Positions 1 through 64,000 of a stretch of DNA of 64,000 nucleotides are shown in pieces (the first letter of the stretch is position 1; each line of letters begins with the position of its first letter). The notes under the pieces were generated by a model, which was not told where the DNA came from, searched no databases, and saw only the letters and a program-made list of their open reading frames with translations. Both the position numbers and the translations under genes were made by a program. The stretch covers positions 51,278-115,277 of the forward strand of contig CALQZS010000002.1 of the NCBI GenBank assembly GCA_943349945.1. The letters run 5' to 3'. The stretch comes from Candidatus Nomurabacteria bacterium. Lineage in GTDB: Bacteria; Patescibacteriota; Minisyncoccia; Phycocordibacterales; SBAW01.

Positions 1-1110
1 CAAGGCGTAGCACACGCAGTACCCGAGGAGCACCTGCCGTGGCTGTTGCCCACAGACGTAGAGTTCCGCCCTACAGGCACTTCGCCACTTGGACAGTCAA
101 AAGAGCTGCTCGAGCGTACCGAGCGTATTTTTGGTAAAGGCTGGCGACCAGAGATAGACACCATGGACACGTTTGTGTGCTCGTCTTGGTATTACTTCCG
201 CTTTGGTGACCCACGCAACACAAAAGAGTTTGCCAGTAAGGAGTCTATTGCAAAGTGGCAGCCGGTAGACTTGTACATGGGCGGTGCCGAGCATACGGTG
301 CTGCACTTGATGTATGCGCGCTTTATCACCAAAGCGCTCGAGCGTCATGGGTATGTACAATTTAGCGAGCCATTTAAAAAACTGCGACACCAGGGCACCA
401 TTTTGGCAGAAGACGGGTCCAAAATGTCCAAGTCAAAAGGTAATGTTATAAACCCCGACGAAGTGGTTGGGATGTTTGGCGCAGACACGCTGCGCTTGTA
501 CGAGATGTTTATGGGTCCTTTGGAGGCCAACAAGCCGTGGAGCACAAACAACATCGTCGGGGTTCGCCGCTTTTTGGAGCGTGTGTGGTTTTTGCATACA
601 AAAGTAGCCGACACTAAGGCGGAGCCCAAGACAGAATCACTGTTACAACAAACCATACAAAAAGTGACCGAGGATTTGGAGACGTTGAAGATGAACACGG
701 CAATATCGGCGCTTATGATTTTATCTAACCACTTGTCCGAATTGGACGTAGTGCCCAAAGCCACTTATGCAACCTTGGTGCAACTGTTGGCGCCGTTGGC
801 GCCGCACATGGCAGAAGAGTTGTGGGAGCAAGTGGGCACCGGAGACTTGCGCGAAGCTTGGCCATTGTTTGATGCAAGCAAAATAGTAGTAGGGGAGGTA
901 AACGTGGCGGTACAGATTAACGGCAAAGTACGCGGTACTGTGGCTTTGGCACCCGACACACCAAAAGATGCGGCGCTTGAAGCAGCGCGTGCGGAGGCAA
1001 GCGTGGCAAAGTGGCTTGGAGCGGGTAGGGAAGTACAGGCGATATACGTCCCAGGCAAGATTATCAACTTTGTAGTACAGGGCACTGAGCCTCAAAATGG
1101 GGGCATTTGA
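1..1110 (+). CDS. leuS: leucyl-tRNA synthetase, C-terminal part (5' end outside window)
   Basis: KMSKS motif (GSKMSKSKGNV) and class I LeuRS anticodon-binding/C-terminal region. The reading frame is open from base 1 and the stop codon is TGA at 1108-1110. Confidence 0.9.
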   Translation, partial: QGVAHAVPEEHLPWLLPTDVEFRPTGTSPLGQSKELLERTERIFGKGWRPEIDTMDTFVCSSWYYFRFGDPRNTKEFASKESIAKWQPVDLYMGGAEHTVLHLMYARFITKALERHGYVQFSEPFKKLRHQGTILAEDGSKMSKSKGNVINPDEVVGMFGADTLRLYEMFMGPLEANKPWSTNNIVGVRRFLERVWFLHTKVADTKAEPKTESLLQQTIQKVTEDLETLKMNTAISALMILSNHLSELDVVPKATYATLVQLLAPLAPHMAEELWEQVGTGDLREAWPLFDASKIVVGEVNVAVQINGKVRGTVALAPDTPKDAALEAARAEASVAKWLGAGREVQAIYVPGKIINFVVQGTEPQNGGI

Positions 1111-1152
1111 CCCCAGCAAAGCAGTGTGATATACTAATAAGACATTAAATAT

Positions 1153-2208
1153 ATGGCCCAAACAATAGAAAAAACAGCCGACAAGACAGGTTTTAAGCCA
1201 AAAGCGATAGTAAAAAAGCTTCTTACCGCACTCCCTGAGCGGTCTCGTATCGTGCTTGAGGCTCGGTTTGGTTTGGGCACTAACCCAGAGCGCGTTACTT
1301 TGGAATCTATCGGCAAACGTTACCAAATTACCCGCGAGCGCGTCCGCCAGATAGAAAACCACGCGCTTGCGAGCATCAAAAAATCTCCAGCATTTAAAGA
1401 GGCTGACGCTGCGTTCCACGAGCTTGAGCGCATTATAGACTCGCTCGGCGGCATTGTATGCGAGGATGACCTGCTTAACTTTGTTACCAAGGACAAGTCG
1501 ATGCAGAACCACATCTACTTCCTGTTGGTGTTGGGTGACCCATTTAAATACCGTAAAGAAGACGACGAACTGGAGCGTTGCTGGTATGTCGACGCTGAAC
1601 TTGCTTCAAAAATAGAGAACGCACTCAAAAACTTGTACAGCGGCATCGCCGACGAAGACCTTATCCCCGAGGGCGAGATGATCGACCGTTTTCTTAAAGA
1701 GCTCCAGGTTATAAACGACAAACACCGCAATAGCGAAGTATTGAAACGCTGGTTGTCTATATCAAAACACATAGGAAAGAACCCCCTAGGCGAGTGGGGT
1801 CACTCGGCGTCACCTAACGTTAAAACCAAAGGCGTGCGCGACTATGCGTACTTGGCGGTCAAAAAGCACGGCAGCCCGTTGCACTTCCGCGAAGTGTCTA
1901 AACTTATTGAGAAGATGTTTAACCGTGCAGCGCACGTAGCAACGACCCACAACGAACTTATCAAAGACGACCGCTTTGTGTTGGTTGGTCGCGGCATGTA
2001 CGCACTTAAAGAGTGGGGGTACACCTCGGGCGTGGTACGTGACGTAGTGCGCGAAGCGCTACGCAAGCACGGCCCTATGACCAAAGAGCAGATCATTGCC
2101 GAGGTGCTTAAAGAGCGCCACGTAAAGCCAGGCACTATTGTGGTCAACCTGCAGAATCAAAAATACTTCAAACGAGCCAAAGACGGCACTTTTGCAGTCG
2201 TTAAATAA
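1153..2208 (+). CDS. sigma-70 region 4 domain fused to a C-terminal HARE-HTH/winged-helix domain (putative transcription factor)
   Basis: The N-terminus (ERSRIVLEARFGLGTNPERVTLESIGKRYQITRERVRQIENHALASIKK) matches sigma-70 region 4. The C-terminus (PLHFREVSKLIEKMF...DDRFVLVGRGMYALKEWGY) matches the HARE-HTH of the RNAP delta subunit (RpoE-like). Confidence 0.75.
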   Translation: MAQTIEKTADKTGFKPKAIVKKLLTALPERSRIVLEARFGLGTNPERVTLESIGKRYQITRERVRQIENHALASIKKSPAFKEADAAFHELERIIDSLGGIVCEDDLLNFVTKDKSMQNHIYFLLVLGDPFKYRKEDDELERCWYVDAELASKIENALKNLYSGIADEDLIPEGEMIDRFLKELQVINDKHRNSEVLKRWLSISKHIGKNPLGEWGHSASPNVKTKGVRDYAYLAVKKHGSPLHFREVSKLIEKMFNRAAHVATTHNELIKDDRFVLVGRGMYALKEWGYTSGVVRDVVREALRKHGPMTKEQIIAEVLKERHVKPGTIVVNLQNQKYFKRAKDGTFAVVK

Positions 2209-2229
2209 TCAAAAAGACTGGTTAGTTAC

Positions 2230-2265
2230 AAAGGGCGGTTGCTAGAAAGTTAGTGACCGCCCTTT
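2230..2265. terminator. hairpin between convergent genes (aaagggcggt...accgcccttt)
   Basis: A 9-10-bp GC-rich inverted repeat with a large loop, overlapping the 3' end of the minus-strand gene. Confidence 0.4.
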
Positions 2266-2600
2266 GTGCTGGTTACGGCAGTGTATACAATCCACAACAC
2301 CAGCAGCGTTACAACGCTAAATCCAAAAATTGGATGCATAGTGGTGTAGCCAAACCAACTTGCCACAAAACGCGCCGACTCCCAGGCCAAAAAAGCTGCC
2401 AAAGCAATACAAAAACCCCAAGTGGCGCGTACCCGAGCCTCTTCTTGGTGTTCGTTGTGGCCGCTATTGGTAACAAGGTGCCCCACGCCGCCAATAAACC
2501 CGCGCAAGAAGGTTAGAAAACCTATAACCGCATACACGCTTAGCGGTATGCCAACATACAGTAGCGGATTTTCGGCTAAGTTATGCAAAAGGGTATCCAT
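2250..2600 (-). CDS. hypothetical membrane protein (3-4 TM helices)
   Basis: A 116-aa ORF with a hydrophobic profile that lies convergent with the upstream gene. Confidence 0.6.
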   Translation of the reverse strand: MDTLLHNLAENPLLYVGIPLSVYAVIGFLTFLRGFIGGVGHLVTNSGHNEHQEEARVRATWGFCIALAAFLAWESARFVASWFGYTTMHPIFGFSVVTLLVLWIVYTAVTSTKGGH

Positions 2601-2636
2601 AGGCTATAGACAAAGTCATTGTATACTATATCACGT

Positions 2637-3998
2637 ATGCCCCTGCATCATACCGCAGAAAAAATCACCCACTGGTTGGACAGCTGGAATGTGGAGTCAA
2701 TTCTCGTCTCAAGTGCAGGTTTTTTAATATTGTTTGTGATGGCCGTACTTCTTGACCCAAGCGGAGTGTGGAATTTTTTTGTTGCACTTATAACCCTTAT
2801 GCCGTTTTGGCTGCCAGTGTTTCTTTCTATTGTGTTTTGGGTTATTTGGATGCACTACATCCGCTATCTGTTTTGGTTTAGCCACAACTATATAGTGCTC
2901 GAGGTGCAGCTGCCCCAAGAGGTAGAAAAGTCGCCCAAGGCGATGGAGACGTTTTTAACCGCGCTTTGGAATGCGGGTGGCGAGACTACCTTCCTTGCCC
3001 GCATATGGAAGGGCTCATACCGTCCCGTGTGGGCGCTTGAGATCGCCAGCAACGAAGGCAAGGTTGGGTTTTATATGCACATGCGCGACAGTTGGCGCAG
3101 TGTGGTGGAGGCGCGTTTGTACGGCTTGTTCCCCGACGCTAAAGTGTCCGAGGTAGAGGACTATGCGTCTAAAATAAAATTCAACCTCGACGAATATGAT
3201 TTGTTTGGCGCTGAGTATCAAAAACCTAGCTCAAACCCACACGCTCTGCCCATTAAAACCTACGTAGACTTTGGAATGGACAAAGATCCTAAAGAAGAGT
3301 TTAAAATCGACCCACTCGCCAACCTTATCGAGCTCTTGGCCCAAGTGGGCAAAGACGAGCATTACTGGTTCCAGATTGTGTTCCGTACCCGCAAAAAAGA
3401 CGAGTGGTACGGTTTTTACTTGCCAGGGGATGCATACAAAGACAAAGGCAAGGCAGAAATCCAAGCTATTATGGCCGGCGCCGCAAAGCGCGCCCAAGAT
3501 GTACTCAAGGCATCTGAAGTGGTAGAAGGGAAGGTGAGTTCGCTTTTGACCGATGGAGAAAAAAGGCGCGTGGACGCAATAGAGCGCAGTATGTCCAAAC
3601 TAGTGTTTGAATGCGGCTTCCGTGTGCTGTATTTAGCAAAAAAAGACCGTTTTAACGGCATCAATATACCCCAGTTGATACAGTTTTTTGCGCCGTTTAA
3701 CGGAGAAGGCTACGAACACAACCGGCTACACGTAACCCGTGGTATGGCCTTTTTTGACTACCCTTGGCAAGACTACAAAGACAGACGTAAACAAAAAATA
3801 AAGGAGCAGATTTTCTTTTTTTACAAACATCGGGCATACTTTTATGTGCCGTACGACCAGGAGCCATCTTTTCTGACTGTCGAAGAATTGGCAACGCTGT
3901 GGCACTTCCCAGGGTCGAGCATCAAAACACCAGGGCTTAACCGTGTGGCTGCACGCCGCGCCGAGGCGCCTCCCAATTTACCAACCTTACCTTCTTGA
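2637..3998 (+). CDS. hypothetical membrane protein (N-terminal TM helices plus a large soluble domain)
   Basis: A 454-aa ORF from ATG 2637 (the ORF track starts at TTG 2619). TATACT lies at 2622-2627, 9 nt before the ATG. No confident family assignment was possible. Confidence 0.65.
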   Translation: MPLHHTAEKITHWLDSWNVESILVSSAGFLILFVMAVLLDPSGVWNFFVALITLMPFWLPVFLSIVFWVIWMHYIRYLFWFSHNYIVLEVQLPQEVEKSPKAMETFLTALWNAGGETTFLARIWKGSYRPVWALEIASNEGKVGFYMHMRDSWRSVVEARLYGLFPDAKVSEVEDYASKIKFNLDEYDLFGAEYQKPSSNPHALPIKTYVDFGMDKDPKEEFKIDPLANLIELLAQVGKDEHYWFQIVFRTRKKDEWYGFYLPGDAYKDKGKAEIQAIMAGAAKRAQDVLKASEVVEGKVSSLLTDGEKRRVDAIERSMSKLVFECGFRVLYLAKKDRFNGINIPQLIQFFAPFNGEGYEHNRLHVTRGMAFFDYPWQDYKDRRKQKIKEQIFFFYKHRAYFYVPYDQEPSFLTVEELATLWHFPGSSIKTPGLNRVAARRAEAPPNLPTLPS

Positions 3999-4011
3999 TG
4001 TCTTTTGTTGT

Positions 4012-5022
4012 ATGAAAAAACAAGTAACGCATATCGGCGAAGTGTGTAATGAGTGGTGCCAAGAGTGGCGCATGTATGACCGCGTACTGCCGCTAGGGCT
4101 TTTGGCGGGGGTGCTACTGTTCCTTTTGTACTTTGTAACCATCTCTGCGCCACTGAACTTTCCTGGAGCCACGTACGTTAAGGTACCCAAAGACCAAAGC
4201 TTTGACGAAATCGCCCAAAACCTAGAGGAGCGCAACATCATCCGCTCGCCGCTGGCATTCCGTCTGTTCGCACGGCTCTATGGCCCACAAACACACCTGA
4301 TGAGCGGAGAGTACTTTTTCTCGGAGCCTATAACTGTAGTGGGTGTGGCGCGGCGACTGATGCGCGGCGATTTTGAATTGCTGCCCATTAAAGTAACCTT
4401 GCCCGAAGGCACCACCGCACAGCAAATGGCCGAGCTGTTGGCCAAAAAGATACCCGATTTTGACCACGAAGAGTTTCTTGAAAAAGCAAAACCAAAAGAA
4501 GGGTACTTGTTCCCCGACACCTACTTCTTTTTGCCCGGAGCCGAGGCAGACGAGGTGCTTGAAGTTTTGGAAGAAAACTTTACTCGCCAAATAAACGACC
4601 CGCGCGTACAAGAGGCGCTTGCAAAGTTCGACAAACCGCTGAGCGACGTTATCATCATGGCGTCCTTGCTGGAAAAAGAGGCAGCAAAAACAAAAGACCG
4701 TCAGATGATAGCGGGCATTTTGTGGAAGCGCATAGACATAAACATGCCGCTGCAAGTTGATGCTGTCTTCCCCTACATTATTGGCAAAAATACATTCAAC
4801 ATAACCAGAGCAGAACTGCGCACCGACTCGCCCTACAACACCTACACCAACAAAGGGCTGCCTATAGGACCCATCGCCAACCCTGGACTCGACTCTATTT
4901 TGGCGGCTATGACACCGGTTAAAACAAATTATCTTTTCTACCTATCCGACTTGAATAGCCAATTCCACTTTAGCCCTACGTACAGCGAACACTTGGCCAA
5001 ACAGCGCAAATACCTACCGTAA
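4012..5022 (+). CDS. mltG: endolytic murein transglycosylase MltG (YceG-like)
   Basis: An N-terminal TM segment and YceG motifs (YLFPDTY, LPIGPIANPG). Start was moved to ATG 4012 to avoid overlap with the upstream gene. Confidence 0.85.
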   Translation: MKKQVTHIGEVCNEWCQEWRMYDRVLPLGLLAGVLLFLLYFVTISAPLNFPGATYVKVPKDQSFDEIAQNLEERNIIRSPLAFRLFARLYGPQTHLMSGEYFFSEPITVVGVARRLMRGDFELLPIKVTLPEGTTAQQMAELLAKKIPDFDHEEFLEKAKPKEGYLFPDTYFFLPGAEADEVLEVLEENFTRQINDPRVQEALAKFDKPLSDVIIMASLLEKEAAKTKDRQMIAGILWKRIDINMPLQVDAVFPYIIGKNTFNITRAELRTDSPYNTYTNKGLPIGPIANPGLDSILAAMTPVKTNYLFYLSDLNSQFHFSPTYSEHLAKQRKYLP

Positions 5023-5025
5023 CTT

Positions 5026-5058
5026 AACTAACCCACAAGTCAGACTTGTGGGTTAGTT
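5026..5058 (+). terminator. rho-independent terminator after mltG
   Basis: A 16-bp inverted repeat (aactaacccacaagtc / gacttgtgggttagtt) followed by a T-rich stretch. Confidence 0.6.
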
Positions 5059-5094
5059 CTGTCGTTTATCACAAAAAAGTGATACGCTCCAAAC

Positions 5095-6162
5095 ATGTTT
5101 TGGCAGAAAAAGAAAAAAGGGACAGTGTTTGTAGGCCTCTCGGGTGGGGTAGACTCCGCCGTGTCTGCAGCACTGCTTCAAGCACAAGGCTACAAGGTGG
5201 TTGGCGTGTTTATCCGCATCAGCTTGCCTGGCTACCCCTGCACAGCCGGGGTCGACAAAATAGACGCCATGCGCGCCGCAGCACATCTAGGGATCCCATT
5301 TTTGGAGGTTGATTTGTCGAAGGAGTACGCCGCACAGGTTTTTGATACTACCCGCACCGAATACGCACACGGCAACACACCAAACCCCGACACGTTGTGT
5401 AATAGAGAGATTAAGTTTGGCGCTTTTTATGACTTTGCTAAAGCGCATGGTGCAGATTTTGTGGCAACAGGACACTACGCACAAACCAAAAACGGCAAGC
5501 TGTATGTAAGCGCTGATGATCAAAAAGACCAGAGTTATTTTTTGTGGATGATACCAGCGCACACTCTGCCGCATGTATTGTTTCCTGTAGGCCATTTGCG
5601 CAAACCTCAAGTGCGCGCTCTTGCAAAAAAATTTACACTCCCCAATGCGTCGCGCAAAGACAGCCAAGGTCTATGCTTTTTGGGTGACATCACCATAGAA
5701 GACATGCTCGCCCGCGAGATACAGCTCGTGCCCGGCCATGTACTCGACGAGCAGGGAGCTGTAGTGGGGCGGCACCAAGGTGTCCAACAATACACGCTGG
5801 GGCAGCGACACGGGTTTGTGTTGCACGCACAAACTCCAGACACCCTCCCGCATTTTGTAGTGAGCAAAGACATGGGCAACAACACACTGACAGTTTCCAC
5901 CAGTCCATATCCAAGTGGTGCGCAAACAACAGAGGTGTTGCTTCGCGAGGTGAATTGGTTAGGCGATGTGACCCCCGGACCATGCGAGGCGCGTTTTCGC
6001 TACCGCCAACCACTTCTTCAGGCAGAGCTTGTAGCAACTGGGCCCGAGGCACGGGTGCGCATACACGCGCCGCGACACATACCCTTGGGGCAATCCTTGG
6101 TGCTCTATAGTGGCGACCGGTGTCTCGGTGGCGGCACCGTTGCACAAACCACACTGCAGTAG
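5095..6162 (+). CDS. mnmA: tRNA-specific 2-thiouridylase MnmA
   Basis: A PP-loop (SGGVDSAV), catalytic Cys residues and full-length similarity to the MnmA/TrmU family. Confidence 0.9.
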   Translation: MFWQKKKKGTVFVGLSGGVDSAVSAALLQAQGYKVVGVFIRISLPGYPCTAGVDKIDAMRAAAHLGIPFLEVDLSKEYAAQVFDTTRTEYAHGNTPNPDTLCNREIKFGAFYDFAKAHGADFVATGHYAQTKNGKLYVSADDQKDQSYFLWMIPAHTLPHVLFPVGHLRKPQVRALAKKFTLPNASRKDSQGLCFLGDITIEDMLAREIQLVPGHVLDEQGAVVGRHQGVQQYTLGQRHGFVLHAQTPDTLPHFVVSKDMGNNTLTVSTSPYPSGAQTTEVLLREVNWLGDVTPGPCEARFRYRQPLLQAELVATGPEARVRIHAPRHIPLGQSLVLYSGDRCLGGGTVAQTTLQ

Positions 6163-6210
6163 TGGATAAGTATCGCGCTTTTGTAACAATAAAAAGCGTA
6201 TACTTTCAGT

Positions 6211-6624
6211 ATGGTAAAGCAGCAGGGAACCGCGATACTTATATTTTTTCTGCTTGCATTATTAGTAGGGTGGTGGAGTTTGCCAGAGGAACACACAAAA
6301 CCATATACTGCCGCACCAACACAGCCCAAAGAGACTCTGCCTATTAAACACACAAGCGCCAGCACGACGCACACCTACAGCGGCGAGCTACCTATGGTGC
6401 GTGACTGTGACTCTTTTTCTACAAAAATAGAGACCGCGCATAAAGAATCTTTGCATGCCACTTTGTCGTTTGTGATTACCACCTCTCACGCCTGCGACAC
6501 CAAAACCGCACCAGCGAGCTTTGCGGTTTCGCTGGCAAGTCAGGGCGCTATACCGCCCACTATTGACCACGTACTCTTAAACGGAAATCCAGTAGCGTTT
6601 CGTATTATAGAAGCGCAGCCATAA
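6211..6624 (+). CDS. hypothetical membrane-anchored or secreted protein
   Basis: A 137-aa ORF with an N-terminal hydrophobic segment. TATACT at 6199-6204 lies 6 nt before the ATG. Confidence 0.55.
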   Translation: MVKQQGTAILIFFLLALLVGWWSLPEEHTKPYTAAPTQPKETLPIKHTSASTTHTYSGELPMVRDCDSFSTKIETAHKESLHATLSFVITTSHACDTKTAPASFAVSLASQGAIPPTIDHVLLNGNPVAFRIIEAQP

Positions 6625-6628
6625 ATCT

Positions 6629-7486
6629 ATGTCTATCTTTGTTGCAAAATCAGATGGCACCACAGAGGCTTTTGACCCTGCTAAGCTGCGTGCGTCGCTT
6701 AAAAGAGCTGGCGCCGTACCGGACGAAATACATAAAGTAGTACAAACCGTAGAGAAAGACCTCTACAGCGGTATCACCACCACCGAAATATACCGCCGCG
6801 CATTCGCCTATTTGCGCGGACACAAACACACCGCCGCCGCACGTTACTCGCTGAAGCGGGCAGTGCTAGACTTTGGACCCTCTGGGTTTCCTTTTGAGGT
6901 ATACATGGCAGAACTTTTTCGCCTAGAAGGGTACAGCGCCTCGGTGGGCCAAATAATCCAAGGCGGATGCGTCGAACACGAAGTAGATGTGGTTTTGTCT
7001 GCAAAAAAATCTACCCCTTTGAGTAAAAAGAAAGATGCCACTAGCACCTACGTCGAGGCCAAATTCCACAACACCCTAGGACTCAAGACCGATCTTAAAA
7101 CAGTGCTGTACGTAAAAGCACGCATAGACGACATTCGTGCTGCAAATCCAGAGAAGCAAATTCGAGGAATGGTCGTAACCAACACCAAGTTTACCGAGCG
7201 GGCAGTCCAGTATGCTTCCTGTGTGGGGCTTGAGCTTTTGGGTTGGGAGTATCCACTTAAGGGCAACTTGCACGACCGCATAGAGGCAGCACAACTGTAC
7301 CCTGTAACCGCACTCACTACTTTGTCTAAAGGAGAAAAAATGGCTTTATTAAACGCCAAAAAAGTGCTTTGTACCGACTTACCCCAAAACACGGACCTTT
7401 TGCAGCAAATAGGCGTACGTGGCAGACGAGTGGACTCAATTTTGGAAGAAGTAGGGACGTTGTGCGTCTCGGGGAAAGAGATATAA
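6629..7486 (+). CDS. ATP-cone domain fused to an Mrr-type (PD-(D/E)XK) restriction endonuclease domain
   Basis: The N-terminus (MSIFVAKSDGTTEAFDPAKLRASLKRAG...) matches the ATP-cone consensus. The central region carries D...EVDVVL...YVEAKF, a PD-(D/E)XK (Mrr_cat-like) motif. Confidence 0.75.
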   Translation: MSIFVAKSDGTTEAFDPAKLRASLKRAGAVPDEIHKVVQTVEKDLYSGITTTEIYRRAFAYLRGHKHTAAARYSLKRAVLDFGPSGFPFEVYMAELFRLEGYSASVGQIIQGGCVEHEVDVVLSAKKSTPLSKKKDATSTYVEAKFHNTLGLKTDLKTVLYVKARIDDIRAANPEKQIRGMVVTNTKFTERAVQYASCVGLELLGWEYPLKGNLHDRIEAAQLYPVTALTTLSKGEKMALLNAKKVLCTDLPQNTDLLQQIGVRGRRVDSILEEVGTLCVSGKEI

Positions 7487-7525
7487 TCGTCGTACGGGCT
7501 CTTATTTACTTTTAACGACGCGCAT

Positions 7526-8155
7526 ATGGATAACAAGAATCAGAATAATCAGAAACCGGGTTTGTCATGGACGCAGCCTGCCTCCGCACCGCAAACAAAA
7601 ATACACGAGCAGCCACAAAAAAATCAAACTGCTCAAACTCCCACTAATGAGTCAAGCAACAGCAAGGTTGTTTGGATCGTCGGCGCCGTGGTGGTTTGTG
7701 TTATAGCAGCGCTTATTTTCATCGGGCAGCGCGACAAGTCTGGCTCCACTGCATCAAATGCCACCACTACTGCTACAAAAACAGAACGTAAAACTGATGC
7801 AACAGAACCTACGACCGTAACCCCCGTCGTTGGCAGCATGGAAGGTTTGACTGTACCGTCTCCTCAAGATGCCGGAATGGAAGTGTTAGTAGAGGTAGAG
7901 TCTGTGCCTGCACCAACTTGGATTGTTGTGTATGAAAACAATAACGGCAAACCAGGCAACGTATTGGGTGCTGCATTCTTTACACAAACGATCAACAGCG
8001 ACTCTGTAAGCTTGCTGCGCGGCACACAACCAGGACGCACTTACTTTGTCGGCAAGACACACGACGACGGCGACCGTAAATATGCACTCGACGTCGACCC
8101 TGTAGTTCGCGACGACGAGGGTAACCCCGTGTTGGTAGAATTTACTACCCGATAA
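7526..8155 (+). CDS. hypothetical membrane-anchored protein (low-complexity N-terminus, single TM)
   Basis: A 209-aa ORF with a Q/T-rich N-terminus followed by a TM helix. Confidence 0.55.
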   Translation: MDNKNQNNQKPGLSWTQPASAPQTKIHEQPQKNQTAQTPTNESSNSKVVWIVGAVVVCVIAALIFIGQRDKSGSTASNATTTATKTERKTDATEPTTVTPVVGSMEGLTVPSPQDAGMEVLVEVESVPAPTWIVVYENNNGKPGNVLGAAFFTQTINSDSVSLLRGTQPGRTYFVGKTHDDGDRKYALDVDPVVRDDEGNPVLVEFTTR

Positions 8156-8158
8156 TAT

Positions 8159-8638
8159 ATGCCTGACTTCACCCAATTCACCTCGTCCTTTGGTTTTGTA
8201 GAAATGACCTTTGCGTGGCGACTTGTGGTTGCTATGGTGCTGGGCGCTTGTTTGGGGCTTGAGCGCTCCTTGGCAGGCAAGCACGCAGGCATGCGCACCT
8301 ATTCACTGGTGTCGCTTGGCTCAGCCACGCTGGTAATTGTAGGGACACTGGCGAGCTATCAGCTGTCTATGTTTTCTGGCGTAAACCCGCTGCAAATTGC
8401 CGGGTCTATAGTCATCGGTATCGGCTTTATCGGCAGTGGCCTAGCAGCATTGCGTGGCGACCATCCCGCAGAGCTCACCACTGCAGCTGGCATTTGGGCA
8501 GTAGCGGCCATAGGCATGGCATGCGGTTTTGGACTCTACATCATCGCTATAACCGCAACAGTACTGAGTATTATCGTGTTTACTTTCTTGTCTAAATTGG
8601 AGTACCGCCTACGTACTCAGTGGGGCAAAGACAATTAA
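8159..8638 (+). CDS. mgtC: MgtC/SapB family membrane protein
   Basis: The N-terminal motif (LVVAMVLGACLGLERSLAGKHAGMRTYSLVSLGSA) is typical of MgtC. Confidence 0.8.
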   Translation: MPDFTQFTSSFGFVEMTFAWRLVVAMVLGACLGLERSLAGKHAGMRTYSLVSLGSATLVIVGTLASYQLSMFSGVNPLQIAGSIVIGIGFIGSGLAALRGDHPAELTTAAGIWAVAAIGMACGFGLYIIAITATVLSIIVFTFLSKLEYRLRTQWGKDN

Positions 8639-8683
8639 CTTCCGCCTACGCGGTTCCTGGCGTACAATAGGTAACACAAACCT

Positions 8684-9520
8684 ATGAGCCAATACTACAA
8701 ACCGCATCGCAAACCAGACTACAACTACGGCGGGCCAAAGTGGACACTGTCGCGCTCGAAGATTGACCTCTTTATGGAGTGCGCCCGCTGTTTTTATATC
8801 GATAACAAGCTGGGCACTGCACGGCCACCAGGGTATCCCTTTAACCTAAACAGCGCCGTTGACGCATTGCTTAAAAAAGAACTCGATACGCACCGCGCAA
8901 ACGGCACACAACACCCGCTGGCAGCAGCTTATGGTCTCGATGCTATACCGCTTGCGCACGCACGGATGGACGAGTGGCGAAATGCGCTGAGCCAAGGCGT
9001 TAAGTGTATCCATAAACCAACCGGCCTCACTGTGCGCGGCGGCGTGGACGATATCTGGATAAACAAAGCGGGCGAGCTTATTGTCATAGACTACAAAGCA
9101 ACTAGTAAGGACGGAAAGATTGAGTCACTGGACGAAGAGTGGCATCGTGGGTACAAACGCCAGCTCGAGATATATCAGTGGCTTTTGCGACAAAACGGTT
9201 TTGCGGTGTCTGATACTGGCTACTGGTTTTATGCAAACGCAACCAAAGACCGCGAAGCGTTTGACGCACGACTCGACTTCGAGCTCACCTTGGTGCCCTA
9301 CACCGGCACCACTGACTGGGTCGACGGAGTGCTTATTGAGCTAAAGAAGTGTCTCGATAGCGACACACTGCCCGATGCGGGCGTTGATTGCGATTATTGT
9401 AAATACCGCAGCGCGGTTGAAACTGTACTTGGCAATAAGCCACAGGCCGCACCAGCGCCTATTCCAGTAGCCGCAAAACAAACCCATGCGACAGAAACCC
9501 CGAACGGACAGCTTTTCTAA
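8684..9520 (+). CDS. PD-(D/E)XK nuclease, Cas4/RecB-like with four Cys (standalone)
   Basis: VIDYK ((D/E)xK) motif, N-terminal CxxC (ECARCFY) and C-terminal CxxC (DCDYCKY). This architecture is like Cas4/AddB-type nucleases. No cas genes lie nearby. Confidence 0.65.
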   Translation: MSQYYKPHRKPDYNYGGPKWTLSRSKIDLFMECARCFYIDNKLGTARPPGYPFNLNSAVDALLKKELDTHRANGTQHPLAAAYGLDAIPLAHARMDEWRNALSQGVKCIHKPTGLTVRGGVDDIWINKAGELIVIDYKATSKDGKIESLDEEWHRGYKRQLEIYQWLLRQNGFAVSDTGYWFYANATKDREAFDARLDFELTLVPYTGTTDWVDGVLIELKKCLDSDTLPDAGVDCDYCKYRSAVETVLGNKPQAAPAPIPVAAKQTHATETPNGQLF

Positions 9521-9803
9521 ACCAGAAAAAGCAGCGAAAGTATTTACCAGCGATTTTGCAAAGCGCGTGTACGCTGTGGTGGCCAAAATCCCCAAAGGCA
9601 AAACCATGACGTACAAGCAAGTCGCCGCCAAAGCAGGGAAGCCAGGTGCCGCGCGGGCAGTGGGTATGTTTATGATGCACAACTACAATCCAAAAATCCC
9701 TTGCCACCGCGTCATACGCTCCGACGGCAAGCCGGCCGGATACAACCGCGGCGGCCCAAGTAGAAAAATAGAAATCTTGCGCGAAGAAGGGTATCAGTTT
9801 TAA
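9486..9803 (+). CDS. ogt: methylated-DNA-protein-cysteine methyltransferase (MGMT/Ogt C-terminal domain only)
   Basis: The active-site motif IPCHRVI is present. The start is uncertain (ATG 9486 overlaps the upstream gene; an alternative GTG lies at 9567). Confidence 0.75.
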   Translation: MRQKPRTDSFSKPEKAAKVFTSDFAKRVYAVVAKIPKGKTMTYKQVAAKAGKPGAARAVGMFMMHNYNPKIPCHRVIRSDGKPAGYNRGGPSRKIEILREEGYQF

Positions 9804-9810
9804 TACACAC

Positions 9811-10482
9811 ATGGACACTATACGCCTTGAAGACTCTTGGAAGAAACATCTGGAGCCTGAGTTTGCGCAATCCTACTTCCAGAAGCTCCGCACCTTTGTG
9901 CACGACGCATACACACAAAGCACCGTATACCCACCGCCCAAAAATCTATTTCGTGCGTTTGACCTATGCCCTTTCGACCAAACAAAGGTGGTGATATTGG
10001 GCCAAGACCCATACCACGGACCAGGGCAAGCAAATGGCCTGTGCTTTGCAGTAGAAGGGGACACGCCGCTGCCGCCGTCGCTGCAAAATATTTTTAAAGA
10101 AATCGAAAAAGAGTACGGCGTGCCTATGCAAAATAAAAACGGCGATCTTTCGCGCTGGGCTGCACAGGGGGTACTGCTTTTAAATGCGACACTCACCGTG
10201 GGGGCACGCTCACCTGGCTCGCACCAGCGCAAAGGCTGGGAAGAGTTTACCGACGCTGCAATACACGCACTATCGAAAGAGCGCGAGGGGTTAGTATTTA
10301 TGTTGTGGGGCAACTATGCAAAAAACAAAGGTGCGCACATTGACCGTAAAAAACATTTGGTGCTTGAGGCGCCACACCCGTCGCCTTTTTCTGCACACAG
10401 CGGATTTTTTGGCTGCGGCCACTTCAAACTCGCGAACGAATATTTAGCCGCGCACGGCAAAAAACCAATTGACTGGCTCTAA
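9811..10482 (+). CDS. ung: uracil-DNA glycosylase (family 1)
   Basis: Motifs GQDPYHGPGQA and HPSPFS. Confidence 0.9.
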   Translation: MDTIRLEDSWKKHLEPEFAQSYFQKLRTFVHDAYTQSTVYPPPKNLFRAFDLCPFDQTKVVILGQDPYHGPGQANGLCFAVEGDTPLPPSLQNIFKEIEKEYGVPMQNKNGDLSRWAAQGVLLLNATLTVGARSPGSHQRKGWEEFTDAAIHALSKEREGLVFMLWGNYAKNKGAHIDRKKHLVLEAPHPSPFSAHSGFFGCGHFKLANEYLAAHGKKPIDWL

Positions 10483-10517
10483 AAAACTAACGTAGTCAGA
10501 CTACGTTAGTTTTTTAC
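10482..10517. terminator. bidirectional rho-independent terminator between ung and pepO
   Basis: A perfect 11-bp inverted repeat (ctaacgtagtc a gactacgttag) flanked by an A-run and a T-run. Confidence 0.75.
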
Positions 10518-10520
10518 TTT

Positions 10521-12473
10521 TTACCAAATATGGGCGCGTTTGGACGGGTCGCGGTAGAGTTTGTCGCCTTTTTTAAGTCCGAAGGTTTTGTAAAATGGCT
10601 CAAAGTTAGCAAGCGGCCCGTTGATACGGAAGGGTGCCACTGCGTGAGGGTCCGTCAGTGCGCGCATTTTGAGCGTTTCTGGCCGCGCAACTTCGCGCTC
10701 CATTTGGGCAAACCCCAAGAAAAACCGCATCTCGGGCGATAGACCGCCGACAATTTTTCGGCCTGCTTTTGCTAAATATTTTTGGTACGCATCATAGGCG
10801 ATAACCAGTCCGCCTAAGTCTGCAATATTTTCCCCCAGTGTAAGTTGACCGTTCAGGTGTATACCCCCCGCCACTTCGTGTGCATTTGCTTGGGCGACCA
10901 CCAGCTTTCCTTTTTTCTCAAACGCTTGTTTGTCTTTTGGAGTCCACCAGTTTTGCATATTGCCCTTTAGGTCAAACTTGGCGCCTTGGTCGTCGAATGC
11001 GTGCGTCATCTCATGGCCAATCACCGAGCCAATGCCCGCGTAGTTCACCGCCATGTCTGCTGTGGGGTCAAAAAACGGCCACTGCAGTATCGCAGCAGGG
11101 AACACAATATCGTTGAGTGTTTGGCTGCAGTACGCATTGACCGTCTGCGGCGACATAAACCATTCGCTGCGGTCGACACCTCGAGCAAGCTTACGCATCA
11201 TTTTTGCATAGTCGTGGGCATGTATGCGCAAACCGTTACCAAAATAGTCGTCTGGAACAATCACCACTCCTTTGTACAAATCCCATTTAGTAGGGTAGCC
11301 AATTTTACGGGTCATGGCGCGCAGCTTGGTGATGGCTTTGCGTTTGGTCGCCACACTCATCCAGTCGAGCTGCTGCATCCGCTCTGCATACACAGAAAAC
11401 AAATCGCTCACCAACTGATCGATTTTGTGCTTCGCTTCTTTGGGGAAGTAACGCTCGACGTACAACTTGCCAAGGGGCTCGCCCAAAGCTGCGTTGGTCG
11501 ACATGAGCGCGCGGCGCCAAAGGGGCTTCATCTTTTTGACCCCATGCAGCACGCCCGAGTAAAAGTTAAACTGCTCGGTCACAAACGCTTGCGACAACCC
11601 GCCACTCATATCGTTGAGCAAGTGCCAAGTCAGGTATACTTTCCAATCCTCCAGCGGGATCTCTTTGAGCATCTTTTGTGCCTCTGCAAAAAACTTTGGC
11701 TGGCCGACAATAACTTTTTTGACCACAGGCGCACCCATAAGTAACAGGTATGACTTCCAAAAAGCACTAGGTGTAACTTTGTGATAGACCTTGTGTGGGT
11801 CGCGCACGTCTTCTTTAGACATAGACGCCTTTGCCAGCGCGGTTTCTATATCCAGCACCACTTTTTGGGCACGTGCAATTTCGGCAGGCTTAAAGCCGGC
11901 GATTTTGAGCAGGTTTGCTATGTAGACTACGTACGCATCACGTACACGCTTCTGTTCGGGCTTGTTTTCTAGATAGTAGTCGCGCTCAGGCAACCCCAAG
12001 CCTCCTTGCCACAAATGCAAGATGTAGGCAGCGCTGTTTTTGGAGTCTTGGTCCACAAAAAAGCTCCACACACCAGAAACGCCGGCCTTGTGCAAAAAGG
12101 CAATAGTTTCTACGAGCTCTTTTTGAGATGAGATGTTTTCTATGCGACGCACAAAATCCCACAGCGGCTTAGTGCCAAGCTTGTTGCGGCGCGGCATATC
12201 AAACGCCGAGCGGTAGTAGTCGGCAATAAGTTGCTCGGGTGTGCCTTTTTTGTGATTTTGTTTGGCCAACAGCTCGTCTACAATTACTTTGAGCTTTTGT
12301 TCTGTCTCGACACGCAAGGTGATAAAGCTACCCCAGCGCGCCTCGTGTGGAGGGATTTTGGTTTTCTTGACCCAGCCGCCGTTGGCGTAGCTATAAAAGT
12401 CATCTTGCGGCCGGACGGCGATGTCTATACCCTTAGCATCAAAACCCCACCAGTTTTTACTCTGTTTTTGCAT
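10521..12473 (-). CDS. pepO: M13 family zinc metalloendopeptidase (PepO/neprilysin-like)
   Basis: Motifs HEMTHAFD (HExxH) and ENIADLGG, with M13 family length and layout. Confidence 0.9.
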   Translation of the reverse strand: MQKQSKNWWGFDAKGIDIAVRPQDDFYSYANGGWVKKTKIPPHEARWGSFITLRVETEQKLKVIVDELLAKQNHKKGTPEQLIADYYRSAFDMPRRNKLGTKPLWDFVRRIENISSQKELVETIAFLHKAGVSGVWSFFVDQDSKNSAAYILHLWQGGLGLPERDYYLENKPEQKRVRDAYVVYIANLLKIAGFKPAEIARAQKVVLDIETALAKASMSKEDVRDPHKVYHKVTPSAFWKSYLLLMGAPVVKKVIVGQPKFFAEAQKMLKEIPLEDWKVYLTWHLLNDMSGGLSQAFVTEQFNFYSGVLHGVKKMKPLWRRALMSTNAALGEPLGKLYVERYFPKEAKHKIDQLVSDLFSVYAERMQQLDWMSVATKRKAITKLRAMTRKIGYPTKWDLYKGVVIVPDDYFGNGLRIHAHDYAKMMRKLARGVDRSEWFMSPQTVNAYCSQTLNDIVFPAAILQWPFFDPTADMAVNYAGIGSVIGHEMTHAFDDQGAKFDLKGNMQNWWTPKDKQAFEKKGKLVVAQANAHEVAGGIHLNGQLTLGENIADLGGLVIAYDAYQKYLAKAGRKIVGGLSPEMRFFLGFAQMEREVARPETLKMRALTDPHAVAPFRINGPLANFEPFYKTFGLKKGDKLYRDPSKRAHIW

Positions 12474-12526
12474 ATATACGGTGGATAATACCCTAAATAC
12501 TCAAATCTTGGTAAGATAGAAACACT

Positions 12527-14437
12527 ATGACATTGGACGAGGTGCGGGCAAAATACTTGGCGTTTTTTAAGGAGCAGGGGCACGCAATTATCCCCAGCTC
12601 TTCTTTGGTGCCACAAAACGACCCGACTACTCTTTTTACCGGCTCGGGGATGCAGCCCCTGGTGCCGTACCTTTTGGGCAAAAACCATCCTGCAGGGTCG
12701 AGGCTCGTGGACTCGCAAAAATGCTTCCGCTCGATGGATATTGAAGAAGTAGGGGACAACCGCCACACTACTTTTTTTGAAATGTTGGGAAACTGGTCGC
12801 TCGGAGATTATTTTAAACAAGAACAGTTGCGTTGGTTTTTTACTTTTTTGACCGACAAAGAAAAAGGGATAGGGCTCGACCCAGCACGCCTGTATGTCAC
12901 CGCATTTATTGGCGATAAAGCAAATAATGTGCCACAAGATACAGAATCTGCAGAGCTATGGCAGAAACTTTTTAGCGAAAAAGGTGTTGAAGCAAACGTG
13001 GTCGAAATAGGCTCAGAAGCAAATGGATACACCGTAGGGATGCAGGGCGGGCGTATTTTCTATTACGATGCAAAGAAGAACTGGTGGTCGCGTGCGGGCG
13101 TGCCCGAAAACATGCCTGCGGGCGAGCCAGGAGGCCCAGACTCGGAAGTATTTTATGAGTTTACCGATATCGAACACGACCCTAAATGGGGCGCACAGTG
13201 CCACCCAAACTGCGATTGCGGCCGCTTCCTCGAAATTGGGAACTCTGTGTTTATGCAGTACATCAAGCAGGAGGACGGCTCTTTTGCGCTGCTTCCTAAA
13301 CAAAACGTCGACTTTGGCGGCGGTTTGGAGCGTATTGTTGCCGCATCAGAAAACTCATCGGATATTTTTAAAACAGGCACACTTCACGTACTTGTAGAAC
13401 ACATACAAAAGAGTGCGGCGGTTGCATATAATTCCAGCAAAGAAGCGACTGCTGCGTATCGTATTATTGCAGACCACGTCCGCGCAGCATCATTTCTTAT
13501 TGCCGACGGCGTGCTGCCATCCAACACTGACCGTGGATACTTTTTACGCAGACTCCTTCGTCGTAGTGTGCGCTATGCAGACAAACTTGGCTTGCCCGCA
13601 GGCTATTTAGCATCGCTGTACGCCACAGTGGGGCAACAGTACGCAAATCATTATCCCGAATTAGAGGAGGATAAGCACGAAATTATTGCAACCGAAGAAG
13701 CCAAGTTTCGAGAGACACTTGCGCGAGGAATGAAAGAACTCGAGCGTTTTGTTGGACAAGGCTCTTTGTCCGCTCAGGATGCATACCAACTTGTAACAAC
13801 CTATGGCTTTCCGCTTGAGTTGGTTATCGAAGAAGCAGGGGAGCGTGGAATCAAACAAATCGATATGGACGGCTTTAAGGAGCTACTCAAACAGCACCAA
13901 GACCTTTCCCGTGCAGGTAGCGAGCAAAAGTTTAAAGGCGGCTTGGCCGACACATCAGAAGCCACCACACGCCTGCACACTGCGCACCACCTGCTTCTTA
14001 AAGCACTTCAAACGGTGCTCGGGCCCCATGTAAAGCAGCGCGGCTCAAACATTACCCAAGAACGTTTGCGCATCGACTTCTCACACGGCGAAAAAATGAC
14101 CGACGAGCAAAAGGCTGAAGTAGAGCGTATCGTCAACGAAAAAATAAAAGAGGATATCCCTATGATCCGCTCCGAGATGGCAAAAGAGGAGGCAGAGAAG
14201 CTGGGTGCCGAGCACGAGTTTGGTGCAAAATACCCAGACCGCGTGTCTGTCTATTCACTCGGGCCAAAAGAAGCTACAGAGGACAACCCTATGCACGAGC
14301 AAGCATTTTCTATCGAGTTTTGTGGCGGCCCGCACGTTGCCCACACAGGCGAGCTGGCGCAGTCTGGTGTCTTTAAAATACAAAAAGAAGAAGCGGTTTC
14401 TGCCGGCGTACGCCGTATCCGCGCAGTGTTGCAATAA
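12527..14437 (+). CDS. alaS: alanyl-tRNA synthetase (catalytic plus editing domains, no C-Ala domain)
   Basis: A class II AlaRS N-terminal core and an editing domain with HxxxH and CGGPHV motifs. Only 636 aa. Confidence 0.9.
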   Translation: MTLDEVRAKYLAFFKEQGHAIIPSSSLVPQNDPTTLFTGSGMQPLVPYLLGKNHPAGSRLVDSQKCFRSMDIEEVGDNRHTTFFEMLGNWSLGDYFKQEQLRWFFTFLTDKEKGIGLDPARLYVTAFIGDKANNVPQDTESAELWQKLFSEKGVEANVVEIGSEANGYTVGMQGGRIFYYDAKKNWWSRAGVPENMPAGEPGGPDSEVFYEFTDIEHDPKWGAQCHPNCDCGRFLEIGNSVFMQYIKQEDGSFALLPKQNVDFGGGLERIVAASENSSDIFKTGTLHVLVEHIQKSAAVAYNSSKEATAAYRIIADHVRAASFLIADGVLPSNTDRGYFLRRLLRRSVRYADKLGLPAGYLASLYATVGQQYANHYPELEEDKHEIIATEEAKFRETLARGMKELERFVGQGSLSAQDAYQLVTTYGFPLELVIEEAGERGIKQIDMDGFKELLKQHQDLSRAGSEQKFKGGLADTSEATTRLHTAHHLLLKALQTVLGPHVKQRGSNITQERLRIDFSHGEKMTDEQKAEVERIVNEKIKEDIPMIRSEMAKEEAEKLGAEHEFGAKYPDRVSVYSLGPKEATEDNPMHEQAFSIEFCGGPHVAHTGELAQSGVFKIQKEEAVSAGVRRIRAVLQ

Positions 14438-14446
14438 TTCCGAGCT

Positions 14447-14495
14447 ACATAGGGCAACCCTATGTATGTGAATTTGTGGCGTTTTTGGTGTTGCA
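14447..14495 (+). terminator. possible terminator after alaS
   Basis: A hairpin (acataggg caa ccctatgt) followed by a T-rich tract. Confidence 0.45.
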
Positions 14496-14517
14496 GTAGT
14501 GGGGTATACTGTGGTGT

Positions 14518-15492
14518 ATGAGTTGGCTCTTTGGGGGTGGCAAAAAAACAAGAGGAGAGACCATCGTAGTGCTTGATGTAGAGAACGGCAGCGTAGGCGC
14601 CGGGCTTGTACGGCTTGTACCAGGCGCCTTGCCAAAACTTTTTGCACAAACCCGTGTCCCTATGCCGTTGGCACGCACTCGCAGTGCCGCAAGTTTGGTG
14701 CGCGCAGCGGAAGTTGCCGCGCTTGAGGCGCTCCAACACACCAGCCTTGTCGCCGCGCGCGTGCGACACAGCAAACTGCACACCTTGGGCGATGTATCGC
14801 GAGCCGTTGTTTTTTTGCATGCGCCGTGGTCGACGCTAGCTTCCACAAAACGCTCGTGGAACCACGAACCAGAAATGGTACACGGCTTGCGCGTAGCGTT
14901 GGCTAGTACGTTTGGAGATATCCCTGCCACTTTTCGTCCTTTTTCTACTGCAGCGCTCCACACTACCAACACGCTTTTTGAACAGCAGGGGAGTTTTTTG
15001 CTTTGCACCATAACCGGCGAGATGGCCGAGCTCTTGCTCGTTAAAGACGGCAACTTAGAAGGGCGTGCAACCATTCCCTTGGGTAGCAATTTAGCGTTGC
15101 GGACACTGCAGAGCCACACCGGTATGAGCCAAGCAGAGGCACGCTCGGCACTTTTGTTGGCTCACGATGCACCAACGCTGTATCCCGAGCCATTGAGCGC
15201 CGCCGCAAACCATTTTTCTGCAGCGTTTAGAGACGCTGCGCGCGAGATACTCGATACACCCGTTACAGGCGTGCTTATTATCGGCACCGAACCAGGCGGT
15301 ACGTGGGCGGCCAAAACACTCTCGGTGGCGTCGCCCCCAAGCACCGTACCCGATCCATTTGCCGAAGACACCGTGGTACGCACACTTAATGCCCGCCATA
15401 TAGCACCCTATATTGCCGCGCACGCACACAGCCCAGACATTGCACTTATGGTTGCCACTGTTTTTGTTGCTAGTAAAATTAATGAGGTATAA
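14518..15492 (+). CDS. hypothetical protein (possible actin-like ATPase fold)
   Basis: A 324-aa ORF. The N-terminus (IVVLDVENGSVGAGLV) resembles the phosphate-1 motif of actin-fold ATPases. TATACT at 14505-14510 lies 7 nt before the ATG. Antisense ORFs overlap it. Confidence 0.5.
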   Translation: MSWLFGGGKKTRGETIVVLDVENGSVGAGLVRLVPGALPKLFAQTRVPMPLARTRSAASLVRAAEVAALEALQHTSLVAARVRHSKLHTLGDVSRAVVFLHAPWSTLASTKRSWNHEPEMVHGLRVALASTFGDIPATFRPFSTAALHTTNTLFEQQGSFLLCTITGEMAELLLVKDGNLEGRATIPLGSNLALRTLQSHTGMSQAEARSALLLAHDAPTLYPEPLSAAANHFSAAFRDAAREILDTPVTGVLIIGTEPGGTWAAKTLSVASPPSTVPDPFAEDTVVRTLNARHIAPYIAAHAHSPDIALMVATVFVASKINEV

Positions 15493-15501
15493 TACACATA
15501 T

Positions 15502-16785
15502 ATGCGAGATATGAACCCAACAAACGATAGGTCAATACGCAACATCCCCGTATCAAGTAACCATCGACGTCCGCCACAACCCATGCATACACCAGAGGAC
15601 ATGATGGATGATATGCCTCCACCACCACGCCAACCAAGACCACGACGCTCTTTTGCGTTTGTGTGGTGGACAGCAGGCACCGTTTTGGTTTGTGCACTCG
15701 CAGGACTTGTAGCATCAACCATATTCCAAGGTGCAACAGTCACGGTGCACCCCAAAACAGAGCCCGTAGTGCTGCCCTCGAGCATCACCGCAGTACCCAA
15801 CGCCCAAGGCGCAGCCCTTGGCTACCAAACCATGTCTGTTACGCAAACAGCATCTACCTCGGCACCTGCAACTGGCTCACAAAAAGTATCCAAACCAGCT
15901 ACAGGGATGATAACGGTATACAACGCATACAATACCGACAAACAACCATTGGTGGCTAACACTCGTTTCGAGGCGCCAGACGGCAAAATATATCGCATCA
16001 AAGAGGCAATAACGGTCCCTGGTGGCACCAAAAAAGCTGATGGTACCATCACACCAGGCACGGTAACCGCAACCGTGTATGCCGACGTTCCTGGCGCCGA
16101 ATATAACCGTGCCGAAAGCACACGCTTTACCGTCCCTGGATTTAAAACCGACCCCCGCTACAGCAAATTTTACGCAGAGTCTCAGGGTCCTATAGGTGGC
16201 GGCTTTGTGGGAGACGAGCCTGCGGTTTCGCAAGACACCATAACTAAAGCCCAGGCAGCGCTTAAACAACAACTCGACGAGGCGCTTCGTGCCGCAACAC
16301 TAAGCAACATTCCTGCCGGTTTTATACCGGTCGAGGGTTCGCTCGCCGTAAACTACACCGCACTTACCCAAGCTGCTGGTCCAAACGGCACCGCAGTGTT
16401 GGGGCAAAGCGCTACCGCGAGCTCGGTCATAGTCCGTGCTTCCGACCTGGCGGCAGAGATAGCAAAGCAGATGGTCCCTATATACAACGGCGAGCCTATC
16501 GCTTTTGAAGACCCAACCCAAGTCCGCATCACCCTGGACCCTGCAAACAAAGAAACTACCGGCCCTTTGAACCTAAACCTAAGCGGCTCTCCAAAGCTGG
16601 TGTGGCAGTTTGACCAAAACGCAGTCAGAGAGGCACTCTTGGGCAAAGACAAAAGCGCTTTCGAAACCATCATCCTAAACACCTTTAAACCCGCAATAGC
16701 GAGCGCTGAAGCCAAAATTCGCCCCTTCTGGAAGGCAACCTTTCCCACCAGCGCCGACCAAATCATCATAAAAGTAGCAAACTAG
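15502..16785 (+). CDS. hypothetical membrane-anchored protein (Pro-rich N-terminus, single TM, large external domain)
   Basis: A 427-aa ORF. TATAAT at 15488-15493 lies 8 nt before the ATG. Confidence 0.6.
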   Translation: MRDMNPTNDRSIRNIPVSSNHRRPPQPMHTPEDMMDDMPPPPRQPRPRRSFAFVWWTAGTVLVCALAGLVASTIFQGATVTVHPKTEPVVLPSSITAVPNAQGAALGYQTMSVTQTASTSAPATGSQKVSKPATGMITVYNAYNTDKQPLVANTRFEAPDGKIYRIKEAITVPGGTKKADGTITPGTVTATVYADVPGAEYNRAESTRFTVPGFKTDPRYSKFYAESQGPIGGGFVGDEPAVSQDTITKAQAALKQQLDEALRAATLSNIPAGFIPVEGSLAVNYTALTQAAGPNGTAVLGQSATASSVIVRASDLAAEIAKQMVPIYNGEPIAFEDPTQVRITLDPANKETTGPLNLNLSGSPKLVWQFDQNAVREALLGKDKSAFETIILNTFKPAIASAEAKIRPFWKATFPTSADQIIIKVAN

Positions 16786-16853
16786 CCAACAGATTCCGGG
16801 GCAGTTTGACGCATAGAAGCGTCTCTGCTATGATGGTTTTTGTCGCTCAACGA

Positions 16854-17063
16854 ATGGAGAATCAAAACGAAGAAGTGCCGGGCGTTGTAGAAGAGGCGCT
16901 GCCCAACACGCTGTTTCGAGTTTCTTTGGGATCAGGGGAGGTGATACTTGCATACCTTGCAGGCAAGATGCGACTTCATCGCATCAAAGTGCTGGTAGGG
17001 GACAAAGTGCTTGTAAAAATCGACCCCTATGGCGGCAAAGGGCGGATCACTCGCAGAATGTAG
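16854..17063 (+). CDS. infA: translation initiation factor IF-1
   Basis: S1-like fold with LPNTLFRV...GKMR and a strong IF-1 match. Start was moved to ATG 16854. Confidence 0.9.
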
Positions 17064-17065
17064 TT

Positions 17066-17179
17066 ATGAAGATAAAAGCCTCAGTAAAAGCTCGCTGTGT
17101 TAGCTGCAAAATGCTCCGCCGGAAAGGGCGGGTGTATGTTATTTGCAGCAATCCTCGCCACAAACAACGCCAAGGATAA
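17066..17179 (+). CDS. rpmJ: ribosomal protein L36
   Basis: A 37-aa ORF ([37 protein letters not shown]) with the zinc ribbon typical of L36. It is not in the ORF track because it is under 60 aa. Confidence 0.85.
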
Positions 17180-17191
17180 TTTCAATACATC

Positions 17192-17569
17192 ATGAGAATC
17201 TCAGGTATCACTATTCCTAATAAACGACTCACCTTTGCGCTTACAGCGCTTTACGGCGTGAGCAATCCTCGCGCACGCTACATCTGCGAGCAGGCAAAAG
17301 TCGATCCTACAAAAAAAGCGGACGATCTGACCGCCGAAGAAGAAAACGAGCTCCGCCGCATCATCGAAGGTTTTAAAATCGAAGGTGACTTGAAGCGCGA
17401 AGTCTCAGGAAACATCAAACGTCTTAAGGACATCGGTGCATACCGAGGCCTCCGCCACGGTAAACGCTTGCCAGTTCGCGGACAGCGCACCAAGACCAAT
17501 TCACGCACTGTCCGAGGCAACGTTCGCAAGACCATGGGCTCTGGTCGCCGCAAGGTTGAAAAGACCTAA
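17192..17569 (+). CDS. rpsM: ribosomal protein S13
   Basis: Full-length S13 similarity (MRISGITIPNKR...). Confidence 0.95.
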   Translation: MRISGITIPNKRLTFALTALYGVSNPRARYICEQAKVDPTKKADDLTAEEENELRRIIEGFKIEGDLKREVSGNIKRLKDIGAYRGLRHGKRLPVRGQRTKTNSRTVRGNVRKTMGSGRRKVEKT

Positions 17570-17598
17570 AATATACTGTATAACTACTGACACAACCT

Positions 17599-18027
17599 AT
17601 GGGTAAGAAACGAATAGTCAAAAAAGGAGGGGATGATAATGCCGGACGTGGTAGCGGCTCTTCTCGTGCCAGCAAGCGCCGGCTCGAGTCGGGACGCCTC
17701 TATGTTGAGGCAACCTACAATAACACCAAGGTGTCGTTGACCGACGAAAAGGGCAACGTGGTTGCTTGGTCATCAAGCGGCAGCCTAGGCTTTGCGGGCG
17801 CAAAAAAGGGGACTCCCTTTGCTGCAGCAAAAGTGGGTGAGCTTTTAGCAGACAAGGCAGGGCAGATGGGGCTTAAGGAAGTGTCGGTGGTTGTGTCGGG
17901 TGTGGGCGCAGGACGCGAGTCTTCTATACGCGCGTTTACCTCAAAAGGTATCCACATCCAAAACATCAAAGACACAACCCCGGTACCACACAACGGACCT
18001 CGCCCACCTAAAGCGCGCCGCGTATAA
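17599..18027 (+). CDS. rpsK: ribosomal protein S11
   Basis: Full-length S11 similarity. Confidence 0.95.
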   Translation: MGKKRIVKKGGDDNAGRGSGSSRASKRRLESGRLYVEATYNNTKVSLTDEKGNVVAWSSSGSLGFAGAKKGTPFAAAKVGELLADKAGQMGLKEVSVVVSGVGAGRESSIRAFTSKGIHIQNIKDTTPVPHNGPRPPKARRV

Positions 18028-18041
18028 ACTGAAAATTTTTT

Positions 18042-18653
18042 ATGTTACTTGGACCAAAATTCAAAATCTGCAAACGCTTGGGCGCATCGGTATTTGAAAA
18101 ATGCCAGACGCAAAAGTTCCAGCTCGCTGAAGCGCGCGCTCCTCGTCGTTCTCGCCCTAAGCGCGGTGGCGGTGGCGACTTTGGTATCCAACTTTTGGAA
18201 AAGCAAAAAGCTCGTTTTACCTACGGACTCTCCGAGAGCCAGTTTTCTCGCTATGTGCACGAAGCCATGGAGAAGCGTGGAGGCAGTAGCTCTGCAGGGT
18301 TGGTCAGCCGCCTTGAGGCACGCCTCGACAACACTGTATACCGCGCTGGCCTGGTCAAAACTCGCCGCGCAGCGCGCCAGTTGGTGAGCCACGGACACAT
18401 CCTGGTCAACGGCCGCCGCATGACTATTCCCTCATACTGCGTGCAAGAGGGCGACACCATTTCTGTACGTCCAGAAAGCCAGAGCAGCGCTCTGTTTGTG
18501 GGCCGCAAAGAGGCAGTAGTAGAGACCAAAAATCCCGCATGGATGCAATTGTCCGAAGACGGCATGTCATACAAAATCACCAGCACACCAAGCATTACCG
18601 AGACGGAGTTGCCCTTCAATGCTGCGGTGATTATCCAATTCTATAGTCGCTAA
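18042..18653 (+). CDS. rpsD: ribosomal protein S4
   Basis: Full-length S4 similarity including the S4 RNA-binding domain. Confidence 0.95.
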   Translation: MLLGPKFKICKRLGASVFEKCQTQKFQLAEARAPRRSRPKRGGGGDFGIQLLEKQKARFTYGLSESQFSRYVHEAMEKRGGSSSAGLVSRLEARLDNTVYRAGLVKTRRAARQLVSHGHILVNGRRMTIPSYCVQEGDTISVRPESQSSALFVGRKEAVVETKNPAWMQLSEDGMSYKITSTPSITETELPFNAAVIIQFYSR

Positions 18654-18676
18654 CTTATAAGTAATTTGTATTGCAT

Positions 18677-19648
18677 ATGATGGAATATTCGATAACACTG
18701 CCGAGCAAGCCACGCATCGTCTCCGAAGAGGAGCATTCTGGCACCTACGAGATAGACGGCCTCTATCCTGGCTATGGCCACACCTTGGGCAACAGTCTGC
18801 GCCGCATTATTTTGTCGTCGCTCCCTGGCGCCGCTATTACGTCGGTCAAGATCGACGGTGTTGAGCACGAATTTTCTACCATGGACGGCGTCCGCGAAGA
18901 CGTGGTCACCATTTTGCTTAACCTCAAAAAACTCCGCTTTGAAGTTTTGACCAACGAGCCACAAACTATTACCCTTTCTGCAAAAGGCCCTAAAAAAGTA
19001 TCCGGCGAAGACTTGACCTTGCCTGGCCAAGTACGCTTGCTTAACCCAAACTCCTACATCTGCGAGTTGACCGACAAGGACGCAAAAATAGAAGCCGAGT
19101 TCCACATCGAGCGAGGACTAGGCTACGTGCCACGCGAAGCGCTTAAAAAAGAGCGCGTTGATATCGGCGAAATTTCTGTAGATGCAATATTTTCTCCTAT
19201 CCGCCGCGTAAACTACGAAGTAGAGAACATGCGCGTTGGCGACCGTACCGACTTTAACCGCCTTCGCCTTACTATCGAAAGCGACGGCACCATAGAGCCA
19301 CGCGCAGCGCTTGAGCAAGCAATAGAGGTTATGATCACCCAGCTTAAAGCCATCGTCGGCTTCCGCGAGGAAGAGTTGCCTTCATCTCCTGCAAACCACG
19401 GCGGCACTTCGTCTATTGATGCAAACCCAACTTCTGCAGAAAACACCGCAGAGGCACTTAAACGCCGCATCGACGACCTCGACCTATCGTCTCGAACAGT
19501 GTCAGCACTCGAGAAGGCAAACATCCGCACCGTCGGCGGCCTTGCTCGCAAAAAAGAGGACGATCTGTTAGAAATTGAAGGTCTGGGGCCAAAAGCGATA
19601 CAAGAGATTAAACGCTCGCTCGCAAACCTCGGCATCATCCTTAAATAA
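18677..19648 (+). CDS. rpoA: DNA-directed RNA polymerase alpha subunit
   Basis: Full-length RpoA N-terminal and C-terminal domain similarity. The start is ATG 18677 or 18680. Confidence 0.95.
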   Translation: MMEYSITLPSKPRIVSEEEHSGTYEIDGLYPGYGHTLGNSLRRIILSSLPGAAITSVKIDGVEHEFSTMDGVREDVVTILLNLKKLRFEVLTNEPQTITLSAKGPKKVSGEDLTLPGQVRLLNPNSYICELTDKDAKIEAEFHIERGLGYVPREALKKERVDIGEISVDAIFSPIRRVNYEVENMRVGDRTDFNRLRLTIESDGTIEPRAALEQAIEVMITQLKAIVGFREEELPSSPANHGGTSSIDANPTSAENTAEALKRRIDDLDLSSRTVSALEKANIRTVGGLARKKEDDLLEIEGLGPKAIQEIKRSLANLGIILK

Positions 19649-19650
19649 AT

Positions 19651-19998
19651 ATGAGACACGGTAACACCAACAGAAAATTCGGTCGAGAGACAAATGCGCG
19701 CGCAGCGCTTTTGAAGTCTCTTGCGCGCTCGTTGGTGTTGCGTGGTCGTATCAAAACCACAGAGGCAAAGGCAAAAGAAATTCGCCCATTGGTAGAGAAG
19801 ATGATTACGCGCGGCAAAAAGGACACTTTGGTGAGCCGCCGTATGCTCATTGCCGCGCTAGGAGACGCTGCAGCAGCGCAAAAAATGATCACCACCGCAC
19901 AGCAGTACCAAGAGCGAGCAGGTGGCTACTTGCGCATTACTAAAATGGGTCCGCGCAAAGGAGACGCAGCACCAATGGCCGTTATTGAGTTTGTATAA
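19651..19998 (+). CDS. rplQ: ribosomal protein L17
   Basis: Full-length L17 similarity. Confidence 0.95.
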   Translation: MRHGNTNRKFGRETNARAALLKSLARSLVLRGRIKTTEAKAKEIRPLVEKMITRGKKDTLVSRRMLIAALGDAAAAQKMITTAQQYQERAGGYLRITKMGPRKGDAAPMAVIEFV

Positions 19999-20002
19999 TT
20001 AT

Positions 20003-20344
20003 ATGATTACCATCGACGCAAAAGACAAGACACTAGGACGACTCGCCAGCGAGGTAGCAAAAGCGCTACTCGCCAAGCATTCGCCATCCTTTGCCAAGAA
20101 CATCGTCTCTGAAGAAGGGGTGACGGTAATTAACGCATCGCGCGTCGCTGTCTCTGGCGCAAAAGAGCGCGACAAAGAGTACGTTCGCTACTCGGGCTAC
20201 CCAGGCGGGCAAAAACTCGAGAGCTATGCTATGCTCGTTGCACGCAAGGGGGAAGAGGAGGCGATTCGTAAAGCAGTGCTTGGCATGCTCCCAAAAAACC
20301 GCTTGCAACAAAAGCGCATCAACCTGCTGACAATCGAGAAATAA
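20003..20344 (+). CDS. rplM: ribosomal protein L13
   Basis: L13 similarity from MITIDAKDKTLGRLAS. The ORF-track start at 19922 overlaps rplQ and was rejected. Confidence 0.9.
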   Translation: MITIDAKDKTLGRLASEVAKALLAKHSPSFAKNIVSEEGVTVINASRVAVSGAKERDKEYVRYSGYPGGQKLESYAMLVARKGEEEAIRKAVLGMLPKNRLQQKRINLLTIEK

Positions 20345-20347
20345 TAT

Positions 20348-20764
20348 ATGGCTACTGCAAAAACAAAAGAAGAGGGTCGCTACATCGAGGCTATTGGCCG
20401 TCGCAAGACTGCTATTGCGCGCGCACGCCTGACCCCGTCTGCTCGCACCTCTGTTTTGATAAACAACCAAGAGTTGGATACCTACTTTGATACCGAAGGT
20501 TTGCGCATTACTGCCTTGGAGCCATTTTTGAAAGTGTCTTTGCCTACACAATTTACCATCACGGTGATGGTGCACGGCGGCGGCATCGCAGGACAAGCAG
20601 TGGCTATGCGCCACGCAATCTCGCGCGCGCTTATCGAGTACGACAAAGAGCTCCGCACAGCTCTTAAGAAAGAAGGATTCCTCAAGCGCGACCCACGAGC
20701 CAAAGAGCGCAAGAAGCCAGGCCTCGTCAAAGCCCGCAAGCGCAAGCAATGGAGTAAGCGTTAA
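20348..20764 (+). CDS. rpsI: ribosomal protein S9
   Basis: Full-length S9 similarity. Confidence 0.95.
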   Translation: MATAKTKEEGRYIEAIGRRKTAIARARLTPSARTSVLINNQELDTYFDTEGLRITALEPFLKVSLPTQFTITVMVHGGGIAGQAVAMRHAISRALIEYDKELRTALKKEGFLKRDPRAKERKKPGLVKARKRKQWSKR

Positions 20765-20768
20765 TCAA

Positions 20769-20805
20769 AAAAACAAGCCCTTATGCGGGGCTTGTTTTTT
20801 TATAA
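20769..20805 (+). terminator. strong rho-independent terminator ending the ribosomal operon
   Basis: aaaaacaagccc / gggcttgttttt stem followed by TTTTTTT. Confidence 0.85.
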
Positions 20806-20849
20806 CAACCGCCGTACTCTACCACCACGCACCATACAAGGAGGGCGCA

Positions 20850-21401
20850 ATGTTCACTATCGCACAAGAAAAGCTGCCTACCGCCCAGTACTTAAAAACC
20901 GAGTTCTTCTTTATTATGAGTAACTACGGTTACTCGTCCCCAACCGCCAAAACCTCCGGCTTGATCGTGGAAGATCCACTTATTCAAGACGGAAAGATTA
21001 TGAAACACCACAAACGGTTCGGGGACTTCCTTCTGGTATTTACTGACCGCTGGTGGAACGGTGGCGGCCAAAGCACATTCCATCTCCAAAACATTGTTGG
21101 ACAACAGATCCTGCTATGGAGTATGACTTACTCAGGCAGCTACAACAAAATCGCCATCCCCACACTAATGGGCGCGTTGCGCACCACATACAATGCGAGA
21201 GAGTTTTGTGGTGGCAGGGGACCAAATATGTACCCATCTGACGACAAAACAATGACCTACTTCAACACCTACGATGGAGATTTCTCGCACTTTTCAGCGA
21301 ACGAGAAAATATTGGGCAAGGTGGGTGAAGAACAACGCTTACTTGGTGGACACTATTGTTGGGGAGGCCTCCATACGCTGACAGTATCACAAAAATATTG
21401 A
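20850..21401 (+). CDS. orphan hypothetical protein in its own transcription unit
   Basis: A 183-aa ORF (alternative start at MSNYGY, 20916) bounded by terminators on both sides. No recognisable family. W/G/Y-rich. Confidence 0.5.
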   Translation: MFTIAQEKLPTAQYLKTEFFFIMSNYGYSSPTAKTSGLIVEDPLIQDGKIMKHHKRFGDFLLVFTDRWWNGGGQSTFHLQNIVGQQILLWSMTYSGSYNKIAIPTLMGALRTTYNAREFCGGRGPNMYPSDDKTMTYFNTYDGDFSHFSANEKILGKVGEEQRLLGGHYCWGGLHTLTVSQKY

Positions 21402-21422
21402 TACACAAATACTGCTCATTCA

Positions 21423-21456
21423 AGCGCCCTGTCATTTGACGAGGCGCTATTTTTTA
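21423..21456 (+). terminator. rho-independent terminator after the orphan gene
   Basis: agcgccctgtca ttt gacgaggcgct hairpin followed by ATTTTTTAT. Confidence 0.7.
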
Positions 21457-21489
21457 TCTATACAGCAATGAAATGAGTCTTATTCATGC

Positions 21490-21507
21490 GGTTTGATATA
21501 TCAAACC
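21490..21507. promoter_or_regulatory. 18-bp perfect palindrome GGTTTGATATATCAAACC (operator-like, copy 1)
   Basis: A perfect inverted repeat whose core is identical to the 28-bp palindrome at 22021-22048. It lies just downstream of the TrpR-like regulator gene. Confidence 0.6.
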
Positions 21508-21582
21508 ATTCCATAGACTGAATAGAAAAATAAAGAGTAATGCAGCAGGAATTACACTGACAACAAGGGCGGCCTTGGTGGT

Positions 21583-22005
21583 TTATTTTTTCTTATTGCG
21601 GGGGAGGGGAAAGAGGAGGAAGTGGGCGGGATATTTTTGTTTAAGTCGAAAGAGGGCAGAGGTGGCGTACTGTTTTTTAAACTCGCGTTTGTCTAGCTCT
21701 TTTTCGAGCTCTGCAACAGCGCTCTCAAACCCAGGGAACTGGTCACATAACCATATCTGAACCCTGCATATCGTATCTCGCCCAACACGCAACTCTTCTT
21801 CTATAGCACGGTACGTGTGGCCTTGGATAAGCATGCGGGCAATAATAATGCGCCGCCCAAGCATCACGCGTTCGCTTTCTGTGAGCAAGTCCCGCAGAAA
21901 CAGCTTCATGGCGTCGCGTCCACGCACAGCACCCGCCGCGGTGTAGAGCATGTCCAACACTTCTATACGCTGTTTGTCGGTGAGGGCTCGCAAACGGACT
22001 TTCAT
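21583..22005 (-). CDS. TrpR/YerC/YecD-like helix-turn-helix regulator
   Basis: Its length (140 aa) and motif (TESERVMLGRRIIIARMLIQGHTYRAIEEELRVGRDTICRV) match the Trp-repressor-like YerC/YecD family. Confidence 0.7.
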   Translation of the reverse strand: MKVRLRALTDKQRIEVLDMLYTAAGAVRGRDAMKLFLRDLLTESERVMLGRRIIIARMLIQGHTYRAIEEELRVGRDTICRVQIWLCDQFPGFESAVAELEKELDKREFKKQYATSALFRLKQKYPAHFLLFPLPRNKKK

Positions 22006-22020
22006 ACCCTCTAGTGTGCC

Positions 22021-22048
22021 ATAGTGGTTTGATATATCAAACCACTAT
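22021..22048. promoter_or_regulatory. 28-bp perfect palindrome ATAGTGGTTTGATATATCAAACCACTAT (operator-like, copy 2) between the regulator gene and grpE
   Basis: A perfect inverted repeat lying 3 bp upstream of a TTGACA (22051-56)-N16-TATACT (22073-78) promoter that faces grpE-dnaK. Confidence 0.65.
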
Positions 22049-22050
22049 TG

Positions 22051-22078
22051 TTGACAGCAACAAAAAATTGTCTATACT
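22051..22078 (+). promoter_or_regulatory. sigma-70-like promoter for grpE-dnaK (TTGACA-N16-TATACT)
   Basis: Consensus -35 and near-consensus -10 elements. The -10 lies 9 nt before the grpE ATG, so the leader is very short or absent. Confidence 0.55.
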
Positions 22079-22087
22079 GTGGTACAT

Positions 22088-22603
22088 ATGGATGGTGCAG
22101 AAGAAGAGGAATTTGTGCCAGAAGACGAAGCAGAAGAGGGTCCAGGGCTTATTAAAAAACTTCGCGAAAAATTAAAGAAGGCCGTCGAAGAAAAGCAGGA
22201 GTACCTGGAAGGATGGCAGCGCTCTCGGGCAGACTTTGCCAACTACAAACGAGAAGAAGTGGGGCTCTACGCCGACCGCGAAGCGCGCATCAAAGCAGAC
22301 TTTGTAGAAGCGCTGTTACCAACACTTGATTCGTTTGAGATGGCTCTACGGCACGCTCCGGACAATGCTGAGTTGGCACTGGTACACAAACAACTTGCCC
22401 AATCTCTGCAGCAAATAGGCGTAACGCAGTTTGGACGCTCAGGAGAACCCTTTAACCCGCACCTCCACGAAGCCCTACAGGAAATACCCATAGGCGATAG
22501 CGCGCAAGACCACACCATTGAAAGCGTACATCGAGCAGGGTACAGTATTGGCGACAAAATTATCCGCCCCGCACAAGTCGCCGTATACACACTTACAAAG
22601 TAA
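22088..22603 (+). CDS. grpE: nucleotide exchange factor GrpE
   Basis: GrpE signature (RSRADFANYKREE...) and a coiled-coil N-terminus. Confidence 0.9.
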   Translation: MDGAEEEEFVPEDEAEEGPGLIKKLREKLKKAVEEKQEYLEGWQRSRADFANYKREEVGLYADREARIKADFVEALLPTLDSFEMALRHAPDNAELALVHKQLAQSLQQIGVTQFGRSGEPFNPHLHEALQEIPIGDSAQDHTIESVHRAGYSIGDKIIRPAQVAVYTLTK

Positions 22604-22626
22604 TTAGCTACTAATAAAAAAATACT

Positions 22627-24528
22627 ATGGGAAAAATTTTAGGCATTGACCTTGGTACTACAAACTCTGCAGTCGCAGTTATGCGCGGCGGCGAGGCACA
22701 GATAATCGAAAACGCAGAAGGTGCACGCACCACACCGTCGATTGTTGCAACCTCCAAAACAGGGGAGCGCTTGGCCGGGCTTATTGCACGCCGCCAAGCC
22801 GTCACTAACCCAAAAAATACCGTATACCAAATCAAGCGTTTTATCGGCCACAACTTTGACGAACCTGCAGTACAAAAAGATAAAGCCGTGCTGCCTTACG
22901 AGATGCGCAAATCAGCAAACGGCGGCATCGAGGTGCAGATGGGGGAGCAGTGGTACCGCCCCGAGGAAATCTCGGCAATGATCTTGCAAAAACTAAAGAC
23001 CGACGCAGAAAAACGCTTGGGAGAGCCTATTACCGAAGCGGTAATAACCGTGCCTGCATACTTTAACGACGCGCAACGCGCGGCTACTCGCGACGCGGGT
23101 AAAATTGCAGGACTCGACGTAAAGCGCATCATCAACGAGCCAACCGCAGCAGCACTTGCCTACGGCTTTAACAAAAAGAAAGACGAAAAGGTAGTGGTCT
23201 TTGACTTCGGCGGCGGCACCTTCGACATCTCCGTACTTGAGGTAACCATGGGCACCGAGGGCGAGGGCTCTATTGAAGTGCGCTCCACAGACGGCGACGC
23301 ACACCTGGGTGGCAAAGACCTCGACCAAAAAATTATCGACTTTTTGGCAACCGAATTTCAAAAAGAAAGCGGTATAGACGTGCGCAACGACCCTCTGGCA
23401 CGTCAGCGTTTGGACGAAGCAGCAGAGAAAGCAAAAATCGAACTCTCGACAGCCGTCGACACCGAGGTAAATATCCCGTTCATCACCTCGGACGCATCAG
23501 GCCCGCGCCACTTGCTTATTAAACTGAGCCGCGCAAAGCTCGAAGAGCTTTCGGCCGAATTTATCCAGCGCGCACTCGACATAACAAAACGTGCCATGGA
23601 AGCGTCGCCCTTTAAAGTAGGGGATATCCACGAAGTCATTTTGGTGGGCGGCCAAACCCGCATGCCCGCAATGCAGGCTGCGGTAGAAAAATACTTTGGC
23701 AAAAAGCCAAACATGTCGGTTAACCCAGACGAAGTAGTGGCCATTGGTGCAGCCATCCAAGGTGGAATCCTCGGCGGCGACGTCAAAGACGTATTGTTGC
23801 TCGACGTTATCCCGCTATCCCTCGGTATCGAGACTATGGGCGGCGTTGCAACCAAACTTATCGAGCGCAACACCACCATCCCCACAAGCCGCTCGCAAGT
23901 ATTCTCCACGGCGGCAGACAATCAAACATCTGTAGAAATTCACATCACCCAAGGCGAGCGCGCCATGGCAGGAGACAACAAGTCGCTGGGCCGCTTTGTA
24001 CTCGACGGCATCCCACCCGCACCACGCGGACTGCCACAAGTAGAGGTAACCTTTGACGTAGACGCGAACGGCATACTCGCGGTGAAAGCAAAAGACAAAG
24101 CAACCAACAAAGAGCAGTCTATACGTATCGAAGCGTCGTCTGGACTCTCGGACGCGGACATTGAAAAGATGCGCAAAGACGCAGAGGCAAACGCCGACAG
24201 CGACAAAGCCAAGGTAGAGCTTGCAAGCGCGCGCAACGAAGCCGAGCAGACTGTGTACGCAGCGCGCAAAGCACTCGCAGACAACAAAGACAAAGTGCCT
24301 GCCGAACTTGAGACTACGATTAACGAAAAAATTGCAGCGGTAGAATCTAAAAAGACTTCCGAGGATGCTGCAGAGATAAAAACCGCGCTGACAGAACTCT
24401 CGAGCGAACTATCTAAGGTGTACGAAGCGGTACAGAAAGCAGGGGGCGAACAAAAAGAGGCCCCGCAGCAAGATACTACGGGGACCAACGAGACCGGTAC
24501 AGAGACTCCACCCGAGGAGCAGAAGTAG
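22627..24528 (+). CDS. dnaK: chaperone DnaK (Hsp70)
   Basis: [12 protein letters not shown] and full-length Hsp70 similarity. Confidence 0.97.
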
Positions 24529-24536
24529 GAGCGAAC

Positions 24537-24656
24537 CTATATCTGATCTTCTTGCATCGTTTCGTCTGAGGCGACGAAGAAAAACCAAACCAGGACTCCC
24601 GCTGGGACTCCGACCAATCCTACAATTGCGAGGGCAACTTGCATGTTCATCTCCAT
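24537..24656 (-). CDS. possible small hydrophobic peptide (35-39 aa)
   Basis: Translates to MEMNMQVALAIVGLVGVPAGVLVWFFFVASDETMQEDQI. A GGAG lies 7 nt before the third ATG. It is not in the ORF track because it is under 60 aa. Confidence 0.3.
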   Translation of the reverse strand: MEMNMQVALAIVGLVGVPAGVLVWFFFVASDETMQEDQI

Positions 24657-24725
24657 TCGATTGACCGCACTGTGCGATTCTGGCAACACAATACCACAAA
24701 ATCATGCGTGATATAGTTACACCTT

Positions 24726-26501
24726 ATGAATAAAACATTTGGCATATGGGTGGTGCTTAAAACCTATTGGCACTACCTTAAACGCTACCCATGGCTTTTG
24801 ACCATCATTTTGGGGAGCAGCTTATTGTTGCAAGTCACCAATCTTGTCGCGCCGCTCTACATGCGCGACCTCTTTAACCTGCTTGCCTCGGGAGACCCGC
24901 ACACCGTCGCCATGGGCACACTGCTGTCTCTGTTGGGCGTACTCTCGACCATATGGATGCTCGACTGGGTCGCAACGCGCGGACAAGGCTTCACCACAGC
25001 ACACATGGAAGCCAAAATAATGACCGAGCTTCAGACAGATGCCTTTCGCTATCTTCTTGGCCACTCGTACAATTTCTTTACTTCCAATTTTGCCGGGTCG
25101 CTTACACACAAAGTAAAGCAATATGCACGGGCGTTCGAAGTGCTGTTTGACGGCATTACCTTTCAATTTTTACCGACACTTTTGTTTGTGGTGGGTGCGG
25201 TAACTATTTTGTTTTTGCGGCACCCAGTACTTGGAGTACTCCTTGGCGTATGGTCGGTGGCATTTATTGCCTTCCAGATATGGATAGCGAAAACGCGACA
25301 ACCTATACGCGTTGAGCGCGCCGAGATGGACACCAAGGTAACGGGTTCACTTGCAGACGCTATTTCCAACCAATCGGCTATTGCGCTATTTGCAGGAAGC
25401 AAGCACGAACTTGGCCTCTTTGGCGAGACTATTGGCCTTTGGCAGCGTGCCACGTCGCGACTATGGAAGATGGAAGACTGGACATGGGCGGGTATTGGAC
25501 TTTTTATGATTATCATACAGGCGGCCTTGTTGTACGCAGCGATGGTGTTTTGGAAGGCAGGGATGCTCACAGTCGGGGACTTTATCCTGATACAAGCGTA
25601 CCTTCTGACAACCTTTAACCGACTCATCGGCGTCAACCGCGACTTGCGTGGATTCTACGGAGCAATAGCCGACGCGAGCGAGACTATCGAGATATTGCGC
25701 ACCCCGCACGAGATTACAGACAAACCAAAAGCAAAAAAACTCGCCGTCACCGTGGGAGAAGTGGCATTTAAAGACGTATCATTTCTCTTCCTCAATAAGC
25801 AGATTTTTAAAGATCTGTCTTTCACTATCTTGGGCGGACAAAAAGTCGCACTGGTGGGGCCGTCGGGCGCAGGCAAGTCCACCATCACTAAACTCCTGCT
25901 GCGCTTGTTTGACGTAAAGAGTGGCACTGTAGAAATTGATGGACAAAACATTGCCAAAGTAACACAAGACAGTTTGCGCGAATCTATTGCGTTTGTGCCG
26001 CAAGAGCCGGTGCTCTTTCATCGCAGCCTGATGGACAACATCCGCTACGGGCGGCGTGACGCCACAGATGAAGAGGTTATTGCGGCGGCTAAAAAAGCAC
26101 ACTGCCACGAATTTATCCAAGGCCTAAGCGAAGGCTACAACACCTTTGTGGGCGAGCGCGGTATCAAACTCTCCGGCGGCGAAAGGCAGCGTGTGGCAAT
26201 TGCCCGCGCCATACTCAAAAACTCACCCATATTGGTGCTCGACGAAGCAACCTCGAGCCTCGACTCGGAGTCTGAGTCGCTTATTCAAGACGCGCTCGAG
26301 ACGCTGATGCAGGGCAAAACCGTTATCGTCATAGCGCACCGCCTCTCGACCATTATGAAGATGGATAGAATTGTGGTGCTCGAAGACGGCAAAATAGTCG
26401 CCGACGGTACACATGACGAATTGCTTAAAGAAGAAGGCTTGTATCACAAACTATGGAGCATCCAAGCAGGCGGTTTCATCATAGACGATGAAAAAGAGTA
26501 G
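24726..26501 (+). CDS. ABC exporter, fused permease/ATPase (MsbA/multidrug-type)
   Basis: A six-TM N-terminal domain, Walker A (GPSGAGKST), ABC signature (LSGGERQRVAIARA) and Walker B (ILVLDEATS). Confidence 0.9.
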   Translation: MNKTFGIWVVLKTYWHYLKRYPWLLTIILGSSLLLQVTNLVAPLYMRDLFNLLASGDPHTVAMGTLLSLLGVLSTIWMLDWVATRGQGFTTAHMEAKIMTELQTDAFRYLLGHSYNFFTSNFAGSLTHKVKQYARAFEVLFDGITFQFLPTLLFVVGAVTILFLRHPVLGVLLGVWSVAFIAFQIWIAKTRQPIRVERAEMDTKVTGSLADAISNQSAIALFAGSKHELGLFGETIGLWQRATSRLWKMEDWTWAGIGLFMIIIQAALLYAAMVFWKAGMLTVGDFILIQAYLLTTFNRLIGVNRDLRGFYGAIADASETIEILRTPHEITDKPKAKKLAVTVGEVAFKDVSFLFLNKQIFKDLSFTILGGQKVALVGPSGAGKSTITKLLLRLFDVKSGTVEIDGQNIAKVTQDSLRESIAFVPQEPVLFHRSLMDNIRYGRRDATDEEVIAAAKKAHCHEFIQGLSEGYNTFVGERGIKLSGGERQRVAIARAILKNSPILVLDEATSSLDSESESLIQDALETLMQGKTVIVIAHRLSTIMKMDRIVVLEDGKIVADGTHDELLKEEGLYHKLWSIQAGGFIIDDEKE

Positions 26502-26541
26502 GTTGCATTAGCGAGTTTTTTTAGTAGAATATGTACATATT

Positions 26542-27612
26542 ATGTCTACTAAACGCGATTACTATGAAGTATTGGGGATACAAAAAAGCGCCTCGAAAGA
26601 GGAGGTAAAGAAAGCGTTCCATAAATTGGCGCACAAATTCCACCCAGACAAAAGCACTGGCGACGCCGACAAATTTAAAGAAGTAAGCGAGGCATATAGC
26701 GTACTGTCCGACGATAAAAAGCGCGCCGAGTACGACTCGTACGGCCGTGTGTTTAGCGACGGAGCGGGTCCAGGAGCAGGCGGCTTTAATGGGGGAGGTT
26801 TTGACTTCTCGCAGTTTCAAGATGCGTTCCAAGGATTTGGATTTGATTTTGGCGACTTCTTTGGCGGCCAAGGCGGAAGCCGAGGTGGACGACGCGGCCG
26901 CGATGTATCTATTGACTTGGAGATCAACTTTAAAGAATCGATATTTGGTACCAAGCGCACCGTGCTGTTGGCAAAAATAGCACAGTGCGAAACATGCCAC
27001 GGCTCGGGCGGCGAGCCCGGGACAGAGATAGAGACCTGTAAACACTGCAACGGCTCGGGTAAAGTGCACGAGACCAGCAACTCGTTTTTTGGCCAAATCA
27101 CCATGCAGAGCCCTTGCCGCCATTGCCACGCTACAGGTAAAGTACCAAAAGAAAAGTGCCACACCTGCCGTGGCGAAGGCGTATACCGCAAACAAGAAGA
27201 AATCGAAATTATCGTACCCGCAGGTATTGAAGGGGGCGAGATGATCCGCCTTACAGGTGCAGGCGAAGCAGTCGCAGGCGGCAGTTCGGGCGACTTGTAC
27301 GTCAAAGTACACGTGCAGCCTGATGCGCGCTTTAAAAAAGACGGTGTCAATTTGGTCACCGACCTTTCGGTCAAACTCTCGGATGCACTCCTCGGCGCAC
27401 CATACCAAGTTACGACACTAGACGGCGAGCAGTCGCTCGACATCCCCATGGGGGTAACCCACGGCGAGATGATCCGCATCCCGGGCAAGGGCGTGCCAAC
27501 CCCGCGCGGCAAACGCGGCGACCTTTTTGTGCGCGTCAAAATAAACCTGCCACAAAAACTCTCGCGTGAGGCGAAGAAGCTTATAGAGAAACTTAAAGAA
27601 GAGGGGATATAA
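26542..27612 (+). CDS. dnaJ: chaperone DnaJ
   Basis: A J-domain with HPD, a G/F-rich region and four CxxCxGxG zinc-finger repeats. Confidence 0.95.
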
Positions 27613-27613
27613 G

Positions 27614-27642
27614 ACGAAAAAAGCAAATTGATTTGCTTTTTG
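27614..27642 (+). terminator. terminator after dnaJ
   Basis: aagcaaat tg atttgctt hairpin flanked by A and T runs. The stem is AT-rich. Confidence 0.55.
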
Positions 27643-27751
27643 ACATACCTATATCGGCCGGAGACATGTTTTACCAAAAGGCAAAACAGTCGAGGCGGGG
27701 TCGCGGAAATTCCGAAGCGACGGCAAGGAATTATCTGTGACTATAAGGATT

Positions 27752-27787
27752 ATAAAAAATAACCGCTCCCCTGAGAATGGGAGCGGT
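27752..27787 (-). terminator. rho-independent terminator for a minus-strand transcript
   Basis: accgctccc ctgagaat gggagcggt hairpin. On the minus strand it is followed by TATTTTTTAT. Confidence 0.65.
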
Positions 27788-27806
27788 GCATATTAAAGAG
27801 TCGGAC

Positions 27807-27899
27807 TTATTTGAAGGCCAACCCGAGAGCAACACCCCCTAGAGCCAAGAAGCCCAAGATGGCGCAGTAGAGAAAGGTAGGGACGATTTTCCAAAACAT
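27807..27899 (-). CDS. possible small membrane peptide (30 aa)
   Basis: Translates to MFWKIVPTFLYCAILGFLALGGVALGLAFK. GGAGG lies 7 nt before the ATG and the minus-strand terminator lies downstream. Confidence 0.35.
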   Translation of the reverse strand: MFWKIVPTFLYCAILGFLALGGVALGLAFK

Positions 27900-28006
27900 C
27901 GTAGAGCCTCCATACACCTAACTTAATTGTATCACAAAACACTGGGTAAGTCAAATGTGTCTATGGGTAAAGCGGCTGGAGGATTTATCTGCTATATTGA
28001 GCGAAT

Positions 28007-28960
28007 ATGGCAGAGGCACAAAAACGTATTTTTACAGGGCTCCAACCCAGCGGGCAGATGCACCTGGGCAACTACTTTGGCGCTATTAAGCCAAACGTAG
28101 ATTTGTTTGCCGAAAGCAAAGGCCTTTTTATGGTAGCCGACTATCACGCACTCACCAGCCTTAAAGACCCTGCAGCCATCCGCACAAACATTATTGAAAA
28201 TGTTAAGGACTACATGGCAGCAGGGCTCAACACCGACAACGCGATACTCTTTAAACAATCTGACGTATCCGAGCATACCGAGCTGGCGTGGATATTTGAC
28301 TGCCTCGTAACCGTGCCGTTTTTGATGCAGGGCCATGCCTACAAAGACAAAGTGGCCAAAGGACTCGAACCAAACGCCGGACTCTTTACCTACCCGATGC
28401 TTATGGCGGCAGACATTTTGCTGTACGACACCGACATAGTGCCCGTGGGCGAAGACCAGCGCCAGCATGTGGAATATGCACGCGAAGCAGCGGCCAAATT
28501 TAACACAGCCTTTGGCCAGACGTTTAAAGAGCCTACAGAGGTCATTAGCAAAGCGGTGGGCGTGGTGCCTGGCACTGACGGCAAGAAGATGAGCAAGAGC
28601 TACGGCAACACCATCCCACTCTTTGGCAGCAAAGACGAAATTACAAAAGCAGTGATGAGCATTGTTACAGACTCCAGCGGCGAGCGGCCAGAAAATGTGT
28701 ACGCAATACACAAACTATTGCTCGACCAAAGCGGATTGGACAAGGTATATAGCAACCCTGCAATTAAAGGTAAGTACAAACTTATTAAAGAAGCTTTGAT
28801 AGAAGACTTGGAGGCGTTTATTGCCCCAATGCGCGACAGACGCGCAAACATTAGCGACGATGATGTTAAAAAGGTTTTGAAAGACGGGGGAGAAAAAGCA
28901 AAAGAAATAGCAGCAGCAAAGATGGCAGAGGTACGACAGAAAGTAGGAGTAACACTATAA
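28007..28960 (+). CDS. trpS: tryptophanyl-tRNA synthetase
   Basis: Class I HIGH-like region (GLQPSGQMHLGNY) and KMSKS. Confidence 0.92.
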   Translation: MAEAQKRIFTGLQPSGQMHLGNYFGAIKPNVDLFAESKGLFMVADYHALTSLKDPAAIRTNIIENVKDYMAAGLNTDNAILFKQSDVSEHTELAWIFDCLVTVPFLMQGHAYKDKVAKGLEPNAGLFTYPMLMAADILLYDTDIVPVGEDQRQHVEYAREAAAKFNTAFGQTFKEPTEVISKAVGVVPGTDGKKMSKSYGNTIPLFGSKDEITKAVMSIVTDSSGERPENVYAIHKLLLDQSGLDKVYSNPAIKGKYKLIKEALIEDLEAFIAPMRDRRANISDDDVKKVLKDGGEKAKEIAAAKMAEVRQKVGVTL

Positions 28961-28965
28961 AATTT

Positions 28966-30294
28966 ATGGAAAGAACACTCATAAGCGAGTTGGGGCAAAA
29001 GGTAGGGGAAGTAGCACTCATTAAGGGCTGGGTCAGTGTGCGCCGCGACCAAGGCAAGATGGTGTTTTTTGACTTCCGCGACCGTTCAAGCTCGGTACAA
29101 GGAGTTGTGTTACCAAACTCAGCTGCAATAGAGATCGCAAAAGAGATCCGCCAAGAATATGTCGTTAGCGTTGAGGGCAAAGTGAATCAGCGTCCCGAAA
29201 AGAATCGTAACGATAAAGTACAGAACGGAGATATTGAACTTGAGGTGTTGCAAATAACCGTACTTGCAAAAGCCGAGCCATTACCGTTTGACATGTCGCT
29301 TGAGGGGTACAACCTCGAACTTACCGCTGAACTAGATCATCGCGCACTCACCCTGCGTCACCCACGACTGCAAGCAATATTTAAAATCCAGGCAACCATC
29401 ATCGACAGCTTCCGTGAGTATATGAAATCGCAAGATTTCTTTGAGTTTCAGGCGCCGTCTATTGTACCCGCAGTAGCCGAAGGAGGAGCAGAGGTTTTCC
29501 AGGTAGACTACTTTGATAAAAAAGCGTACTTAAGTCAGTCACCGCAATTATATAAACAAATAGTGATGACAGCCTTCGAGCGTGTTTTTTCAGTCAACAA
29601 AATATTCCGTGCCGAACCTAGCGCCACCACACGCCACCTTACTGAGGTGGTCTCGCTAGATGCCGAGATGGGCTTTATTGACTCATGGCATGACGTACGC
29701 GACATGTCCGAAGCCACAGTACGACACATCCTAAACGAGCTAGGCAAGAAATGCGCTAAAGAGCTGGAACTTATGGGTGCGACCTTGCCTCAAATGATAG
29801 AGAACACCCCCACGCTTTCGTTGACCGAAGCGTTTGCTAAGTTACAAATTCCAGCAGACAAAGATCTTAACCCAGAACAAGAGAGGAAGTTGTGTGAAGT
29901 TATTAAAGAAGAGACCGGCTCAGATTTTGTATACATATACGGCTACCCAACACGCCAGAAACCATTCTATGTATACCCAAACCCGGAAGAACCAGAATTT
30001 AACGAAGGAATGGACTTGTTGTGTCGCGGCGTAGAATGGCTATCGGGTGGTCGCCGCATCAATGATTACGCGCAACTTATGGAGCATGTACAAAAATGGG
30101 AGATGGACCCTCAAAAAATAGAGATGTTCTTGGAAGCGTTCCGTTATGGAGCTCCACCTGAAGGTGGGTTTGCTTTTGGCTCCGAGCGCATGACCATGCA
30201 AATCTTGGGTCTCAAAAACATCCGTGAAGCCACCATGTTCCCCCGAGACATGAACAGAATCGACGGGTTGTTGAGTCAAGATACTGATGAGTAA
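28966..30294 (+). CDS. aspS: aspartyl-tRNA synthetase, archaeal/eukaryal-type class IIb (AsnRS not excluded)
   Basis: About 440 aa with an OB-fold N-terminus, class II motifs 1-3 (FRAE..., GSER) and no bacterial insertion domain. Confidence 0.85.
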   Translation: MERTLISELGQKVGEVALIKGWVSVRRDQGKMVFFDFRDRSSSVQGVVLPNSAAIEIAKEIRQEYVVSVEGKVNQRPEKNRNDKVQNGDIELEVLQITVLAKAEPLPFDMSLEGYNLELTAELDHRALTLRHPRLQAIFKIQATIIDSFREYMKSQDFFEFQAPSIVPAVAEGGAEVFQVDYFDKKAYLSQSPQLYKQIVMTAFERVFSVNKIFRAEPSATTRHLTEVVSLDAEMGFIDSWHDVRDMSEATVRHILNELGKKCAKELELMGATLPQMIENTPTLSLTEAFAKLQIPADKDLNPEQERKLCEVIKEETGSDFVYIYGYPTRQKPFYVYPNPEEPEFNEGMDLLCRGVEWLSGGRRINDYAQLMEHVQKWEMDPQKIEMFLEAFRYGAPPEGGFAFGSERMTMQILGLKNIREATMFPRDMNRIDGLLSQDTDE

Positions 30295-30643
30295 CTCAAT
30301 CTCTCTCACCCTCGCACGACCGTTTTTGGGAAAGATGGTTGAAGTTACGTTTGATCGACCACTAGGGAGTAAACACCCCAAGTGGGACATGGTGTACGAA
30401 GTTAATTACGGCTACATTGCAGGAGTCAAAGCGCCCGACGGGGAAGATTTAGACGCCTACTACTTGGGAGTGTCCGAGCCGCTGCAAAAGGCGACAGGCA
30501 GATGTATTGCAATTGTGCACCGCGAGGATGACGACGACGATAAACTTATTGTTGTACCCGACGGAGTGTCCATGACCGACGAAGAAATTTCTGCTGCAAT
30601 CAACTTCCAAGAAAAATGGTACAAAAGCAACATTGTTCGCTAA
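30287..30643 (+). CDS. truncated family I inorganic pyrophosphatase homolog (118 aa)
   Basis: NYGYI, DGEDLDAYYL and DDDDDKLIVVP segments align with the PPase core (NYGYI, DGDPVDVLV, EAGEDAKLVAVP). About 35 N-terminal residues and the C-terminus are missing. Confidence 0.55.
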   Translation: MSNSISLTLARPFLGKMVEVTFDRPLGSKHPKWDMVYEVNYGYIAGVKAPDGEDLDAYYLGVSEPLQKATGRCIAIVHREDDDDDKLIVVPDGVSMTDEEISAAINFQEKWYKSNIVR

Positions 30644-30686
30644 AGCCACTATTCTTACTGAACAAACCTAGATATACTAAACATAT

Positions 30687-31049
30687 ATGCAACGCTGGAT
30701 GGAACGGTTAGAAATTTTTGCGGACTTGGTTATTTTTATTCATATTATAGCTGTGATAATGCTTACCGGACTTGAAAGTTCTGGTATATGCAAAACCGAT
30801 ACGCTCCTCTTTATCTGTCCATTTGGAAATGCTATAAATATTCCAGTACAAATTTTATATAGCGTTGTACTAGTATTTTTCTTTGGCGGTTTTCTTGTAT
30901 TTCTTCCGTTGCTTATTTTCTCTATCATCCAAAAAATTCGACGACTTATAACAACTCGCTCATTTTGGATGAGTGACCTATGGCAGAAAAGCCAGTGGGT
31001 ACTCGTTGCACTTATTCTTGGAGGTGCTCTTTTGTGGATTGTTGCCTAA
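30687..31049 (+). CDS. hypothetical membrane protein (low-GC island)
   Basis: A 120-aa ORF with 3-4 TM helices in an AT-rich context. Confidence 0.55.
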   Translation: MQRWMERLEIFADLVIFIHIIAVIMLTGLESSGICKTDTLLFICPFGNAINIPVQILYSVVLVFFFGGFLVFLPLLIFSIIQKIRRLITTRSFWMSDLWQKSQWVLVALILGGALLWIVA

Positions 31050-31066
31050 TGGCAACCCATGTACAC

Positions 31067-31102
31067 AAAAAAACAATCCCAAAAAAATGGGATTGTTTTT
31101 TT
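31067..31102. terminator. bidirectional rho-independent terminator
   Basis: aacaatccca aaaaaa tgggattgtt hairpin flanked by A-runs and T-runs. Confidence 0.75.
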
Positions 31103-31139
31103 GAATCTATTTGGTACGGAACGCTACGCAACTTACTGT

Positions 31140-31370
31140 CTAGTCGGCGTATTGCGGATAAGCTCTTTTACATTCACCAAGAGTGTTGTACTCCATGCAA
31201 TCTTCTAAAACTTCTGTCGCCAAGTCCCAGCCGAGCGCTTTTTCTTCATACGTTGCTAATATACTTTCTGCATGACTAACTTTCTTTTGTAACTCAAGTT
31301 GAGTCATAAAAAAATAGCCATTGATACTAATTAGGAAAACTATGAGAAACCATTGCAAACCCTCTTTCAT
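31140..31370 (-). CDS. hypothetical small membrane protein
   Basis: A 76-aa ORF with an N-terminal TM helix in an AT-rich island. Confidence 0.5.
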   Translation of the reverse strand: MKEGLQWFLIVFLISINGYFFMTQLELQKKVSHAESILATYEEKALGWDLATEVLEDCMEYNTLGECKRAYPQYAD

Positions 31371-31474
31371 AAAGATTCAAAGCTATATGTTAATAGTGCT
31401 CAGTATACTACAACGTACACAAAAAATATCGAGTGTTTTTTGGTGATATGGTATAAAGGTAGCATACTGAGATC

Positions 31475-31636
31475 ATGAAAATACTTGCGTACATACTGCT
31501 CTTTGTAGTTTTTGTTTATCTCGCTATTGGACTCTGGTCTGCAATCCAATGGTCACGGGCCTATGATGCCGAGCGCACTTCTGCCCCAAACAATGCGGTC
31601 TCGTTTTTTATAAACGCACTCACTTGGCCTTGGTAG
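31475..31636 (+). CDS. possible small membrane protein (53 aa)
   Basis: Translates to MKILAYILLFVVFVYLAIGLWSAIQWSRAYDAERTSAPNNAVSFFINALTWPW. CATACT lies 6 nt before the ATG. It is not in the ORF track. Confidence 0.4.
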   Translation: MKILAYILLFVVFVYLAIGLWSAIQWSRAYDAERTSAPNNAVSFFINALTWPW

Positions 31637-31641
31637 AGAAA

Positions 31642-31671
31642 TAAAAAAACCGCCGAGGAGTACTCGGCGGT
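31642..31671 (-). terminator. rho-independent terminator oriented for a minus-strand transcript
   Basis: accgccgag gagta ctcggcggt hairpin. On the minus strand it is followed by TTTTTTTAT. Confidence 0.65.
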
Positions 31672-32350
31672 TAGGGGTGGCGAGGGTAGTAGGATTTCCA
31701 CCTACAACTCCGGGTCCCGAACCTGGCGTTTTGTTTTAAACTACACCCCCAAAAGAAGCTTGCTTTACCTGAAGATCGCTTCGATCATGGTTTGGAGTTT
31801 TTCGGCTAGACTCTTAAGTTTTCTTTTTAAACTTACGGGGACTACCCGCATCACCGAGTGGCTGGATACAGTCGCTGAAGCATCGTTCGCAAAGACGCTG
31901 TGCGTCTGTTTTATGATATATTCTCGTGATAAACGGGTTACTACCCCCAGAGAACAACCCATTGATGGTGTTCAGATCGGTCAGTGCTGCAATAGCTGCA
32001 GATGCCGAACGGTACAGGGATGGTGTTTTCGCAGTACTTCTCGACACCTGCAAAGGCAGTGGATTCGGTACCCCAAAGACATGCGCGAGCGGAGTCGGCT
32101 CACCTTTGGTGCAAAATCCGTCGAGACACAGAATGATCCTGCCGGATTCATCCCTCACACACAGCCGCAATCCTCTAGACTCAGTCCCGCGTGGTTCTGT
32201 CCAACAGGGCAGTATCTGCAACACCCATCGCTTTACCGTAGACCCCGCAGCAACGTGGAAATGGGTGGTTACTCCTTCACGAGGAGAGACGCGCGGCATG
32301 TTCATAACGAACCCCTTTCTTGTTCAACTAAAATCACAATACATACTAAA
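31672..32350 (-). other. GC-rich apparently non-coding island, candidate structured RNA of about 0.7 kb (identity unresolved)
   Basis: Long ORFs appear in five of six frames but with non-protein-like composition. GC3 is not elevated and rare codons are present. A minus-strand promoter-like TTGACT...TATGTA lies near 32350-32380 and a minus-strand terminator at 31642-31671. Confidence 0.4.
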
Positions 32351-32402
32351 TATATTTTAGTCAACTCTAAAAACTTGAGCTGAATAAAGCTATACTGCGC
32401 AC

Positions 32403-33827
32403 ATGAAACTAAATTTTTCCTACAAACAGCTAGAAGATGTGCCCAAGGGCTACACCCACATTACCCTCACAGAAGATCCTATTGGCACAAAAAAGTGCAT
32501 CAAAAATGGCTCGGAGACTATGCTCGAGGTAGGGGCGGGGAAGGCGGGCGAGATGACACATCGCAAGTTTGTTTTGCTATGCCGCAGCATTGTCCGCACA
32601 GCACGGGACAGTAAGGCCAAAAAAATTGCAGTGCAGTTTGACCGCACGCCCGAGCTTTTTACAAAACTACAAGACCGCACTCCTGAAGAAATTTCCTCTA
32701 CTGCTGCACAAAGCTTCGAGATGGCAAACTATGAATTTGTTACCTTCAAAACCAAACCAAAAGACGGCTGGCCCGATATAGAGGAAGTGGCACTGTGTGG
32801 CAAAAGCAGCGCCACTATTGAAGCAGCTGCAAAACGTGGCCAAATAATAGGCCAGAACATAAACACCTGCCGCGAACTGTGCAACACACCAGGGGGTGAT
32901 ATGACCCCAAAAACCCTCGCTCAGGCCGCTAAAAAGGCCATTTTGGGCACTACAGCGACGGTTAAGGTGCTGGGCGAGAAGGAGATGAAGAAGCTCGGCA
33001 TGGGGGCTATTTTGGGCATGGCACGCGGCTCGGCCGAGGAGTCGCAGTTTATTATTATGGAATACAAGGGCGGTCCGACCTCTCAAAAACCACTCGTACT
33101 GATTGGGAAGGGGGTGACCTTTGACACTGGCGGGCTCAACATCAAACCCGGCGACCACATGTACGAGATGCACATGGACATGTCTGGCGGTGCCGCGGTG
33201 ATACATGCCGTTGCCTTGGCGGCAAAACTCAAAATCAAAGCAAACGTTGTAGCATTGATACCTGCAATAGAGAATGCTCCTGCAAGCGGGGCAGTACGGC
33301 CAGGCGACATTTTAAAATCACTCTCGGGCAAAACTATAGAGGTCGTAAACACCGACGCCGAAGGCCGCGTTATTTTGGCCGACGCCATTACGTACGCAAA
33401 GCGGTACAACCCTAGTGCTGTAGTAGACGTGGCCACGCTCACAGGCGCATCGCTCGTTGCCTTGGGCACGCATGCAAGCGGGTTTATGACCAACGAGCAA
33501 AAATTGACCATCGACGACCACATGCGCTTGGCCGAAGAAAGCGGGGACTATATGTGGCCTCTGCCTATGTGGGACGAATACGAAGAGATGGTAAAAGGCG
33601 GGTTTGGCGACATCCCCAACATCCCTACAACAGGTAACTCGCGCTATGGCGGGGTTATAGCGGGCGGGATGTTTTTGTGGCAATTTGCCAAAGAGCTTGG
33701 GTGCCACTTTACCCACATAGACATGGCGCCACGTATGACCTCGACCCCGGGCGAGCACTTGGCAAAAGGTGCTGCTGGGGCACCGGTGCGTTTTCTTCTG
33801 AAATTAATAGAAAAGGGGGTAAAATAG
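32403..33827 (+). CDS. pepA: leucyl aminopeptidase (M17 family)
   Basis: NTDAEGRV and GKGVTFDTGG motifs. TATACT at 32391-32396 lies 6 nt before the ATG. Confidence 0.92.
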   Translation: MKLNFSYKQLEDVPKGYTHITLTEDPIGTKKCIKNGSETMLEVGAGKAGEMTHRKFVLLCRSIVRTARDSKAKKIAVQFDRTPELFTKLQDRTPEEISSTAAQSFEMANYEFVTFKTKPKDGWPDIEEVALCGKSSATIEAAAKRGQIIGQNINTCRELCNTPGGDMTPKTLAQAAKKAILGTTATVKVLGEKEMKKLGMGAILGMARGSAEESQFIIMEYKGGPTSQKPLVLIGKGVTFDTGGLNIKPGDHMYEMHMDMSGGAAVIHAVALAAKLKIKANVVALIPAIENAPASGAVRPGDILKSLSGKTIEVVNTDAEGRVILADAITYAKRYNPSAVVDVATLTGASLVALGTHASGFMTNEQKLTIDDHMRLAEESGDYMWPLPMWDEYEEMVKGGFGDIPNIPTTGNSRYGGVIAGGMFLWQFAKELGCHFTHIDMAPRMTSTPGEHLAKGAAGAPVRFLLKLIEKGVK

Positions 33828-33862
33828 AAGAGAGCTAGCGTGCAATCAAGCCTTCAGGAGAC

Positions 33863-33890
33863 GAAAATTTCCTGGCTGGAAATTTTCTCT
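33863..33890 (+). terminator. hairpin after pepA
   Basis: gaaaatttcc tggct ggaaattttc perfect inverted repeat with an AT-rich stem. Confidence 0.45.
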
Positions 33891-33952
33891 GTCCTCGCGC
33901 CGTCGCGCTGTGGATGCTCCTGAAGACTTATTGCACTGTCGCTCTAACCCTT

Positions 33953-34684
33953 ATGCCCCTTACTGTAAAAACATCTGTATACGAAGGTCCGCTGGACCTT
34001 TTGCTCGATTTGATAGAAAAGCGCAAGCTTTTGATAAACGACATTTCGCTTGCCCAAGTCACCGACGAGTATATTGCCCGCATCAACGCGATGCACGAGA
34101 TGCCGGTCGAGGAGACTGCCGAGTTTATCTCACTTGCAGCGACGCTGTTGCTCATAAAGTCGCGTTCGCTGCTGCCCACACTCGACTTGTCGCCCGAAGA
34201 ATCTCGCGATATCAAAGAGCTCGAGTACCGCTTGGCGGTGTATCAACTCATCAAAGACACCGCGCGCACTTTGGGTGCCACCCCAGCGCCCATGTTGCTC
34301 GAGGGGAGCGCCCCCGACCCAGAACCTCTTTTTATATTCGACCCTAGCATTACCTTTGACTCGCTGCGCGCCGCGGCGCAAACGTTAATTGACGGATTCC
34401 CCAAATCGCTCGCCCTGCCCAAGGTCGAGGTCAAAAAAATAGTCTCCATAGAAGAAATGGTCGAAAAGCTGTCCACGCGCATCTCGTCGGCCTTTCGTCT
34501 TTCGTTTAAAGAGTTTAGCGGCTTGGGACAAAAAGCCGACGCACAAGCACGTTACGACATTATTGTGAGTTTTCTAGCCCTGCTGGAGTTGGTGAAGCAG
34601 GGTATAATACGAGCAAACCAGGGAGAGCATTTCAGCGACATCATGCTGGAGTCTGACTCTGTGTCCACACCTACCTATGAATGA
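33953..34684 (+). CDS. scpA: segregation and condensation protein A
   Basis: N-terminal motif YEGPLDLLLDLIEKRKL. Start was moved to ATG 33953. Confidence 0.85.
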   Translation: MPLTVKTSVYEGPLDLLLDLIEKRKLLINDISLAQVTDEYIARINAMHEMPVEETAEFISLAATLLLIKSRSLLPTLDLSPEESRDIKELEYRLAVYQLIKDTARTLGATPAPMLLEGSAPDPEPLFIFDPSITFDSLRAAAQTLIDGFPKSLALPKVEVKKIVSIEEMVEKLSTRISSAFRLSFKEFSGLGQKADAQARYDIIVSFLALLELVKQGIIRANQGEHFSDIMLESDSVSTPTYE

Positions 34685-35234
34685 ACGCGCCACACAAATA
34701 GAAGCTTTGCTGTTTGCACTGGGCAAGCCGCTTAGCCGTAGCGACCTGGCAGAGATGCTTGCCTGTAGCGCAGGAGAAGTTGAAGAGGCACTAGAGACAC
34801 TGCGACAGGGTAGCCGCGGCGTGGTACTTGTCGACGACGGCACTGTGCTCGAGCTACGCGTAGCACCCAGCGTCACCGAAGTGGTCGAGCAGGTGCGCAA
34901 ACAAGACTACTCGCAAGACATAGGGCGTGCAGGGCTCGAAGTATTGGCCGCAGTACTATACCGCGGCCCCTTAAGCCGCAGCGAGATAGACTTTATCCGC
35001 GGGGTCAATTCGTCGCAGACGGTGCGCACGCTCTTGATGCGCGGCTTGATCCAAAAAACTGCCAATCCAAAAAGCACTGGCCGTGGCGGCTTTGTATACG
35101 AGCCCACCACCGAGGCCCTGGCAACCTTGGGAGTTACACACTTAAGCGACCTGCCCGACTACCAGGGAGTACAAAATAAACTCAAAGAGCTGGAAGCCGC
35201 GTATCACAACACCGCACCCGAACAAATTTCATGA
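34677..35234 (+). CDS. scpB: segregation and condensation protein B
   Basis: ScpB winged-helix repeats (IEALLFALGKPLSRSDL...). Overlaps scpA by 8 nt. Confidence 0.85.
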   Translation: MNERATQIEALLFALGKPLSRSDLAEMLACSAGEVEEALETLRQGSRGVVLVDDGTVLELRVAPSVTEVVEQVRKQDYSQDIGRAGLEVLAAVLYRGPLSRSEIDFIRGVNSSQTVRTLLMRGLIQKTANPKSTGRGGFVYEPTTEALATLGVTHLSDLPDYQGVQNKLKELEAAYHNTAPEQIS

Positions 35235-36130
35235 CTCTACACCGCGCACTACAATCTGCATCCGCATTAATACTTGCCATATTGCTTGTGGTGCTTGCCT
35301 TTGGTAGCGGCGTTCTCGCGGTATCTTTTTTGCATGCGCGCGCCACACAAACACAACTAGCAGTCGTGTTTCCTCGGCCCATAACCCTGCCAGACAGCGC
35401 GCTTATTGCCAAAGCAGCAATACTCTATGACCCTACGGACGGTCGTATTTTGTATGCCAAGAACGCACAAGTGCCTTTGCCGCTTGCATCGTTGACGAAG
35501 CTTATGACCGCAGAAGTTGCGCTCAATCATTTGTCCCCAGACACTCCAGTGCGCATCACCCCAGCAGACCTAGAGCCAAGCGGGGACTGGGGGCTGCGCC
35601 CGGGTGATGTGCTGCCCTTGTCCGACCTGCTGCGCATGGGGCTTATAGCGTCGTCCAACGATGCTATGGCCGCTGCAGCAGCGCAGCTGGGGAGCCACTA
35701 CCTCGACACTATGAACAAAACTGCTGCCGACATGGGACTCACCAAAACGTATTTCCTGAACCCAACAGGACTCGACATTAACAGCAGCGCCGCTGGTGCA
35801 TACGGGTCGGCATACGACATTGCGCGTTTGGCTTCTGTATTTTTTAAACAGTATCCGCAATACCTTAGCATCACCACCAACCAGGAAGTATCTGTGGTGA
35901 GCGGCGGCCGCACGCTTTCTGCAGCTGCCACCGCAGCACCTCTGCGCAGCTTGCCTGGGTTTATCGGTGCCAAAACCGGCTATACTGACCTAGCGGGCGG
36001 CAACCTGGTTGTTTTGTTCGACATAGAGATAGGCCACCCGCTGGTCGCAGTAGTCTTGGGCTCTACAGAACAAGAGCGGTTTGCTGATATCCGCACCTTG
36101 GTGCACGCTATTCGTACTAATCAAAACTAA
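35231..36130 (+). CDS. dacA: D-alanyl-D-alanine carboxypeptidase (serine-type PBP, DacA-like)
   Basis: SLTK (SxxK), SSN (SxN) and KTGYT (KTG) motifs, plus an N-terminal signal/TM segment. Confidence 0.85.
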   Translation: MTLHRALQSASALILAILLVVLAFGSGVLAVSFLHARATQTQLAVVFPRPITLPDSALIAKAAILYDPTDGRILYAKNAQVPLPLASLTKLMTAEVALNHLSPDTPVRITPADLEPSGDWGLRPGDVLPLSDLLRMGLIASSNDAMAAAAAQLGSHYLDTMNKTAADMGLTKTYFLNPTGLDINSSAAGAYGSAYDIARLASVFFKQYPQYLSITTNQEVSVVSGGRTLSAAATAAPLRSLPGFIGAKTGYTDLAGGNLVVLFDIEIGHPLVAVVLGSTEQERFADIRTLVHAIRTNQN

Positions 36131-36135
36131 CTTAC

Positions 36136-37191
36136 ATGAACACGCTTGACGCTATGCTTTTGTTTATCCCTGCAACAGCCGCATTTCTTATCGGCATAGC
36201 GGTTACGCCGTTTTTGAATCACTTTTTATACAAATATCGGATGTGGAAGCCCAAAGCCGGCAAGGTTGCACTCGACGGTACACCAGCCGAAACATTTAAC
36301 CGCCTGCACGAAACGCGCGACATCGGCACCCCACGGTTGGGCGGCATTGTGGTGTGGGGGAGTGTGCTTTTGACCGCAGGGCTTTTGTCGGCGTTGTCGG
36401 CATTGTTCCCCGACGCCATGAGCAACGTTGCGTTTATCAGCCGTAACCAAACCTGGGTGCCACTGGCAGCGTTGGTGCTTGGTGCTTTGGTTGGTTTGGT
36501 GGACGACTTGCTCGAGGTGCAAGGTAAAGCAGGATTGTCGCTCAAAATACGCCTAGCTATTGTCGGCGCAATAGCCTTTCTTTCTGCAAGCTGGTTTTAC
36601 TACAAGCTGGACGTGTCTTCTGTGTCCTTCCCATTTATGGCGACGCCTATTGAGTTGGGGCTTGTGTTTATTCCATTCTTTATGTTAGTAGCGCTGTTTG
36701 TATATGCAGGTGGAGTTATCGACGGCATAGATGGTTTAGCTGGGGGTATTTTTTCTACTATTTTTGCCGCATACGCAGGGATAGCCTTCTTTCAAAACCA
36801 AATGGATATAGCCGCACTTGCGGCTGCCATATCGGGCGGTCTGCTCGCGTTTTTGTGGTTTAACATTCCGCCTGCGCGGTTTTATCTCTCCGAAACGGGC
36901 ACCATGGGTCTTACCTTGGCGTTGGTGGTTATTGCATTTTTGACCGACACCTTAGGCGACGGTAAGGGAGTTGCGGTGTTGCCGGTGATAGCGCTTCTGC
37001 TAGTAGCTACAGTCACCTCAAACGTTATACAAATTTTTGGTAAAAAAATATTTGGCAAGAAAGTCTTCCGCATCGCACCACTACACCACCACTTCGAGGC
37101 ACTCGGCTGGCCTCCATACAAAGTTACGATGCGCTACTGGATAGTGGGCGTCCTTGCAGCAATTATCGGCATGACACTAGCACTGTTGTGA
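36136..37191 (+). CDS. mraY: phospho-N-acetylmuramoyl-pentapeptide transferase
   Basis: Ten-TM profile with VDGIDGLAGG and PLHHHFE motifs. Confidence 0.92.
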   Translation: MNTLDAMLLFIPATAAFLIGIAVTPFLNHFLYKYRMWKPKAGKVALDGTPAETFNRLHETRDIGTPRLGGIVVWGSVLLTAGLLSALSALFPDAMSNVAFISRNQTWVPLAALVLGALVGLVDDLLEVQGKAGLSLKIRLAIVGAIAFLSASWFYYKLDVSSVSFPFMATPIELGLVFIPFFMLVALFVYAGGVIDGIDGLAGGIFSTIFAAYAGIAFFQNQMDIAALAAAISGGLLAFLWFNIPPARFYLSETGTMGLTLALVVIAFLTDTLGDGKGVAVLPVIALLLVATVTSNVIQIFGKKIFGKKVFRIAPLHHHFEALGWPPYKVTMRYWIVGVLAAIIGMTLALL

Positions 37192-38294
37192 AAAAAAGCA
37201 TCGACACGCCATTTTTGCTTGTCGTATGCGCCATAGTGGTGTTTGGGTTGCTTATATTTACCTCTGCGGCGCTGGGGCTCCTTGCGCGCGGCACTGGCGC
37301 CACGTTTACCTCGGTGGCGGTAAGTCAGCTGCTTTTGGGGTTGGTATGCGGCGGGATAGGGCTGGTGTTTTTTTCTCGCATAGACTACCGCATACTCAAA
37401 ATCTATACGCCATACTTTTTTGCTTTCGCTATTTTTTTAACCTTGCTTACCTTCGTGCCGCACGTGGGACTCTCCTTTAAGGGCGCGTCGAGGTGGGTGG
37501 CGATAGGCGGATTTACCTTCCAACCAGAAGAAATACTCAAGTTTGCAACCGTGCTCTTTTTGGCCGCAGTGTATGCAGCAAAAGGTAAAAAAGTGTCGAC
37601 CCTAAAAGGAGGTATCGTGCCACTTGGGGCAATAGTGGGTAGCGTTGCGGTTATTTTGCTGCTGCAGCCAAACACCGACGGCGTCGTGGTTATCGGCTTG
37701 GCAACTATTGCTATGCTCTTTGCGGCAGGAGGACGATTCATGCACATTGCGCTCTTGGGGTTGGTTGGTGTGGTGGCCATAGCAGGCGCCGCGCTTTATT
37801 ACCCGCACGTCGCACAACGCATCGCCACCTTTGCAAACCAAGCGGAAGACCCGCAAGGCGCTGGGTACCAGATACAGCAAGCGTTGATCGCCGTTGGCTC
37901 GGGGCAGGCAACAGGCAAAGGCTTTGGCCAGAGCATACAAAAATTCTCCTACCTACCCGAACCTATAGGCGACTCCATATTCGCAGTAGCAGGCGAGGAA
38001 TTTGGGTTTGTAGGTAGCACATTACTCGTGGTGCTCTTTGGTATGTTTGCAGTGCTTGGATTCCGCATCGCAGCACGCGCGCCGGACATGTTTGGCGCAC
38101 TACTTGTGGTTGGGTTGGTGGTGCTTATTGTAGGGCAGTCATTTATTAACATCGCCTCCACTATTGGGTTGGTGCCGCTTGCCGGCATGCCGCTTATTTT
38201 TGTATCCCACGGCGGCACCGCACTTGCCCTAGCCTTAGCAGAAGTGGGGATAATTTTGAGCGTGTCGCGGTACGCCAAAAGCAAAGCAGCGTAG
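37188..38294 (+). CDS. ftsW: SEDS family cell division/elongation protein FtsW/RodA
   Basis: Polytopic membrane protein with SEDS motifs (GGFTFQPEE, SHGGTALAL). Confidence 0.88.
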   Translation: MKKSIDTPFLLVVCAIVVFGLLIFTSAALGLLARGTGATFTSVAVSQLLLGLVCGGIGLVFFSRIDYRILKIYTPYFFAFAIFLTLLTFVPHVGLSFKGASRWVAIGGFTFQPEEILKFATVLFLAAVYAAKGKKVSTLKGGIVPLGAIVGSVAVILLLQPNTDGVVVIGLATIAMLFAAGGRFMHIALLGLVGVVAIAGAALYYPHVAQRIATFANQAEDPQGAGYQIQQALIAVGSGQATGKGFGQSIQKFSYLPEPIGDSIFAVAGEEFGFVGSTLLVVLFGMFAVLGFRIAARAPDMFGALLVVGLVVLIVGQSFINIASTIGLVPLAGMPLIFVSHGGTALALALAEVGIILSVSRYAKSKAA

Positions 38295-38327
38295 CAGCAA
38301 GGGCGCTTTTTTGATACAGTACAGCAT

Positions 38328-39458
38328 ATGAAGATTTTATTTACAGGGTGGGGGAGCGGAGGACATTTTTACCCCATCATCGCTGTTGCCGAGGCAATGC
38401 AAGACGTGGTGCGCGAACGCAAGCTGCTTGAGCCAAACCTCTATTACGCCGCACCAGACCCATACAACCGCGAGATGTTACTTGCACACAACATCACCTT
38501 TTTACCTAGTGCTGCGGGCAAGATACGCAACTACTTTTCTATTCGGAACTTTTTTGATCTTTTTAAAACTGCGTGGGGGGTCGCGCGCTCTACCGTGCGT
38601 ATATTTTTTCTCTATCCGGACGTAGTGTTTGCCACGGGCGGGTACGGCAGCTTCCCAACTTTGCTTGCGGCGCGTTTTTTCCGCATCCCGGTGGTTATTT
38701 ATGCAACCGACGCAGAACCAAGCCGGGTCAACCGCTGGGCCGGCAAGTTTGCGGTCAAGGTTGCGGTCTCGTTTAAAGAAGCGGCGGAATATTTTCCTGC
38801 CGATAAAGTTGCCTACACTGGCAACCCGCTGCGCAAGTCTGTGTTGTTGCCCGCGCGCGAAGGCGCACACGCGTTTTTAAAACTCAACCCCGAGCTCCCG
38901 GTCATACTGGTGTGGGGCGGGTCACAAGGGGCGCAAGCGCTAAACGAAGTAGTGCTTAACGCATTACCCGAGCTGCTTCAAAAATATCAAATCATCCACC
39001 AAACTGGTGACGCCAACATCGACGACATGACCTCGCGAGTTAAAGTGGTAGTAACCGACCCCGCACTACGCGAGCGATACAAGCCGTATGGCTATTTAAA
39101 TGACTTGGCCGTGCGCATGTCGGCCGGCGTTGCCGCGCTGGTCATATCGCGCGCAGGGGCGGGGAGTATTTTTGAGATGGCAGCATGGGGTCTACCATCC
39201 ATCTTGGTGCCAATACCCGAGCCAATATCGCACGATCAAACAAAAAACGCCTTTTCGTACGCGCGCGGTGGGGCTGCGGTGGTGATACAACAAAACAACC
39301 TCACGCCAAAACTACTTGCGTCAGAAGTGAATCGTATCTTTGATAACAAAGACATCAGCCGCACCATGAGCGCTGCTGCACGCGAGTTTGGCCGCCCCGA
39401 CGCAGCACACACTATAGCCACCGCACTACTCGACATCGCACTCTCTCATGAACTCTAA
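38328..39458 (+). CDS. murG: UDP-GlcNAc:MurNAc-(pentapeptide)-PP-undecaprenol GlcNAc transferase
   Basis: N-terminal GGHFYPIIAVAEA and a GT28 C-terminal domain. Extended -10 TGaTACAGT at 38312-38320 lies 7 nt before the ATG. Confidence 0.9.
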   Translation: MKILFTGWGSGGHFYPIIAVAEAMQDVVRERKLLEPNLYYAAPDPYNREMLLAHNITFLPSAAGKIRNYFSIRNFFDLFKTAWGVARSTVRIFFLYPDVVFATGGYGSFPTLLAARFFRIPVVIYATDAEPSRVNRWAGKFAVKVAVSFKEAAEYFPADKVAYTGNPLRKSVLLPAREGAHAFLKLNPELPVILVWGGSQGAQALNEVVLNALPELLQKYQIIHQTGDANIDDMTSRVKVVVTDPALRERYKPYGYLNDLAVRMSAGVAALVISRAGAGSIFEMAAWGLPSILVPIPEPISHDQTKNAFSYARGGAAVVIQQNNLTPKLLASEVNRIFDNKDISRTMSAAAREFGRPDAAHTIATALLDIALSHEL

Positions 39459-40776
39459 AAAAGTGATTACTCGGATAGCGCCGTCCCCGACGGGGCAGAT
39501 GCATATAGGCACGGTCCGCACCGCGCTGTTTAATTATATTTTTGCCAAACAGCACGGAGGTACATATTTTGTCCGCATCGAAGACACCGACCGCGAGCGC
39601 AACAAAGAAGAATGGGTGGATGCTATTTGGCGCGACTTTGAGTGGTGCGGGATACTCCCAGACAAAAAATATCGCCAGTCAGAACACATAGAGCGCCACA
39701 AAGAGCTGCTTGCATCTTTGGTTGCTTCGGGCAAAGCATACCTATCCAAAGAGCCAAAAAAAGATGATCCGTCGCAGACAGTAGAAGTGGTGCGCCTTAA
39801 AAACCCAGGAGGCGTGGTTACCTTTAGCGACTTGGTGCGTGGCGACATTAGCGTCGACACCACAGACTTGGGTGACTTTGTTATCGCACGCTCTATCGAC
39901 GACCCTCTGTACCACTTTGCAGTAGTGGTGGACGACGGGGACGCAGGGGTGACCCACGTGCTGCGCGCAGAGGAGCACATATCCAACACGCCGCGGCAAA
40001 TACTCATACTCGAGGCGCTTGGTTTTGAACGTCCTGTATACGGACACTTTCCACTTATCTTGGCACCCGACCGCTCCAAACTATCAAAGCGCAAACACGG
40101 CGCGTCGATAGAAAACTATCGTGCCCAAGGCTTTATCCCCGAAGCGCTTATCAACTACTTGGCGTTCTTGGGATGGAACCCGGGCACAGAAGAAGAGCTG
40201 TTTACCCTAGACGAGCTTATCGAGCGATTTTCTATAGACAAGTTACAGAAAGCGGGCGCCATATTTGATGAAGTAAAGATGCGCTGGTTTAACCACGAGC
40301 ATCTCAAAAAACTCTCGGACCAGGAGTTTACCGAGCGTCTTGTTACTTTTGCAGGGGAGACGCCGCTGCCGCCATATTTGGGGCACATACTCTCGCTATT
40401 GCGCGAACGCTCACAAACTTTGGGCGAAGCCCTGCAAGCTCTGGCAGATGGGGAGTTTGCGTTTATGGAAGACAACATCACCTACGAGCCCGCACTGTTG
40501 CTTAAAGGCGCAAAAGTAGATGCAGCAGCCGCAAAAGCACACCTACAAAAAGTAACTGAGATGTTGGAGAGTATAGAATCTACAAACTTTACCGCAGAAG
40601 GGACGAAAGAAGTTATATTTCCTTACGCAACAGAGCAGGGCAGAAGCGGTGTGTTGTGGCCTATGCGCGTAGCGCTGTCGGGAAAGGAGAAGTCGCCTGA
40701 CCCCTTCACACTATGCGCCTTGCTTGGCAAAGAAAAAACACTCGAGCGCATTGCACAAGCATCCCGCGTGCTTTAA
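39448..40776 (+). CDS. gltX: glutamyl-tRNA synthetase (class I GlxRS)
   Basis: HIGH-like (PSPTGQMHIGTVRTALFNY) and KLSKR (KMSKS) motifs. Confidence 0.9.
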   Translation: MNSKKVITRIAPSPTGQMHIGTVRTALFNYIFAKQHGGTYFVRIEDTDRERNKEEWVDAIWRDFEWCGILPDKKYRQSEHIERHKELLASLVASGKAYLSKEPKKDDPSQTVEVVRLKNPGGVVTFSDLVRGDISVDTTDLGDFVIARSIDDPLYHFAVVVDDGDAGVTHVLRAEEHISNTPRQILILEALGFERPVYGHFPLILAPDRSKLSKRKHGASIENYRAQGFIPEALINYLAFLGWNPGTEEELFTLDELIERFSIDKLQKAGAIFDEVKMRWFNHEHLKKLSDQEFTERLVTFAGETPLPPYLGHILSLLRERSQTLGEALQALADGEFAFMEDNITYEPALLLKGAKVDAAAAKAHLQKVTEMLESIESTNFTAEGTKEVIFPYATEQGRSGVLWPMRVALSGKEKSPDPFTLCALLGKEKTLERIAQASRVL

Positions 40777-40785
40777 AGTAGAGGA

Positions 40786-42033
40786 ATGCGAACCCTCTGT
40801 GCTGCATTGCTTGTTTTTGTATTACTGCTCGTGCCTGTATACAGCGAGGCCAACGACGCCATACAAGAGCAGATAAATAAAAACAGTGCACAAATTGCCG
40901 AGCTACAAAAAGAAATAGCGAAACTCCAAACCGAACTCAACGCAACCAGCCAACAAAAACAAACACTCCAAAGCACCGTCGCCAGCTACAATCTCAACAT
41001 TCAAAAAACCACCAAGAGTATCTCCCTTACCAACACGCAAATTTCACAAAAAGACACCGAAATAGGGAGACTCTCGGGCAGTATCTCTACCACCGCAAAC
41101 AATATCGACGGGGTGAAGGGGCAGATAGCAAACTCACTGCGACAGCTCGACATGTTAGAGCAAGAGCCTATGGCAGTGATGCTTTTAGGCGGGGGTACAT
41201 TGTCGTCTTTTTTTGACGAAGCAACAGCGCTAGCGGCACTTCGGCTAGGGCTGCAGGACCGTGTGGTCGCATTGTCTGATTTAAAAACAGACCTGACCGT
41301 CAGCAAAGACGTTGCAGAAGACAAGCGCGACGAACTGGCAAGGCTGCAGCAAAAACTCGCACAAGAAAAACAGAGCTTGGCTGTGGCGCGCGACGAACAA
41401 AATAAACTACTGCAGCAGACCAAAAACAAAGAATCCAACTATCAGGCACTTATTGCGCAAAAACAGGCCGAGCAAGCGGCCTTTGAACGCGTACTCTTTG
41501 AGCTGGCATCACAACTTAAATCTGCTGACGCAACCAACATCCCCCAGGCGGGGAGCGGGGTGCTACGTTGGCCGCTGGATGCGCCGTTTATCACACAGCA
41601 ATTTGGCAAAACCATAGACGCGGGGCGTTTGTACACCTCGGGCACACACGACGGTATAGACATGCGTGCGAGCGTGGGCACGCCGGTGCGCGCAGCGCTT
41701 TCGGGCACGGTGTTTGAAGTAAACCAAGGAGCCGTAGCTGCCTGCCAGTATGGCAAATGGGTTATTGTAAAGCACGCCAACGGCCTAGCCACACTGTATG
41801 CCCACCTCTCGACCATTAACGTACAGAAGGGCCAGACAGTCACAACAGGCCAGGTAGTGGGGCTTGCAGGCAACACCGGCTATGCAACCGGGCCGCACCT
41901 GCACTTTACGGTGTACTTAGCAGAAGCGCTGTCTCTAAAGCAATACACATGCAAAAGCGGGTACACCGTTACTGTACCCATTGCGCCACTTAACGCATAC
42001 CTAAACCCCGTGTCGTACTTGACTCGTTTGTAA
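40786..42033 (+). CDS. M23 peptidase with N-terminal coiled coil (EnvC/NlpD-like murein hydrolase or activator)
   Basis: Signal peptide, a long Q/L-rich coiled coil and a LytM domain (HDGIDM...GPHLHF) with an HxH motif. Confidence 0.85.
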   Translation: MRTLCAALLVFVLLLVPVYSEANDAIQEQINKNSAQIAELQKEIAKLQTELNATSQQKQTLQSTVASYNLNIQKTTKSISLTNTQISQKDTEIGRLSGSISTTANNIDGVKGQIANSLRQLDMLEQEPMAVMLLGGGTLSSFFDEATALAALRLGLQDRVVALSDLKTDLTVSKDVAEDKRDELARLQQKLAQEKQSLAVARDEQNKLLQQTKNKESNYQALIAQKQAEQAAFERVLFELASQLKSADATNIPQAGSGVLRWPLDAPFITQQFGKTIDAGRLYTSGTHDGIDMRASVGTPVRAALSGTVFEVNQGAVAACQYGKWVIVKHANGLATLYAHLSTINVQKGQTVTTGQVVGLAGNTGYATGPHLHFTVYLAEALSLKQYTCKSGYTVTVPIAPLNAYLNPVSYLTRL

Positions 42034-42139
42034 AAAATTATCCCCACCGCACTGCTATGGTATTTGTGTAAAAAGCCCCATACTAGAAGGGCGGAAGCGG
42101 TCGAGCCGCACACCTATTTTCTTTCAAATCAAAAAGCGT

Positions 42140-42364
42140 ATGAAATTAGTTCACTTCGTAACGTTCGTACTTACTGTGGTCGGTGCCCTCAACTGGGGAC
42201 TTGTTGGGTTGGGCTGGCTCGTAGGCAATGGCGCAGACTGGAACCTCGTACACATGCTCTTGGGCTCAAATATGCAGCTCGAGGGAATTGTCTATGTCTT
42301 GGTTGGTCTCTCTGCAGCGTGGCTCGTCGTAGGACACAAAAAAGACTGCAAAGTCTGCATGTAA
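42140..42364 (+). CDS. DUF378 family small membrane protein
   Basis: ALNWGLVGLGWL motif and a two-TM 74-aa protein. Confidence 0.7.
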   Translation: MKLVHFVTFVLTVVGALNWGLVGLGWLVGNGADWNLVHMLLGSNMQLEGIVYVLVGLSAAWLVVGHKKDCKVCM

Positions 42365-42420
42365 CAAAGGGTTTTCTACTAAAAGAGAATTTTCTTTTGG
42401 TGTGGTATACTGCCGGAGTA

Positions 42421-43152
42421 ATGACTCCGGCAGTTTCCATTTCAGGCCTCAAAAAAACCTACGACACCGGTACCGAGGCGCTTAAAGGGGTCGACCTAGC
42501 GATAGAGCAGGGCGACTTTTTTGCGCTTTTGGGGCCAAACGGGGCAGGGAAGACCACCCTTATAGGTATTTTGTCTGGCTTAGTCACCAAAACCGGCGGC
42601 AGCGTAGAAGTATTTGGTACCTCAATTGACGCCGACGCACCCAAAGCCAAAACCCATATTGGGTTGGTGCCACAGGAGTTTAATTTTAATATTTTTGCCA
42701 AAGTAATCGACATAGTAGTTACCCAAGCAGGGTACTATGGGATGCCGCGCACCGAAGCTATTGCCCGCGCAGAAGAGCTTTTAAAAGAACTGGGGCTTTG
42801 GGACAAGCGCAACGAGCCTTCGCAAAAACTCTCGGGAGGTATGAAGCGCCGTTTGATGATTGCGCGTGGGTTGGTGCACGCACCCAAGCTCCTTATACTC
42901 GACGAGCCGACGGCAGGCGTGGATGTTGAGATGCGCCTGGGCATGTGGGAGTTTTTGCGCAAATTAAACGCGAGCGGCACGACCATTATTTTGACCACAC
43001 ACTACCTCGAAGAAGCCGAAGACCTGTGCCGCAACGTAGCGGTCATAAACCACGGGAAAATATTGGTGCACGAGTCTATGCAAGGCTTGCTCGAGCGCCA
43101 CGGCAAAGACAAGCTCGAAAACGTATACCTCGAACTCATTCGCCAAAAATAA
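42421..43152 (+). CDS. ABC transporter ATP-binding protein (ABC-2 type)
   Basis: Walker A (GPNGAGKTT), signature (LSGGMKRR) and Walker B (LLILDEPT). Start is at MTPAVSISGL. The longer ORF-track N-terminus was rejected. Confidence 0.9.
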   Translation: MTPAVSISGLKKTYDTGTEALKGVDLAIEQGDFFALLGPNGAGKTTLIGILSGLVTKTGGSVEVFGTSIDADAPKAKTHIGLVPQEFNFNIFAKVIDIVVTQAGYYGMPRTEAIARAEELLKELGLWDKRNEPSQKLSGGMKRRLMIARGLVHAPKLLILDEPTAGVDVEMRLGMWEFLRKLNASGTTIILTTHYLEEAEDLCRNVAVINHGKILVHESMQGLLERHGKDKLENVYLELIRQK

Positions 43153-43153
43153 T

Positions 43154-43927
43154 ATGACTCCACAAAAAATAGCCATAGCCTACTACACCATGTTGCGCGC
43201 CGAGTTTGTGCGCATCATACGCATTTGGTCGCAGACGCTGCTGCCACCCATTGTTACCACCACACTGTACTTTGTGGTGTTTGGTAAATTCATCGGATCA
43301 CAGCTAGCACCCATAGACGGCTTCGAGTATATACAGTTTATCGTTCCGGGCCTCATCATGATGGCGATCATAACCAGCTCGTACATGAACACCGTCTCGA
43401 CATTTTATTTTGCAAAATGGACACGCACCTTAGACGAAATTTTGGTGTCGCCGATGCCCAACTGGACTGTGGTGGTAGGGTTTGTCAGTGGGGGAGTTTT
43501 GCGCGGCTTGTTGGTGGGCATACTGGTGCTTATTGTGTCTCTCTTCTTTACCCACCTAGCAGTGTTTAATGTTGTGGTGCTGATACTCGCAGCCGTGCTT
43601 ACCTCGGTGCTCTTTTCGCTTGGCGGGCTTATAAACGGCGTCTTTGCCAAGGGGTTTGACGGCATCTCCATAGTCCCCACGTTCGTCCTAACCCCACTGA
43701 CCTACCTAGGCGGCATCTTTTATTCTATAGACCAATTCTCGCCATTTTGGCAGCAGGTGTCGATGTTTAACCCAATACTCTACATGATCAATGCCTTCCG
43801 TTATGGGTTCCTTGGTATAAGCGACATCAATATCTGGGTCTGTTTTGGTGTGTTGCTTGGCATGCTCGCACTATTTGTCGGTATTATTCTCTACCTCTTT
43901 AGACAGGGGATAGGGGTCAAAAACTAA
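43154..43927 (+). CDS. ABC-2 type transporter permease
   Basis: Six-TM profile, immediately downstream of the ATPase. Confidence 0.85.
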   Translation: MTPQKIAIAYYTMLRAEFVRIIRIWSQTLLPPIVTTTLYFVVFGKFIGSQLAPIDGFEYIQFIVPGLIMMAIITSSYMNTVSTFYFAKWTRTLDEILVSPMPNWTVVVGFVSGGVLRGLLVGILVLIVSLFFTHLAVFNVVVLILAAVLTSVLFSLGGLINGVFAKGFDGISIVPTFVLTPLTYLGGIFYSIDQFSPFWQQVSMFNPILYMINAFRYGFLGISDINIWVCFGVLLGMLALFVGIILYLFRQGIGVKN

Positions 43928-43930
43928 TCT

Positions 43931-44593
43931 CTATTCTTTTTTTCTTGGGTCTTTTTGTTCTACCAAAAGTAGAATCTTTCTCTCAATTGGGGCAGTTGGG
44001 CGGAGTGTGCGCAGTATATTTTTTGGCGCTGCAGGGGAGTGTGGCGCCTCGTCTATATCGTCGGCGAACCACTCCATATTTTCTTCCACGGTGAGCCACT
44101 GCTCCAGTTTGTATTGGCGCATATTAAAAGGCTCCGAGTATGCCAACATGGTCTTGCGACCGTCGCTCATAGTGTATTCGTGGAAGTATGACATCGCTAG
44201 CTCGCGTGGGCTTGCGTATACGCCGTCGCGCCAGCGCAGCATGGCGTGGTTGGTTTTGCTTATAGCGCCCCACAAACCATTATCCTCGAATATTGCAACC
44301 ACATGGTCCTCGTCGTACTCGCGGGTTTGAAAGTCCATAAGGTATGGCGGGCGACCGTGGTACGCCAAGGCAGCCGCAGCCAACAGCGCCGCCTCTATGC
44401 AGTGTGCCCGGCCCGTGCGCATAACCCTGCGCGGCGACATCAGCGTCTCGCCATCTACTTCAAAATTTACTTTGAGCGTATCTAGATAGTCTTGAATCTT
44501 TTTTGGGGTAGAGAGTTTTTGTAATATTTTTTTCTCGGCGGGGGACAGGAGGGCCTGCATCTGTGCCCGGTATTTCTTTGGGTCCATGGACAC
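43931..44593 (-). CDS. hypothetical protein, possible transglutaminase-like/papain-fold domain
   Basis: GRAHCIEAALLAAAALAYHG (Cys at a helix N-terminus) and HVVAIFEDNGLWGAI (His...GW) resemble the transglutaminase-like core. The assignment is weak. Confidence 0.55.
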   Translation of the reverse strand: MSMDPKKYRAQMQALLSPAEKKILQKLSTPKKIQDYLDTLKVNFEVDGETLMSPRRVMRTGRAHCIEAALLAAAALAYHGRPPYLMDFQTREYDEDHVVAIFEDNGLWGAISKTNHAMLRWRDGVYASPRELAMSYFHEYTMSDGRKTMLAYSEPFNMRQYKLEQWLTVEENMEWFADDIDEAPHSPAAPKNILRTLRPTAPIERKILLLVEQKDPRKKE

Positions 44594-45019
44594 ATCTTAT
44601 CATTTTTACTGAACAGACTCCCCTGCCAAAATCCAAAAAAACCGGGGGAGGGGTTTGAGGGAATGAGTTTGATACAAAAGTACACAAACAATTTACTAGA
44701 TTTTTATTTTAAAAAGTTGCGGGCGAGTAGAGGGGAGGGGAAGTTAAAAAATTTAATTACTAATCTAGAGCTAGGGTATAGGCCACGCTTTGAATGTATA
44801 TACGTCGCACAATATACCTTTTGCGACGTATTCCAGGCACAAAAGGCTTCTTCCTATAAAGCCTCTGGCTCGCGCATACATACGCCCCGACCTTTCCCTC
44901 GTCCTAGATCTTTCCAAACACTCCTGGGGCATTCTAGGGGCATACTTTCCTACACCAACTGCCAACCTTTCTCTAAATCACCCCTCTTCCCCAAGGGTCA
45001 AAATTTTCGCTTTTAAGCA

Positions 45020-45044
45020 GGGGAGTCGCTCCCCCATTTTTATA
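45020..45044 (+). terminator. rho-independent terminator inside a long intergenic region
   Basis: ggggag tcg ctcccc hairpin followed by CATTTTTATAT. Confidence 0.65.
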
Positions 45045-45119
45045 TAAAAAGAACCGATTGATATTAGATCAGTCGATGTCTACATCTAGCGTCGAACGTA
45101 GCACAGGAGCAGCTAAAAG

Positions 45120-45524
45120 ATGCGCTACAATGGGAAGCATATGAATCGATTGATAAAAAACTACGCACCACTATTTGGCAGGATATTACTAGGCGGGTTC
45201 TTTTTGTGGAATGGGGTACAAACCCTGCTCCACCTCCCCGCCACCGCCGAGATGCTTACCACGGCAGGGCTGCCTAGCTCGGTCTTTTTGGCAACGCTCG
45301 TTGGCGCCATAGAAGTACTCGGTGGCATTGGGCTGGTAGTGGGCTTCCACACGCGCCTGTGCGCCGCAGTGCTGGCATTCTACATTGCACTGGTAGCTGG
45401 GTTTTTGTTTAACGCAAACGATGCCGCCGGCACGCACTTGTTTTTGCAGCGGATGGCTATTGTGGGCGGTTTATTGTACGTGGTGGCGTACGGCTCGGGC
45501 AGATGGAGCACCGACCACACCTAA
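45120..45524 (+). CDS. DoxX family membrane protein
   Basis: DoxX motif (FGRILLGGFFLWNGVQTL...) with four TM helices. Confidence 0.75.
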   Translation: MRYNGKHMNRLIKNYAPLFGRILLGGFFLWNGVQTLLHLPATAEMLTTAGLPSSVFLATLVGAIEVLGGIGLVVGFHTRLCAAVLAFYIALVAGFLFNANDAAGTHLFLQRMAIVGGLLYVVAYGSGRWSTDHT

Positions 45525-45526
45525 TA

Positions 45527-45568
45527 TAAAAAACAACACCCGGGGAATTCCCCGGGTGTTGTTTTTTG
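45527..45568. terminator. strong bidirectional rho-independent terminator
   Basis: aacaacacccgggg aatt ccccgggtgttgtt perfect 14-bp stem flanked by an A-run and a T-run. Confidence 0.9.
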
Positions 45569-45578
45569 TGTAAGCTCT

Positions 45579-45995
45579 TTATTTGGCCAGCGCCATGTGT
45601 TTGCTGTTGCCCCAACAAGGAGACGACGACATCCACGGTGTTACACCTTCTCGCTCATACAGGTAGCGCGCGTATGCGGCGTTGCCCTGCATGGTGTGTA
45701 TATCTAGCCCAAGCTCTTTCGAGCGTTTAAGGTGGTAATACTCGTTTATCTGCATTACCCCGACGTCTTTATTATTTACTTTGCCGCGATAGACAGACCC
45801 ACTGAGGTCATACTGGCGAAAGTGCGACTCGCACTTGGCCACATCAACCATGATAGGTACGTCGGCAAAATACTCTGCAATATACTCATGCACTGTCTGT
45901 GCCTGCGGTGCAGTAACAAACGCAGGCTCCGCAGCTGGCGCACTGGGCGCAAAAGCGACCGAGAGAGCCAACGCAAGTGAAGCGGTAAGAGGCAT
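45579..45995 (-). CDS. secreted lysozyme-like/lytic transglycosylase (SLT-like) domain protein
   Basis: Signal peptide and a CESHFRQYD...GVMQIN motif resembling the SLT catalytic E-S...GLMQI region. Confidence 0.65.
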   Translation of the reverse strand: MPLTASLALALSVAFAPSAPAAEPAFVTAPQAQTVHEYIAEYFADVPIMVDVAKCESHFRQYDLSGSVYRGKVNNKDVGVMQINEYYHLKRSKELGLDIHTMQGNAAYARYLYEREGVTPWMSSSPCWGNSKHMALAK

Positions 45996-46235
45996 AGGTC
46001 AGTTGTAAATGTTTTAGTAAGCGTATTTAGCAGTGCCGGGCTAGTGCCACAAGGGCATACCCAGGCAAAGAAAAAGCCCTGGCTCGACACCAGGGATACA
46101 GAAAGGGTACCAGGTTTTAAGGAGGGGGGTCAAGAACAGCCCTTGACAAGAAAAATGCCTACCCCATCCCCCACTGTGGATATCGGCTTGACGAGAAAAT
46201 ACGTTGTGTTTAAAGGGTTTTTTGACCTTGCAAAT

Positions 46236-46829
46236 TTACCAAGGTAGGGCGTAATTCTCGAATTCTGGCAGGAGTTTTTTGCCATATAGCAGACGCGAAA
46301 TAACCTCCGCATGGGACTTTGCCCCGGTAAGCGCATTGTGCGGATCGGGCTCATCTGGGATACCGCAGTAGTTAAGCACCGCGTCCAAGTTAAGCGCGGA
46401 GTGTTTTTTTACCGGGTCGGTTGGTGGCACTACTCCCCGCTTGACCATGTGCATATAGCACAGCGTATGCGTGTCGAGTGTGCGGTGTGCAAAGGGCCAG
46501 TTGGTGTGCCCAGCGCGCACAGCAGCCGCGCGCAAAAAGTCTCTGTCAAAAGACACGTTCTGTCCGGCAAGTGTCTGCTCATCTGCCCCCTCTGCAAACG
46601 CTATAAACGCACGCACCAAATCGGCCTCGGACTGCTTGCTTGGGTCGGTTATCTGCTCGCGTGTAAAGCCGTTTACCTCAAGCGCCCCGTCTTCTATATG
46701 CGCACCATCCCAAATGCGGCACTCTGCATACATCTGGCGGGATGGATTGGCCAAGTCGAGAGCCCCCACGCTCACTATGGAGCATTTTTCATAACTGACA
46801 CCGCTGGCTTCTACATCTACAATAATCAT
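46236..46829 (-). CDS. DEDDh 3'-5' exonuclease (DnaQ/RNase T-like)
   Basis: Exo I motif (IIVDVEASG), plus Exo II and Exo III (H...D) residues. Confidence 0.8.
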   Translation of the reverse strand: MIIVDVEASGVSYEKCSIVSVGALDLANPSRQMYAECRIWDGAHIEDGALEVNGFTREQITDPSKQSEADLVRAFIAFAEGADEQTLAGQNVSFDRDFLRAAAVRAGHTNWPFAHRTLDTHTLCYMHMVKRGVVPPTDPVKKHSALNLDAVLNYCGIPDEPDPHNALTGAKSHAEVISRLLYGKKLLPEFENYALPW

Positions 46830-46858
46830 AAGAGAATTTTAATTATTAGTGGCGAGTG

Positions 46859-47251
46859 TTATGGCAGGATGCAGTTTGCTGCTAGTGTATACCCAGCAGC
46901 CTCTGCATCTTCAATACTACCAAACCAAACCTGGTTTTCTGGCTTGATGCGCCCAGCCCCCGAACACCCCGCAGCATAGTATTTGGTGCCGTTTTTAGAG
47001 GCGACAAAGTTCTTGGGTTGGTTGGGCAGGGGCACGGGCCGCTTTGGAGCCTCTGCCGTAGGCACTGCCAACACCCGTGCCTCCCCCACTGCTGCAGGCT
47101 GCGGGGCGTATATGCGCATCCCACCTTTTTGCTCGTGCAGTACCGACAAACGGCCCAAACCAAAGGCCGCCACCCCCACCAGCACCACTGCCAAAGCCGC
47201 GCCCCAGGGGCTTGCCGCGACCTTGCTAAAATTGAGGCTTTTTGGTAGCAT
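46859..47251 (-). CDS. membrane-anchored protein with a C-terminal Ada-type metal-binding-like domain
   Basis: KYYAAGCSGAGRIKPENQVWFGSIEDAEAAGYTLAANC resembles the Ada N-terminal Zn-binding domain. An N-terminal TM anchor is present. Confidence 0.6.
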   Translation of the reverse strand: MLPKSLNFSKVAASPWGAALAVVLVGVAAFGLGRLSVLHEQKGGMRIYAPQPAAVGEARVLAVPTAEAPKRPVPLPNQPKNFVASKNGTKYYAAGCSGAGRIKPENQVWFGSIEDAEAAGYTLAANCILP

Positions 47252-47275
47252 GCTCAGTACAGATAAGTATAGTAT

Positions 47276-47554
47276 ATGGCATCAAAAAAGGCGGGCGGCA
47301 CAGCTAAAAACCTAAACGACTCAAAACCAAAATACTTGGGGGTTAAGCTCTATGCCGGCCAAAAGGCGCACATAGGCGACATCATCGTGCGTCAACGCGG
47401 CACCAAGATGGTCCCTGGTCGCAACGTAGGTCTTGGTAAAGACCACACTATTTTCGCACTCACCGAAGGCGTTGTTGCCTTCCGCAATGTCCGCAAAGTG
47501 GGCTTTGACGGACACACCACCAAGCGCTCTGCGGTGGACGTAGTTACTCAATAA
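47276..47554 (+). CDS. rpmA: ribosomal protein L27
   Basis: Full-length L27 similarity (MASKKAGG...). Confidence 0.95.
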
Positions 47555-47566
47555 ACTAGCGATTTT

Positions 47567-48016
47567 TTATATAGCGGATGCGGTAATAACCACAGTTATT
47601 GCCGCCTTTTTATTTTTGGAAACTACCTGCACCGTATGTTCGCCCACCGTCTTCATATGTTCAGGCAAGGCCAAGCATGCTTCGGGTATCTGCAGCGCAT
47701 GTTCTCCTAAAATAGCTTTGGCAATATCTTTTGCGGTTACTGTTTTAAATAAGCCACCCTTGGGGGTTGCGCGTACCGCAATAGTTACTTTTTTACCATT
47801 AAGCGAGGCGACTTTGGTATCCAACACTTCGTCCTCTTTACGCGCCGCCTCTGCTGCCGCCTGTTTTTGTTTTTCTATCTGGGCCACCTTTTCGGGCGTT
47901 GCTGGCTCGGCAGATTTGCTAGGGAAAAGGAAGTTAGCCGCATAGCCGTCGGCCACGTCTTTTATCTCCCCTGCCCGCCCAACCCTGCGCACATCCTTTA
48001 CAAAGATTACTTTCAT
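47567..48016 (-). CDS. rplI: ribosomal protein L9
   Basis: MKVIFVKDVRRVGRAGEIKDVADGYAANFLFP matches the L9 N-domain. Confidence 0.9.
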   Translation of the reverse strand: MKVIFVKDVRRVGRAGEIKDVADGYAANFLFPSKSAEPATPEKVAQIEKQKQAAAEAARKEDEVLDTKVASLNGKKVTIAVRATPKGGLFKTVTAKDIAKAILGEHALQIPEACLALPEHMKTVGEHTVQVVSKNKKAAITVVITASAI

Positions 48017-48121
48017 ACCAGAAGTGTACTCAAAATACTGTATTTAATCTATTTGACAGAAATTTTAAAAAATGATGAAATAGAGCGCAGTTGCATCTTG
48101 TGGATCGGGAGGAACAAACAA

Positions 48122-48475
48122 ATGCTGAACGCACACTCTCTCGCCGCACAACTCGAAGCGGCATACCAGCAGCACAACCAGACAATCCGCACAGACACTC
48201 TGACATTATCAGAAGGCACGCGCAAAGCACTTTTCCGAAACATTGCTGAAAAGATGGAAGGGGTAGAAACCTGGAATGCGGCACAAATTGCGGTCTTAGT
48301 GCACAACATCATGCACTACCCGGACATACGCACCACCGCAAGTTCGGGCGAGTATGCCGCGTTTATTGCCTGGATGAAACCCTTCTTGGAAGTTTTGTGC
48401 GGCGACACCGCACTCGCCGCGTCTACCTTGGCGCAATTTAACCGACTACAGGGCGAAGACACACGCCATCTGTAG
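48122..48475 (+). CDS. hypothetical protein (117 aa)
   Basis: ORF from ATG 48122 with GGGAGG 8 nt upstream. The ORF-track N-terminal extension overlaps rplI and was rejected. Confidence 0.5.
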   Translation: MLNAHSLAAQLEAAYQQHNQTIRTDTLTLSEGTRKALFRNIAEKMEGVETWNAAQIAVLVHNIMHYPDIRTTASSGEYAAFIAWMKPFLEVLCGDTALAASTLAQFNRLQGEDTRHL

Positions 48476-48486
48476 AGCGAGTCAAC

Positions 48487-48520
48487 AAACGTCGACCTTT
48501 TGGTCGACGTTTACTTTTTA
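48487..48520. terminator. bidirectional terminator between convergent genes
   Basis: aaacgtcgacc tttt ggtcgacgttt hairpin flanked by A and T runs. Confidence 0.8.
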
Positions 48521-48523
48521 TGT

Positions 48524-49741
48524 TTATCGTCCCAGCAAGTACTTCACCGCTGCATCAGTTTGCGGGTCTTTGCCTGCCTCCACATCTTTTGCTGTGCGTT
48601 CTACTTGGATATCTGCAACGAGTCCGCCATCAGATATAGACATGCCGTTTGGGGTTAGCCAGCGCGCGATGGTGATTTTAAGCTCGGCACCACCACCCAA
48701 CTCTACCAGCTGCTGTACAGAGCCTTTGCCGAAGGTGCGGGTACCCACGGTCTTAGCTACACCATGTTGTGCCAAAGCACCTGCCAAAATCTCTGATGCC
48801 GAAGCGGAGCCTTGGTTAATAAGTACTGCCATTTTGAAGCCTTTTTTATTTGCAAACACGTTATAGCCCAAACTGCGGTGTATAGTATTTTGTTGTTTAC
48901 CTTTAAAGTCTTCGGTCACCACAATATCCCCCACCGGCAGGAAGTAGCTGGCCATAGACACCGAAGCCTCTAGGTAGCCACCTGGATTACCACGCAAATC
49001 AAGTAAGAGTTTACTGCTCCCCGAAAGCACAAACTCGCGCAATGCATTGCGGAAGAGGTTGCTTGAGTTTTGAGAGAAGCTGTACAATTCGATAACGAAG
49101 ATACCGTCGTCGCGCTTGTACGACTTGAGCACCGGGATGCTAATTGTGTCGCGCACCACCGACACCACCCGAGGCTCTGATTCGCCCGGGCGCAAAAAGG
49201 TTAGTTCAATGGGCGTGCCCTTGGGTCCACGAATTAGCTTAATTGCCTCGTTGCTGTCTATAGATATAGCGCTCGTAGTACCTATGCGCGCAATAATGTC
49301 GCCGCTGCGGATACCTGCGCGCTCTGCCGGAGAGTCTTTGAGTGGTGCCACGACCACCAAGTCACCGTCGGCGTTGTTGTCTATCTCCATACCAACGCCC
49401 CCAAACGAGCCGCTTATGTCTTCTTGGAAAACTTGTGCATCCGAGGGCGGCAAAAAGACCGTGTACGGGTCACCAAAACTTCGCGCAAGGCCGGAGATGG
49501 CGCCGTATATCTGCTCTTGGGTCGTAGGGAGCGTACTGGACGAGTTGGACATCACAAATTTGGTGTTGAGCACTTGGTACGCCTCCCAAAACTGTTGCAT
49601 GTCTATGTCGGCAGGGTTTGCAAAAGAGGTGCTTGTTGCTGCAAAACTTTGTCGCTCCGAGACACCGGCGTATACACCGCCGCCAAAGGCTATGAGCAAA
49701 CTAAGCACCACCGCAACAGCACTACCCTGTGTTTTAGTCAT
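48524..49741 (-). CDS. ctpA: carboxyl-terminal processing protease (S41, CtpA/Prc-like) with PDZ domain
   Basis: S41 catalytic Ser/Lys region and PDZ domain. Start is placed at MTKTQGSAVAVVL (ATG 49741; alternative 49750). The upstream ORF-track extension was rejected. Confidence 0.88.
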   Translation of the reverse strand: MTKTQGSAVAVVLSLLIAFGGGVYAGVSERQSFAATSTSFANPADIDMQQFWEAYQVLNTKFVMSNSSSTLPTTQEQIYGAISGLARSFGDPYTVFLPPSDAQVFQEDISGSFGGVGMEIDNNADGDLVVVAPLKDSPAERAGIRSGDIIARIGTTSAISIDSNEAIKLIRGPKGTPIELTFLRPGESEPRVVSVVRDTISIPVLKSYKRDDGIFVIELYSFSQNSSNLFRNALREFVLSGSSKLLLDLRGNPGGYLEASVSMASYFLPVGDIVVTEDFKGKQQNTIHRSLGYNVFANKKGFKMAVLINQGSASASEILAGALAQHGVAKTVGTRTFGKGSVQQLVELGGGAELKITIARWLTPNGMSISDGGLVADIQVERTAKDVEAGKDPQTDAAVKYLLGR

Positions 49742-49748
49742 ACCGACC

Positions 49749-49768
49749 ATTATACCACATGGTATACT
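49749..49768. promoter_or_regulatory. back-to-back divergent extended -10 promoters (minus TGgTATAAT for ctpA; plus TGgTATACT for corA)
   Basis: Each -10 hexamer lies exactly 7 nt before the ATG of its gene (49741 on the minus strand, 49776 on the plus strand), implying leaderless mRNAs. Confidence 0.55.
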
Positions 49769-49775
49769 CGAGAGT

Positions 49776-50687
49776 ATGTTGACACGGTATGCGCGCAAAG
49801 ACGTAACCTGGGTAGACTGTGTCTCCCCTTCCTCCGCAGAAGTACGCTCGCTCATACAGGAGTTTGGTATCGACCCTCTCATTGCCGAAGAACTACTGCT
49901 ACCCTCCTATAAGTCCAAGGTCGAACAGCGCAGCGACCACCTCTATGTCATACTCCACTTCCCTGTGTTGCATGGCGCACACCGCCACCCCGAACAAGAA
50001 ATAGACTTTCTTATCGGCAAAAATTTTTTGATCACCACCCGGTACGAAAACGTGGACCCGCTACACTCGTTTGCAAAAGCGTTCGAGGTTGAAGAAGTGC
50101 TTGGCCGCGACAGCACCACAACCCACGGCGGACACTTGTTTGTGTCGATGACACAAAATCTCTACCAAGCACTGCTCAACGAGTGCGACACACTGCGCAA
50201 GCGGCTATGGAATATCGAAGAGCATATTTTCCGCGGCGATGAACGCCGCATGGTTGCCCAACTTTCCCAAGTAGGGCGCAACATACATGACTTCCGTCAG
50301 TCGCTTGCACCGCACAATGAAATGCTGCTGTCTTTTGACCCTGCCGGCACACGCATGTTTGGTCCAGAGTTTTCCTACCATGTGCGTAGCTTGACCAACG
50401 CCTATAACCGGGTCGAGCGGGTGCTCACTGGCCTACACGACTCGTTGGGTGAGCTACGCGAGACCAACAACTCACTCCTCTCGACCAAGCAAAATGAAAT
50501 AATGAAAACGCTTACTATTATGGCGTTTGTCACCTTCCCACTTACCCTTATCTCGAGTGTATTTGGTATGAACACCTCCTACCTTCCTATCGTAGGACTG
50601 TCGGGTGACTTTTGGATGGTGATTGGTATGATGATGGTACTTGCCGCAAGCTTTTTTGTATATTTTAGACACAAAGGCTGGCTATAA
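49776..50687 (+). CDS. corA: magnesium/cobalt transporter CorA
   Basis: C-terminal two-TM region with a GMN motif (FGMNTSYLP). The N-terminal 220 aa of the ORF-track entry are antisense to ctpA and were rejected. Confidence 0.85.
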   Translation: MLTRYARKDVTWVDCVSPSSAEVRSLIQEFGIDPLIAEELLLPSYKSKVEQRSDHLYVILHFPVLHGAHRHPEQEIDFLIGKNFLITTRYENVDPLHSFAKAFEVEEVLGRDSTTTHGGHLFVSMTQNLYQALLNECDTLRKRLWNIEEHIFRGDERRMVAQLSQVGRNIHDFRQSLAPHNEMLLSFDPAGTRMFGPEFSYHVRSLTNAYNRVERVLTGLHDSLGELRETNNSLLSTKQNEIMKTLTIMAFVTFPLTLISSVFGMNTSYLPIVGLSGDFWMVIGMMMVLAASFFVYFRHKGWL

Positions 50688-50725
50688 ACCCCATGTTTTC
50701 ATTTTTGCGACGACCAAAACCGGCC

Positions 50726-52153
50726 ATGAGCACGCTCCCGCCGCTTAGACTCCACAACACTCTCTCGGGCACTGCCGAGGTATTTGTGCCGCTCTCTAAA
50801 TATGAGGTCAAGATGTACAACTGCGGCCCCACCGTATATGGCACGCAACACATAGGCAACATGCGCGCCGCAGTGTTTGCCGACACATTGCGCCGCGTCT
50901 TGTTGGCCTGGGGATACAACGTTAAGCAAGCAATAAACATCACCGACTTTGGGCACCTCGCTTCCGATGCAGACGAGGGTGAAGACAAAATGACCACAGG
51001 GCTCAAGCGCGAAGGTATGGAGCTGACGCTCGAAAACATGCGCACCTTGGCGACAAAATATATGGAAGAGTATTTTGTGGATATAGAAACCCTTGGCGTC
51101 GACCGTACTAAAATTACCTTCCCCCGCGCAAGCGACTACATACAAGAGCAAGTAGCCCTCATACAAACGCTCGAGCAAAAAGGCTACGCATACCAAACAA
51201 AAAACGGCGTATATTTTGATACGGCAAAATTTACCCAATACGGCAAGCTTGGTGGCATCAACTTGGCTGGGCAGCAAGAAGGCACACGCATCGAACAAAA
51301 TAAAGAAAAACGCAACCCTATAGACTTTGTGTTGTGGAAGTCAGACGGCACGCTTGGTTGGGAGTCGCCTTGGGGGCTTGGCTTCCCCGGCTGGCACATC
51401 GAGTGCACCGCTATGATTTTTACTCTGTTGGGTAAACAGATAGACATCCACACCGGCGGCATCGAACACATCCCTGTACACCACAACAACGAGCTAGCAC
51501 AGGCCGAGGCCGCCAGCGGCAAACGGTTTGTGCAACATTGGCTCCACAACGATCACATCACCATAGAAGGCAAGAAAATTTCCAAATCACTCGGCAACAC
51601 GGTCTACCTACACAACATACTCGACAAGGGTTTTTCTGCGCGAGCGCTGCGTTATTGGTTTTTGACCGCACACTACCGCTCTACGGCAAACTTTACCTGG
51701 GATGCGCTAGACGGCGCCAACACCGCGCTTGCCCGGCTTAAGCGCGCGTACATCGAACTCCCCCAAGGCGGCAACCCAGACGAACAATACCTACAAGATT
51801 TTTATACTGCACTTGCCGACGACCTCGACACCCCCAAAGCGCTCGCGCTTGTGTGGACACTCCTTAAAGACAAAGCAGTTGAACCCCAAACTAAACGTGC
51901 GACTATTCTAGCGATGGACCGAGTACTTTGTTTGGGACTTGTCGATACTAAACCTCCGCACAAGCTCACGATCACCCAAGGCGACCTCCCCTCCCAAGTA
52001 CAGACACTACTCGCCCAGCGCGAAGAAGCGCGTGCGCAAAAAGACTTTACCCAGGCAGATGCACTGCGTGCACAATTACACGAGTTGGGCTACGAGGTAG
52101 TCGACACACCAGAAGGCCAAACCGTGGCTAAAATAGCACAGCCAGAGGCATAG
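50726..52153 (+). CDS. cysS: cysteinyl-tRNA synthetase
   Basis: HIGH region (CGPTVYGTQHIGNMR) and KMSKS (KISKSLGN). Start is at MSTLPPLRLHNTL (alternative ATG 50693). Confidence 0.92.
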   Translation: MSTLPPLRLHNTLSGTAEVFVPLSKYEVKMYNCGPTVYGTQHIGNMRAAVFADTLRRVLLAWGYNVKQAINITDFGHLASDADEGEDKMTTGLKREGMELTLENMRTLATKYMEEYFVDIETLGVDRTKITFPRASDYIQEQVALIQTLEQKGYAYQTKNGVYFDTAKFTQYGKLGGINLAGQQEGTRIEQNKEKRNPIDFVLWKSDGTLGWESPWGLGFPGWHIECTAMIFTLLGKQIDIHTGGIEHIPVHHNNELAQAEAASGKRFVQHWLHNDHITIEGKKISKSLGNTVYLHNILDKGFSARALRYWFLTAHYRSTANFTWDALDGANTALARLKRAYIELPQGGNPDEQYLQDFYTALADDLDTPKALALVWTLLKDKAVEPQTKRATILAMDRVLCLGLVDTKPPHKLTITQGDLPSQVQTLLAQREEARAQKDFTQADALRAQLHELGYEVVDTPEGQTVAKIAQPEA

Positions 52154-52226
52154 TTTTTGTCCACCAGTTGTTCGACCAGTTGTCCATATTTCCCCACTGG
52201 CTAAATAGAGGTACTCTTGAGAGACA

Positions 52227-53606
52227 ATGGCTAAAGGAGAACACAAAGGGTTGCGTATGCCACCCCAAACACTCGAGTCTGAAAAGGCGTTGCTTGGCGC
52301 TTTGCTCATACGCCCCGAGGGTATGCTTGAGGCAACTGATGTTATTTCCCCTGATGCGTTTTATAGCGAGAAGCATCGCATCCTTTACCGCGCAATGCTT
52401 GCGTTGTTTGGCAAAAACGAACCCATCGACATTGAAAGTGTGCGTGCCAAATTAGCCGACCAAGGAGCGCTGGAAAGTATTGGCGGCGTTGCGTACTTAG
52501 CAGACTTAGCGAGCGAAGTGCCGGCCGCAAGTAACGCGCGACATTACGCTGGGCAAGTGCAAAAAAAATACATGCTCCGCAACTTGATAGACGCCGGAGA
52601 GTTTGTTGCAGAACTTGGCTACGACGAGGGCAGCGAGATAGACGAGACGCTCGACAAAGCAGAGAAGCGCGTCTACGAGGTAACCTCCTCCCCTACTCTG
52701 TCTAAATTTACATCGCTACGCGAGACGCTGACCGACGCGTGGGCACGGCTGGAACACCTGCAAGAACACAAGGACGAGTTGCGCGGCGTGCGGACCGGCT
52801 TTCGCGACCTCGACAACCTGCTGGCAGGCCTTCAAAAGTCAGACTTGATTATTTTGGCCGCCCGGCCTTCTATGGGTAAGACTGCCTTTGCGCTAGACAT
52901 CGCCCGCCAAGCAGCGGTGCAACACAATACCACTGTGGGCGTCTTTTCGCTCGAGATGAGCGCACAACAGCTAGTTGACCGTATGGTTGCAGCCGAAGCA
53001 CGTGTTAATGCATGGAACCTCCGCACAGGCCGCATCAGCGACCCGGAAGATTTTTCTCGCATCCGCGACGCATACGACCGTCTCTCGCAAGCGCCTATTT
53101 TTATAGATGACCAACCAGGCACCAATATTTTAAAAATGCGCTCTGTCGCAAGACGCCTTAAACGCGAGCAAGGCTTGGGGCTGCTTATTGTCGACTACTT
53201 GCAGCTCATGGTGCCCACCGGCGCCAAAGCCTCCGACTCTATGGTGCAACAAGTCACCGAGATCTCTCGTTCGCTCAAAAACTTGGCGCGCGAGCTAGAC
53301 GTACCAGTGCTTGCACTCTCGCAGCTCTCGCGTGCGGTGGAGCAGCGCGGTGGCAAACCACGCCTCTCCGACCTGCGCGACTCTGGCTCCATCGAACAAG
53401 ATGCCGACGTGGTTATGTTTATCCATCGTGAAGACAAAACAAACAAAGAAAGTGAGCGTCCAAATATTGCCGAAATTATGATAGAAAAACACCGCAACGG
53501 CCCTGTGGGCATGGTCGAATTGTACTTCGACGACAAGCGCACCACCTTTGTTACGCTCGAAAAGAGCGAGTTCGGCTCCTTTGATACAGCAAACAAAGAT
53601 TTTTAA
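52227..53606 (+). CDS. dnaB: replicative DNA helicase DnaB
   Basis: N-terminal domain (LESEKALLGALL), Walker A (GKTAFAL) and RecA-like fold motifs. Confidence 0.93.
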   Translation: MAKGEHKGLRMPPQTLESEKALLGALLIRPEGMLEATDVISPDAFYSEKHRILYRAMLALFGKNEPIDIESVRAKLADQGALESIGGVAYLADLASEVPAASNARHYAGQVQKKYMLRNLIDAGEFVAELGYDEGSEIDETLDKAEKRVYEVTSSPTLSKFTSLRETLTDAWARLEHLQEHKDELRGVRTGFRDLDNLLAGLQKSDLIILAARPSMGKTAFALDIARQAAVQHNTTVGVFSLEMSAQQLVDRMVAAEARVNAWNLRTGRISDPEDFSRIRDAYDRLSQAPIFIDDQPGTNILKMRSVARRLKREQGLGLLIVDYLQLMVPTGAKASDSMVQQVTEISRSLKNLARELDVPVLALSQLSRAVEQRGGKPRLSDLRDSGSIEQDADVVMFIHREDKTNKESERPNIAEIMIEKHRNGPVGMVELYFDDKRTTFVTLEKSEFGSFDTANKDF

Positions 53607-53622
53607 TACGCATATCTAGATC

Positions 53623-54240
53623 ATGAATCCGATAGAGACCCTCACTTCCCTCTTTGAGCGCTTCCCCGGTATTGGCCCCCGGCAAGCGCGACGGTTTGTG
53701 CAACACCTGCTTGCCGAGCAGCCATCACTTCGCCTACAACTCGCAGACGCGATACGCTATCTTGGCGCCCAGACCAGCCAGTGCAAAAAATGCTTCCGAT
53801 GGTTTGCGACCAACCCCGAAACTGCGGTCCATTTGTGCAACATATGCCGCGACCCCGCGCGCGGGCACATACTTTTTGTGGTGGAAAAGGATGCTGATAT
53901 AGAAAACGTCGAGCGTAGCGGCTTCCGTGGCCTCTACTTTGTACTGGGCGGCACTATCCCACTTGCCAGCGAAGAATCGCACAAACACATACGCTTGCGT
54001 GAGTTGCTTGTGCGAGTCGAGACAGACGCCGCCGAGTCCAAACTTACAGAGGTAATCTTAGGCCTCTCTGCCACCACTGAGGGCGACCACACCCGGCTTA
54101 TTTTGCAAGAAAAACTGCTCCCTATTGCTGAGGGTCTGTCCTTTAAAATCTCTTCGCTCGGCCGCGGACTCTCCACCGGCTCGGAGCTGGAATATGCCGA
54201 CCCAGACACCATCCAAAACGCCCTCAACTCCCGCAACTAG
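53623..54240 (+). CDS. recR: recombination protein RecR
   Basis: HhH motif, C4 zinc finger (CKKC...CNIC) and Toprim domain. Confidence 0.92.
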   Translation: MNPIETLTSLFERFPGIGPRQARRFVQHLLAEQPSLRLQLADAIRYLGAQTSQCKKCFRWFATNPETAVHLCNICRDPARGHILFVVEKDADIENVERSGFRGLYFVLGGTIPLASEESHKHIRLRELLVRVETDAAESKLTEVILGLSATTEGDHTRLILQEKLLPIAEGLSFKISSLGRGLSTGSELEYADPDTIQNALNSRN

Positions 54241-54278
54241 AAACCAGGCCCTTTCTATCCCCATCTGTACCGCCAAAG

Positions 54279-54350
54279 TTATCCCCACCTGAGCTCCCGA
54301 AGGTCAGTCCTTCGCGAAGGACTGACCTTCGTAAGGAAAACTGTGGATAA
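54279..54350. repeat. 72-bp palindromic module, copy 1: TTATCCCCA - N10 - 34-bp perfect palindrome - N10 - TGTGGATAA
   Basis: DnaA-box-like 9-mers in inverted orientation (the second is a perfect DnaA box complement) flank the palindrome cgaaggtcagtccttcg/cgaaggactgaccttcg at 54298-54331. Confidence 0.7.
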
Positions 54351-54427
54351 GTCTTGCTGGTTTTGGCGCTATTTGCTACCCTAGCAAAAGTGACCAATTG
54401 TGGTCGATACAAAACAGGAGGGGGACA

Positions 54428-54730
54428 ATGTCCAAACCAATACAGTTCATTACAGTCAAACAACAAAGAACGATAGATTCTGACGCGCTTGCGCAGATTG
54501 TCGCAGACGCACGAAAACAAGACGCAAGCCTGTGCATCGCCGCCGCAGAATTACAGCGGAGGTACATGGCAGGTAAGGCCCTGCTTGGCCTAAGTCAAGA
54601 TCAGCAGATTGTCTTTTTTGGTTGCATCCATGAGGTTGGTAAGAAACCAACACTCACCACAACCTGGACTGCGCAAGATTTCATGGGACAGACTGTCCTG
54701 CAACAAGCAAACCTTTGGCTCCAAAGCTAG
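54428..54730 (+). CDS. hypothetical protein (100 aa)
   Basis: ORF from ATG 54428 with AGGAGGGGG immediately upstream. One of the few clear Shine-Dalgarno-like sites in the window. Confidence 0.5.
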   Translation: MSKPIQFITVKQQRTIDSDALAQIVADARKQDASLCIAAAELQRRYMAGKALLGLSQDQQIVFFGCIHEVGKKPTLTTTWTAQDFMGQTVLQQANLWLQS

Positions 54731-54742
54731 GGGCCGCCATAT

Positions 54743-54777
54743 AAAAAACCATCCGTACGGATGGTTTTCTTTTTTCT
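54743..54777. terminator. strong bidirectional rho-independent terminator
   Basis: aaaaccatccg tac cggatggtttt hairpin followed by CTTTTTTC. Confidence 0.9.
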
Positions 54778-54801
54778 TATCTAAACCCCTCGGGTTGTAG
54801 A

Positions 54802-55149
54802 TTAGGAGAGTTTAGTTATCTTAACCTCAAAGTAAGGTTGGCGATGTCCGCGCTTTTTAAAGTAGTTGCTCTTTGCTTTGTATTTGATAACCACCACCTT
54901 TTTGGCTTTGGCGATTTTTTGGATTTCTGCCGAGACTTTTGCCCCAGGGATAGTTGGTGTGCCGATGGTGGTGTTAGAACCATCGTCTACCAAAAGCACA
55001 TCAGTAAACACAAAAGAGTCGCCCACCTGGTGGTCGCCAGGCATCTTCTCGATTTTGAGTGTATCCCCTTCCGAGACAATATATTGCTTGCCGCCGGTCT
55101 GGATTACCGCAAACTCCTTTATTTCTGCTGTTTTTTCTGCTGTGGCCAT
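54802..55149 (-). CDS. rplU: ribosomal protein L21
   Basis: FAVIQTGGKQYIVSEGDTLKIEKM matches the L21 N-terminus. Confidence 0.9.
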   Translation of the reverse strand: MATAEKTAEIKEFAVIQTGGKQYIVSEGDTLKIEKMPGDHQVGDSFVFTDVLLVDDGSNTTIGTPTIPGAKVSAEIQKIAKAKKVVVIKYKAKSNYFKKRGHRQPYFEVKITKLS

Positions 55150-55212
55150 GCCAGAGTAATATACCTTACCCCAGAGCGGGGCGCAAGAGCCTTTGGTAGT
55201 CTGCTAAAACCC

Positions 55213-56313
55213 CTATTCCTTACCCTCTAAAATAGGCTTATCTAGCAGCCCTATGTCTATATTTATGTCTGTTGAGGCGTCTATTTTGAGCACGTCCTTT
55301 TCTATCTTGCCCAGCTCCTTGGTGCCCGCGTTATAGTGGTTAACCGTGGTCGAAAGCGATGCTCCGAGCTTTTTGTAATAGTCTTGGTAGGCGTTTATAT
55401 GCCGCCCTAGCGCCTCGACATTCTTAGCAATATCTTTTGCCTGCTCTTCTATCTTAAATGCTTTAAATCCATACAGCACCGACTGCAGGTAGGCAGCAAA
55501 GGTTGTGGGCGACACAATAATAACCTTGCGGTCGTTTTGCGCATAGTCCAGCAAGCTGCGCGTGTTGACCGCCCCCACCCCGTCGTTAAGCAGGTCGTAG
55601 TAAATACTCTCGGCAGGTATGTACATAAACGCAAAAGAAAGCGTGCCATCCTTGGGCCGCACATATTTACTGGTCTCGTCGATGCGCTTTTTGAGGTCGC
55701 GCTTGAATGCTTCTTCAAACTCTACCCGGCGAATGTCGTCTTTTTCGTCATGCAGACGGGTGTAGTTTTCTAGTGGAAATTTTGCGTCCACAGGGATAAT
55801 CCCCTCTTTGGTGCGAATTATTGCGTCCACCGTTTCGCCGCCAGGAAACTCGTACTGCATAGCGTAGGCGCCAGGCGGCAGGATGTTGCTCATCACCAGC
55901 TCTAGCGATGCCTCGCCCAAGTTACCGCGCTGCTTTTGGTTTTTGAGCACCTTTTCCAAATTCGATAACTGTTCGGCAATCACAAACACCTGCTTGGTAG
56001 ACTCCTGAGTTTGGGTCACCCCCTTAACCACCTCGATAAGCTGCTCGCTCACCTGTTTGGTAATAGTGGCCATCAGCGCGCGCGCTTGGTCGGACTGCTG
56101 GCTGATTTGGTTTGACTGCGACGACATAAACTCAGACATGTTCTTTGTCCCTTCTCCCAGTTTTGTATCCATGGCACGAGTGAGCTCGGCAAGTTGGTTT
56201 TGTAGCAACATCAACCCCTGCGTGTCCGCAGGCGCATCTGTTTTTGGACGCAGAAAAAAGTACGCAACCAGCCCCAAGTTAGCAACCAAAAGCACCACGA
56301 TAAGCCATTCCAT
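55213..56313 (-). CDS. rmuC: DNA recombination protein RmuC
   Basis: N-terminal TM, coiled coil and a RmuC nuclease-like C-terminal domain (VDAKFPLENY...). Confidence 0.8.
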   Translation of the reverse strand: MEWLIVVLLVANLGLVAYFFLRPKTDAPADTQGLMLLQNQLAELTRAMDTKLGEGTKNMSEFMSSQSNQISQQSDQARALMATITKQVSEQLIEVVKGVTQTQESTKQVFVIAEQLSNLEKVLKNQKQRGNLGEASLELVMSNILPPGAYAMQYEFPGGETVDAIIRTKEGIIPVDAKFPLENYTRLHDEKDDIRRVEFEEAFKRDLKKRIDETSKYVRPKDGTLSFAFMYIPAESIYYDLLNDGVGAVNTRSLLDYAQNDRKVIIVSPTTFAAYLQSVLYGFKAFKIEEQAKDIAKNVEALGRHINAYQDYYKKLGASLSTTVNHYNAGTKELGKIEKDVLKIDASTDINIDIGLLDKPILEGKE

Positions 56314-56342
56314 ACCCCTATTCTACATGATAGAATGCCAGA

Positions 56343-56795
56343 ATGACACAAAATGACCTGCGAGAATCGATGAAGGACGCTATGCGTGCCAAAGATACAG
56401 TGCGCTTGTCTGTTATACGCGGCATTTTAACCATGGTCACCAACGACCTCGTAGCTAAAGGCAATAAACCGACCGACACACTACCCGAAGACGACATCAT
56501 GGCGCTCGTGCGCCGCGCCGCAAAACAGCGCAAAGACTCTATAGAGCAGTTCGAAAAAGGTGGCCGCGCTGACTTGGCCGAAACAGAAAAAGCCGAACTT
56601 GTGATACTTGAGAGCATGCTCCCCGCGCAGATGCCTGAGGACGCGGTGCGCGCAGCGGCAGTGGCCAAAGCAGCAGAGCTGGGTATCACCGACAAAACAA
56701 AAGCAAATCAACTCATGGGCGCCTTGATGAAAGACCTTAAAGGCAAAGCGGATGGCTCGGTAGTAAAAGCCGTGGTAGAGAGTTTGTTTGCGTAG
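56343..56795 (+). CDS. yqeY: GatB/YqeY domain protein
   Basis: YqeY-like motif (LRESMKDAMRAKDTVRLSVIRGI...). Confidence 0.8.
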   Translation: MTQNDLRESMKDAMRAKDTVRLSVIRGILTMVTNDLVAKGNKPTDTLPEDDIMALVRRAAKQRKDSIEQFEKGGRADLAETEKAELVILESMLPAQMPEDAVRAAAVAKAAELGITDKTKANQLMGALMKDLKGKADGSVVKAVVESLFA

Positions 56796-56799
56796 TGTC

Positions 56800-58080
56800 C
56801 TACTCCAACCTGTTTGAAACCTCTAAGTGAGATTCTTTTTTGGGGAACATCTCCCTCCAGATTTGTTTAAATTTATCTAGACGCGTGGGCATTGGCGCCG
56901 CCAGCGGGTGCGGGTCGAGGTTGGGCATCACCTCCATTTGCGGTGGCGCCTCTTGGTAGTCCCACAGCGCTTGCAGTGCCGCAACCACCTCTTGCGGACT
57001 TGCCATGACCATTTGGGTCATATACAAGCTCGAGTTAACCCGGAATATCTCGCGTTGCGAACTTTCGTTGGTGCGCATAATAGCTGCAGACAAGGTGGCA
57101 GGCGACGCGTCGGGCACCACAAGACCATTGACCCCGTCTTTAATAAGCGCGTGCGTTATCTTGGTATCCACCGCGATAATGGGTGTGTGTGCCGCCGCAG
57201 CGCGGATAAAAGCATCTTCGTTTTCTTCGCCGCCAGAAAGATATAAAAAGATGTTGGCGGTTTTAAGACACGACACCAACGCCTGCGCATCTTCAAAATG
57301 TACCCACGAGCGGAGTCCACGGATCCACGCACGCAGACGCCACCACCATTTACTCCCACCCAACGCGACCACAATCAGCCCAGCTTTTTGATAGGACGGA
57401 TTTGCCCGCAGCAGCGCCAACGTACCCAAAGCGGCAGAGAGCTTTTTTTTGCTCCCCAATGTCGTAGCAACTAATAATGAAAAATTTATCTCTGGGTATT
57501 TTTGTTTAACATCAAATAGTAGTGGTTCTTTGTCTGCACTTTCAGTATCGTATAAACGCGGGAATACAATTATTTTATCTTCATGATGTGCCGCGGTTAC
57601 AGACAAGTACAGTCGGGTTATATCCGAAAAAATACAGATACGGTGTGCAAGCGGCAACACCAGGGACAGTGGCATGGCCCCAAAAAAACTCAGTGGTTGG
57701 CGAAATGCGCGGGCACCCCACTCGTAGGTGCGGATGTTAACCACCCACACCTTGTCGTACCAAAACGCGAGCCACGCCCCTGCCCACCCGCTGGCACGCA
57801 CATCGTCGGAGTACACCACGTGCGCGCGGAACTCCTTTTGCCACGACACCTGAAAGCGCGCCGTGCGCATCATGGACAGTGCTTTAAATCCGAAAAATGA
57901 ATTGGTGGGATATATCCATGCGTGGTCGTTGAGCTTTTTTGTTTGGAAGCCGCTTCCGCGCCTAGTCCACACCACCACATGCAGCACATCTGCGGCACTA
58001 ACCAAGCCGTCGAGAAATTTCTGCTCTTTGCCGCCTTCTTTTAAAAACTCGGTGTTGGTGGTCAAAAACAACACGTGCAT
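56800..58080 (-). CDS. glycosyltransferase family 1 (GT4-like)
   Basis: C-terminal GT1 motif (PIIAVDTKITHALIKDGVNGLVVP). Start is at MHVLFLTTN (ATG 58080), with TATACT 6 nt upstream on the minus strand (58087-58092). The R/K-rich ORF-track extension was rejected. Confidence 0.8.
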   Translation of the reverse strand: MHVLFLTTNTEFLKEGGKEQKFLDGLVSAADVLHVVVWTRRGSGFQTKKLNDHAWIYPTNSFFGFKALSMMRTARFQVSWQKEFRAHVVYSDDVRASGWAGAWLAFWYDKVWVVNIRTYEWGARAFRQPLSFFGAMPLSLVLPLAHRICIFSDITRLYLSVTAAHHEDKIIVFPRLYDTESADKEPLLFDVKQKYPEINFSLLVATTLGSKKKLSAALGTLALLRANPSYQKAGLIVVALGGSKWWWRLRAWIRGLRSWVHFEDAQALVSCLKTANIFLYLSGGEENEDAFIRAAAAHTPIIAVDTKITHALIKDGVNGLVVPDASPATLSAAIMRTNESSQREIFRVNSSLYMTQMVMASPQEVVAALQALWDYQEAPPQMEVMPNLDPHPLAAPMPTRLDKFKQIWREMFPKKESHLEVSNRLE

Positions 58081-58234
58081 AGCTGTAGTATACCCCCAAA
58101 ACTGGCGGCGGGTCTTTTGCCCTCTCTTCCCTTTTCTGCTATGCTGTGTTCGTGCTGGTTTTGGCCCTAGGCGCTTCGCGCGTAGGACCTCGCTCGCTCG
58201 CATAAGAGAACAAGCTCTCTTTGCTCACTCGCTC

Positions 58235-58306
58235 GGCCCTATCGTCTAACGGTTAGGACAGCGCCCTCTCACGGCGTAAATTGGGGTTCGATTCCCCATA
58301 GGGTCA
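58235..58306 (+). tRNA. tRNA-Glu (anticodon CUC)
   Basis: Cloverleaf: acceptor GGCCCTA/TAGGGTC, D-arm GTCT-AACGGTTA-GGAC, anticodon stem GCGCC/GGCGT with loop CTCTCAC, T-arm TGGGG-TTCGATT-CCCCA, discriminator A. CCA is not encoded. Confidence 0.8.
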
Positions 58307-58318
58307 TGGATAAAAGAA

Positions 58319-58347
58319 AATACCGCCATAGTGCGGTATTTTCTTTT
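58319..58347 (+). terminator. rho-independent terminator after tRNA-Glu
   Basis: aataccgc catagt gcggtatt hairpin followed by TTCTTTTGG. Confidence 0.7.
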
Positions 58348-58444
58348 GGCCAATATGATCGCCCTAAGGCGAGAATCGAAAAGCGCAGGCGTGACGACGC
58401 CGAGCCGGGGTCGCGAGATTTTCCAGCAGGAAAATACTTGTGAC

Positions 58445-58461
58445 CGATTCCCCATAGGGTC
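58445..58461 (+). repeat. 17-bp direct repeat of the tRNA-Glu 3' end (CGATTCCCCATAGGGTC)
   Basis: Identical to 58289-58305 (T-loop through the acceptor 3' strand). This looks like an att-site-type scar. Confidence 0.6.
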
Positions 58462-58512
58462 GCAAGCGAGTTTGCTGACGAGCAAATTCGACTTGTGACC
58501 ACAAACAAAAAG

Positions 58513-58585
58513 TTATCCCCAGTTTTCCTTACGAAGGTCAGTCCTTCGACGAAGGACTGACCTTCGTAGAGGGAGTTGTGGATAA
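58513..58585. repeat. 73-bp palindromic module, copy 2: TTATCCCCA - N10 - 35-bp palindrome - N10 - TGTGGATAA
   Basis: Same architecture and spacing as copy 1. The palindrome cgaaggtcagtccttcg a cgaaggactgaccttcg lies at 58532-58566. Confidence 0.7.
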
Positions 58586-58621
58586 GTCGAAAAAGGCACA
58601 AAGGTAGGAAGAGCAGGAAAA

Positions 58622-58846
58622 TTGGTATACTGGCGGTATATGGATCACAAAAGACTCTACAAAAGCGACACGAACAAAGTATTTGCCGGAATTTGCGGTG
58701 GGTTTGGGGAGTATCTAAACATCGACCCAGTACTCTTGCGTGTGGTGTGGCTGTTGGTGGTTATCTTTACTGGCGTAGTCCCTGGAGTATTGGCCTACAT
58801 TATTGCCGCATTTATAATCCCCAACCACACCCACCACACCAACTAG
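58622..58846 (+). CDS. PspC domain membrane protein
   Basis: KRLYKSDTNKVFAGICGGFGEYLNIDPVLLRVVW matches the PspC domain. Confidence 0.75.
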   Translation: MVYWRYMDHKRLYKSDTNKVFAGICGGFGEYLNIDPVLLRVVWLLVVIFTGVVPGVLAYIIAAFIIPNHTHHTN

Positions 58847-58872
58847 TTCCGCATAATGCTACACTTAGCAAA

Positions 58873-59205
58873 ATGAACGACCTGCACCATTTGCACGTGC
58901 GCAAACGCATCTACAAAAATTTAGAAAAATATCCAAACAAAAACTGGTTTAAGCGAGTGCTCGACTATGTGATGTACGGCGTCGCTATTGCCACACCCAT
59001 AGCCCTTTTCCCACAAGTATTTAGACTGTTTACCTACCAAGACGCCGCAGGGCTCTCAATCATCACCTGGTCGATGCTTGGATGCATAAACATACTTTGG
59101 ATTGTGTATGGTGTCGTACACAAAGAATATCCGATACTGCTGGCAAATCTTTTGGTAGGAATTTTAAACTGGGCGCTTATATACGGCATAGTACTATACC
59201 GCTAA
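58873..59205 (+). CDS. SemiSWEET/PQ-loop-like small transporter (110 aa, 3 TM)
   Basis: Three TM helices with a PQ motif in TM1 (ATPIALFPQVFRLF). Start is ATG 58873 within the ORF-track entry 58576..59205. Confidence 0.6.
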   Translation: MNDLHHLHVRKRIYKNLEKYPNKNWFKRVLDYVMYGVAIATPIALFPQVFRLFTYQDAAGLSIITWSMLGCINILWIVYGVVHKEYPILLANLLVGILNWALIYGIVLYR

Positions 59206-59226
59206 CGCCCTGCAAAAAAACAAAAA

Positions 59227-60546
59227 CTACCTCTTTTTCCAGTCTACATCTTGCCGCACCAACAACTCCCCCGCTCGCTCGGGCTCCTTCATGCAGTGTT
59301 CTGCCACACGTTCCATACGCATACTCTGTGAGCCCTTTACCAACACCACATCGCCTGGGTGGAGCATAGCTGCAAGTTCCTCGCCGGCCTTTTCTGCATC
59401 TTCGTATTGAAAAATCGCATGGTCGGGCAAGCCACGGTCGAGCGCCGCCTCGGCTATGTCGCGTGCCCGAAAGCCCACCGTTACCAACACGTCGGCAGCA
59501 GCAGCCACCTGCACCCCCACCCTGCGGTGTTCGTCGACACTGTGGCGACCAAGCTCGAGCATATCTCCCAGCGCCACCACATGCCGGCCGGATGGGAAGT
59601 GTGTTTTTAGTTCGCGCAGTGTCTCCAAAGCTGCCGACACAGCCGCAGGTGAAGAGTTGTATGAGTCATCAATTAACGTTGTGTCCTTAATGCCCGGCAG
59701 CACGCGCATGCGCCCTGGCGGTGGGTCATAGTGCCCAAGCGCCGCTACTATATCTTGCATATTGTTACCAAGTACTCGACCCACAGCGGCTGCCGCCAAC
59801 AATGGCAGCAGCGCATGCGCACCCAACACCCCCACAACCGACAATGGCGCAAATCCGCCGTCCACCTCGACTTGCATCCGCATACCAATAGGCCGGGCAC
59901 CTGCTGCACCTTCTTCTTGTATAAACTCGACATCAACCCCACGCACGCCTGAGCCAGGGGTCAGTCCGAACGTCTGTACAGCAAGAGAGCGTGCTGCAGC
60001 GCGCTCGCGCAACAAGTCTATACGCCTATCGTCGCCATAGAGCACCACTGTGCCCGTTGGTTTGACTGCATTAATTAACGACGCCTTTTCTTCTACTACA
60101 GCCTCGGGCGAGTCAAAAAACTCTACGTGCACCGGTACTTCAGGCAAACGGGTAATAACCGCCACATCCACCGGCAGCCACTTGGCCATGCCGCGAATGT
60201 CACCCGGCCTATCCGCCCCCACCTCGAGCACCAGCCACTCTGGGTATCGAGCAGGCAACACCAGCAACAGCAACCCATCAAAAATATTTTGTAACCAGCG
60301 CAGCGGATTATTCCATGCATTAGGACACCCCAAAATCGTAAGCGGCAGGCCTATTTCGCTATTAAAGCTTTTGTTGCTTTTGCGCACATGATGACTCTCT
60401 GCCAGCACAGCAAAAATTGCATCCTTGGTGGATGTTTTGCCCACACTACCGGTTACTGCCACAATGTGCGGTTTATATTTGCGCACCACGAGGCGCGCCT
60501 CCCACAACAAAATAGCGACAACGGTTTTTCTAAAAAATGCTCTCAT
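59227..60546 (-). CDS. murF: UDP-N-acetylmuramoyl-tripeptide--D-alanyl-D-alanine ligase
   Basis: Mur ligase Walker-like VTGSVGKTSTK and DDSYNSSP motifs. Confidence 0.9.
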   Translation of the reverse strand: MRAFFRKTVVAILLWEARLVVRKYKPHIVAVTGSVGKTSTKDAIFAVLAESHHVRKSNKSFNSEIGLPLTILGCPNAWNNPLRWLQNIFDGLLLLVLPARYPEWLVLEVGADRPGDIRGMAKWLPVDVAVITRLPEVPVHVEFFDSPEAVVEEKASLINAVKPTGTVVLYGDDRRIDLLRERAAARSLAVQTFGLTPGSGVRGVDVEFIQEEGAAGARPIGMRMQVEVDGGFAPLSVVGVLGAHALLPLLAAAAVGRVLGNNMQDIVAALGHYDPPPGRMRVLPGIKDTTLIDDSYNSSPAAVSAALETLRELKTHFPSGRHVVALGDMLELGRHSVDEHRRVGVQVAAAADVLVTVGFRARDIAEAALDRGLPDHAIFQYEDAEKAGEELAAMLHPGDVVLVKGSQSMRMERVAEHCMKEPERAGELLVRQDVDWKKR

Positions 60547-60548
60547 GG

Positions 60549-62255
60549 TTAGCGGTCAGGCGGTACATTATAGTAATTGATAAGAAACTGCGTAAGCGCA
60601 TGCCATGGTGGCGCGAGCGTAGTCGACGCATACGGGGCACCCACCGGCTCCACGGCAAACAAAAAGACGATAAACTTTGCGTTGTAAGACGGGAAGTACC
60701 CAAAGAAACTGTGTAGGAACCTGTCACTATAGTACCCGCCGCCGCCAGGGTTCGCAATCTGAGCCGTCCCTGTCTTGGCCGCAACACTATAATTGTCTAT
60801 TTTATACGCACCCTGTGTAAGCGCCTCGTCCACCACCTTTGTAAGCATACGACTCACCACCGTCGCCGACTGAGGCTGCAACACCTGCACCCCTTCTTTG
60901 GTTTTAGTATCTTTATCGCCGTTCGTACGCCGCACCTCGCGCACCACATGTGGGGTGACCAAAAACCCTCCGTTAGCTACAACCGCAAGTGCGCGGGCAG
61001 TAGCGATGGGGGTCATAGCTATCCCCTGCCCAAACGAGGCGGTGTTGTATTCGACCTGGCGCGGGCTTTGTAAGTTGCTCACCATGCCGCCCACCTCGCC
61101 AGGCAAGTCTATACCCGTGGTGCTCCCCATCTGGAAACGATTAAGAAAATATTCTCGCATGGTGGCCGAGCCCATGCGGGTCGCCACAAACGAAACCCCA
61201 AGGTTGAGCGACTGACTAAGTACCTCTTGCATAGGCACCACGCCGCGCGCCTTGAGGTCAAAGTTGCAGATTTTTTTAGTATCAACGGTGATGCACCCTG
61301 TGTCGTTGTAGGTGGTTGCCTCCGTTACTGCGCCCGCGTCCACACCAGCCGCCATGGTTAGTGGCTTAATAATCGACCCCATCTCGTACACGTTTTGCAC
61401 CAGCGGGTTTGCATAAATAAGCGGATTCGTTTCTTCATTAAATGCGTTGAGATCAAACGTAGGAGACACCGCCATAGCGTAGATCTCGCCGTTTTGCGGG
61501 TTCATGATGATACCGCCCGAGAGTTTGGGGTGCCACGCAGTATCGTATGCTGCTAGTTGGCGCTCCAATTCTGCCTGGACCGCAGGCTCAATGGTGGTTA
61601 CCAGGTCGCCCTGCTCTTTTGAACCAGCAAGAGACTGCACGCTACCAAACAGCTCGACAAAAAAGTTTTTGTACAGGTCGCCACTATTTCGCTCGAGCGT
61701 ACTATTGTAAAAACGCTCCAGCCCATACCTCCCTTCTTGTTTGTTGTCGGCATTGTATGCAACAAACCCCAGCGTCTGCGCCGCGAGCGAGCCACCCGGG
61801 TAGAGTCGCCAATGGTCTTGTTGGAGTATGAGCCCCGGCAGTTGCTTTGCTTGTAGGTCGGCGCCTAGGCTTGGGTCTAGGTGTTGTGCCACCACCTGGT
61901 ACTTACTGTCTGCTTTTGTGGCCTTGGCGATAAACTCTTCGTGCGATAAATCGGTAATATCTTTAAGCTCTTGGTACAGCGCTTCTGCGTCCACCACCTT
62001 TGTGGGGTTAAGCGCAATAGCATAGCCCGTTTTGAGCGCGGCGGCGGTTATTTGTGTGCCGTTTTTGTCGGTAAAGTATATGGTGCCGCGGTCTAGCAGC
62101 GGGCTCGTTTGGGGCAAAAACTGCGCATTAGCACGCACCGCATAACTGTGCCCCCGCACAATCTGCAACACATACAGCCGCCCCACAATCACGAGCACTG
62201 CCAAAATGACGAAGAGCGCAATGACTCGTATGCGGACAACAAAGCGCGCGTGCAT
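60549..62255 (-). CDS. ftsI: penicillin-binding protein 2/FtsI-type transpeptidase
   Basis: N-terminal TM and dimerisation domain, SIIK (SxxK), SQS (SxN) and KTGTA (KTG) motifs. Confidence 0.9.
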   Translation of the reverse strand: MHARFVVRIRVIALFVILAVLVIVGRLYVLQIVRGHSYAVRANAQFLPQTSPLLDRGTIYFTDKNGTQITAAALKTGYAIALNPTKVVDAEALYQELKDITDLSHEEFIAKATKADSKYQVVAQHLDPSLGADLQAKQLPGLILQQDHWRLYPGGSLAAQTLGFVAYNADNKQEGRYGLERFYNSTLERNSGDLYKNFFVELFGSVQSLAGSKEQGDLVTTIEPAVQAELERQLAAYDTAWHPKLSGGIIMNPQNGEIYAMAVSPTFDLNAFNEETNPLIYANPLVQNVYEMGSIIKPLTMAAGVDAGAVTEATTYNDTGCITVDTKKICNFDLKARGVVPMQEVLSQSLNLGVSFVATRMGSATMREYFLNRFQMGSTTGIDLPGEVGGMVSNLQSPRQVEYNTASFGQGIAMTPIATARALAVVANGGFLVTPHVVREVRRTNGDKDTKTKEGVQVLQPQSATVVSRMLTKVVDEALTQGAYKIDNYSVAAKTGTAQIANPGGGGYYSDRFLHSFFGYFPSYNAKFIVFLFAVEPVGAPYASTTLAPPWHALTQFLINYYNVPPDR

Positions 62256-62257
62256 AG

Positions 62258-62602
62258 CTAGCGCGTGTTGAGCGACAGCGCGCCAGCCTCGCTACGACCC
62301 AGCGTGTGCGCCGCAGTAAACACCACAGACACTGCGCTCGGTGCAGTAAAGCCAAGAGCCGCTGCATACTCGGGAGTTAGGCTTTTGGTTTGAGCCAGGT
62401 AGGTTGCTTCCAAGTCGCCCAGCGCCGCAACTGTGGTGCCTATTTGTTTTTCTACACTGGTGCGCGCCGCTGTGTGCATCACCGCCAACAATAAAAAGAC
62501 GCCGTATAAAAATATCGCCAAGGCGCACAGCCCCGCCAACCCTGCAGCGATGCGCGGCAAGTACGGTTGGAATGAAAGCGTGTTGGTTATTATTCGTTGC
62601 AT
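62258..62602 (-). CDS. ftsL: FtsL-like small membrane protein (dcw cluster position)
   Basis: A 114-aa single-TM protein immediately upstream of ftsI. Confidence 0.55.
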   Translation of the reverse strand: MQRIITNTLSFQPYLPRIAAGLAGLCALAIFLYGVFLLLAVMHTAARTSVEKQIGTTVAALGDLEATYLAQTKSLTPEYAAALGFTAPSAVSVVFTAAHTLGRSEAGALSLNTR

Positions 62603-63594
62603 ATTTTTTCAATCACACGTAGTTTGGCGCTGCGTGCACGAGGGTTAGTAGTAATTTCTGCGCGGGTGGGCACCAGTGGCTTCTTCGTGACCAAACGTCC
62701 AGCCTTTGCTTTGACATACCCGGCAAAGAGTCGTTTGACCGCACGGTCTTCTATGCTGTGGAAGGTAATAACCGCAACTCTCCCCCCGCACGAAAGGTGT
62801 TCGAACGCAGCCCCTACCCCGCGTTCTATGACCCCCAACTCGTCGTTGACCGCCATACGTAGCGCCTGGAACGAGCGGGTGGCAAAATGCAGCCGACCGT
62901 GGCGGTATGCGGCCGGTACCGCGTCTTTGATTATCTCGACAAGTTCGATAGTGGTTTGGATAGGCTCTATATCGCGGCGCGCCACGATAGCCTTTGCGAT
63001 GCGGCGCGAGTAGCGCTCTTCCCCATAGCCGTACAGGACATTCGCCAGAGTCTCTTCATCCCACGTATTTAAAATCTCACTCGCTACAAAACCTGACGCT
63101 GGCTTTTTGCCATAGCTCATGTTGAGCGGCTCATCATGCAAAAAAGAAAAGCCGCGGCCCGACAAAAGCTGCCCCGAGTTCCACCCCAGGTCAAAAAGTG
63201 CCTTGTCTATCGTTTCTAATTTATTTTTTTTGAGGACTTTTGCGACGGCGTCAAAGTTTGACTCCACCACCGAAGCCTTACTGCCAAACTTGTGCAGCCG
63301 CTCGCTTGCCAGCGCAACGGCGGCAGGGTCTGCATCAAGTGCCCACAATGTTATGTGTGGCTCTGCCGAGAGTATCGCGAAACTGTGCCCGCCTTGGCCT
63401 GCAGTAGCGTCCACCACCACCTCGCCTTTGTGCACATCCAAAGTGCGGAGCACTTCGTCTACCATCACACTTGTGTGCGCCACCTGCCCTAACTTCTGCC
63501 CGCCCCGACCAATACGGGACTCATGCGCCTTACCACCCTCCTCTCGACTGGAGCGATGTGGTGCACGAGCAGAAGTTAAAGCAGCTGTAGTCAT
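62590..63594 (-). CDS. rsmH: 16S rRNA (cytosine1402-N4)-methyltransferase RsmH (MraW)
   Basis: HTSVMVDEVL...VVDATAGQGGHS matches the RsmH N-terminus and SAM-binding motif. The true start is probably near 63465-63483, because the ORF-track N-terminal 40 aa are R-rich and atypical. Confidence 0.85.
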   Translation of the reverse strand: MTTAALTSARAPHRSSREEGGKAHESRIGRGGQKLGQVAHTSVMVDEVLRTLDVHKGEVVVDATAGQGGHSFAILSAEPHITLWALDADPAAVALASERLHKFGSKASVVESNFDAVAKVLKKNKLETIDKALFDLGWNSGQLLSGRGFSFLHDEPLNMSYGKKPASGFVASEILNTWDEETLANVLYGYGEERYSRRIAKAIVARRDIEPIQTTIELVEIIKDAVPAAYRHGRLHFATRSFQALRMAVNDELGVIERGVGAAFEHLSCGGRVAVITFHSIEDRAVKRLFAGYVKAKAGRLVTKKPLVPTRAEITTNPRARSAKLRVIEKICNE

Positions 63595-63596
63595 AA

Positions 63597-64000
63597 TTAC
63601 AAAATTCCTAAGTCACCCATTTTTTCGGCCATCTGGTCGGCGCCTTTTTCGATACGGCGCTTATACTCCTCCCAGGTTTTTTCGTTCCAGATTTCGATAC
63701 GGTCAGAGACTCCAGCCAACACTACACGGGAGCGCAAGTCGGCAAAATCTTTAAGGAAATCTGGCACGAGGATGCGTCCAGCTCCGTCTACCTCCGTCTC
63801 GACCGCACCTGCCAACAGAAAGCGGCTTATACCGCGAGTATCTGCTTGGCCAAACGGCAAAGAGCTCAGCTTTTGTGCAATGTTATTCCACGCCTTTTCA
63901 GGGAACATAAACAAACACGCATCAAGACCACGCGTAATAACCACCTTCCTGCCCACCTCCTTGCGGAACTTGGCAGGCAACGAGAGACGCTTTTTACTGT
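63597..64000 (-). CDS. mraZ: transcriptional regulator MraZ (5' end outside window)
   Basis: Duplicated MraZ half-domains (LPAKFRKEVG..., ILVPDFLKDFA...). The frame is open to the window edge. Confidence 0.85.
   Translation of the reverse strand, partial: SKKRLSLPAKFRKEVGRKVVITRGLDACLFMFPEKAWNNIAQKLSSLPFGQADTRGISRFLLAGAVETEVDGAGRILVPDFLKDFADLRSRVVLAGVSDRIEIWNEKTWEEYKRRIEKGADQMAEKMGDLGIL

What the first reader, a model, noticed from the sequence alone, without database searches (positions are those of the whole stretch)
21490..22090. TrpR/YerC-like regulator bracketed by twin GGTTTGATATATCAAACC palindromes, the larger abutting the grpE-dnaK-dnaJ promoter: candidate novel heat-shock control circuit
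A 140-aa Trp-repressor-like (YerC/YecD family) gene (21583-22005, minus strand) is transcribed divergently from grpE-dnaK-ABC-dnaJ. The 45-bp gap before the TTGACA-N16-TATACT promoter of grpE contains a perfect 28-bp palindrome (22021-22048). A perfect 18-bp copy of the same core (21490-21507) lies just beyond the 3' end of the regulator gene. Perfect palindromes of this length are classic dimeric HTH operators. No CIRCE element (TTAGCACTC-N9-GAGTGCTAA) was found anywhere in the window, so the hsp70 operon may be controlled by this regulator rather than HrcA. The downstream copy sits between the regulator and an orphan, independently terminated gene (20850-21401), which would form a small regulon.
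Basis: partly seen in the sequence, partly recalled or inferred. Interest (0 to 1): 0.8.

Follow-up and report, generated by a model that had tools for sequence, protein, structure and literature searches.

The report
Self-bracketed TrpR-like repressor beside grpE
A small Trp-repressor-like DNA-binding protein of an ultra-small (CPR/Paceibacterota) bacterium sits between two copies of its own palindromic binding site, a layout conserved in most of its relatives; its position next to the heat-shock genes grpE-dnaK is confined to one sub-lineage and is probably not a general heat-shock switch.

Summary
A perfect 28-bp palindrome (22021-22048) and a perfect 18-bp copy of its core (21490-21507) bracket a 140-aa Pfam Trp_repressor gene. 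These are the only two matches in 64 kb, against 0 expected. No CIRCE element is present.

The palindromes belong to the regulator, not to grpE. In 66 of 78 homologous Paceibacterota loci the gene is flanked by a matching pair of near-perfect palindromes with an ATATAT centre. The arms differ between genomes and paralogs. They covary with the residues equivalent to the DNA-contact positions of E. coli TrpR; for example, D77 pairs with G at operator position -4 in 37 of 37 loci.

The upstream site overlaps the regulator's own predicted leaderless promoter, so autorepression is the best reading. The downstream site is most likely an auxiliary operator acting by looping or as a roadblock.

Most homologs lie beside unrelated housekeeping genes. 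The rpsI|grpE slot holds variable cargo. One genome encodes the regulator elsewhere, and its grpE promoter has no operator. Where the regulator does sit beside grpE (9 genome contexts), the operator centre lies 16-17 bp upstream of the grpE -35. Local co-regulation therefore remains possible.

Verdict: a new variant of a TrpR/HisR-type autoregulated repressor. The heat-shock circuit is unproven.

The parts
22021..22048 (.). Upstream operator O1: a perfect 28-bp palindrome with its 18-bp core at 22026-22043 and an ATATAT centre. It overlaps the inferred -35 and spacer of the regulator's own promoter. Its centre lies 16 bp upstream of the grpE -35.
   Evidence: conserved position in homologs; covariation with HTH residues
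21490..21507 (.). Downstream operator O2: a perfect 18-bp copy of the O1 core. Its centre lies about 85 bp past the regulator's stop codon, in the spacer between two convergent genes, 536 bp centre-to-centre from O1.
   Evidence: a downstream cognate copy is present in 59 of 81 loci and as a matched pair in 66 of 78
21583..22005 (-). The regulator gene: 140 aa, TrpR-superfamily HTH protein with a CPR-specific helical C-terminal extension of about 45 aa (residues ~93-131, ending in a conserved hydrophobic and basic tail, YPxHFLLFPxPK).
22013..22040 (-). Inferred promoter of the regulator: -35 TTGATA (22040-22035, inside O1), 16-nt spacer, weak -10 CACACT (22018-22013), then 7 nt to the ATG at 22005. 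The mRNA would be leaderless.
   Evidence: read; by analogy with L001 (TTGATA-N16-TATGCT-N7-ATG) and the family-wide peak of -10-like hexamers ending 6-8 nt before the ATG. Inferred, not shown.
22051..22078 (+). grpE promoter TTGACA-N16-TATACT. The predicted transcription start is near 22085, 2-3 nt before the ATG at 22088.
   Evidence: 11/12 match; the same strong promoter occurs in relatives with and without the operator
22088..27612 (+). The grpE-dnaK-ABC exporter-dnaJ gene row. It is the neighbour of the unit. Control by the regulator is possible in this sub-lineage but not established.
21564..21590 (+). Plus-strand terminator-like hairpin and T-run overlapping the regulator's stop codon. 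It would stop antisense read-through into the regulator gene.
20850..21401 (+). Orphan gene with a weak DUF5680 match, convergent with the regulator. It is probably variable cargo of the rpsI|grpE slot and not a target of O2.
   Evidence: geometry

Best explanation
The 140-aa protein is a dimeric repressor of the TrpR/HisR superfamily that reads the two palindromes flanking its own gene.

O1 covers the -35 and spacer of the regulator's own leaderless promoter, so the protein shuts off its own synthesis. This is negative autoregulation, as in TrpR and HisR.

O2, the identical core beyond the 3' end, is an auxiliary operator. Most likely it cooperates with O1 through a DNA loop of about 0.5 kb, possibly held by the family-specific C-terminal helices. 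Alternatively, or in addition, it acts as a bound-protein roadblock that insulates this lone, oppositely oriented gene from read-through by its neighbours.

The 'operator-gene-operator' unit is the conserved feature of a Paceibacterota-wide family. Each ortholog and paralog has its own arm sequence, matched to its recognition-helix residues. In the window's sub-lineage the unit sits in the variable slot between rpsI and grpE. There O1 also lies at about -51 of the strong grpE promoter and may modulate it.

Shown here: the elements, their conservation, the covariation and the promoter geometry. Inferred: binding, the sign of regulation, looping, and any effect on grpE.
For: 1. The bracket is conserved. 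Perfect palindromes with an ATATAT centre and arms of 7 bp or more occur upstream in 58 of 81 loci and downstream in 59 of 81. Only 10 occur elsewhere in 496 kb of flanking DNA, and several of those bracket a second paralog. Matched near-perfect pairs occur in 66 of 78 loci.

2. The two copies in one locus agree over 6.9 of 9 variable positions. Copies from different loci agree over 1.4.

3. There is a recognition code. D77 pairs with G at position -4 in 37 of 37 loci, and non-D with C in 31 of 32. R76 pairs with G at -8 in 17 of 17. R66 pairs with G at -9 in 21 of 21. W/G80 goes with T at -6 and E/R/H/Q80 with A. Of 89 variable columns, those ranked 1, 2, 3, 5 and 6 for mutual information with the operator are residues 80, 76, 69, 66 and 77. 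These align with TrpR T83, I79, K72, R69 and A80. An NJ tree built without the HTH suggests about 6 independent co-transitions at D77/-4.

4. Paralogs within one genome carry different cognate pairs. A distant Trp_repressor paralog (L064 2430-2846) has its own bracket.

5. -10-like hexamers end 6-8 nt before the ATG, and the operator centre lies 17.5 or about 30 bp before the ATG. The operator therefore overlaps the -10 or the -35.

6. Both fold and sequence are TrpR-like. HisR and TrpR use 20-bp palindromes and are commonly autoregulated (PMC9413887).

7. There is no RNA signature. G:T and A:C first mismatches are equally frequent, and Rfam finds no family.
Against: No binding or expression data exist. 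The window's own -10 (CACACT) is weak. The closest relative, L001, lacks the downstream copy, so O2 is not indispensable. Helical phasing of the O1-O2 distance is only marginal (p about 0.02-0.05, untreated for multiple tests). No tetramer could be modelled. Some downstream copies are embedded in perfect palindromes of 40-62 bp flanked by A and T tracts, which look like bidirectional terminators. In one relative the exact 18-mer occurs on at least 9 further contigs, so the protein is not purely a self-regulator. Part of the covariation could reflect shared ancestry.
Confidence: 0.72

Rival explanations
1. One reading: the regulator is the heat-shock repressor of grpE-dnaK-dnaJ, replacing HrcA/CIRCE, and the palindromes define a small stress regulon.
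For: CIRCE is absent from the window and from every related grpE locus. No HrcA family appears among the called neighbours of grpE in 10 look-ups. In 9 genome contexts the operator centre lies 16-17 bp upstream of the grpE TTGACA, even though the spacer sequences have diverged and GrpE identity is only 57-91%. These are the window, L001, L002, L006, L047, L005/L140, L142 and L144. In L005/L140 the regulator is co-directional with grpE and it is the downstream copy that abuts the promoter. The family's invariant C-terminal tail (KYPxHFLLFPxPK) has a hydrophobic core flanked by basic residues. From memory, this resembles a DnaK-binding motif.
Against: Only about 6 of 81 homologous loci are near grpE. 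0 of 6 sampled grpE loci with readable upstream sequence carry the regulator or any AT-centred palindrome. MAG JACOWS has the regulator on one contig (L003), and its grpE promoter (L137) has no operator within 5 mismatches. The rpsI|grpE slot carries unrelated cargo in relatives. The additional sites seen in another organism flank tgt, ybeY/ftsA, trpS and a redoxin gene, not chaperone genes. A site at -51 does not overlap the core promoter. The orphan gene lies upstream of O2, not downstream of it.
Confidence: 0.13
2. The palindromes are RNA or DNA hairpins, such as terminators or mRNA-end stabilisers, with no link to the protein. The protein regulates something else.
For: Many downstream copies lie directly after stop codons. 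Some are extended into long perfect hairpins flanked by A and T tracts. In the multi-site organism several copies lie 1-2 nt after a stop codon.
Against: The arms covary with DNA-contact residues of the encoded protein. The upstream copy sits in the promoter, upstream of the predicted leaderless start. The window copies have no following T-run, and separate canonical terminators exist. There is no G:U bias and no Rfam match.
Confidence: 0.05
3. The palindrome-gene-palindrome unit is a small mobile or invertible cassette. The palindromes would be recombination sites, for example Xer-like 11-6-11 sites or REP-like ends.
For: The genomic contexts vary, and the unit sits in a hypervariable slot that holds HicAB in relatives. 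The window's O1 can be read as 11-6-11. The regulator has opposite orientations relative to grpE in L140 versus the window. Identical palindromes are at once direct and inverted repeats.
Against: Arm length ranges from 7 to 31 bp, and arm sequence tracks the cargo protein's HTH residues, not a recombinase. Synteny is stable within sub-families: gatB-obg|reg|secA in 11-13 genomes, always in the same orientation. No identical multi-copy cassettes were seen. The family has no relatives in 2.9 million viral contigs. No transposase or recombinase is adjacent.
Confidence: 0.06

Closest known systems
HisR (B. subtilis YerC), the histidine repressor of the TrpR family (PMC9413887)
   Same: It has the same Pfam family and fold. 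The best solved relatives, 3frw, 3kor and 3g1c, are of this type. The operator is a palindrome of about 20 bp with a 7-6-7 layout. Some lineages here read CACTTTC-ATATAT-GAAAGTG, against the HisR consensus cacTTTA-N6-TAAAgtg. HisR is frequently autoregulated.
   Different: The protein scores below the NCBIfam YerC/YecD cut-off, 34.8 against 42.2 bits. It has an extra conserved C-terminal region of about 45 aa. No his genes were seen among the neighbours. The operator centre is invariant ATATAT. A second cognate operator lies beyond the 3' end of the gene. Several paralogs with distinct specificities can occur in one genome.
E. coli TrpR and its trp operator
   Same: It is a dimeric HTH repressor. 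The residues that covary with the operator align with TrpR R69, K72, I79, A80 and T83. T44, R54 and R84, which from memory line the ligand pocket, align with conserved T42, R52 and R81. TrpR is autoregulated through an operator overlapping its own promoter.
   Different: The protein scores 30.4 bits against a TrpR equivalog cut-off of 67.25. The operator sequence differs. No trp genes are involved, although trpS lies 0.4 kb after dnaJ. The protein carries a C-terminal extension, and its operators bracket the gene.
Auxiliary-operator looping systems (lac O1-O2 at 401 bp, gal OE-OI, deo)
   Same: Two identical or similar operators a few hundred bp apart, one at the promoter and one downstream. 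Here the spacing is 420-586 bp with a median of 478.
   Different: Here the loop would enclose the repressor's own entire gene. Tetramerisation is untested and phasing evidence is marginal.
HrcA-CIRCE and HspR-HAIR heat-shock repressors
   Same: A perfect inverted repeat lies next to a grpE-dnaK-dnaJ promoter, with a regulator gene immediately upstream of grpE.
   Different: The protein family is unrelated and there is no CIRCE. The site lies at about -51 and does not overlap the core promoter. The association holds only in one sub-lineage.
RAYT genes flanked by their cognate REP palindromes
   Same: A single small gene is bracketed by palindromes specific to that gene's paralog. Extra copies are dispersed in at least one genome.
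   Different: The protein is an HTH repressor, not an HUH transposase. The window has only 2 copies in 64 kb.

Membership tests
TrpR superfamily (Pfam PF01371) | Sequence match above the Pfam gathering score | tested here: met
   50.6 bits against a cut-off of 27, E = 2.1e-13. All 120 listed homologs carry PF01371.
TrpR superfamily (Pfam PF01371) | All-helical TrpR fold with the HTH formed by helices D and E | tested here: met
   The AF2 model has pLDDT 82.6 with helices at 10-26, 30-39, 43-60, 65-72 and 76-87. The top 30 Foldseek PDB hits are all TrpR or TrpR-like, with probability up to 0.99 but E only about 0.1; the rmsd is high because the monomer is modelled outside the intertwined dimer.
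TrpR superfamily (Pfam PF01371) | Palindromic operator of about 18-20 bp read by the recognition helix | tested here: met
   Shown by covariation only: with alignment to TrpR contact residues. Physical binding was not tested.
TrpR equivalog (NCBIfam TIGR01321) | Score above the curated cut-off | tested here: not met
   30.4 bits against 67.25.
YerC/YecD = HisR (NCBIfam TIGR02531) | Score above the curated cut-off | tested here: not met
   34.8 bits against 42.2.
YerC/YecD = HisR | Operators upstream of histidine biosynthesis or transport genes | tested here: not met
   Neighbour clusters of the 80 loci are obg, gatB, secA, murA, grpE/dnaK and others. No his genes were recognised. Whole genomes could not be scanned.
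HrcA-CIRCE heat-shock control | A CIRCE inverted repeat (TTAGCACTC-N9-GAGTGCTAA) at the chaperone promoter | tested here: not met
   0 matches with up to 3 mismatches in the window. None near any grpE with up to 4 mismatches in 956 kb.
HrcA-CIRCE heat-shock control | An hrcA gene in the genome | not testable with these tools
   Only 64 kb of the genome is available. No HrcA Pfam family appears among the called neighbours of grpE in the 10 look-ups.
Intrinsic (rho-independent) terminator | A G+C-rich hairpin followed by a T-run | tested here: not met
   Neither window palindrome was called and neither has a T-run. Some homologous downstream copies do carry A/T-tract flanks.
Xer/dif-type recombination site | Fixed 11-6-11 architecture conserved with the recombinase | tested here: not met
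   Arm length ranges from 7 to 31 bp, and arms covary with the adjacent HTH protein.
REP/RAYT system | An HUH tyrosine transposase gene flanked by highly repeated REP elements | tested here: not met
   The protein is a Trp_repressor HTH. The window holds 2 copies in 64 kb.
Looping repressor with an auxiliary operator | Tetramer (dimer of dimers) bridging two operators, with helical phasing | tested here: inconclusive
   Rayleigh test p about 0.05 at a 10.5-bp period and 0.016 at 11 bp, n = 48. The oligomeric state cannot be tested here.

The most novel reading that the evidence does not exclude
The family is a previously unrecognised class of stress or proteostasis regulator in CPR bacteria. 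It would be a TrpR-fold repressor whose invariant hydrophobic and basic C-terminal tail is titrated by DnaK, by analogy with HspR or sigma-32. In lineages such as this window's it would control the CIRCE-less grpE-dnaK-dnaJ promoter from a fixed position at about -51, while looping around its own gene. A milder version also remains open: the bracketing operators form a self-enclosing repression loop or insulator, an architecture not described for any TrpR-family protein.
Probability: 0.12. Interest if true: 0.85.

Novelty: new variant of a known kind. Interest (0 to 1): 0.58.

Why it matters
Transcriptional regulation in CPR/Patescibacteria is almost unexplored. Four literature searches found nothing on this family.

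This work defines a widespread Paceibacterota family of TrpR-like regulators, with at least 731 homologs. It gives the family's operator, a readable residue-to-base recognition code, and an unusual conserved layout in which the repressor's gene lies between two copies of its own operator. The result is directly testable predictions, such as specificity swaps at D77/-4, R76/-8 and R66/-9, and a natural set of orthogonal repressor-operator pairs.

It also corrects an attractive but over-reaching inference. Adjacency to grpE-dnaK reflects a variable insertion slot in one sub-lineage. The question of how CIRCE-less CPR bacteria control their chaperones therefore stays open.

Tried and rejected
- **Terminator role:** rejected for the window copies. 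They have no T-run, and separate terminators flank O2.
- **RNA structure:** no Rfam family matches and there is no G:U bias.
- **Phage or mobile origin:** no relatives in viral contigs, no adjacent recombinase, and stable synteny within sub-families.
- **Simple inversion between the two palindromes** as the origin of the co-directional L005/L140 arrangement: does not fit. The centre-to-ATG distance is 67 bp, not 30, and the ORF runs into the operator.
- **A -35 element (TTGATA) inside the operator as a general rule:** fits the window and L001 but not L103, where the spacer would be 19 nt. Only 'the operator overlaps the -35 or -10 region' is claimed.
- **Orphan gene 20850-21401 as a regulon member:** rejected on geometry, because O2 lies beyond its 3' end.
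- **Helical phasing of O1-O2:** marginal and left inconclusive.
- **hrcA in the window:** none of the 300-370-aa ORFs looked like HrcA by their N-termini. This was not formally scanned, so no claim is made.
- **A plus-strand promoter-like TTGACG-N17-TATACA at 21436-21464, reading towards O2:** not called by the scan because it lacks the final T. Not pursued.
Full report
**1.

The plus strand reads ATAGTGGTTTGATATATCAAACCACTAT at 22021-22048, a perfect 28-bp palindrome, and GGTTTGATATATCAAACC at 21490-21507, a perfect 18-bp palindrome. Allowing 3 mismatches, these are the only two matches in 64 kb. None of 100 dinucleotide-preserving shuffles produced any match.

Between them lies the ORF 21583-22005 on the minus strand. 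It encodes 140 aa and matches Pfam Trp_repressor at E = 2.1e-13, 50.6 bits against a cut-off of 27. To its right sits a promoter, TTGACA-N16-TATACT, at 22051-22078, scoring 11 of 12. This is followed by grpE (ATG at 22088), dnaK, an ABC exporter and dnaJ. No CIRCE element is present with up to 3 mismatches.

**2. The palindromes belong to the regulator gene, not to grpE**

The protein has 731 homologs in the searched collection. The named ones come from Paceibacterota/Parcubacteria-type CPR bacteria, and the top 120 are 60-99% identical. A scan of one genome per species returned 80 loci.

In those loci plus the window, perfect palindromes with an ATATAT centre and arms of at least 7 bp occur within 250 bp upstream of the gene in 58 of 81 cases and downstream in 59 of 81. 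Only 10 occur in the remaining 496 kb of flanks. Several of those 10 bracket a second paralog. Examples are L026 at 464 and 994, and L064 at 2411 and 2888. The L064 pair flanks a distant ORF matching Pfam Trp_repressor at 8e-9.

Allowing one unpaired position, 66 of 78 loci carry a matching pair, one copy on each side. 44 of those pairs are identical. Within a locus the two copies agree over 6.9 of the 9 variable half-site positions. Copies from different loci agree over 1.4.

The arms differ between genomes and between paralogs of one genome, but they always stay self-complementary.

**3. The encoded protein reads these sites**

Across 69 loci, operator position -4 is G whenever residue 77 is Asp (37 of 37). 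It is C when residue 77 is anything else (31 of 32). Arg76 goes with G at -8 (17 of 17) and Arg66 with G at -9 (21 of 21). Trp or Gly at residue 80 goes with T at -6, and Glu, Arg, His or Gln with A.

Of 89 variable alignment columns, those with the highest summed mutual information with the operator are residues 80, 76 and 69 at ranks 1-3, and residues 66 and 77 at ranks 5 and 6. A profile alignment to E. coli TrpR equates these with T83, I79, K72, R69 and A80. From my recollection of the TrpR-operator structure, these are the helix-turn-helix positions that face the DNA.

A neighbour-joining tree built without the HTH columns needs about 6-7 changes of each character at D77/-4, and the association holds in 68 of 69 cases. 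The signal is therefore not a single clade split. The tree is crude, however, and shared ancestry contributes to the signal.

G:T and A:C first mismatches at the arm ends are equally frequent, and Rfam finds nothing. This argues for selection on duplex DNA, not on an RNA hairpin.

**4. The geometry points to autorepression**

In 80 loci, -10-like hexamers (A at position 2, T at position 6, at least 4 of 6 matches) pile up ending 6-8 nt before the ATG. The counts there are 23, 15 and 16 against a background of about 5. This indicates leaderless mRNAs.

The operator centre lies either about 17.5 or about 30 bp before the ATG. The 18-bp core therefore covers the -10 or the -35 and spacer.

In the window the likely promoter is TTGATA (22040-22035, inside O1), 16 nt, CACACT, 7 nt, ATG. 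In the closest relative, L001, it is TTGATA-N16-TATGCT-N7-ATG. Operators overlapping the regulator's own promoter are the norm for TrpR and common for HisR (PMC9413887).

**5. The role of the downstream copy is inferred**

The downstream copy is present whatever the orientation of the next gene. The centre-to-centre distance is 420-586 bp with a median of 478, and phasing is only marginal (p about 0.02-0.05).

In the window O2 lies about 85 bp past the stop codon. It sits between what look by eye like the terminators of the two convergent genes, and a plus-strand terminator-like hairpin overlaps the regulator's stop codon. O2 is therefore probably not transcribed.

The family has a confidently predicted C-terminal extension, with helices at 93-115, 117-124 and 126-131 (pLDDT 76-92 in the 10-residue blocks spanning 91-130). 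TrpR and HisR lack it.

I favour an auxiliary operator that loops to O1, with the extension as a candidate bridging domain. A roadblock or insulator role is the main alternative. It is supported by copies placed 1-2 nt after stop codons and by downstream copies extended into perfect palindromes of 40-62 bp with A/T tracts. The closest relative, L001, lacks O2, so O2 is dispensable.

**6. The protein is not only a self-regulator everywhere**

An exact-match scan of metagenomes for the 18-mer gave 53 loci. One organism of about 60% G+C, from samples Ga0233425 and Ga0233424, stands out. It has a 65%-identical regulator (R76, D77, W80) with two upstream sites and one downstream site. It also carries the exact 18-mer on at least 9 other contigs, 6 of them at intergenic positions. 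The positions are after a large secreted protein and before tgt, after ybeY and before ftsA, after trpS, after a redoxin gene, and after a HAD phosphatase gene. No chaperone gene was found near these sites.

**7. The grpE link**

Seen from the regulator side, only about 6 of 81 loci have grpE within 4 kb. Other sub-families sit in gatB-obg|reg|secA (11-13 loci), next to murA, or elsewhere.

The window is syntenic with L133 on both sides, with the ribosomal protein genes up to rpsI on one side and grpE-dnaK-ABC-dnaJ-trpS on the other. In L133, however, the slot between rpsI and grpE holds a HicA/HicB-like pair and a 221-aa gene. Its grpE promoter, TTGATT-N16-TATAAT-N7-ATG, has no palindrome.

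Of seven GrpE homologs chosen without regard to the regulator, six had readable upstream sequence. All six show the same conserved rpsI...grpE synteny with different cargo: none, HicA, unknown genes, or a caspase-like peptidase. None has a TrpR-like gene, HrcA, or an AT-centred palindrome. The seventh, L147, has only 259 bp upstream of grpE; that stretch also holds no palindrome.

MAG JACOWS is the sharpest test. Its regulator is 76% identical, lies on contig 3 (L003) and has the operator GTGACTTGATATATCAAGTCAC. Its grpE promoter on contig 2 (L137) has no match within 5 mismatches. grpE is therefore not a conserved target.

On the other hand, wherever the regulator does occupy the slot, the operator centre lies 16 or 17 bp upstream of the grpE TTGACA. 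The cases are the window, L001, L002, L006, L047, L005/L140, L142/L143 and L144. This holds although the intervening bases differ and GrpE identity falls to 57%. It also holds in L005/L140, where the regulator is co-directional with grpE and its downstream copy abuts the promoter. In the obg-linked sub-family the corresponding distance varies from 38 to more than 90 bp.

This spacing is the one real argument for a local effect on the grpE promoter, from a centre at about -51. The sign of any effect is unknown. I put the chance of some effect at about 40%, and of a genuine heat-shock sensor at about 10-15%.

**8. Comparison with known families**

The protein belongs to the TrpR superfamily (Pfam, fold). 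It fails the curated cut-offs of both named families: YerC/YecD = HisR at 34.8 against 42.2 bits, and TrpR at 30.4 against 67.25 bits.

Its operator shares the 7-6-7 layout of HisR sites. Some lineages read CACTTTC-ATATAT-GAAAGTG, against the HisR consensus cacTTTA-N6-TAAAgtg. The equivalents of TrpR T44, R54 and R84 are conserved. From memory these line the ligand pocket, which hints at a small-molecule co-repressor, not a thermosensor.

The following features set this family apart from the two named families and were not found in the literature searched:
- the C-terminal extension;
- the invariant ATATAT centre;
- the operator pair bracketing the gene;
- paralog-specific recognition codes.

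**9. Verdict**

It is a conserved, self-bracketed, autoregulated TrpR-like repressor family of Paceibacterota.

The proposed heat-shock circuit is at best a lineage-specific add-on and remains untested. The proposed regulon including the orphan gene is not supported.

Noticed in passing
window 20765-22087; L133 9738-11143; L137 1064-2384; L148 400-1929: The gap between rpsI and grpE is a hypervariable slot in otherwise conserved synteny. It holds a DUF5680-like orphan plus the regulator in the window, a HicA/HicB-like pair in L133 and L137, a caspase-like peptidase in L148, unknown small genes in L145 and L149, and nothing in L134-136.
   Followed up: partly
window 24726-26501; also L001, L002, L047, L133, L134, L140, L148: An MsbA-like ABC exporter gene sits between dnaK and dnaJ in many relatives. 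Others (L137, L139, L144, L149) have dnaK followed directly by dnaJ. Its function in the chaperone operon is unexplained.
   Followed up: no
L064 2411-2915: A distant 138-aa Trp_repressor paralog (Pfam 8e-9) is bracketed by its own cognate palindromes, ...ACTATACGATATATCGTATAGT..., 477 bp apart. It lies 1.1 kb from the family member that brought in the locus, whose palindrome has a TTATAA centre. The bracket architecture therefore extends beyond the family studied.
   Followed up: partly
L081, L083, L085, L095, L103, L116, L118, L120, L128 (sample Ga0233425) and L131 (Ga0233424): One Paceibacterota-like organism of about 60% G+C carries the exact 18-mer GGTTTGATATATCAAACC on at least 10 contigs. 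Three copies lie inside genes (pheT, rsmI, a SpoU-type methyltransferase). Several lie 1 nt after a stop codon.
   Followed up: partly
window 22073-22090 and 22005-22018; grpE and obg promoters in L025-L077 and L133-L149: The regulator, grpE and obg all appear to be expressed from leaderless or near-leaderless mRNAs, with the -10 hexamer 6-10 nt before the ATG and no Shine-Dalgarno sequence. The obg promoters use an extended -10, TG(g/a)TAGGGT.
   Followed up: partly
window 21564-21590 (+): A plus-strand terminator-like hairpin, CAAGGGCGGCCTTG plus a T-run, overlaps the stop codon of the minus-strand regulator gene. It would block antisense transcription entering the gene from the convergent side.
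   Followed up: no
regulator residues 120-140 (window 21583-21645): The C-terminal tail RLKxKYPxHFLLFPxPK is nearly invariant across the family: a hydrophobic core flanked by basic residues. From memory it resembles a DnaK-binding motif. No test was possible.
   Followed up: no
window 28007-28960; L116 2852-3857: trpS lies 0.4 kb downstream of dnaJ in the window, on the same strand as the grpE row. In the multi-site organism a copy of the operator lies 31 bp after trpS. A link between a Trp-repressor-like protein and trpS may be coincidence.
   Followed up: no

What the first reader, a model, noticed from the sequence alone, without database searches (positions are those of the whole stretch)
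31672..32400. GC-rich ~0.7-kb island with no convincing coding potential, ended by a minus-strand terminator: candidate large structured RNA or decayed foreign gene
This segment is clearly more GC-rich than the preceding AT-rich island, and it yields overlapping ORFs in five frames (207, 163, 144 aa and others) with Arg/Cys/Trp-rich, non-protein-like translations. The best ORF (31814-32305, minus strand) has a GC3 of about 51%, no higher than its bulk GC, and uses rare codons, which argues against translation. A minus-strand promoter-like element (TTGACT...TATGTA near 32350-32380) and a minus-strand terminator (31642-31671) delimit a ~700-nt transcript. Its 3' region folds into a tRNA-like three-way junction (GGGGUG...CACCCC enclosing the GUAGG/CCUAC and CCGGGU/ACCUGG hairpins). 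I could not match RNase P, tmRNA, SRP or group I/II intron core motifs by eye.
Basis: partly seen in the sequence, partly recalled or inferred. Interest (0 to 1): 0.65.

Follow-up and report, generated by a model that had tools for sequence, protein, structure and literature searches.

The report
Orphan protein gene plus odd tRNA
The supposed 0.7-kb non-coding RNA is really a small, lineage-restricted protein-coding gene followed by an unusual proline-type tRNA gene that lacks the nearly universal "elbow" nucleotides. It is ordinary in kind, and the tRNA is a modest curiosity.

Summary
Window 31638-32364 (minus strand) is one small transcription unit in a Patescibacteria (Paceibacteria) genome. 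It runs promoter-like site, Shine-Dalgarno, 163-codon ORF, 63-nt spacer, 73-nt tRNA with encoded CCA, intrinsic terminator.

**The ORF is a real gene.** A syntenic orthologue (66% amino-acid identity, no indels) gives dN 0.27, dS 1.62. Differences by codon position are 39/37/84 (p = 2e-6). GC3 tracks each host genome. The gene has no relatives beyond this orthologue in a search of 1.84 billion cluster representatives drawn from about 15 billion proteins, and no family, structure or phage match. Its codon usage is atypical (z = -4).

**The "tRNA-like junction" is a genuine tRNA-fold gene.** It scores 46-55 bits on the Rfam tRNA model (threshold 29) but ARAGORN misses it. Three sequence variants keep the cloverleaf, with three double-compensatory pairs, and keep the anticodon CGG. 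All three variants have:
- no G in the D-loop;
- T-loops UGGAAAU or CGCAAAC;
- G73 and G1-C72.

It therefore fails the acceptor-end identity rules for bacterial tRNA-Pro.

**The two genes are separable.** One relative carries the tRNA without the ORF, and others carry neither.

There is no evidence for a large structured RNA (fold z = -0.85).

The parts
32336..32364 (-). Sigma-70-like promoter TTGACT-17 nt-TATTGT, divergent from the M17 aminopeptidase gene. Inferred to drive the ORF and, in this genome, the tRNA.
   Evidence: the only promoter-like site on this strand in 30500-33000. A similar TTGAC(A/G) box sits upstream of the tRNA in L091 and of the ORF in L001 (read by eye). Function not shown.
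32312..32318 (-). Shine-Dalgarno-like AAAGGGG, 6 nt upstream of the ATG at 32305
   Evidence: Read from the sequence. L001 has AAAGGG at the equivalent place.
31814..32305 (-). Protein-coding gene for an orphan 163-aa basic (pI 9.7), Cys-rich protein. Conserved residues include C49, C60, C139-x2-C142-x3-C146, H15, H17 and H131. Function unknown.
   Evidence: Orthologue P0002: 66% identity, no gaps. dN 0.27, dS 1.62; differences by codon position 39/37/84, chi-square p = 1.8e-6. GC3 0.51 here and 0.71 in L001, each close to the host genes' GC3. No Pfam, PHROG, NCBIfam, PADLOC, PDB, phage or plasmid match. An exhaustive HMMER search found only the orthologue.
31760..32383 (+). Antisense 'shadow' ORF (207 aa); not a gene
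   Evidence: Its codon position 1 coincides with position 3 of the real gene, which is the most variable position (84 of 160 differences). This is the opposite of a coding signature.
31751..31813 (-). 63-nt spacer between the ORF stop and the tRNA 5' end. No terminator- or promoter-like site was found in it, so co-transcription is inferred.
   Evidence: no minus-strand terminator or promoter site between 31751 and 31813.
31678..31750 (-). Non-canonical tRNA gene, anticodon CGG (loop UUCGGGA), with G73 and an encoded CCA (31678-31680). The D-loop AAAACA has no G18G19. The T-loop is UGGAAAU instead of UUCRANY. There is an A29.C41 mismatch.
   Evidence: Rfam RF00005 scores 47.1 bits against a threshold of 29. 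ARAGORN does not call it. Orthologues score 55.1 bits (L001) and 45.7 bits (L091/L092). The cloverleaf has 95% of cells paired and 3 double-compensatory pairs, against 41-57% in slid controls.
31638..31672 (-). Intrinsic terminator (stem AACCGCCGAG/CTCGGCGGTT, then a T-run) ending the unit. It lies tail-to-tail with the 53-aa gene.
   Evidence: A homologous hairpin follows the tRNA in L091/L092.
31475..31636 (+). Convergent 53-aa membrane-type small gene (o53). It is the conserved neighbour of the tRNA in every tRNA-bearing locus whose contig extends that far (window, L001-L004, L091, L092, L097).
   Evidence: 64-85% identical homologues in L001, L090 and L091/L092.

Best explanation
The region holds two ordinary kinds of gene on the minus strand, probably transcribed together in this genome.

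**Gene 1: the 163-codon ORF.** It is translated into a small, basic, cysteine-rich protein that exists only in this Paceibacteria lineage and one sister lineage. It is under purifying selection. Its biochemical function is unknown.

**Gene 2: a 73-nt tRNA with anticodon CGG.** It is processed out of the transcript, and the unit ends at the intrinsic terminator. The most likely role is an accessory decoder of CCG (proline) codons. On this reading it is charged by ProRS through the conserved G35-G36 anticodon.

The tRNA has a degenerate, mitochondrial-like elbow (no G18G19, no U55C56) and a non-proline acceptor end (G73, G1-C72).

**Shown here:**
- the coding signature of the ORF;
- the cloverleaf with compensatory changes;
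- conservation of the anticodon;
- separability of the two genes;
- their patchy distribution in a small variable slot between the AspRS and M17 aminopeptidase genes.

**Inferred, not shown:** co-transcription, processing, charging with proline, and use on the ribosome.
For: **ORF**
- syntenic orthologue at 66% identity with no indels.
- dN/dS about 0.16, with third-position excess p = 1.8e-6.
- GC3 close to that of the neighbouring host genes in each genome.
- Shine-Dalgarno-like AAAGGGG.

**tRNA**
- Rfam tRNA scores of 46-55 bits against a threshold of 29.
- 95% of cells paired. Double-compensatory changes occur at pairs 27-43, 28-42 and 51-63. Slid controls give 41-57%.
- the anticodon loop UUCGG(G/A)A, the acceptor stem, G73 and CCA are retained in three variants that are only 74-85% identical overall.
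- terminator.

**Codon use**
- CCG codons in this genome align with Pro in 82% of orthologue positions, so CCG means proline.
- CCG is 21% of Pro codons.

**Separability and distribution**
- L091/L092 carry the tRNA without the ORF.
- L001 has a terminator and a response-regulator gene between the two.
- L005, L006 and L090 lack both at this locus.
Against: [quoted passage not shown] This RNA has G73 and G1-C72.
- **Position 37.** L001 has A37 instead of G37.
- **Anticodon stem.** Two of the three variants carry one mismatch there (A.C in the window, C.U in L091), and the L091 minimum-energy fold prefers a 9-nt loop.
- **Elbow.** The D-arm is so weak that RNAfold does not predict it. The elbow nucleotides present in 28 of 28 other tRNAs from related loci are absent here. 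Efficient use by EF-Tu and the ribosome is therefore uncertain.
- **No expression data.** Neither transcription nor translation of either gene has been observed.
- **Few sequences.** Only two divergent ORF sequences and three tRNA variants exist, so the statistics are thin.
Confidence: 0.8

Rival explanations
1. The whole ~700 nt is one large structured non-coding RNA with a tRNA-like 3' domain.
For: - Open frames overlap in five frames.
- Codon usage is atypical.
- A tRNA fold at the 3' end and a terminator are both present.
Against: - Substitutions between orthologues are concentrated at codon position 3, 39/37/84, p = 1.8e-6.
- There are no indels across 480 nt at 67% nucleotide identity.
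- No Rfam hit is found outside the tRNA.
- The fold z-score is -0.85.
- The tRNA occurs without the upstream 0.5 kb in L091/L092, and a terminator separates the two in L001.
Confidence: 0.03
2. The ORF is a decaying foreign pseudogene, and the tRNA is a dead relic such as an integration-site fragment.
For: - Codon usage z = -4.0 and Cys at 4.3% against 0.6%.
- Orphan status.
- Patchy presence in a variable slot.
- The tRNA has non-canonical loops and stem mismatches, and ARAGORN does not call it.
Against: - dN/dS is about 0.16, and the frame is intact in both lineages and in the strain variants.
- GC3 sits close to each host's, which implies long residence under selection.
- The tRNA shows three double-compensatory pairs with its anticodon, acceptor stem and CCA conserved. 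In L091 a promoter-like box (TTGACA, read by eye) lies upstream of it and a terminator hairpin follows it.
- No phage, plasmid or viral-contig match exists for either gene.
Confidence: 0.07
3. The tRNA is functional but not a normal elongator. It might be an elbow-less, G73 tRNA(CGG) kept away from EF-Tu and the ribosome. In that case it could serve as an aminoacyl donor for a non-ribosomal transferase, or as a regulatory or decoy RNA. The adjacent basic Cys-rich protein would be its possible partner.
For: - Loss of G18G19 is a feature of the S. aureus non-proteinogenic tRNA-Gly species used for peptidoglycan bridges (PMC4052509).
- G73 and G1-C72 violate the tRNA-Pro acceptor rules.
- The elbow loops vary freely while the anticodon and acceptor end are conserved.
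- The ORF and tRNA are adjacent on one strand in the window. In L001 the flank immediately after the ORF appears, by eye, to retain a remnant of the tRNA 3' trailer and terminator (36-nt repeat). That would suggest the two were once adjacent there as well.
- The protein has pI 9.7.
Against: - No aminoacyl-tRNA transferase or other partner was identified.
- The ORF is absent from L091/L092, which keep the tRNA, so the protein is not required for it.
- The T-stem has ordinary G-C-rich pairs.
- The strictly conserved CGG anticodon is most simply explained by decoding and ProRS recognition.
- Nothing here tests EF-Tu binding.
Confidence: 0.1

Closest known systems
Bacterial elongator tRNA-Pro(CGG), e.g. 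E. coli proK
   Same: - 7/4/5/5-bp cloverleaf with a 7-nt anticodon loop carrying U33 and anticodon CGG.
- G37 in two of the three variants.
- U8, A14 and A58 present, and an encoded 3' CCA.
- CCG codons mean proline in this genome.
   Different: - G73 instead of the strictly conserved A73.
- G1-C72 instead of C1-G72.
- A15-U48 instead of G15-C48.
- No G18G19, and G55 with G56 or C56 instead of U55C56.
- A37 in L001.
- One anticodon-stem mismatch in two variants.

Staphylococcus aureus non-proteinogenic tRNA-Gly isoacceptors (NP1, NP2, NEW)
   Same: These are bacterial accessory isoacceptors that lack G18G19, with UU or CU instead, and deviate from the canonical elbow (PMC4052509; PMC12256121).
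   Different: - They are defined by weak EF-Tu T-stem pairs (A49-U65, A51-U63) and by use by FemXAB. Here the T-stem is G49-C65, U50-A64, A/G51-U/C63, and no Fem-type partner is known.
- They sit in rRNA-tRNA operons, whereas this gene is solitary or follows a protein gene.
- The amino acid and anticodon differ.
Metazoan mitochondrial tRNAs and tRNA-Pyl (tRNAs without the G18G19/T54-psi55-C56 elbow contacts)
   Same: An A/U-rich D-loop without G18G19, a T-loop without the T-psi-C consensus, and a weak A-U-rich D-stem. This comparison is from my own knowledge, with PMC2777451 and PMC6337575 seen only as abstracts.
   Different: Arm and loop sizes here are standard. The organism is a free bacterial genome whose other tRNAs are canonical (28 of 28), and the anticodon is not CUA.
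Taxonomically restricted (orphan) bacterial genes; mRNA-tRNA co-transcripts such as the E. coli thrU-tyrU-glyT-thrT-tufB operon (own knowledge)
   Same: A short gene with no detectable family and atypical codon usage, yet under purifying selection. A tRNA shares a promoter and terminator with a protein gene.
   Different: The gene order here is protein then tRNA. Co-transcription is inferred only from the absence of intervening signals.

Membership tests
tRNA (Rfam RF00005) | Covariance-model score at or above the curated gathering threshold (29 bits) | tested here: met
   47.1 bits in the window, 55.1 bits in L001 and 45.7 bits in L091/L092.
tRNA (Rfam RF00005) | Cloverleaf maintained by compensatory substitutions among homologues | tested here: met
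   95.2% of cells paired, 3 pairs changed on both sides, slid controls 41-57%. Only 3 distinct sequences were available. The single unpaired D-stem cell is an alignment artefact.
tRNA (canonical elbow) | G18G19 in the D-loop, U54-U55-C56 (T-psi-C) in the T-loop | tested here: not met
   The D-loops are AAAACA, ACACAUAA and AAUAAA, with no G. The T-loops are UGGAAAU and CGCAAAC. 28 of 28 other tRNAs from related loci have both motifs. U54...A58 is kept in the window and L091.
tRNA (functional) | Mature, CCA-ended, aminoacylated RNA in the cell | not testable with these tools
   CCA is encoded (31678-31680). No expression or charging data are available.
Bacterial tRNA-Pro | Anticodon NGG (G35, G36) | tested here: met
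   The loop is UUCGGGA or UUCGGAA in all three variants.
Bacterial tRNA-Pro | Discriminator A73 (strictly conserved in Bacteria and Archaea), C1-G72 in P-type systems, and G15-C48 | tested here: not met
   All variants have G73 and G1-C72. Position 15-48 is A15-U48 in the window and L091. The rule is taken from PMC9976931.
Bacterial tRNA-Pro | G37 (m1G37 site) | tested here: inconclusive
   G37 in the window and L091, A37 in L001.
Non-proteinogenic (cell-wall type) tRNA | Loss of G18G19 plus weak EF-Tu T-stem pairs; a co-existing canonical isoacceptor; a dedicated aminoacyl-tRNA transferase | tested here: inconclusive
   G18G19 loss is met. The T-stem pairs are not the A49-U65/A51-U63 type.
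Protein-coding gene | Frame preserved between diverged orthologues, dN/dS below 1, third-position excess of substitutions, translation start signals | tested here: met
   for the coding signature. The Shine-Dalgarno-like AAAGGGG sits 6 nt from the ATG.
Any described protein family or fold | Significant profile or structure match | tested here: not met
   Pfam's best hit is E = 0.06 to DUF6894, below its cut-off. PHROGs, NCBIfam, PADLOC and PDB give nothing. The AlphaFold model has pLDDT 41.6 and is unusable.
Large structured ncRNA (RNase P, tmRNA, group I/II intron, other Rfam families) | Covariance-model match, or folding energy and covariation beyond chance | tested here: not met
   No Rfam match at E up to 10 other than the tRNA and weak chance hits. 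ARAGORN finds no tmRNA. Fold z = -0.85.

The most novel reading that the evidence does not exclude
The CGG tRNA may be a dedicated, non-canonical tRNA species rather than a run-down tRNA-Pro. On this reading it would be an elbow-less tRNA with G73. It would either be charged by an unexpected route, or be diverted from EF-Tu to a non-ribosomal use such as an aminoacyl donor or a regulatory or decoy RNA.

The neighbouring orphan protein is basic and carries a Cys cluster, and it might be the tRNA's binding or processing partner in the lineages that have both. That would be a new accessory tRNA system in ultra-small Patescibacteria.
Probability: 0.1. Interest if true: 0.7.

Novelty: new variant of a known kind. 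Interest (0 to 1): 0.3.

Why it matters
- **For annotation.** Atypical codon usage and overlapping shadow ORFs do not rule out coding. Here a single diverged orthologue was enough to show purifying selection. The case also shows that a standard tRNA finder (ARAGORN) misses a tRNA conserved across three sequence variants in an under-studied phylum, which would distort tRNA inventories and codon-capacity inferences for such genomes.
- **For biology.** A bacterial tRNA keeps its anticodon and acceptor stem while lacking the universal D-loop/T-loop contacts and carrying the wrong discriminator for its anticodon. That makes it a natural test case for two questions: how much of the elbow and the acceptor identity set is really needed by ProRS, EF-Tu, RNase P and the ribosome in reduced bacteria, and whether non-translational tRNAs exist there.
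- **For the orphan protein.** It adds a selected, lineage-specific gene of unknown function to a small variable slot between two housekeeping genes.

Tried and rejected
**Searches that found nothing**
- Rfam at E up to 10 on 30500-33500, and at gathering threshold on the whole window. Only the tRNA is credible.
- ARAGORN for tRNA and tmRNA. It does not see this gene.
- ORF163 against Pfam, PHROGs, NCBIfam, PADLOC and PDB sequences.
- ORF163 against phage and plasmid records by tblastn, against viral contigs, and against GTDB species genomes.
- The tRNA against phage records by blastn.
- An nhmmer profile of the tRNA against 97 loci plus the window. It found no further copies.

**Searches that gave only noise or unrelated hits**
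- Exhaustive HMMER over 1.84 billion representatives gave the orthologue plus one repeat-protein artefact, P0003.
- IUPAC pattern scans for the odd tRNA in metagenome and viral collections gave no hits or chance matches that are not tRNAs.
- Following the neighbouring mini-pyrophosphatase to find more tRNA loci failed. That gene is widespread in unrelated contexts.

**Structure prediction**
- AlphaFold2 on the two-sequence alignment gave pLDDT 41.6. No fold search was run because it would be meaningless.

**Ideas rejected**
- Codon reassignment of CCG. Those codons align with Pro.
- The tRNA as a codon supplement for its neighbour gene. ORF163 has 5 CCG among 13 Pro codons against a 21% background, p = 0.12.
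- A GC-rich island. The segment is at the window-average GC.
- Phage origin. No matches were found.

Full report
**1. What the sequence shows**

The flagged segment has a GC content of 0.48-0.55. The whole window averages 0.509, and the best ORF is 0.522. The segment is therefore not a GC-rich island. It only looks rich next to the AT-rich stretch at 30600-31650, which is 0.34-0.40.

The consensus scan finds a strong minus-strand terminator with its stem at 31672-31648 and then a T-run. It finds one minus-strand promoter-like site, TTGACT-17-TATTGT, at 32364-32336. The promoter count in the scanned region is not above chance.

**2. The 3' "tRNA-like junction" is a tRNA gene**

Rfam's tRNA model matches 31681-31750(-) at 47.1 bits against a gathering threshold of 29. 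ARAGORN does not report it.

Read from the alignment, the RNA is GGGGGUG-UA-GUUU-AAAACA-AAAC-G-CCAGG-UUCGGGA-CCCGG-AGUU-GUAGG-UGGAAAU-CCUAC-UACCCUC-G-CCA. The anticodon is CGG, with U33 and G37. The discriminator is G73, the first pair is G1-C72, and CCA is encoded.

The closing helix was mis-registered, because it paired the 5' end with the CCA plus trailer. The D-arm was missed.

**3. The 163-codon ORF is a real gene**

A search of 5.8 billion protein clusters returned the identical protein, which occurs on many contigs including an NCBI MAG. It also returned one diverged homologue, P0002, of 160 aa and 66% identity. The two align without a single gap.

P0002 lies in a syntenic locus, L001, divergent from the same M17 aminopeptidase/ScpA/ScpB genes. 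The evidence for coding is:
- A codon-wise comparison gives dN 0.27 and dS 1.62, so dN/dS is about 0.16.
- Differences by codon position are 39/37/84, chi-square p = 1.8e-6.
- Nucleotide identity is only 67%, yet there are no indels over 480 nt.
- GC3 is 0.51 here and 0.71 in L001, in each case close to the neighbouring host genes. GC2 stays near 0.5 in both.
- A Shine-Dalgarno-like AAAGGGG sits 6 nt before the ATG.

The 207-aa plus-strand ORF is a shadow. Its first codon position is the gene's most variable third position.

ORF163 is the least typical of the 47 long ORFs scored in the window, z = -4.0 against the other 46, and has 4.3% Cys against 0.6%. But that does not argue against translation here.

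The ORF region folds no better than shuffled sequence, z = -0.85, and matches no Rfam family.

**4. The protein is an orphan**

- Pfam gives only sub-threshold noise to DUF6894, E = 0.06 and 0.26.
- PHROGs, NCBIfam, PADLOC and PDB sequences give nothing.
- An exhaustive HMMER scan of 1.84 billion cluster representatives finds only the orthologue, plus one repeat-protein artefact.
- There is no match in phage or plasmid records, viral contigs, or GTDB species genomes.
- AlphaFold2 on two sequences is unusable, pLDDT 41.6.

The protein is basic, pI 9.4-9.7. It keeps C49, C60, C139-x2-C142-x3-C146, H15, H17 and H131. A metal site or nucleic-acid binding is a guess, not a result.

**5. Genomic context**

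The M17 gene's relatives place the organism in Patescibacteria/Paceibacteria. The MAGs are labelled Nomurabacteria, Kaiserbacteria and similar. The arrangement at this locus varies between relatives:
- In the two closest species representatives, L005 and L006 (M17 79% and 78% identical), AspRS directly abuts M17. Neither ORF163 nor the odd tRNA is present.
- L001 (M17 67% identical) has AspRS, o66, o53, tRNA, response regulator, ORF160, M17.
- The conserved 53-aa neighbour o53 led to two further arrangements.
  - L091/L092 run AspRS, mini-PPase, o53, terminator, tRNA, M17. There is no ORF163, and a TTGACA promoter-like box (read by eye from the sequence) lies upstream of the tRNA.
  - L090 has a methyltransferase gene in the slot and no tRNA.
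- A near-identical strain, L097, lacks the AT-rich 0.8 kb between the mini-PPase and o53.

The AspRS|M17 gap is therefore a small variable slot, and the tRNA and ORF163 are separable genes. In L001 the sequence after ORF160 appears, by eye, to retain a remnant of the tRNA trailer and terminator. A 36-nt direct repeat brackets the response-regulator gene and tRNA. This suggests the ORF and tRNA were once adjacent there as well.

**6. The tRNA family**

Three distinct variants exist (window, L001, L091), 74-85% identical to one another.
- On the cloverleaf, 95.2% of cells pair. Pairs 27-43, 28-42 and 51-63 change on both sides, and 2-71 and 7-66 change on one side. Slid controls give 41-57%.
- The anticodon loop UUCGG(G/A)A, the acceptor stem, G73 and CCA are constant.
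- The elbow is both non-canonical and variable. The D-loops AAAACA, ACACAUAA and AAUAAA contain no G. The T-loops are UGGAAAU and CGCAAAC.
- By contrast, 28 of 28 ARAGORN-called tRNAs in the related loci, and the window's own tRNA-Glu, have G18G19 and GTTCRA.
- The window and L091 each have one anticodon-stem mismatch. The A-U-rich D-stem is not predicted thermodynamically.
- Pattern scans of metagenome and viral collections and blastn against phages gave no further members.

**7. How it most likely works**

CCG codons make up 21% of proline codons in the window. They align with Pro in 82% of orthologue positions, which is at least as good as the other three Pro codons. So CCG means proline and there is no recoding.

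A conserved CGG anticodon is what ProRS reads (G35, G36) and what decoding needs. The simplest model is therefore an accessory CCG decoder. It is dispensable, which fits its patchy distribution, and it has a relaxed elbow.

Against simple membership in tRNA-Pro:
[quoted passage not shown] This RNA has G73, G1-C72 and A15-U48.
- L001 has A37.

I therefore file it as a tRNA-fold gene with a proline anticodon that probably works like tRNA-Pro(CGG). I do not file it as a verified member.

A minority reading is a non-translational tRNA. Loss of G18G19 is also a feature of the S. aureus non-proteinogenic tRNA-Gly species (PMC4052509; PMC12256121). But their defining weak T-stem pairs and Fem partners are not seen here, and the neighbouring protein is not always present.

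In this genome no terminator or promoter lies in the 63-nt spacer. The ORF and tRNA are therefore inferred to share the 32364 promoter and the 31672 terminator, with the tRNA cut out by the usual processing enzymes. That inference is untested.

**8. Verdict**

What is there is an orphan protein gene under purifying selection, plus an unusual accessory tRNA(CGG) that a standard tRNA finder misses. It is ordinary in kind. The tRNA is a modest but genuine curiosity and worth a targeted follow-up.

Noticed in passing
window 30650-31470: An AT-rich (0.34-0.40 GC) ~0.8-kb segment carries a 120-aa multi-pass membrane ORF (30687-31049, +), a perfect 16-bp hairpin (31066-31103) and a 76-aa ORF (31140-31370, -). 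It is absent from a near-identical strain contig, L097, where ORF163, tRNA, o53 and the mini-PPase are contiguous. It looks like a very recent insertion. Both ORFs have no family hits.
   Followed up: partly
window 28966-30294; L005 3575-4966; L006 3647-4990; L091 1194-2582: AspRS is a domain-level mosaic among close relatives. The first ~100 residues (anticodon-binding domain) appear, by eye, highly similar in all of them. The window (442 aa) and L006 (447 aa) have what looks, by eye, like an archaeal/eukaryal-type catalytic core (FRAE..TTRHL). L005 (463 aa) has a bacterial-type core ([21 protein letters not shown]). L091's 462-aa gene was not inspected. This suggests recombination inside the gene.
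   Followed up: no
L001 5237-5272 and 6033-6068: A 36-nt direct repeat (89% identical) brackets a response-regulator gene plus the tRNA. The repeat is made of the terminator 3' half and the 3' end of o53. It suggests a duplication or insertion that split an originally adjacent ORF-tRNA pair.
   Followed up: partly
window 30287-30643 (+): A 118-aa 'mini' inorganic pyrophosphatase overlaps the AspRS stop codon. It scores only 26 bits on Pfam PF00719, covering about half of the profile. It has more than 870 homologues of about 118 aa across Patescibacteria in many genomic contexts. It seems to be a conserved truncated PPase form in this phylum.
   Followed up: partly
L090 694-1278: In another relative, a class-I SAM methyltransferase gene occupies the slot between o53 and M17, in place of the tRNA and ORF163. 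The AspRS|M17 gap behaves as a small cargo hotspot with at least four different contents.
   Followed up: partly
window 58235-58306 (+): The only other tRNA in the window, tRNA-Glu(CUC), is fully canonical but does not encode CCA, whereas the odd tRNA(CGG) does.
   Followed up: no

What the first reader, a model, noticed from the sequence alone, without database searches (positions are those of the whole stretch)
49739..49778. Back-to-back divergent leaderless promoters sharing a 25-bp intergenic region (ctpA / corA)
The minus-strand TGgTATAAT (49749-49757) and plus-strand TGgTATACT (49760-49768) are separated by 2 bp. Each is followed after exactly 7 nt by the ATG of its gene (ctpA at 49741 on the minus strand, corA at 49776 on the plus strand). 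The two RNAP footprints must overlap almost completely, which predicts mutually exclusive initiation between a periplasmic protease gene and a Mg2+ channel gene.
Basis: seen in the sequence. Interest (0 to 1): 0.5.

Follow-up and report, generated by a model that had tools for sequence, protein, structure and literature searches.

The report
Two back-to-back minimal leaderless promoters
Two neighbouring genes that point away from each other in a tiny-genome (Patescibacteria) bacterium each appear to start transcription and translation at the same ATG from a 9-bp promoter box; this is how the organism normally builds promoters, squeezed here almost to the minimum possible spacing, not a special switch.

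Summary
TGGTATAAT (minus strand, 49757-49749) and TGGTATACT (plus strand, 49760-49768) lie 2 bp apart, and each sits exactly 7 nt before an ATG (ctpA at 49741, corA at 49776). The one error is the gap between the ATGs, which is 34 bp, not 25.

The leaderless, divergent-promoter reading is well supported by indirect evidence. The window has almost no Shine-Dalgarno sequences. TAnnnT sits 5-10 nt before the ATG in 23 of 40 operon-head genes but only 3 of 27 operon-internal genes. There is no -35 signal.

The divergent ctpA/corA pair was found in 71 of 80 related species. In 31 of the 32 species where both starts align cleanly, each gene keeps its own near-invariant TGnTATACT 6-11 nt from its ATG. 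The gap between the genes ranges from 21 to 76 bp.

The tight spacing is therefore not conserved. It arose from a recent 26-bp deletion and is shared only with a relative whose CorA is 90% identical. A second pair in the window (rmuC/yqeY, 29 bp) has the same geometry.

Two polymerases almost certainly cannot occupy both promoters at once. Nothing indicates that this exclusion is a selected regulatory device, and E. coli work shows such competition matters only at high promoter activity. No transcript 5' ends are available.

Verdict: a new member of a known kind, of modest interest.

The parts
49749..49757 (-). Extended -10 element TGGTATAAT of the ctpA promoter (hexamer TATAAT 49754-49749, TG at 49757-49756)
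   Evidence: Homologous TGnTATACT on the ctpA side in 31/32 species, with TG in 29/31.
49760..49768 (+). Extended -10 element TGGTATACT of the corA promoter (hexamer TATACT 49763-49768)
   Evidence: TAnnnT lies 5-11 nt before the corA ATG in 78/81 loci. T-A-T-A-C/A-T is nearly invariant.
49742..49748 (-). 7-nt discriminator/spacer (GGTCGGT) between the ctpA -10 and its ATG; not conserved in sequence
   Evidence: It varies even in the relative whose CorA is 90% identical (ACCGACC vs ACTGGCC).
49769..49775 (+). 7-nt discriminator/spacer (CGAGAGT) between the corA -10 and its ATG
   Evidence: Sequence is variable and length is 6-10 nt in relatives.
49739..49741 (-). ctpA start codon ATG; the A at 49741 is the predicted transcription start (inferred, not measured)
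   Evidence: Relatives' CtpA aligns from residue 1 on an ATG at this position in 32 species. The upstream extension is not conserved.
49776..49778 (+). corA start codon ATG; the A at 49776 is the predicted transcription start (inferred, not measured)
   Evidence: ATG at the homologous position in 81/81 loci. Most homologues are 303 aa with 100% coverage.
48524..49741 (-). ctpA, S41 C-terminal processing peptidase with a PDZ domain, 405 aa, N-terminal membrane anchor
   Evidence: Pfam PF03572 at 7e-43, plus PDZ.
49776..50687 (+). corA, CorA-family Mg2+/Co2+ channel, 303 aa; first gene of a same-strand run (corA, cysS, dnaB, recR)
   Evidence: Pfam PF01544 at 5e-52. Gene order. cysS starts 5 bp after the corA stop.

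Best explanation
The 34 bp between ctpA and corA hold two separate sigma-70-type promoters placed back to back. Neither uses a -35 element. Each consists of little more than an extended -10 box (TGnTATAMT). RNA polymerase is predicted to start 7 nt downstream of each box, on the A of the ATG. Both mRNAs would then be leaderless and would be translated from a 5'-terminal AUG without a Shine-Dalgarno sequence.

This is the standard way this Adlerbacteria-like Patescibacteria lineage expresses the first gene of an operon. Such a promoter needs only about 16 bp per gene, so divergent genes can be packed very tightly. The arrangement here is near the limit for two non-overlapping 9-mers. It arose through a recent 26-bp deletion between the two boxes.

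Two polymerases very probably cannot sit on both promoters at once. That exclusion is best read as a by-product of genome compaction, not a purpose-built switch.

Shown: the sequence anatomy, the genome-wide pattern, and the cross-species conservation of both boxes and both start codons. Inferred: the transcription start positions, leaderless translation, and steric exclusion.
For: - Anatomy is exactly as described.
- Genome style: SD-like sequence in only 5 of 67 genes. TAnnnT lies 5-10 nt before the ATG in 23/40 operon-head genes, 3/27 operon-internal genes (Fisher p = 1.2e-4) and 7.6% of all ATGs. A peak at 6-9 nt is visible without any gene calls.
- 26 window promoters aligned on the -10 show G at -14 in 20/26 and no -35 signal. 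Their best -35 matches are distributed like random sequence.
- The divergent ctpA/corA pair was found in 71 of 80 related species, down to 45% CorA identity.
- In 31 of the 32 species alignable from residue 1, both sides have TAnnnT 6-11 nt from the ATG, against 7% by shuffling. The consensus is a near-invariant TATACT, with TG in 29/31 on the ctpA side and 22/32 on the corA side. The distance between the hexamers ranges from -4 to +44 bp.
- The corA start is ATG in 81/81 loci, with a -10 at 5-11 nt in 78/81.
- The discriminator and the inter-box spacer are not conserved. This is what a promoter predicts and what an RBS or operator does not.
- The organism is Patescibacteria/Adlerbacteria-like. 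A Parcubacteria subgroup is reported to have lost the anti-SD motif (PMC9297842).
- A -10 box 6-8 nt from the start codon is the published signature of leaderless 'group C' bacteria (PMC6028130; PMC12340547).
- No known RNA family lies upstream of corA and there is no room for a leader, so no M-box.
Against: - There is no TSS or 5'-end evidence for this organism or any close relative.
- No paper in the searched library reports leaderless mRNAs in Patescibacteria.
- Within the window alone the sequence statistics are moderate: z of about 3.5 for the extended motif, and none for plain TAnnnT-N5-9-ATG.
- 17 of 40 operon-head genes lack the motif at this distance, so not every gene follows the rule.
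- Initiation 1-3 nt upstream of the A cannot be excluded.
- Most public gene callers chose ATG 49750 for ctpA.
Confidence: 0.8

Rival explanations
1. One reading: the near-complete footprint overlap is a functional toggle. [quoted passage not shown]
For: The geometry fits. Predicted starts are 35 bp apart, so E. coli-type -55..+20 footprints coincide at 49721-49796 (arithmetic). RNAP competition at overlapping divergent promoters is real in E. coli when one direction is strongly activated (PMC12825309). The gene pair itself is conserved across the class.
Against: The spacing is not conserved. It ranges from 21 to 76 bp, and relatives at 81-89% CorA identity have 60 bp between the ATGs. The same layout occurs at the unrelated rmuC/yqeY pair (29 bp), and 4 of the 9 divergent pairs in the window have gaps of 36 bp or less, which points to general compaction. 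All five E. coli bidirectional promoters tested had basal activity too low for competition. No activator site or regulator is evident.
Confidence: 0.12
2. The 20-bp inverted repeat ATTATACCA-CA-TGGTATACT is an operator for a dimeric transcription factor that co-regulates both genes.
For: It is a 9-bp-arm inverted repeat matching at 8 of 9 positions. Extended, it is 19 nt at 74% complementarity. It is centred between the two genes.
Against: In relatives the two arms drift from overlapping to 44 bp apart, while each stays at a fixed distance from its own ATG. An operator would keep the arm-to-arm spacing. The arm sequence equals the genome-wide promoter consensus found in front of many unrelated genes. 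The symmetry follows automatically from two -10 boxes on opposite strands.
Confidence: 0.04
3. ctpA starts upstream, at ATG 49750 (408 aa, as in most public calls) or at 49882 (452 aa), and is transcribed with a leader from another promoter. The gap would then be 25 bp or the genes would overlap.
For: The ORF stays open up to 49882. Gene callers chose 49750 in L002-L005. A weak TACCAT lies 8 nt before ATG 49750.
Against: ATG 49750 lies inside the TATAAT hexamer. In L087 the two extra codons change (VG to AS) while the next 16 residues are identical. 13 of 35 species have no in-frame alternative start upstream, and 14 of 35 have a stop within 12 codons. CtpA homologues align from M1 of MTKTQ... 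in 32 species. MTKTQGSAVAVVLSLLIAFGG is a typical N-terminal membrane anchor (inference). The 452-aa form would overlap 107 nt of corA on the opposite strand.
Confidence: 0.06
4. The TATA-like box is not a promoter but a non-SD translation-initiation signal on a leadered mRNA, like GeneMarkS-2 'group B' genomes.
For: The genome lacks SD sequences, so some other ribosome-recruiting signal could be expected. The motif sits at the distance where an RBS would sit.
Against: The motif is absent from operon-internal genes (3/27 against 23/40). Group B motifs precede all genes (PMC6028130). The conserved positions are exactly those of a sigma-70 extended -10: T-12, A-11, T-7, and TG one base upstream. 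In the 21-bp relatives no room is left for any other promoter.
Confidence: 0.04
5. The two promoters help each other instead of excluding each other. Diverging polymerases leave negative supercoils between them, which ease melting of the neighbouring -10 (twin-domain coupling) and give co-expression.
For: Topological coupling of close divergent promoters is established (PMC5175336 and PMC4469952, listed; abstracts only read). Promoters that rely on the -10 alone without a -35 would be expected to be sensitive to how easily the DNA melts (inference).
Against: Nothing in the sequence tests this. Coupling does not need such tight spacing. The effect has not been studied in these organisms.
Confidence: 0.15

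Closest known systems
Leaderless 'group C' bacterial gene starts (GeneMarkS-2 classification; Actinobacteria, Deinococcus-Thermus), with a -10 box adjacent to the ORF
   Same: A TAnnnT Pribnow box lies 6-9 nt before an ATG, only at first genes of operons, in a genome with little SD usage.
   Different: The lineage is Patescibacteria/Adlerbacteria-like, which the papers found do not report as leaderless. The consensus is TGnTATACT with a strong extended TG and no -35. Operon-internal genes also lack SD, whereas group C internal genes usually have an RBS.
Extended -10 (TGn) promoters of sigma-70 (established E. coli and Gram-positive promoter class; from my own knowledge)
   Same: TG lies one base upstream of the hexamer on both strands. 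There is no recognisable -35.
   Different: Function is untested here. In this genome the class appears to be the default, not a minority.
Bidirectional promoters sensu Warman/Grainger (shared or overlapping -10 elements; divergent TSSs 7-25 bp apart, most often 18 bp)
   Same: Divergent transcription comes from a very short symmetric segment. One polymerase binding event should exclude the other.
   Different: In the window the hexamers do not overlap (8 bp between them) and the predicted starts are 35 bp apart. That is outside the definition, so these are 'separate divergent promoters'. Relatives L030 and L047 (21-bp gap, a single AGTATACT read on both strands, predicted starts 22 bp apart) would qualify.
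Classical overlapping divergent promoter pairs with competition, e.g. Tn10 tetA/tetR (from memory, not checked here)
   Same: Back-to-back promoters whose polymerase binding sites overlap.
   Different: Those systems have operators and a repressor between or over the promoters, and their mRNAs have leaders. No operator or regulator is evident here.

Membership tests
Leaderless (-10-adjacent, 'group C' type) gene start | -10 box TAnnnT ending about 6-9 nt upstream of the start codon | tested here: met
   7 nt on both strands. 6-11 nt in 31/32 species.
Leaderless (-10-adjacent, 'group C' type) gene start | Start codon is AUG, as required at a 5' terminus | tested here: met
   ATG for both genes. 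corA is ATG in 81/81 loci. ctpA is ATG in the 32 species aligned from residue 1.
Leaderless (-10-adjacent, 'group C' type) gene start | No Shine-Dalgarno sequence, and the motif restricted to first genes of operons | tested here: met
   SD-like sequence in 5/67 genes. Motif in 23/40 operon-head genes against 3/27 internal genes, p = 1.2e-4.
Leaderless (-10-adjacent, 'group C' type) gene start | Mapped mRNA 5' end at, or within 1-3 nt of, the start codon | not testable with these tools
   No transcriptome data. No TSS study of this lineage was found.
Extended -10, -35-independent sigma-70 promoter | TG at -15/-14, one base upstream of the hexamer | tested here: met
   TGG-TATAAT and TGG-TATACT. 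TG in 29/31 species (ctpA side) and 22/32 (corA side).
Extended -10, -35-independent sigma-70 promoter | No usable -35 hexamer at a 16-18 bp spacing | tested here: met
   The -35 positions fall on ATACCG (plus promoter) and ATACTC (minus promoter), read. Window-wide -35 scores equal random.
Bidirectional promoter (Warman et al.) | Divergent TSSs 7-25 bp apart | tested here: not met
   Predicted starts are at 49741 and 49776, 35 bp apart. Definition. These are predictions, not measured TSSs.
Bidirectional promoter (Warman et al.) | -10 elements on opposite strands overlap, so key positions base-pair with each other | tested here: not met
   The hexamers 49749-49754 and 49763-49768 are 8 bp apart. 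The feature is met in relatives L030 and L047.
Palindromic operator for a dimeric regulator | Arm-to-arm spacing conserved among relatives | tested here: not met
   The distance between the arms ranges from -4 to +44 bp.
M-box or other Mg2+ riboswitch control of a Mg2+ transporter | Structured 5' leader matching an Rfam family | tested here: not met
   Rfam finds only two tRNAs in the window. No leader is possible in 7 nt.

The most novel reading that the evidence does not exclude
A whole Patescibacteria class (Adlerbacteria and Paceibacteria-like), part of which has lost the anti-SD, expresses operon-head genes as leaderless mRNAs from minimal, -35-independent TGnTATACT promoters. This lets divergent genes shrink their shared control region to 21-34 bp. 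At that limit the two promoters share one polymerase-binding site, so ctpA and corA would fire in anticorrelated bursts. That would be a regulator-free toggle created purely by genome streamlining. The first half is likely (my estimate is about 0.7), but it only extends a known mechanism to a new phylum. The probability given here is for the functional-toggle half.
Probability: 0.1. Interest if true: 0.55.

Novelty: new member of a known kind. Interest (0 to 1): 0.3.

Why it matters
For this locus, little. It is a housekeeping promoter pair, and the overlap is most likely a side effect of compaction.

The broader pattern is more useful. It gives a concrete, testable promoter and start-codon rule for an uncultured, SD-poor CPR lineage: TGnTATACT, then 6-9 nt, then ATG. 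Standard gene callers visibly mis-place starts in this lineage (ctpA 405 or 408 aa, yqeY 150 or 141 aa, cysS 486 or 455 aa).

The ctpA/corA series across species runs from one shared palindromic -10 (21 bp) through abutting boxes (27-34 bp) to well-separated promoters (up to 76 bp). This is a natural spacing series that could be cloned to measure when RNA polymerase competition at divergent promoters begins.

Tried and rejected
- The generic promoter scan missed both boxes because it requires a -35. That is uninformative for -35-less promoters.
- My first greedy ORF call was misled by a spurious 523-aa plus-strand ORF that covers corA and overlaps ctpA antisense. I replaced it with a codon-usage-scored call.
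- The plain TAnnnT-N5-9-ATG count is not enriched window-wide (119 against 112 +/- 11), because true gene starts are diluted among all ATGs. Only the extended motif and the gene-start-conditioned tests show signal.
- The operator hypothesis for the inverted repeat is rejected on variable arm spacing.
- The non-SD RBS hypothesis is rejected on the head-versus-internal contrast.
- The upstream-start hypotheses for ctpA are rejected on comparative grounds.
- Folding the first 60 nt of each predicted mRNA showed nothing unusual (z = -0.5 and +0.9).
- Rfam found no RNA element near the locus.
- Literature searches for leaderless mRNAs in Patescibacteria/CPR gave no direct report. The Nanosynbacter TSS paper (PMID 35975994) is not held.
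- One DNA search, one paper search, one paper reading and one Pfam call failed on input format.
Full report
**Observation.** The sequence at 49739-49778 reads CAT-ACCGACC-ATTATACCA-CA-TGGTATACT-CGAGAGT-ATG.
- The plus-strand 9-mer TGGTATACT (49760-49768) is followed by 7 nt and the ATG at 49776.
- The reverse complement of 49749-49757 is TGGTATAAT, followed on the minus strand by 7 nt (GGTCGGT) and the ATG whose A is at 49741.
- The two 9-mers are 2 bp apart.
- Pfam confirms the genes. The minus-strand ORF from 49741 (405 aa) is a Peptidase_S41/PDZ protein (CtpA-like), and the plus-strand ORF from 49776 (303 aa) is a CorA channel.
- Every coordinate in the finding is correct except the '25-bp intergenic region'. 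49742-49775 is 34 bp. The figure of 25 bp applies only if ctpA starts at the alternative ATG at 49750 (MVGMTKTQ...), which several public gene calls use (408 aa against 405 aa).

**Is it more than chance?** The strict motif TGnTATAMT occurs five times on both strands, close to the roughly four expected from base composition (my own arithmetic). The count alone proves nothing. The placement does matter.
- Four of the five lie 7-9 nt before an ATG: ctpA, corA, the gene at 42421, and a small PspC-like ORF at 58640.
- TGnTAnnnT-N5-9-ATG occurs 18 times against 7.7 +/- 2.9 in Markov-1 simulations.
- A histogram of the distance from TAnnnT to ATGs that open at least 100 codons peaks at 6-9 nt.

**Genome context.** The window comes from a Patescibacteria (CPR) genome, contig CALRAT010000001.1 of MAG GCA_943353435.1. 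The closest named relatives are Candidatus Adlerbacteria and Paceibacterota. I made a codon-usage-scored gene call of about 68 genes.
- An SD-like sequence precedes only 5 of 67 genes.
- TAnnnT lies 5-10 nt before the first ATG in 23 of 40 genes that head a transcription unit (divergent from the upstream neighbour, or at least 25 bp from it).
- The same is true of only 3 of 27 operon-internal genes (Fisher p = 1.2e-4) and 7.6% of all ATGs.
- Aligning 26 such putative promoters on the hexamer gives T-12, A-11 and T-7 by construction, A at -9 in 21/26, C or A at -8, and G at -14 in 20/26. There is no information at -35. The best -35 matches are distributed like random sequence, and only the grpE promoter has a full TTGACA.

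This is the published signature of leaderless 'group C' bacteria, where a Pribnow box lies 6-8 nt from the start of first genes in operons (GeneMarkS-2, PMC6028130). It was shown experimentally in Deinococcus (PMC12340547). It also fits the report that about half of Parcubacteria lack the anti-SD motif in 16S rRNA (PMC9297842). I found no paper that states Patescibacteria use leaderless mRNAs.

**Comparative evidence.** A scan of one genome per species returned 80 CorA loci.
- The divergent S41-peptidase/CorA pair was found in 71 of them, down to 45% CorA identity.
- corA starts with ATG at the homologous position in 81/81 loci. A TAnnnT lies 5-11 nt upstream in 78/81, most often at 6-7 nt.
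- In the 32 species where both proteins align from residue 1 on an ATG, 31 carry a TAnnnT on both sides, against 7% in shuffled controls.
- The boxes are nearly invariant T-A-T-A-C-T, preceded by TG in 29/31 (ctpA side) and 22/32 (corA side).
- The sequences between box and ATG, and between the two boxes, are not conserved.

The gap between the ATGs ranges from 21 to 76 bp, and the distance between the hexamers from -4 to +44 bp.
- At 21 bp (L030, L047) a single palindromic AGTATACT is read as TATACT on both strands.
- At 27 bp (L008, L011) the boxes abut.
- At 33-34 bp (L024, L032, this window) the two 9-mers are 0-2 bp apart.
- Most species have 40-66 bp.

Each box therefore keeps its register with its own start codon, not with the other box. 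That is the behaviour of two independent promoters. It is not the behaviour of a palindromic operator.

**How recent is the tight spacing?** The relative whose CorA is 90% identical (L087) has the same 34-bp region. The next relatives (L063 and L088, at 89% and 81%) have 60 bp between the ATGs. They carry the same boxes with exactly 26 extra bp between the CA and the TGG. Six independent assemblies of the window's own species are identical here. The compaction is a recent deletion, and similar compactions happened independently in other branches.

**The ctpA start.** ATG 49750 consists of the last two bases of the TATAAT hexamer plus the following G.
- In L087 the two codons between it and ATG 49741 both change (VG to AS), while the next 16 residues are identical.
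- In 13 of 35 species there is no in-frame start codon upstream of the conserved ATG, and 14 of 35 have a stop within 12 codons.
- The long 452-aa form would overlap corA antisense by 107 nt.

**Mechanism.** Shown: the anatomy, the genome-wide pattern and the conservation. Inferred: sigma-70 holoenzyme recognises each TGnTATAMT without a -35 and starts on the purine 7 nt downstream, which is the A of the ATG. 70S ribosomes would then initiate on the 5'-terminal AUG.

The sequence-specific contacts (-17 to +1) do not overlap, but the bodies of two holoenzymes would clash. This last point is an inference from established RNAP structure.

Whether the clash matters is a separate question. In E. 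coli, all five tested bidirectional promoters had basal activity too low for competition. Interference appeared only when one direction was strongly activated (PMC12825309). Here the spacing is evolutionarily free. An unrelated pair in the window, rmuC (ATG 56313, minus strand) and yqeY (ATG 56343, plus strand), has the same layout in 29 bp: ATTCTA-CA-TGATAGAAT, with 6 nt to each ATG. Four of the nine divergent pairs in the window have gaps of 36 bp or less. The simplest reading is genome streamlining. A promoter that needs only about 16 bp and no leader allows divergent genes to approach to about 30 bp, or 21 bp if the hexamers overlap.

**Comparison with known systems.**
- The pair works like leaderless group C promoters and like extended -10 promoters. 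It meets every sequence-level criterion for both. The mapped 5' end could not be tested.
- It is not a bidirectional promoter in the sense of Warman et al., who require TSSs 7-25 bp apart and overlapping -10s. The predicted separation is 35 bp and the hexamers are 8 bp apart. The 21-bp relatives would qualify.
- There is no riboswitch or other Rfam element, and no leader in which one could sit.

**Verdict.** The 'divergent leaderless promoters' interpretation is well supported, though only indirectly. The 'mutually exclusive initiation' idea is physically plausible, but nothing supports it as a regulatory feature. This is a new member of a known kind. Its main value is as a clear example of the promoter and start-codon grammar of an SD-poor CPR lineage, and as a natural spacing series for studying polymerase competition.

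Noticed in passing
window 56311-56345: A second back-to-back pair with the same geometry. rmuC (ATG 56313, minus strand) and yqeY (ATG 56343, plus strand) are 29 bp apart: ATTCTA-CA-TGATAGAAT, each box 6 nt from its ATG. The Pfam YqeY match starts at residue 4, which supports the 150-aa start over the public 141-aa call.
   Followed up: partly
window 22021-22057: A perfect 28-bp palindrome ATAGTGGTTTGATA|TATCAAACCACTAT ends 3 bp before the only full TTGACA-17-TATACT promoter in the window, which drives grpE (22088) with dnaK downstream. It is divergent from a Trp_repressor-family gene (21583-22005, minus strand). It is probably an operator for the chaperone operon.
   Followed up: partly
L058, L064, L065, L072, L073, L080, L081 (ctpA side of the intergenic region): In more distant Paceibacteria/Kaiserbacteria-like genomes, ctpA is preceded by a conserved canonical promoter, TTGACn-17-bp-GATAAT/GATACT with TGC before the hexamer, and by an apparent leader. 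This differs from the leaderless arrangement of the Adlerbacteria-like clade. corA keeps its -10 6-9 nt from the ATG throughout.
   Followed up: no
window 58623-58846: A small ORF (68 aa, MDHKRLYKSDTNKVFAGICGGFGEYLN..., PspC-like by eye) has TGGTATACT 8 nt before its ATG at 58640. It fell below the size cut-off of my gene list.
   Followed up: no
whole window; e.g. 28966, 30287, 34677, 35231, 36136, 39448, 43154, 50693: Operon-internal genes have neither an SD-like sequence nor a -10 box (1/27 and 3/27). Many start 0-10 bp after, or overlap, the preceding stop. How they are translated is open; re-initiation or coupling is possible.
   Followed up: no
L001-L006 against the window: ctpA, cysS (50693), yqeY (56343): Public gene callers disagree on start codons for the same DNA: ctpA 405 or 408 aa, cysS 486 or 455 aa, yqeY 150 or 141 aa. 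This is a practical consequence of a genome with no SD and leaderless starts.
   Followed up: partly
window 47252-47275 and 2601-2636: Two further very short divergent gaps: 24 bp between a hypothetical gene and rpmA, and 36 bp at 2600/2637. At least one side of each lacks a -10 at the leaderless distance. Either these starts are mis-called or those genes have short leaders from promoters inside the neighbouring gene.
   Followed up: no
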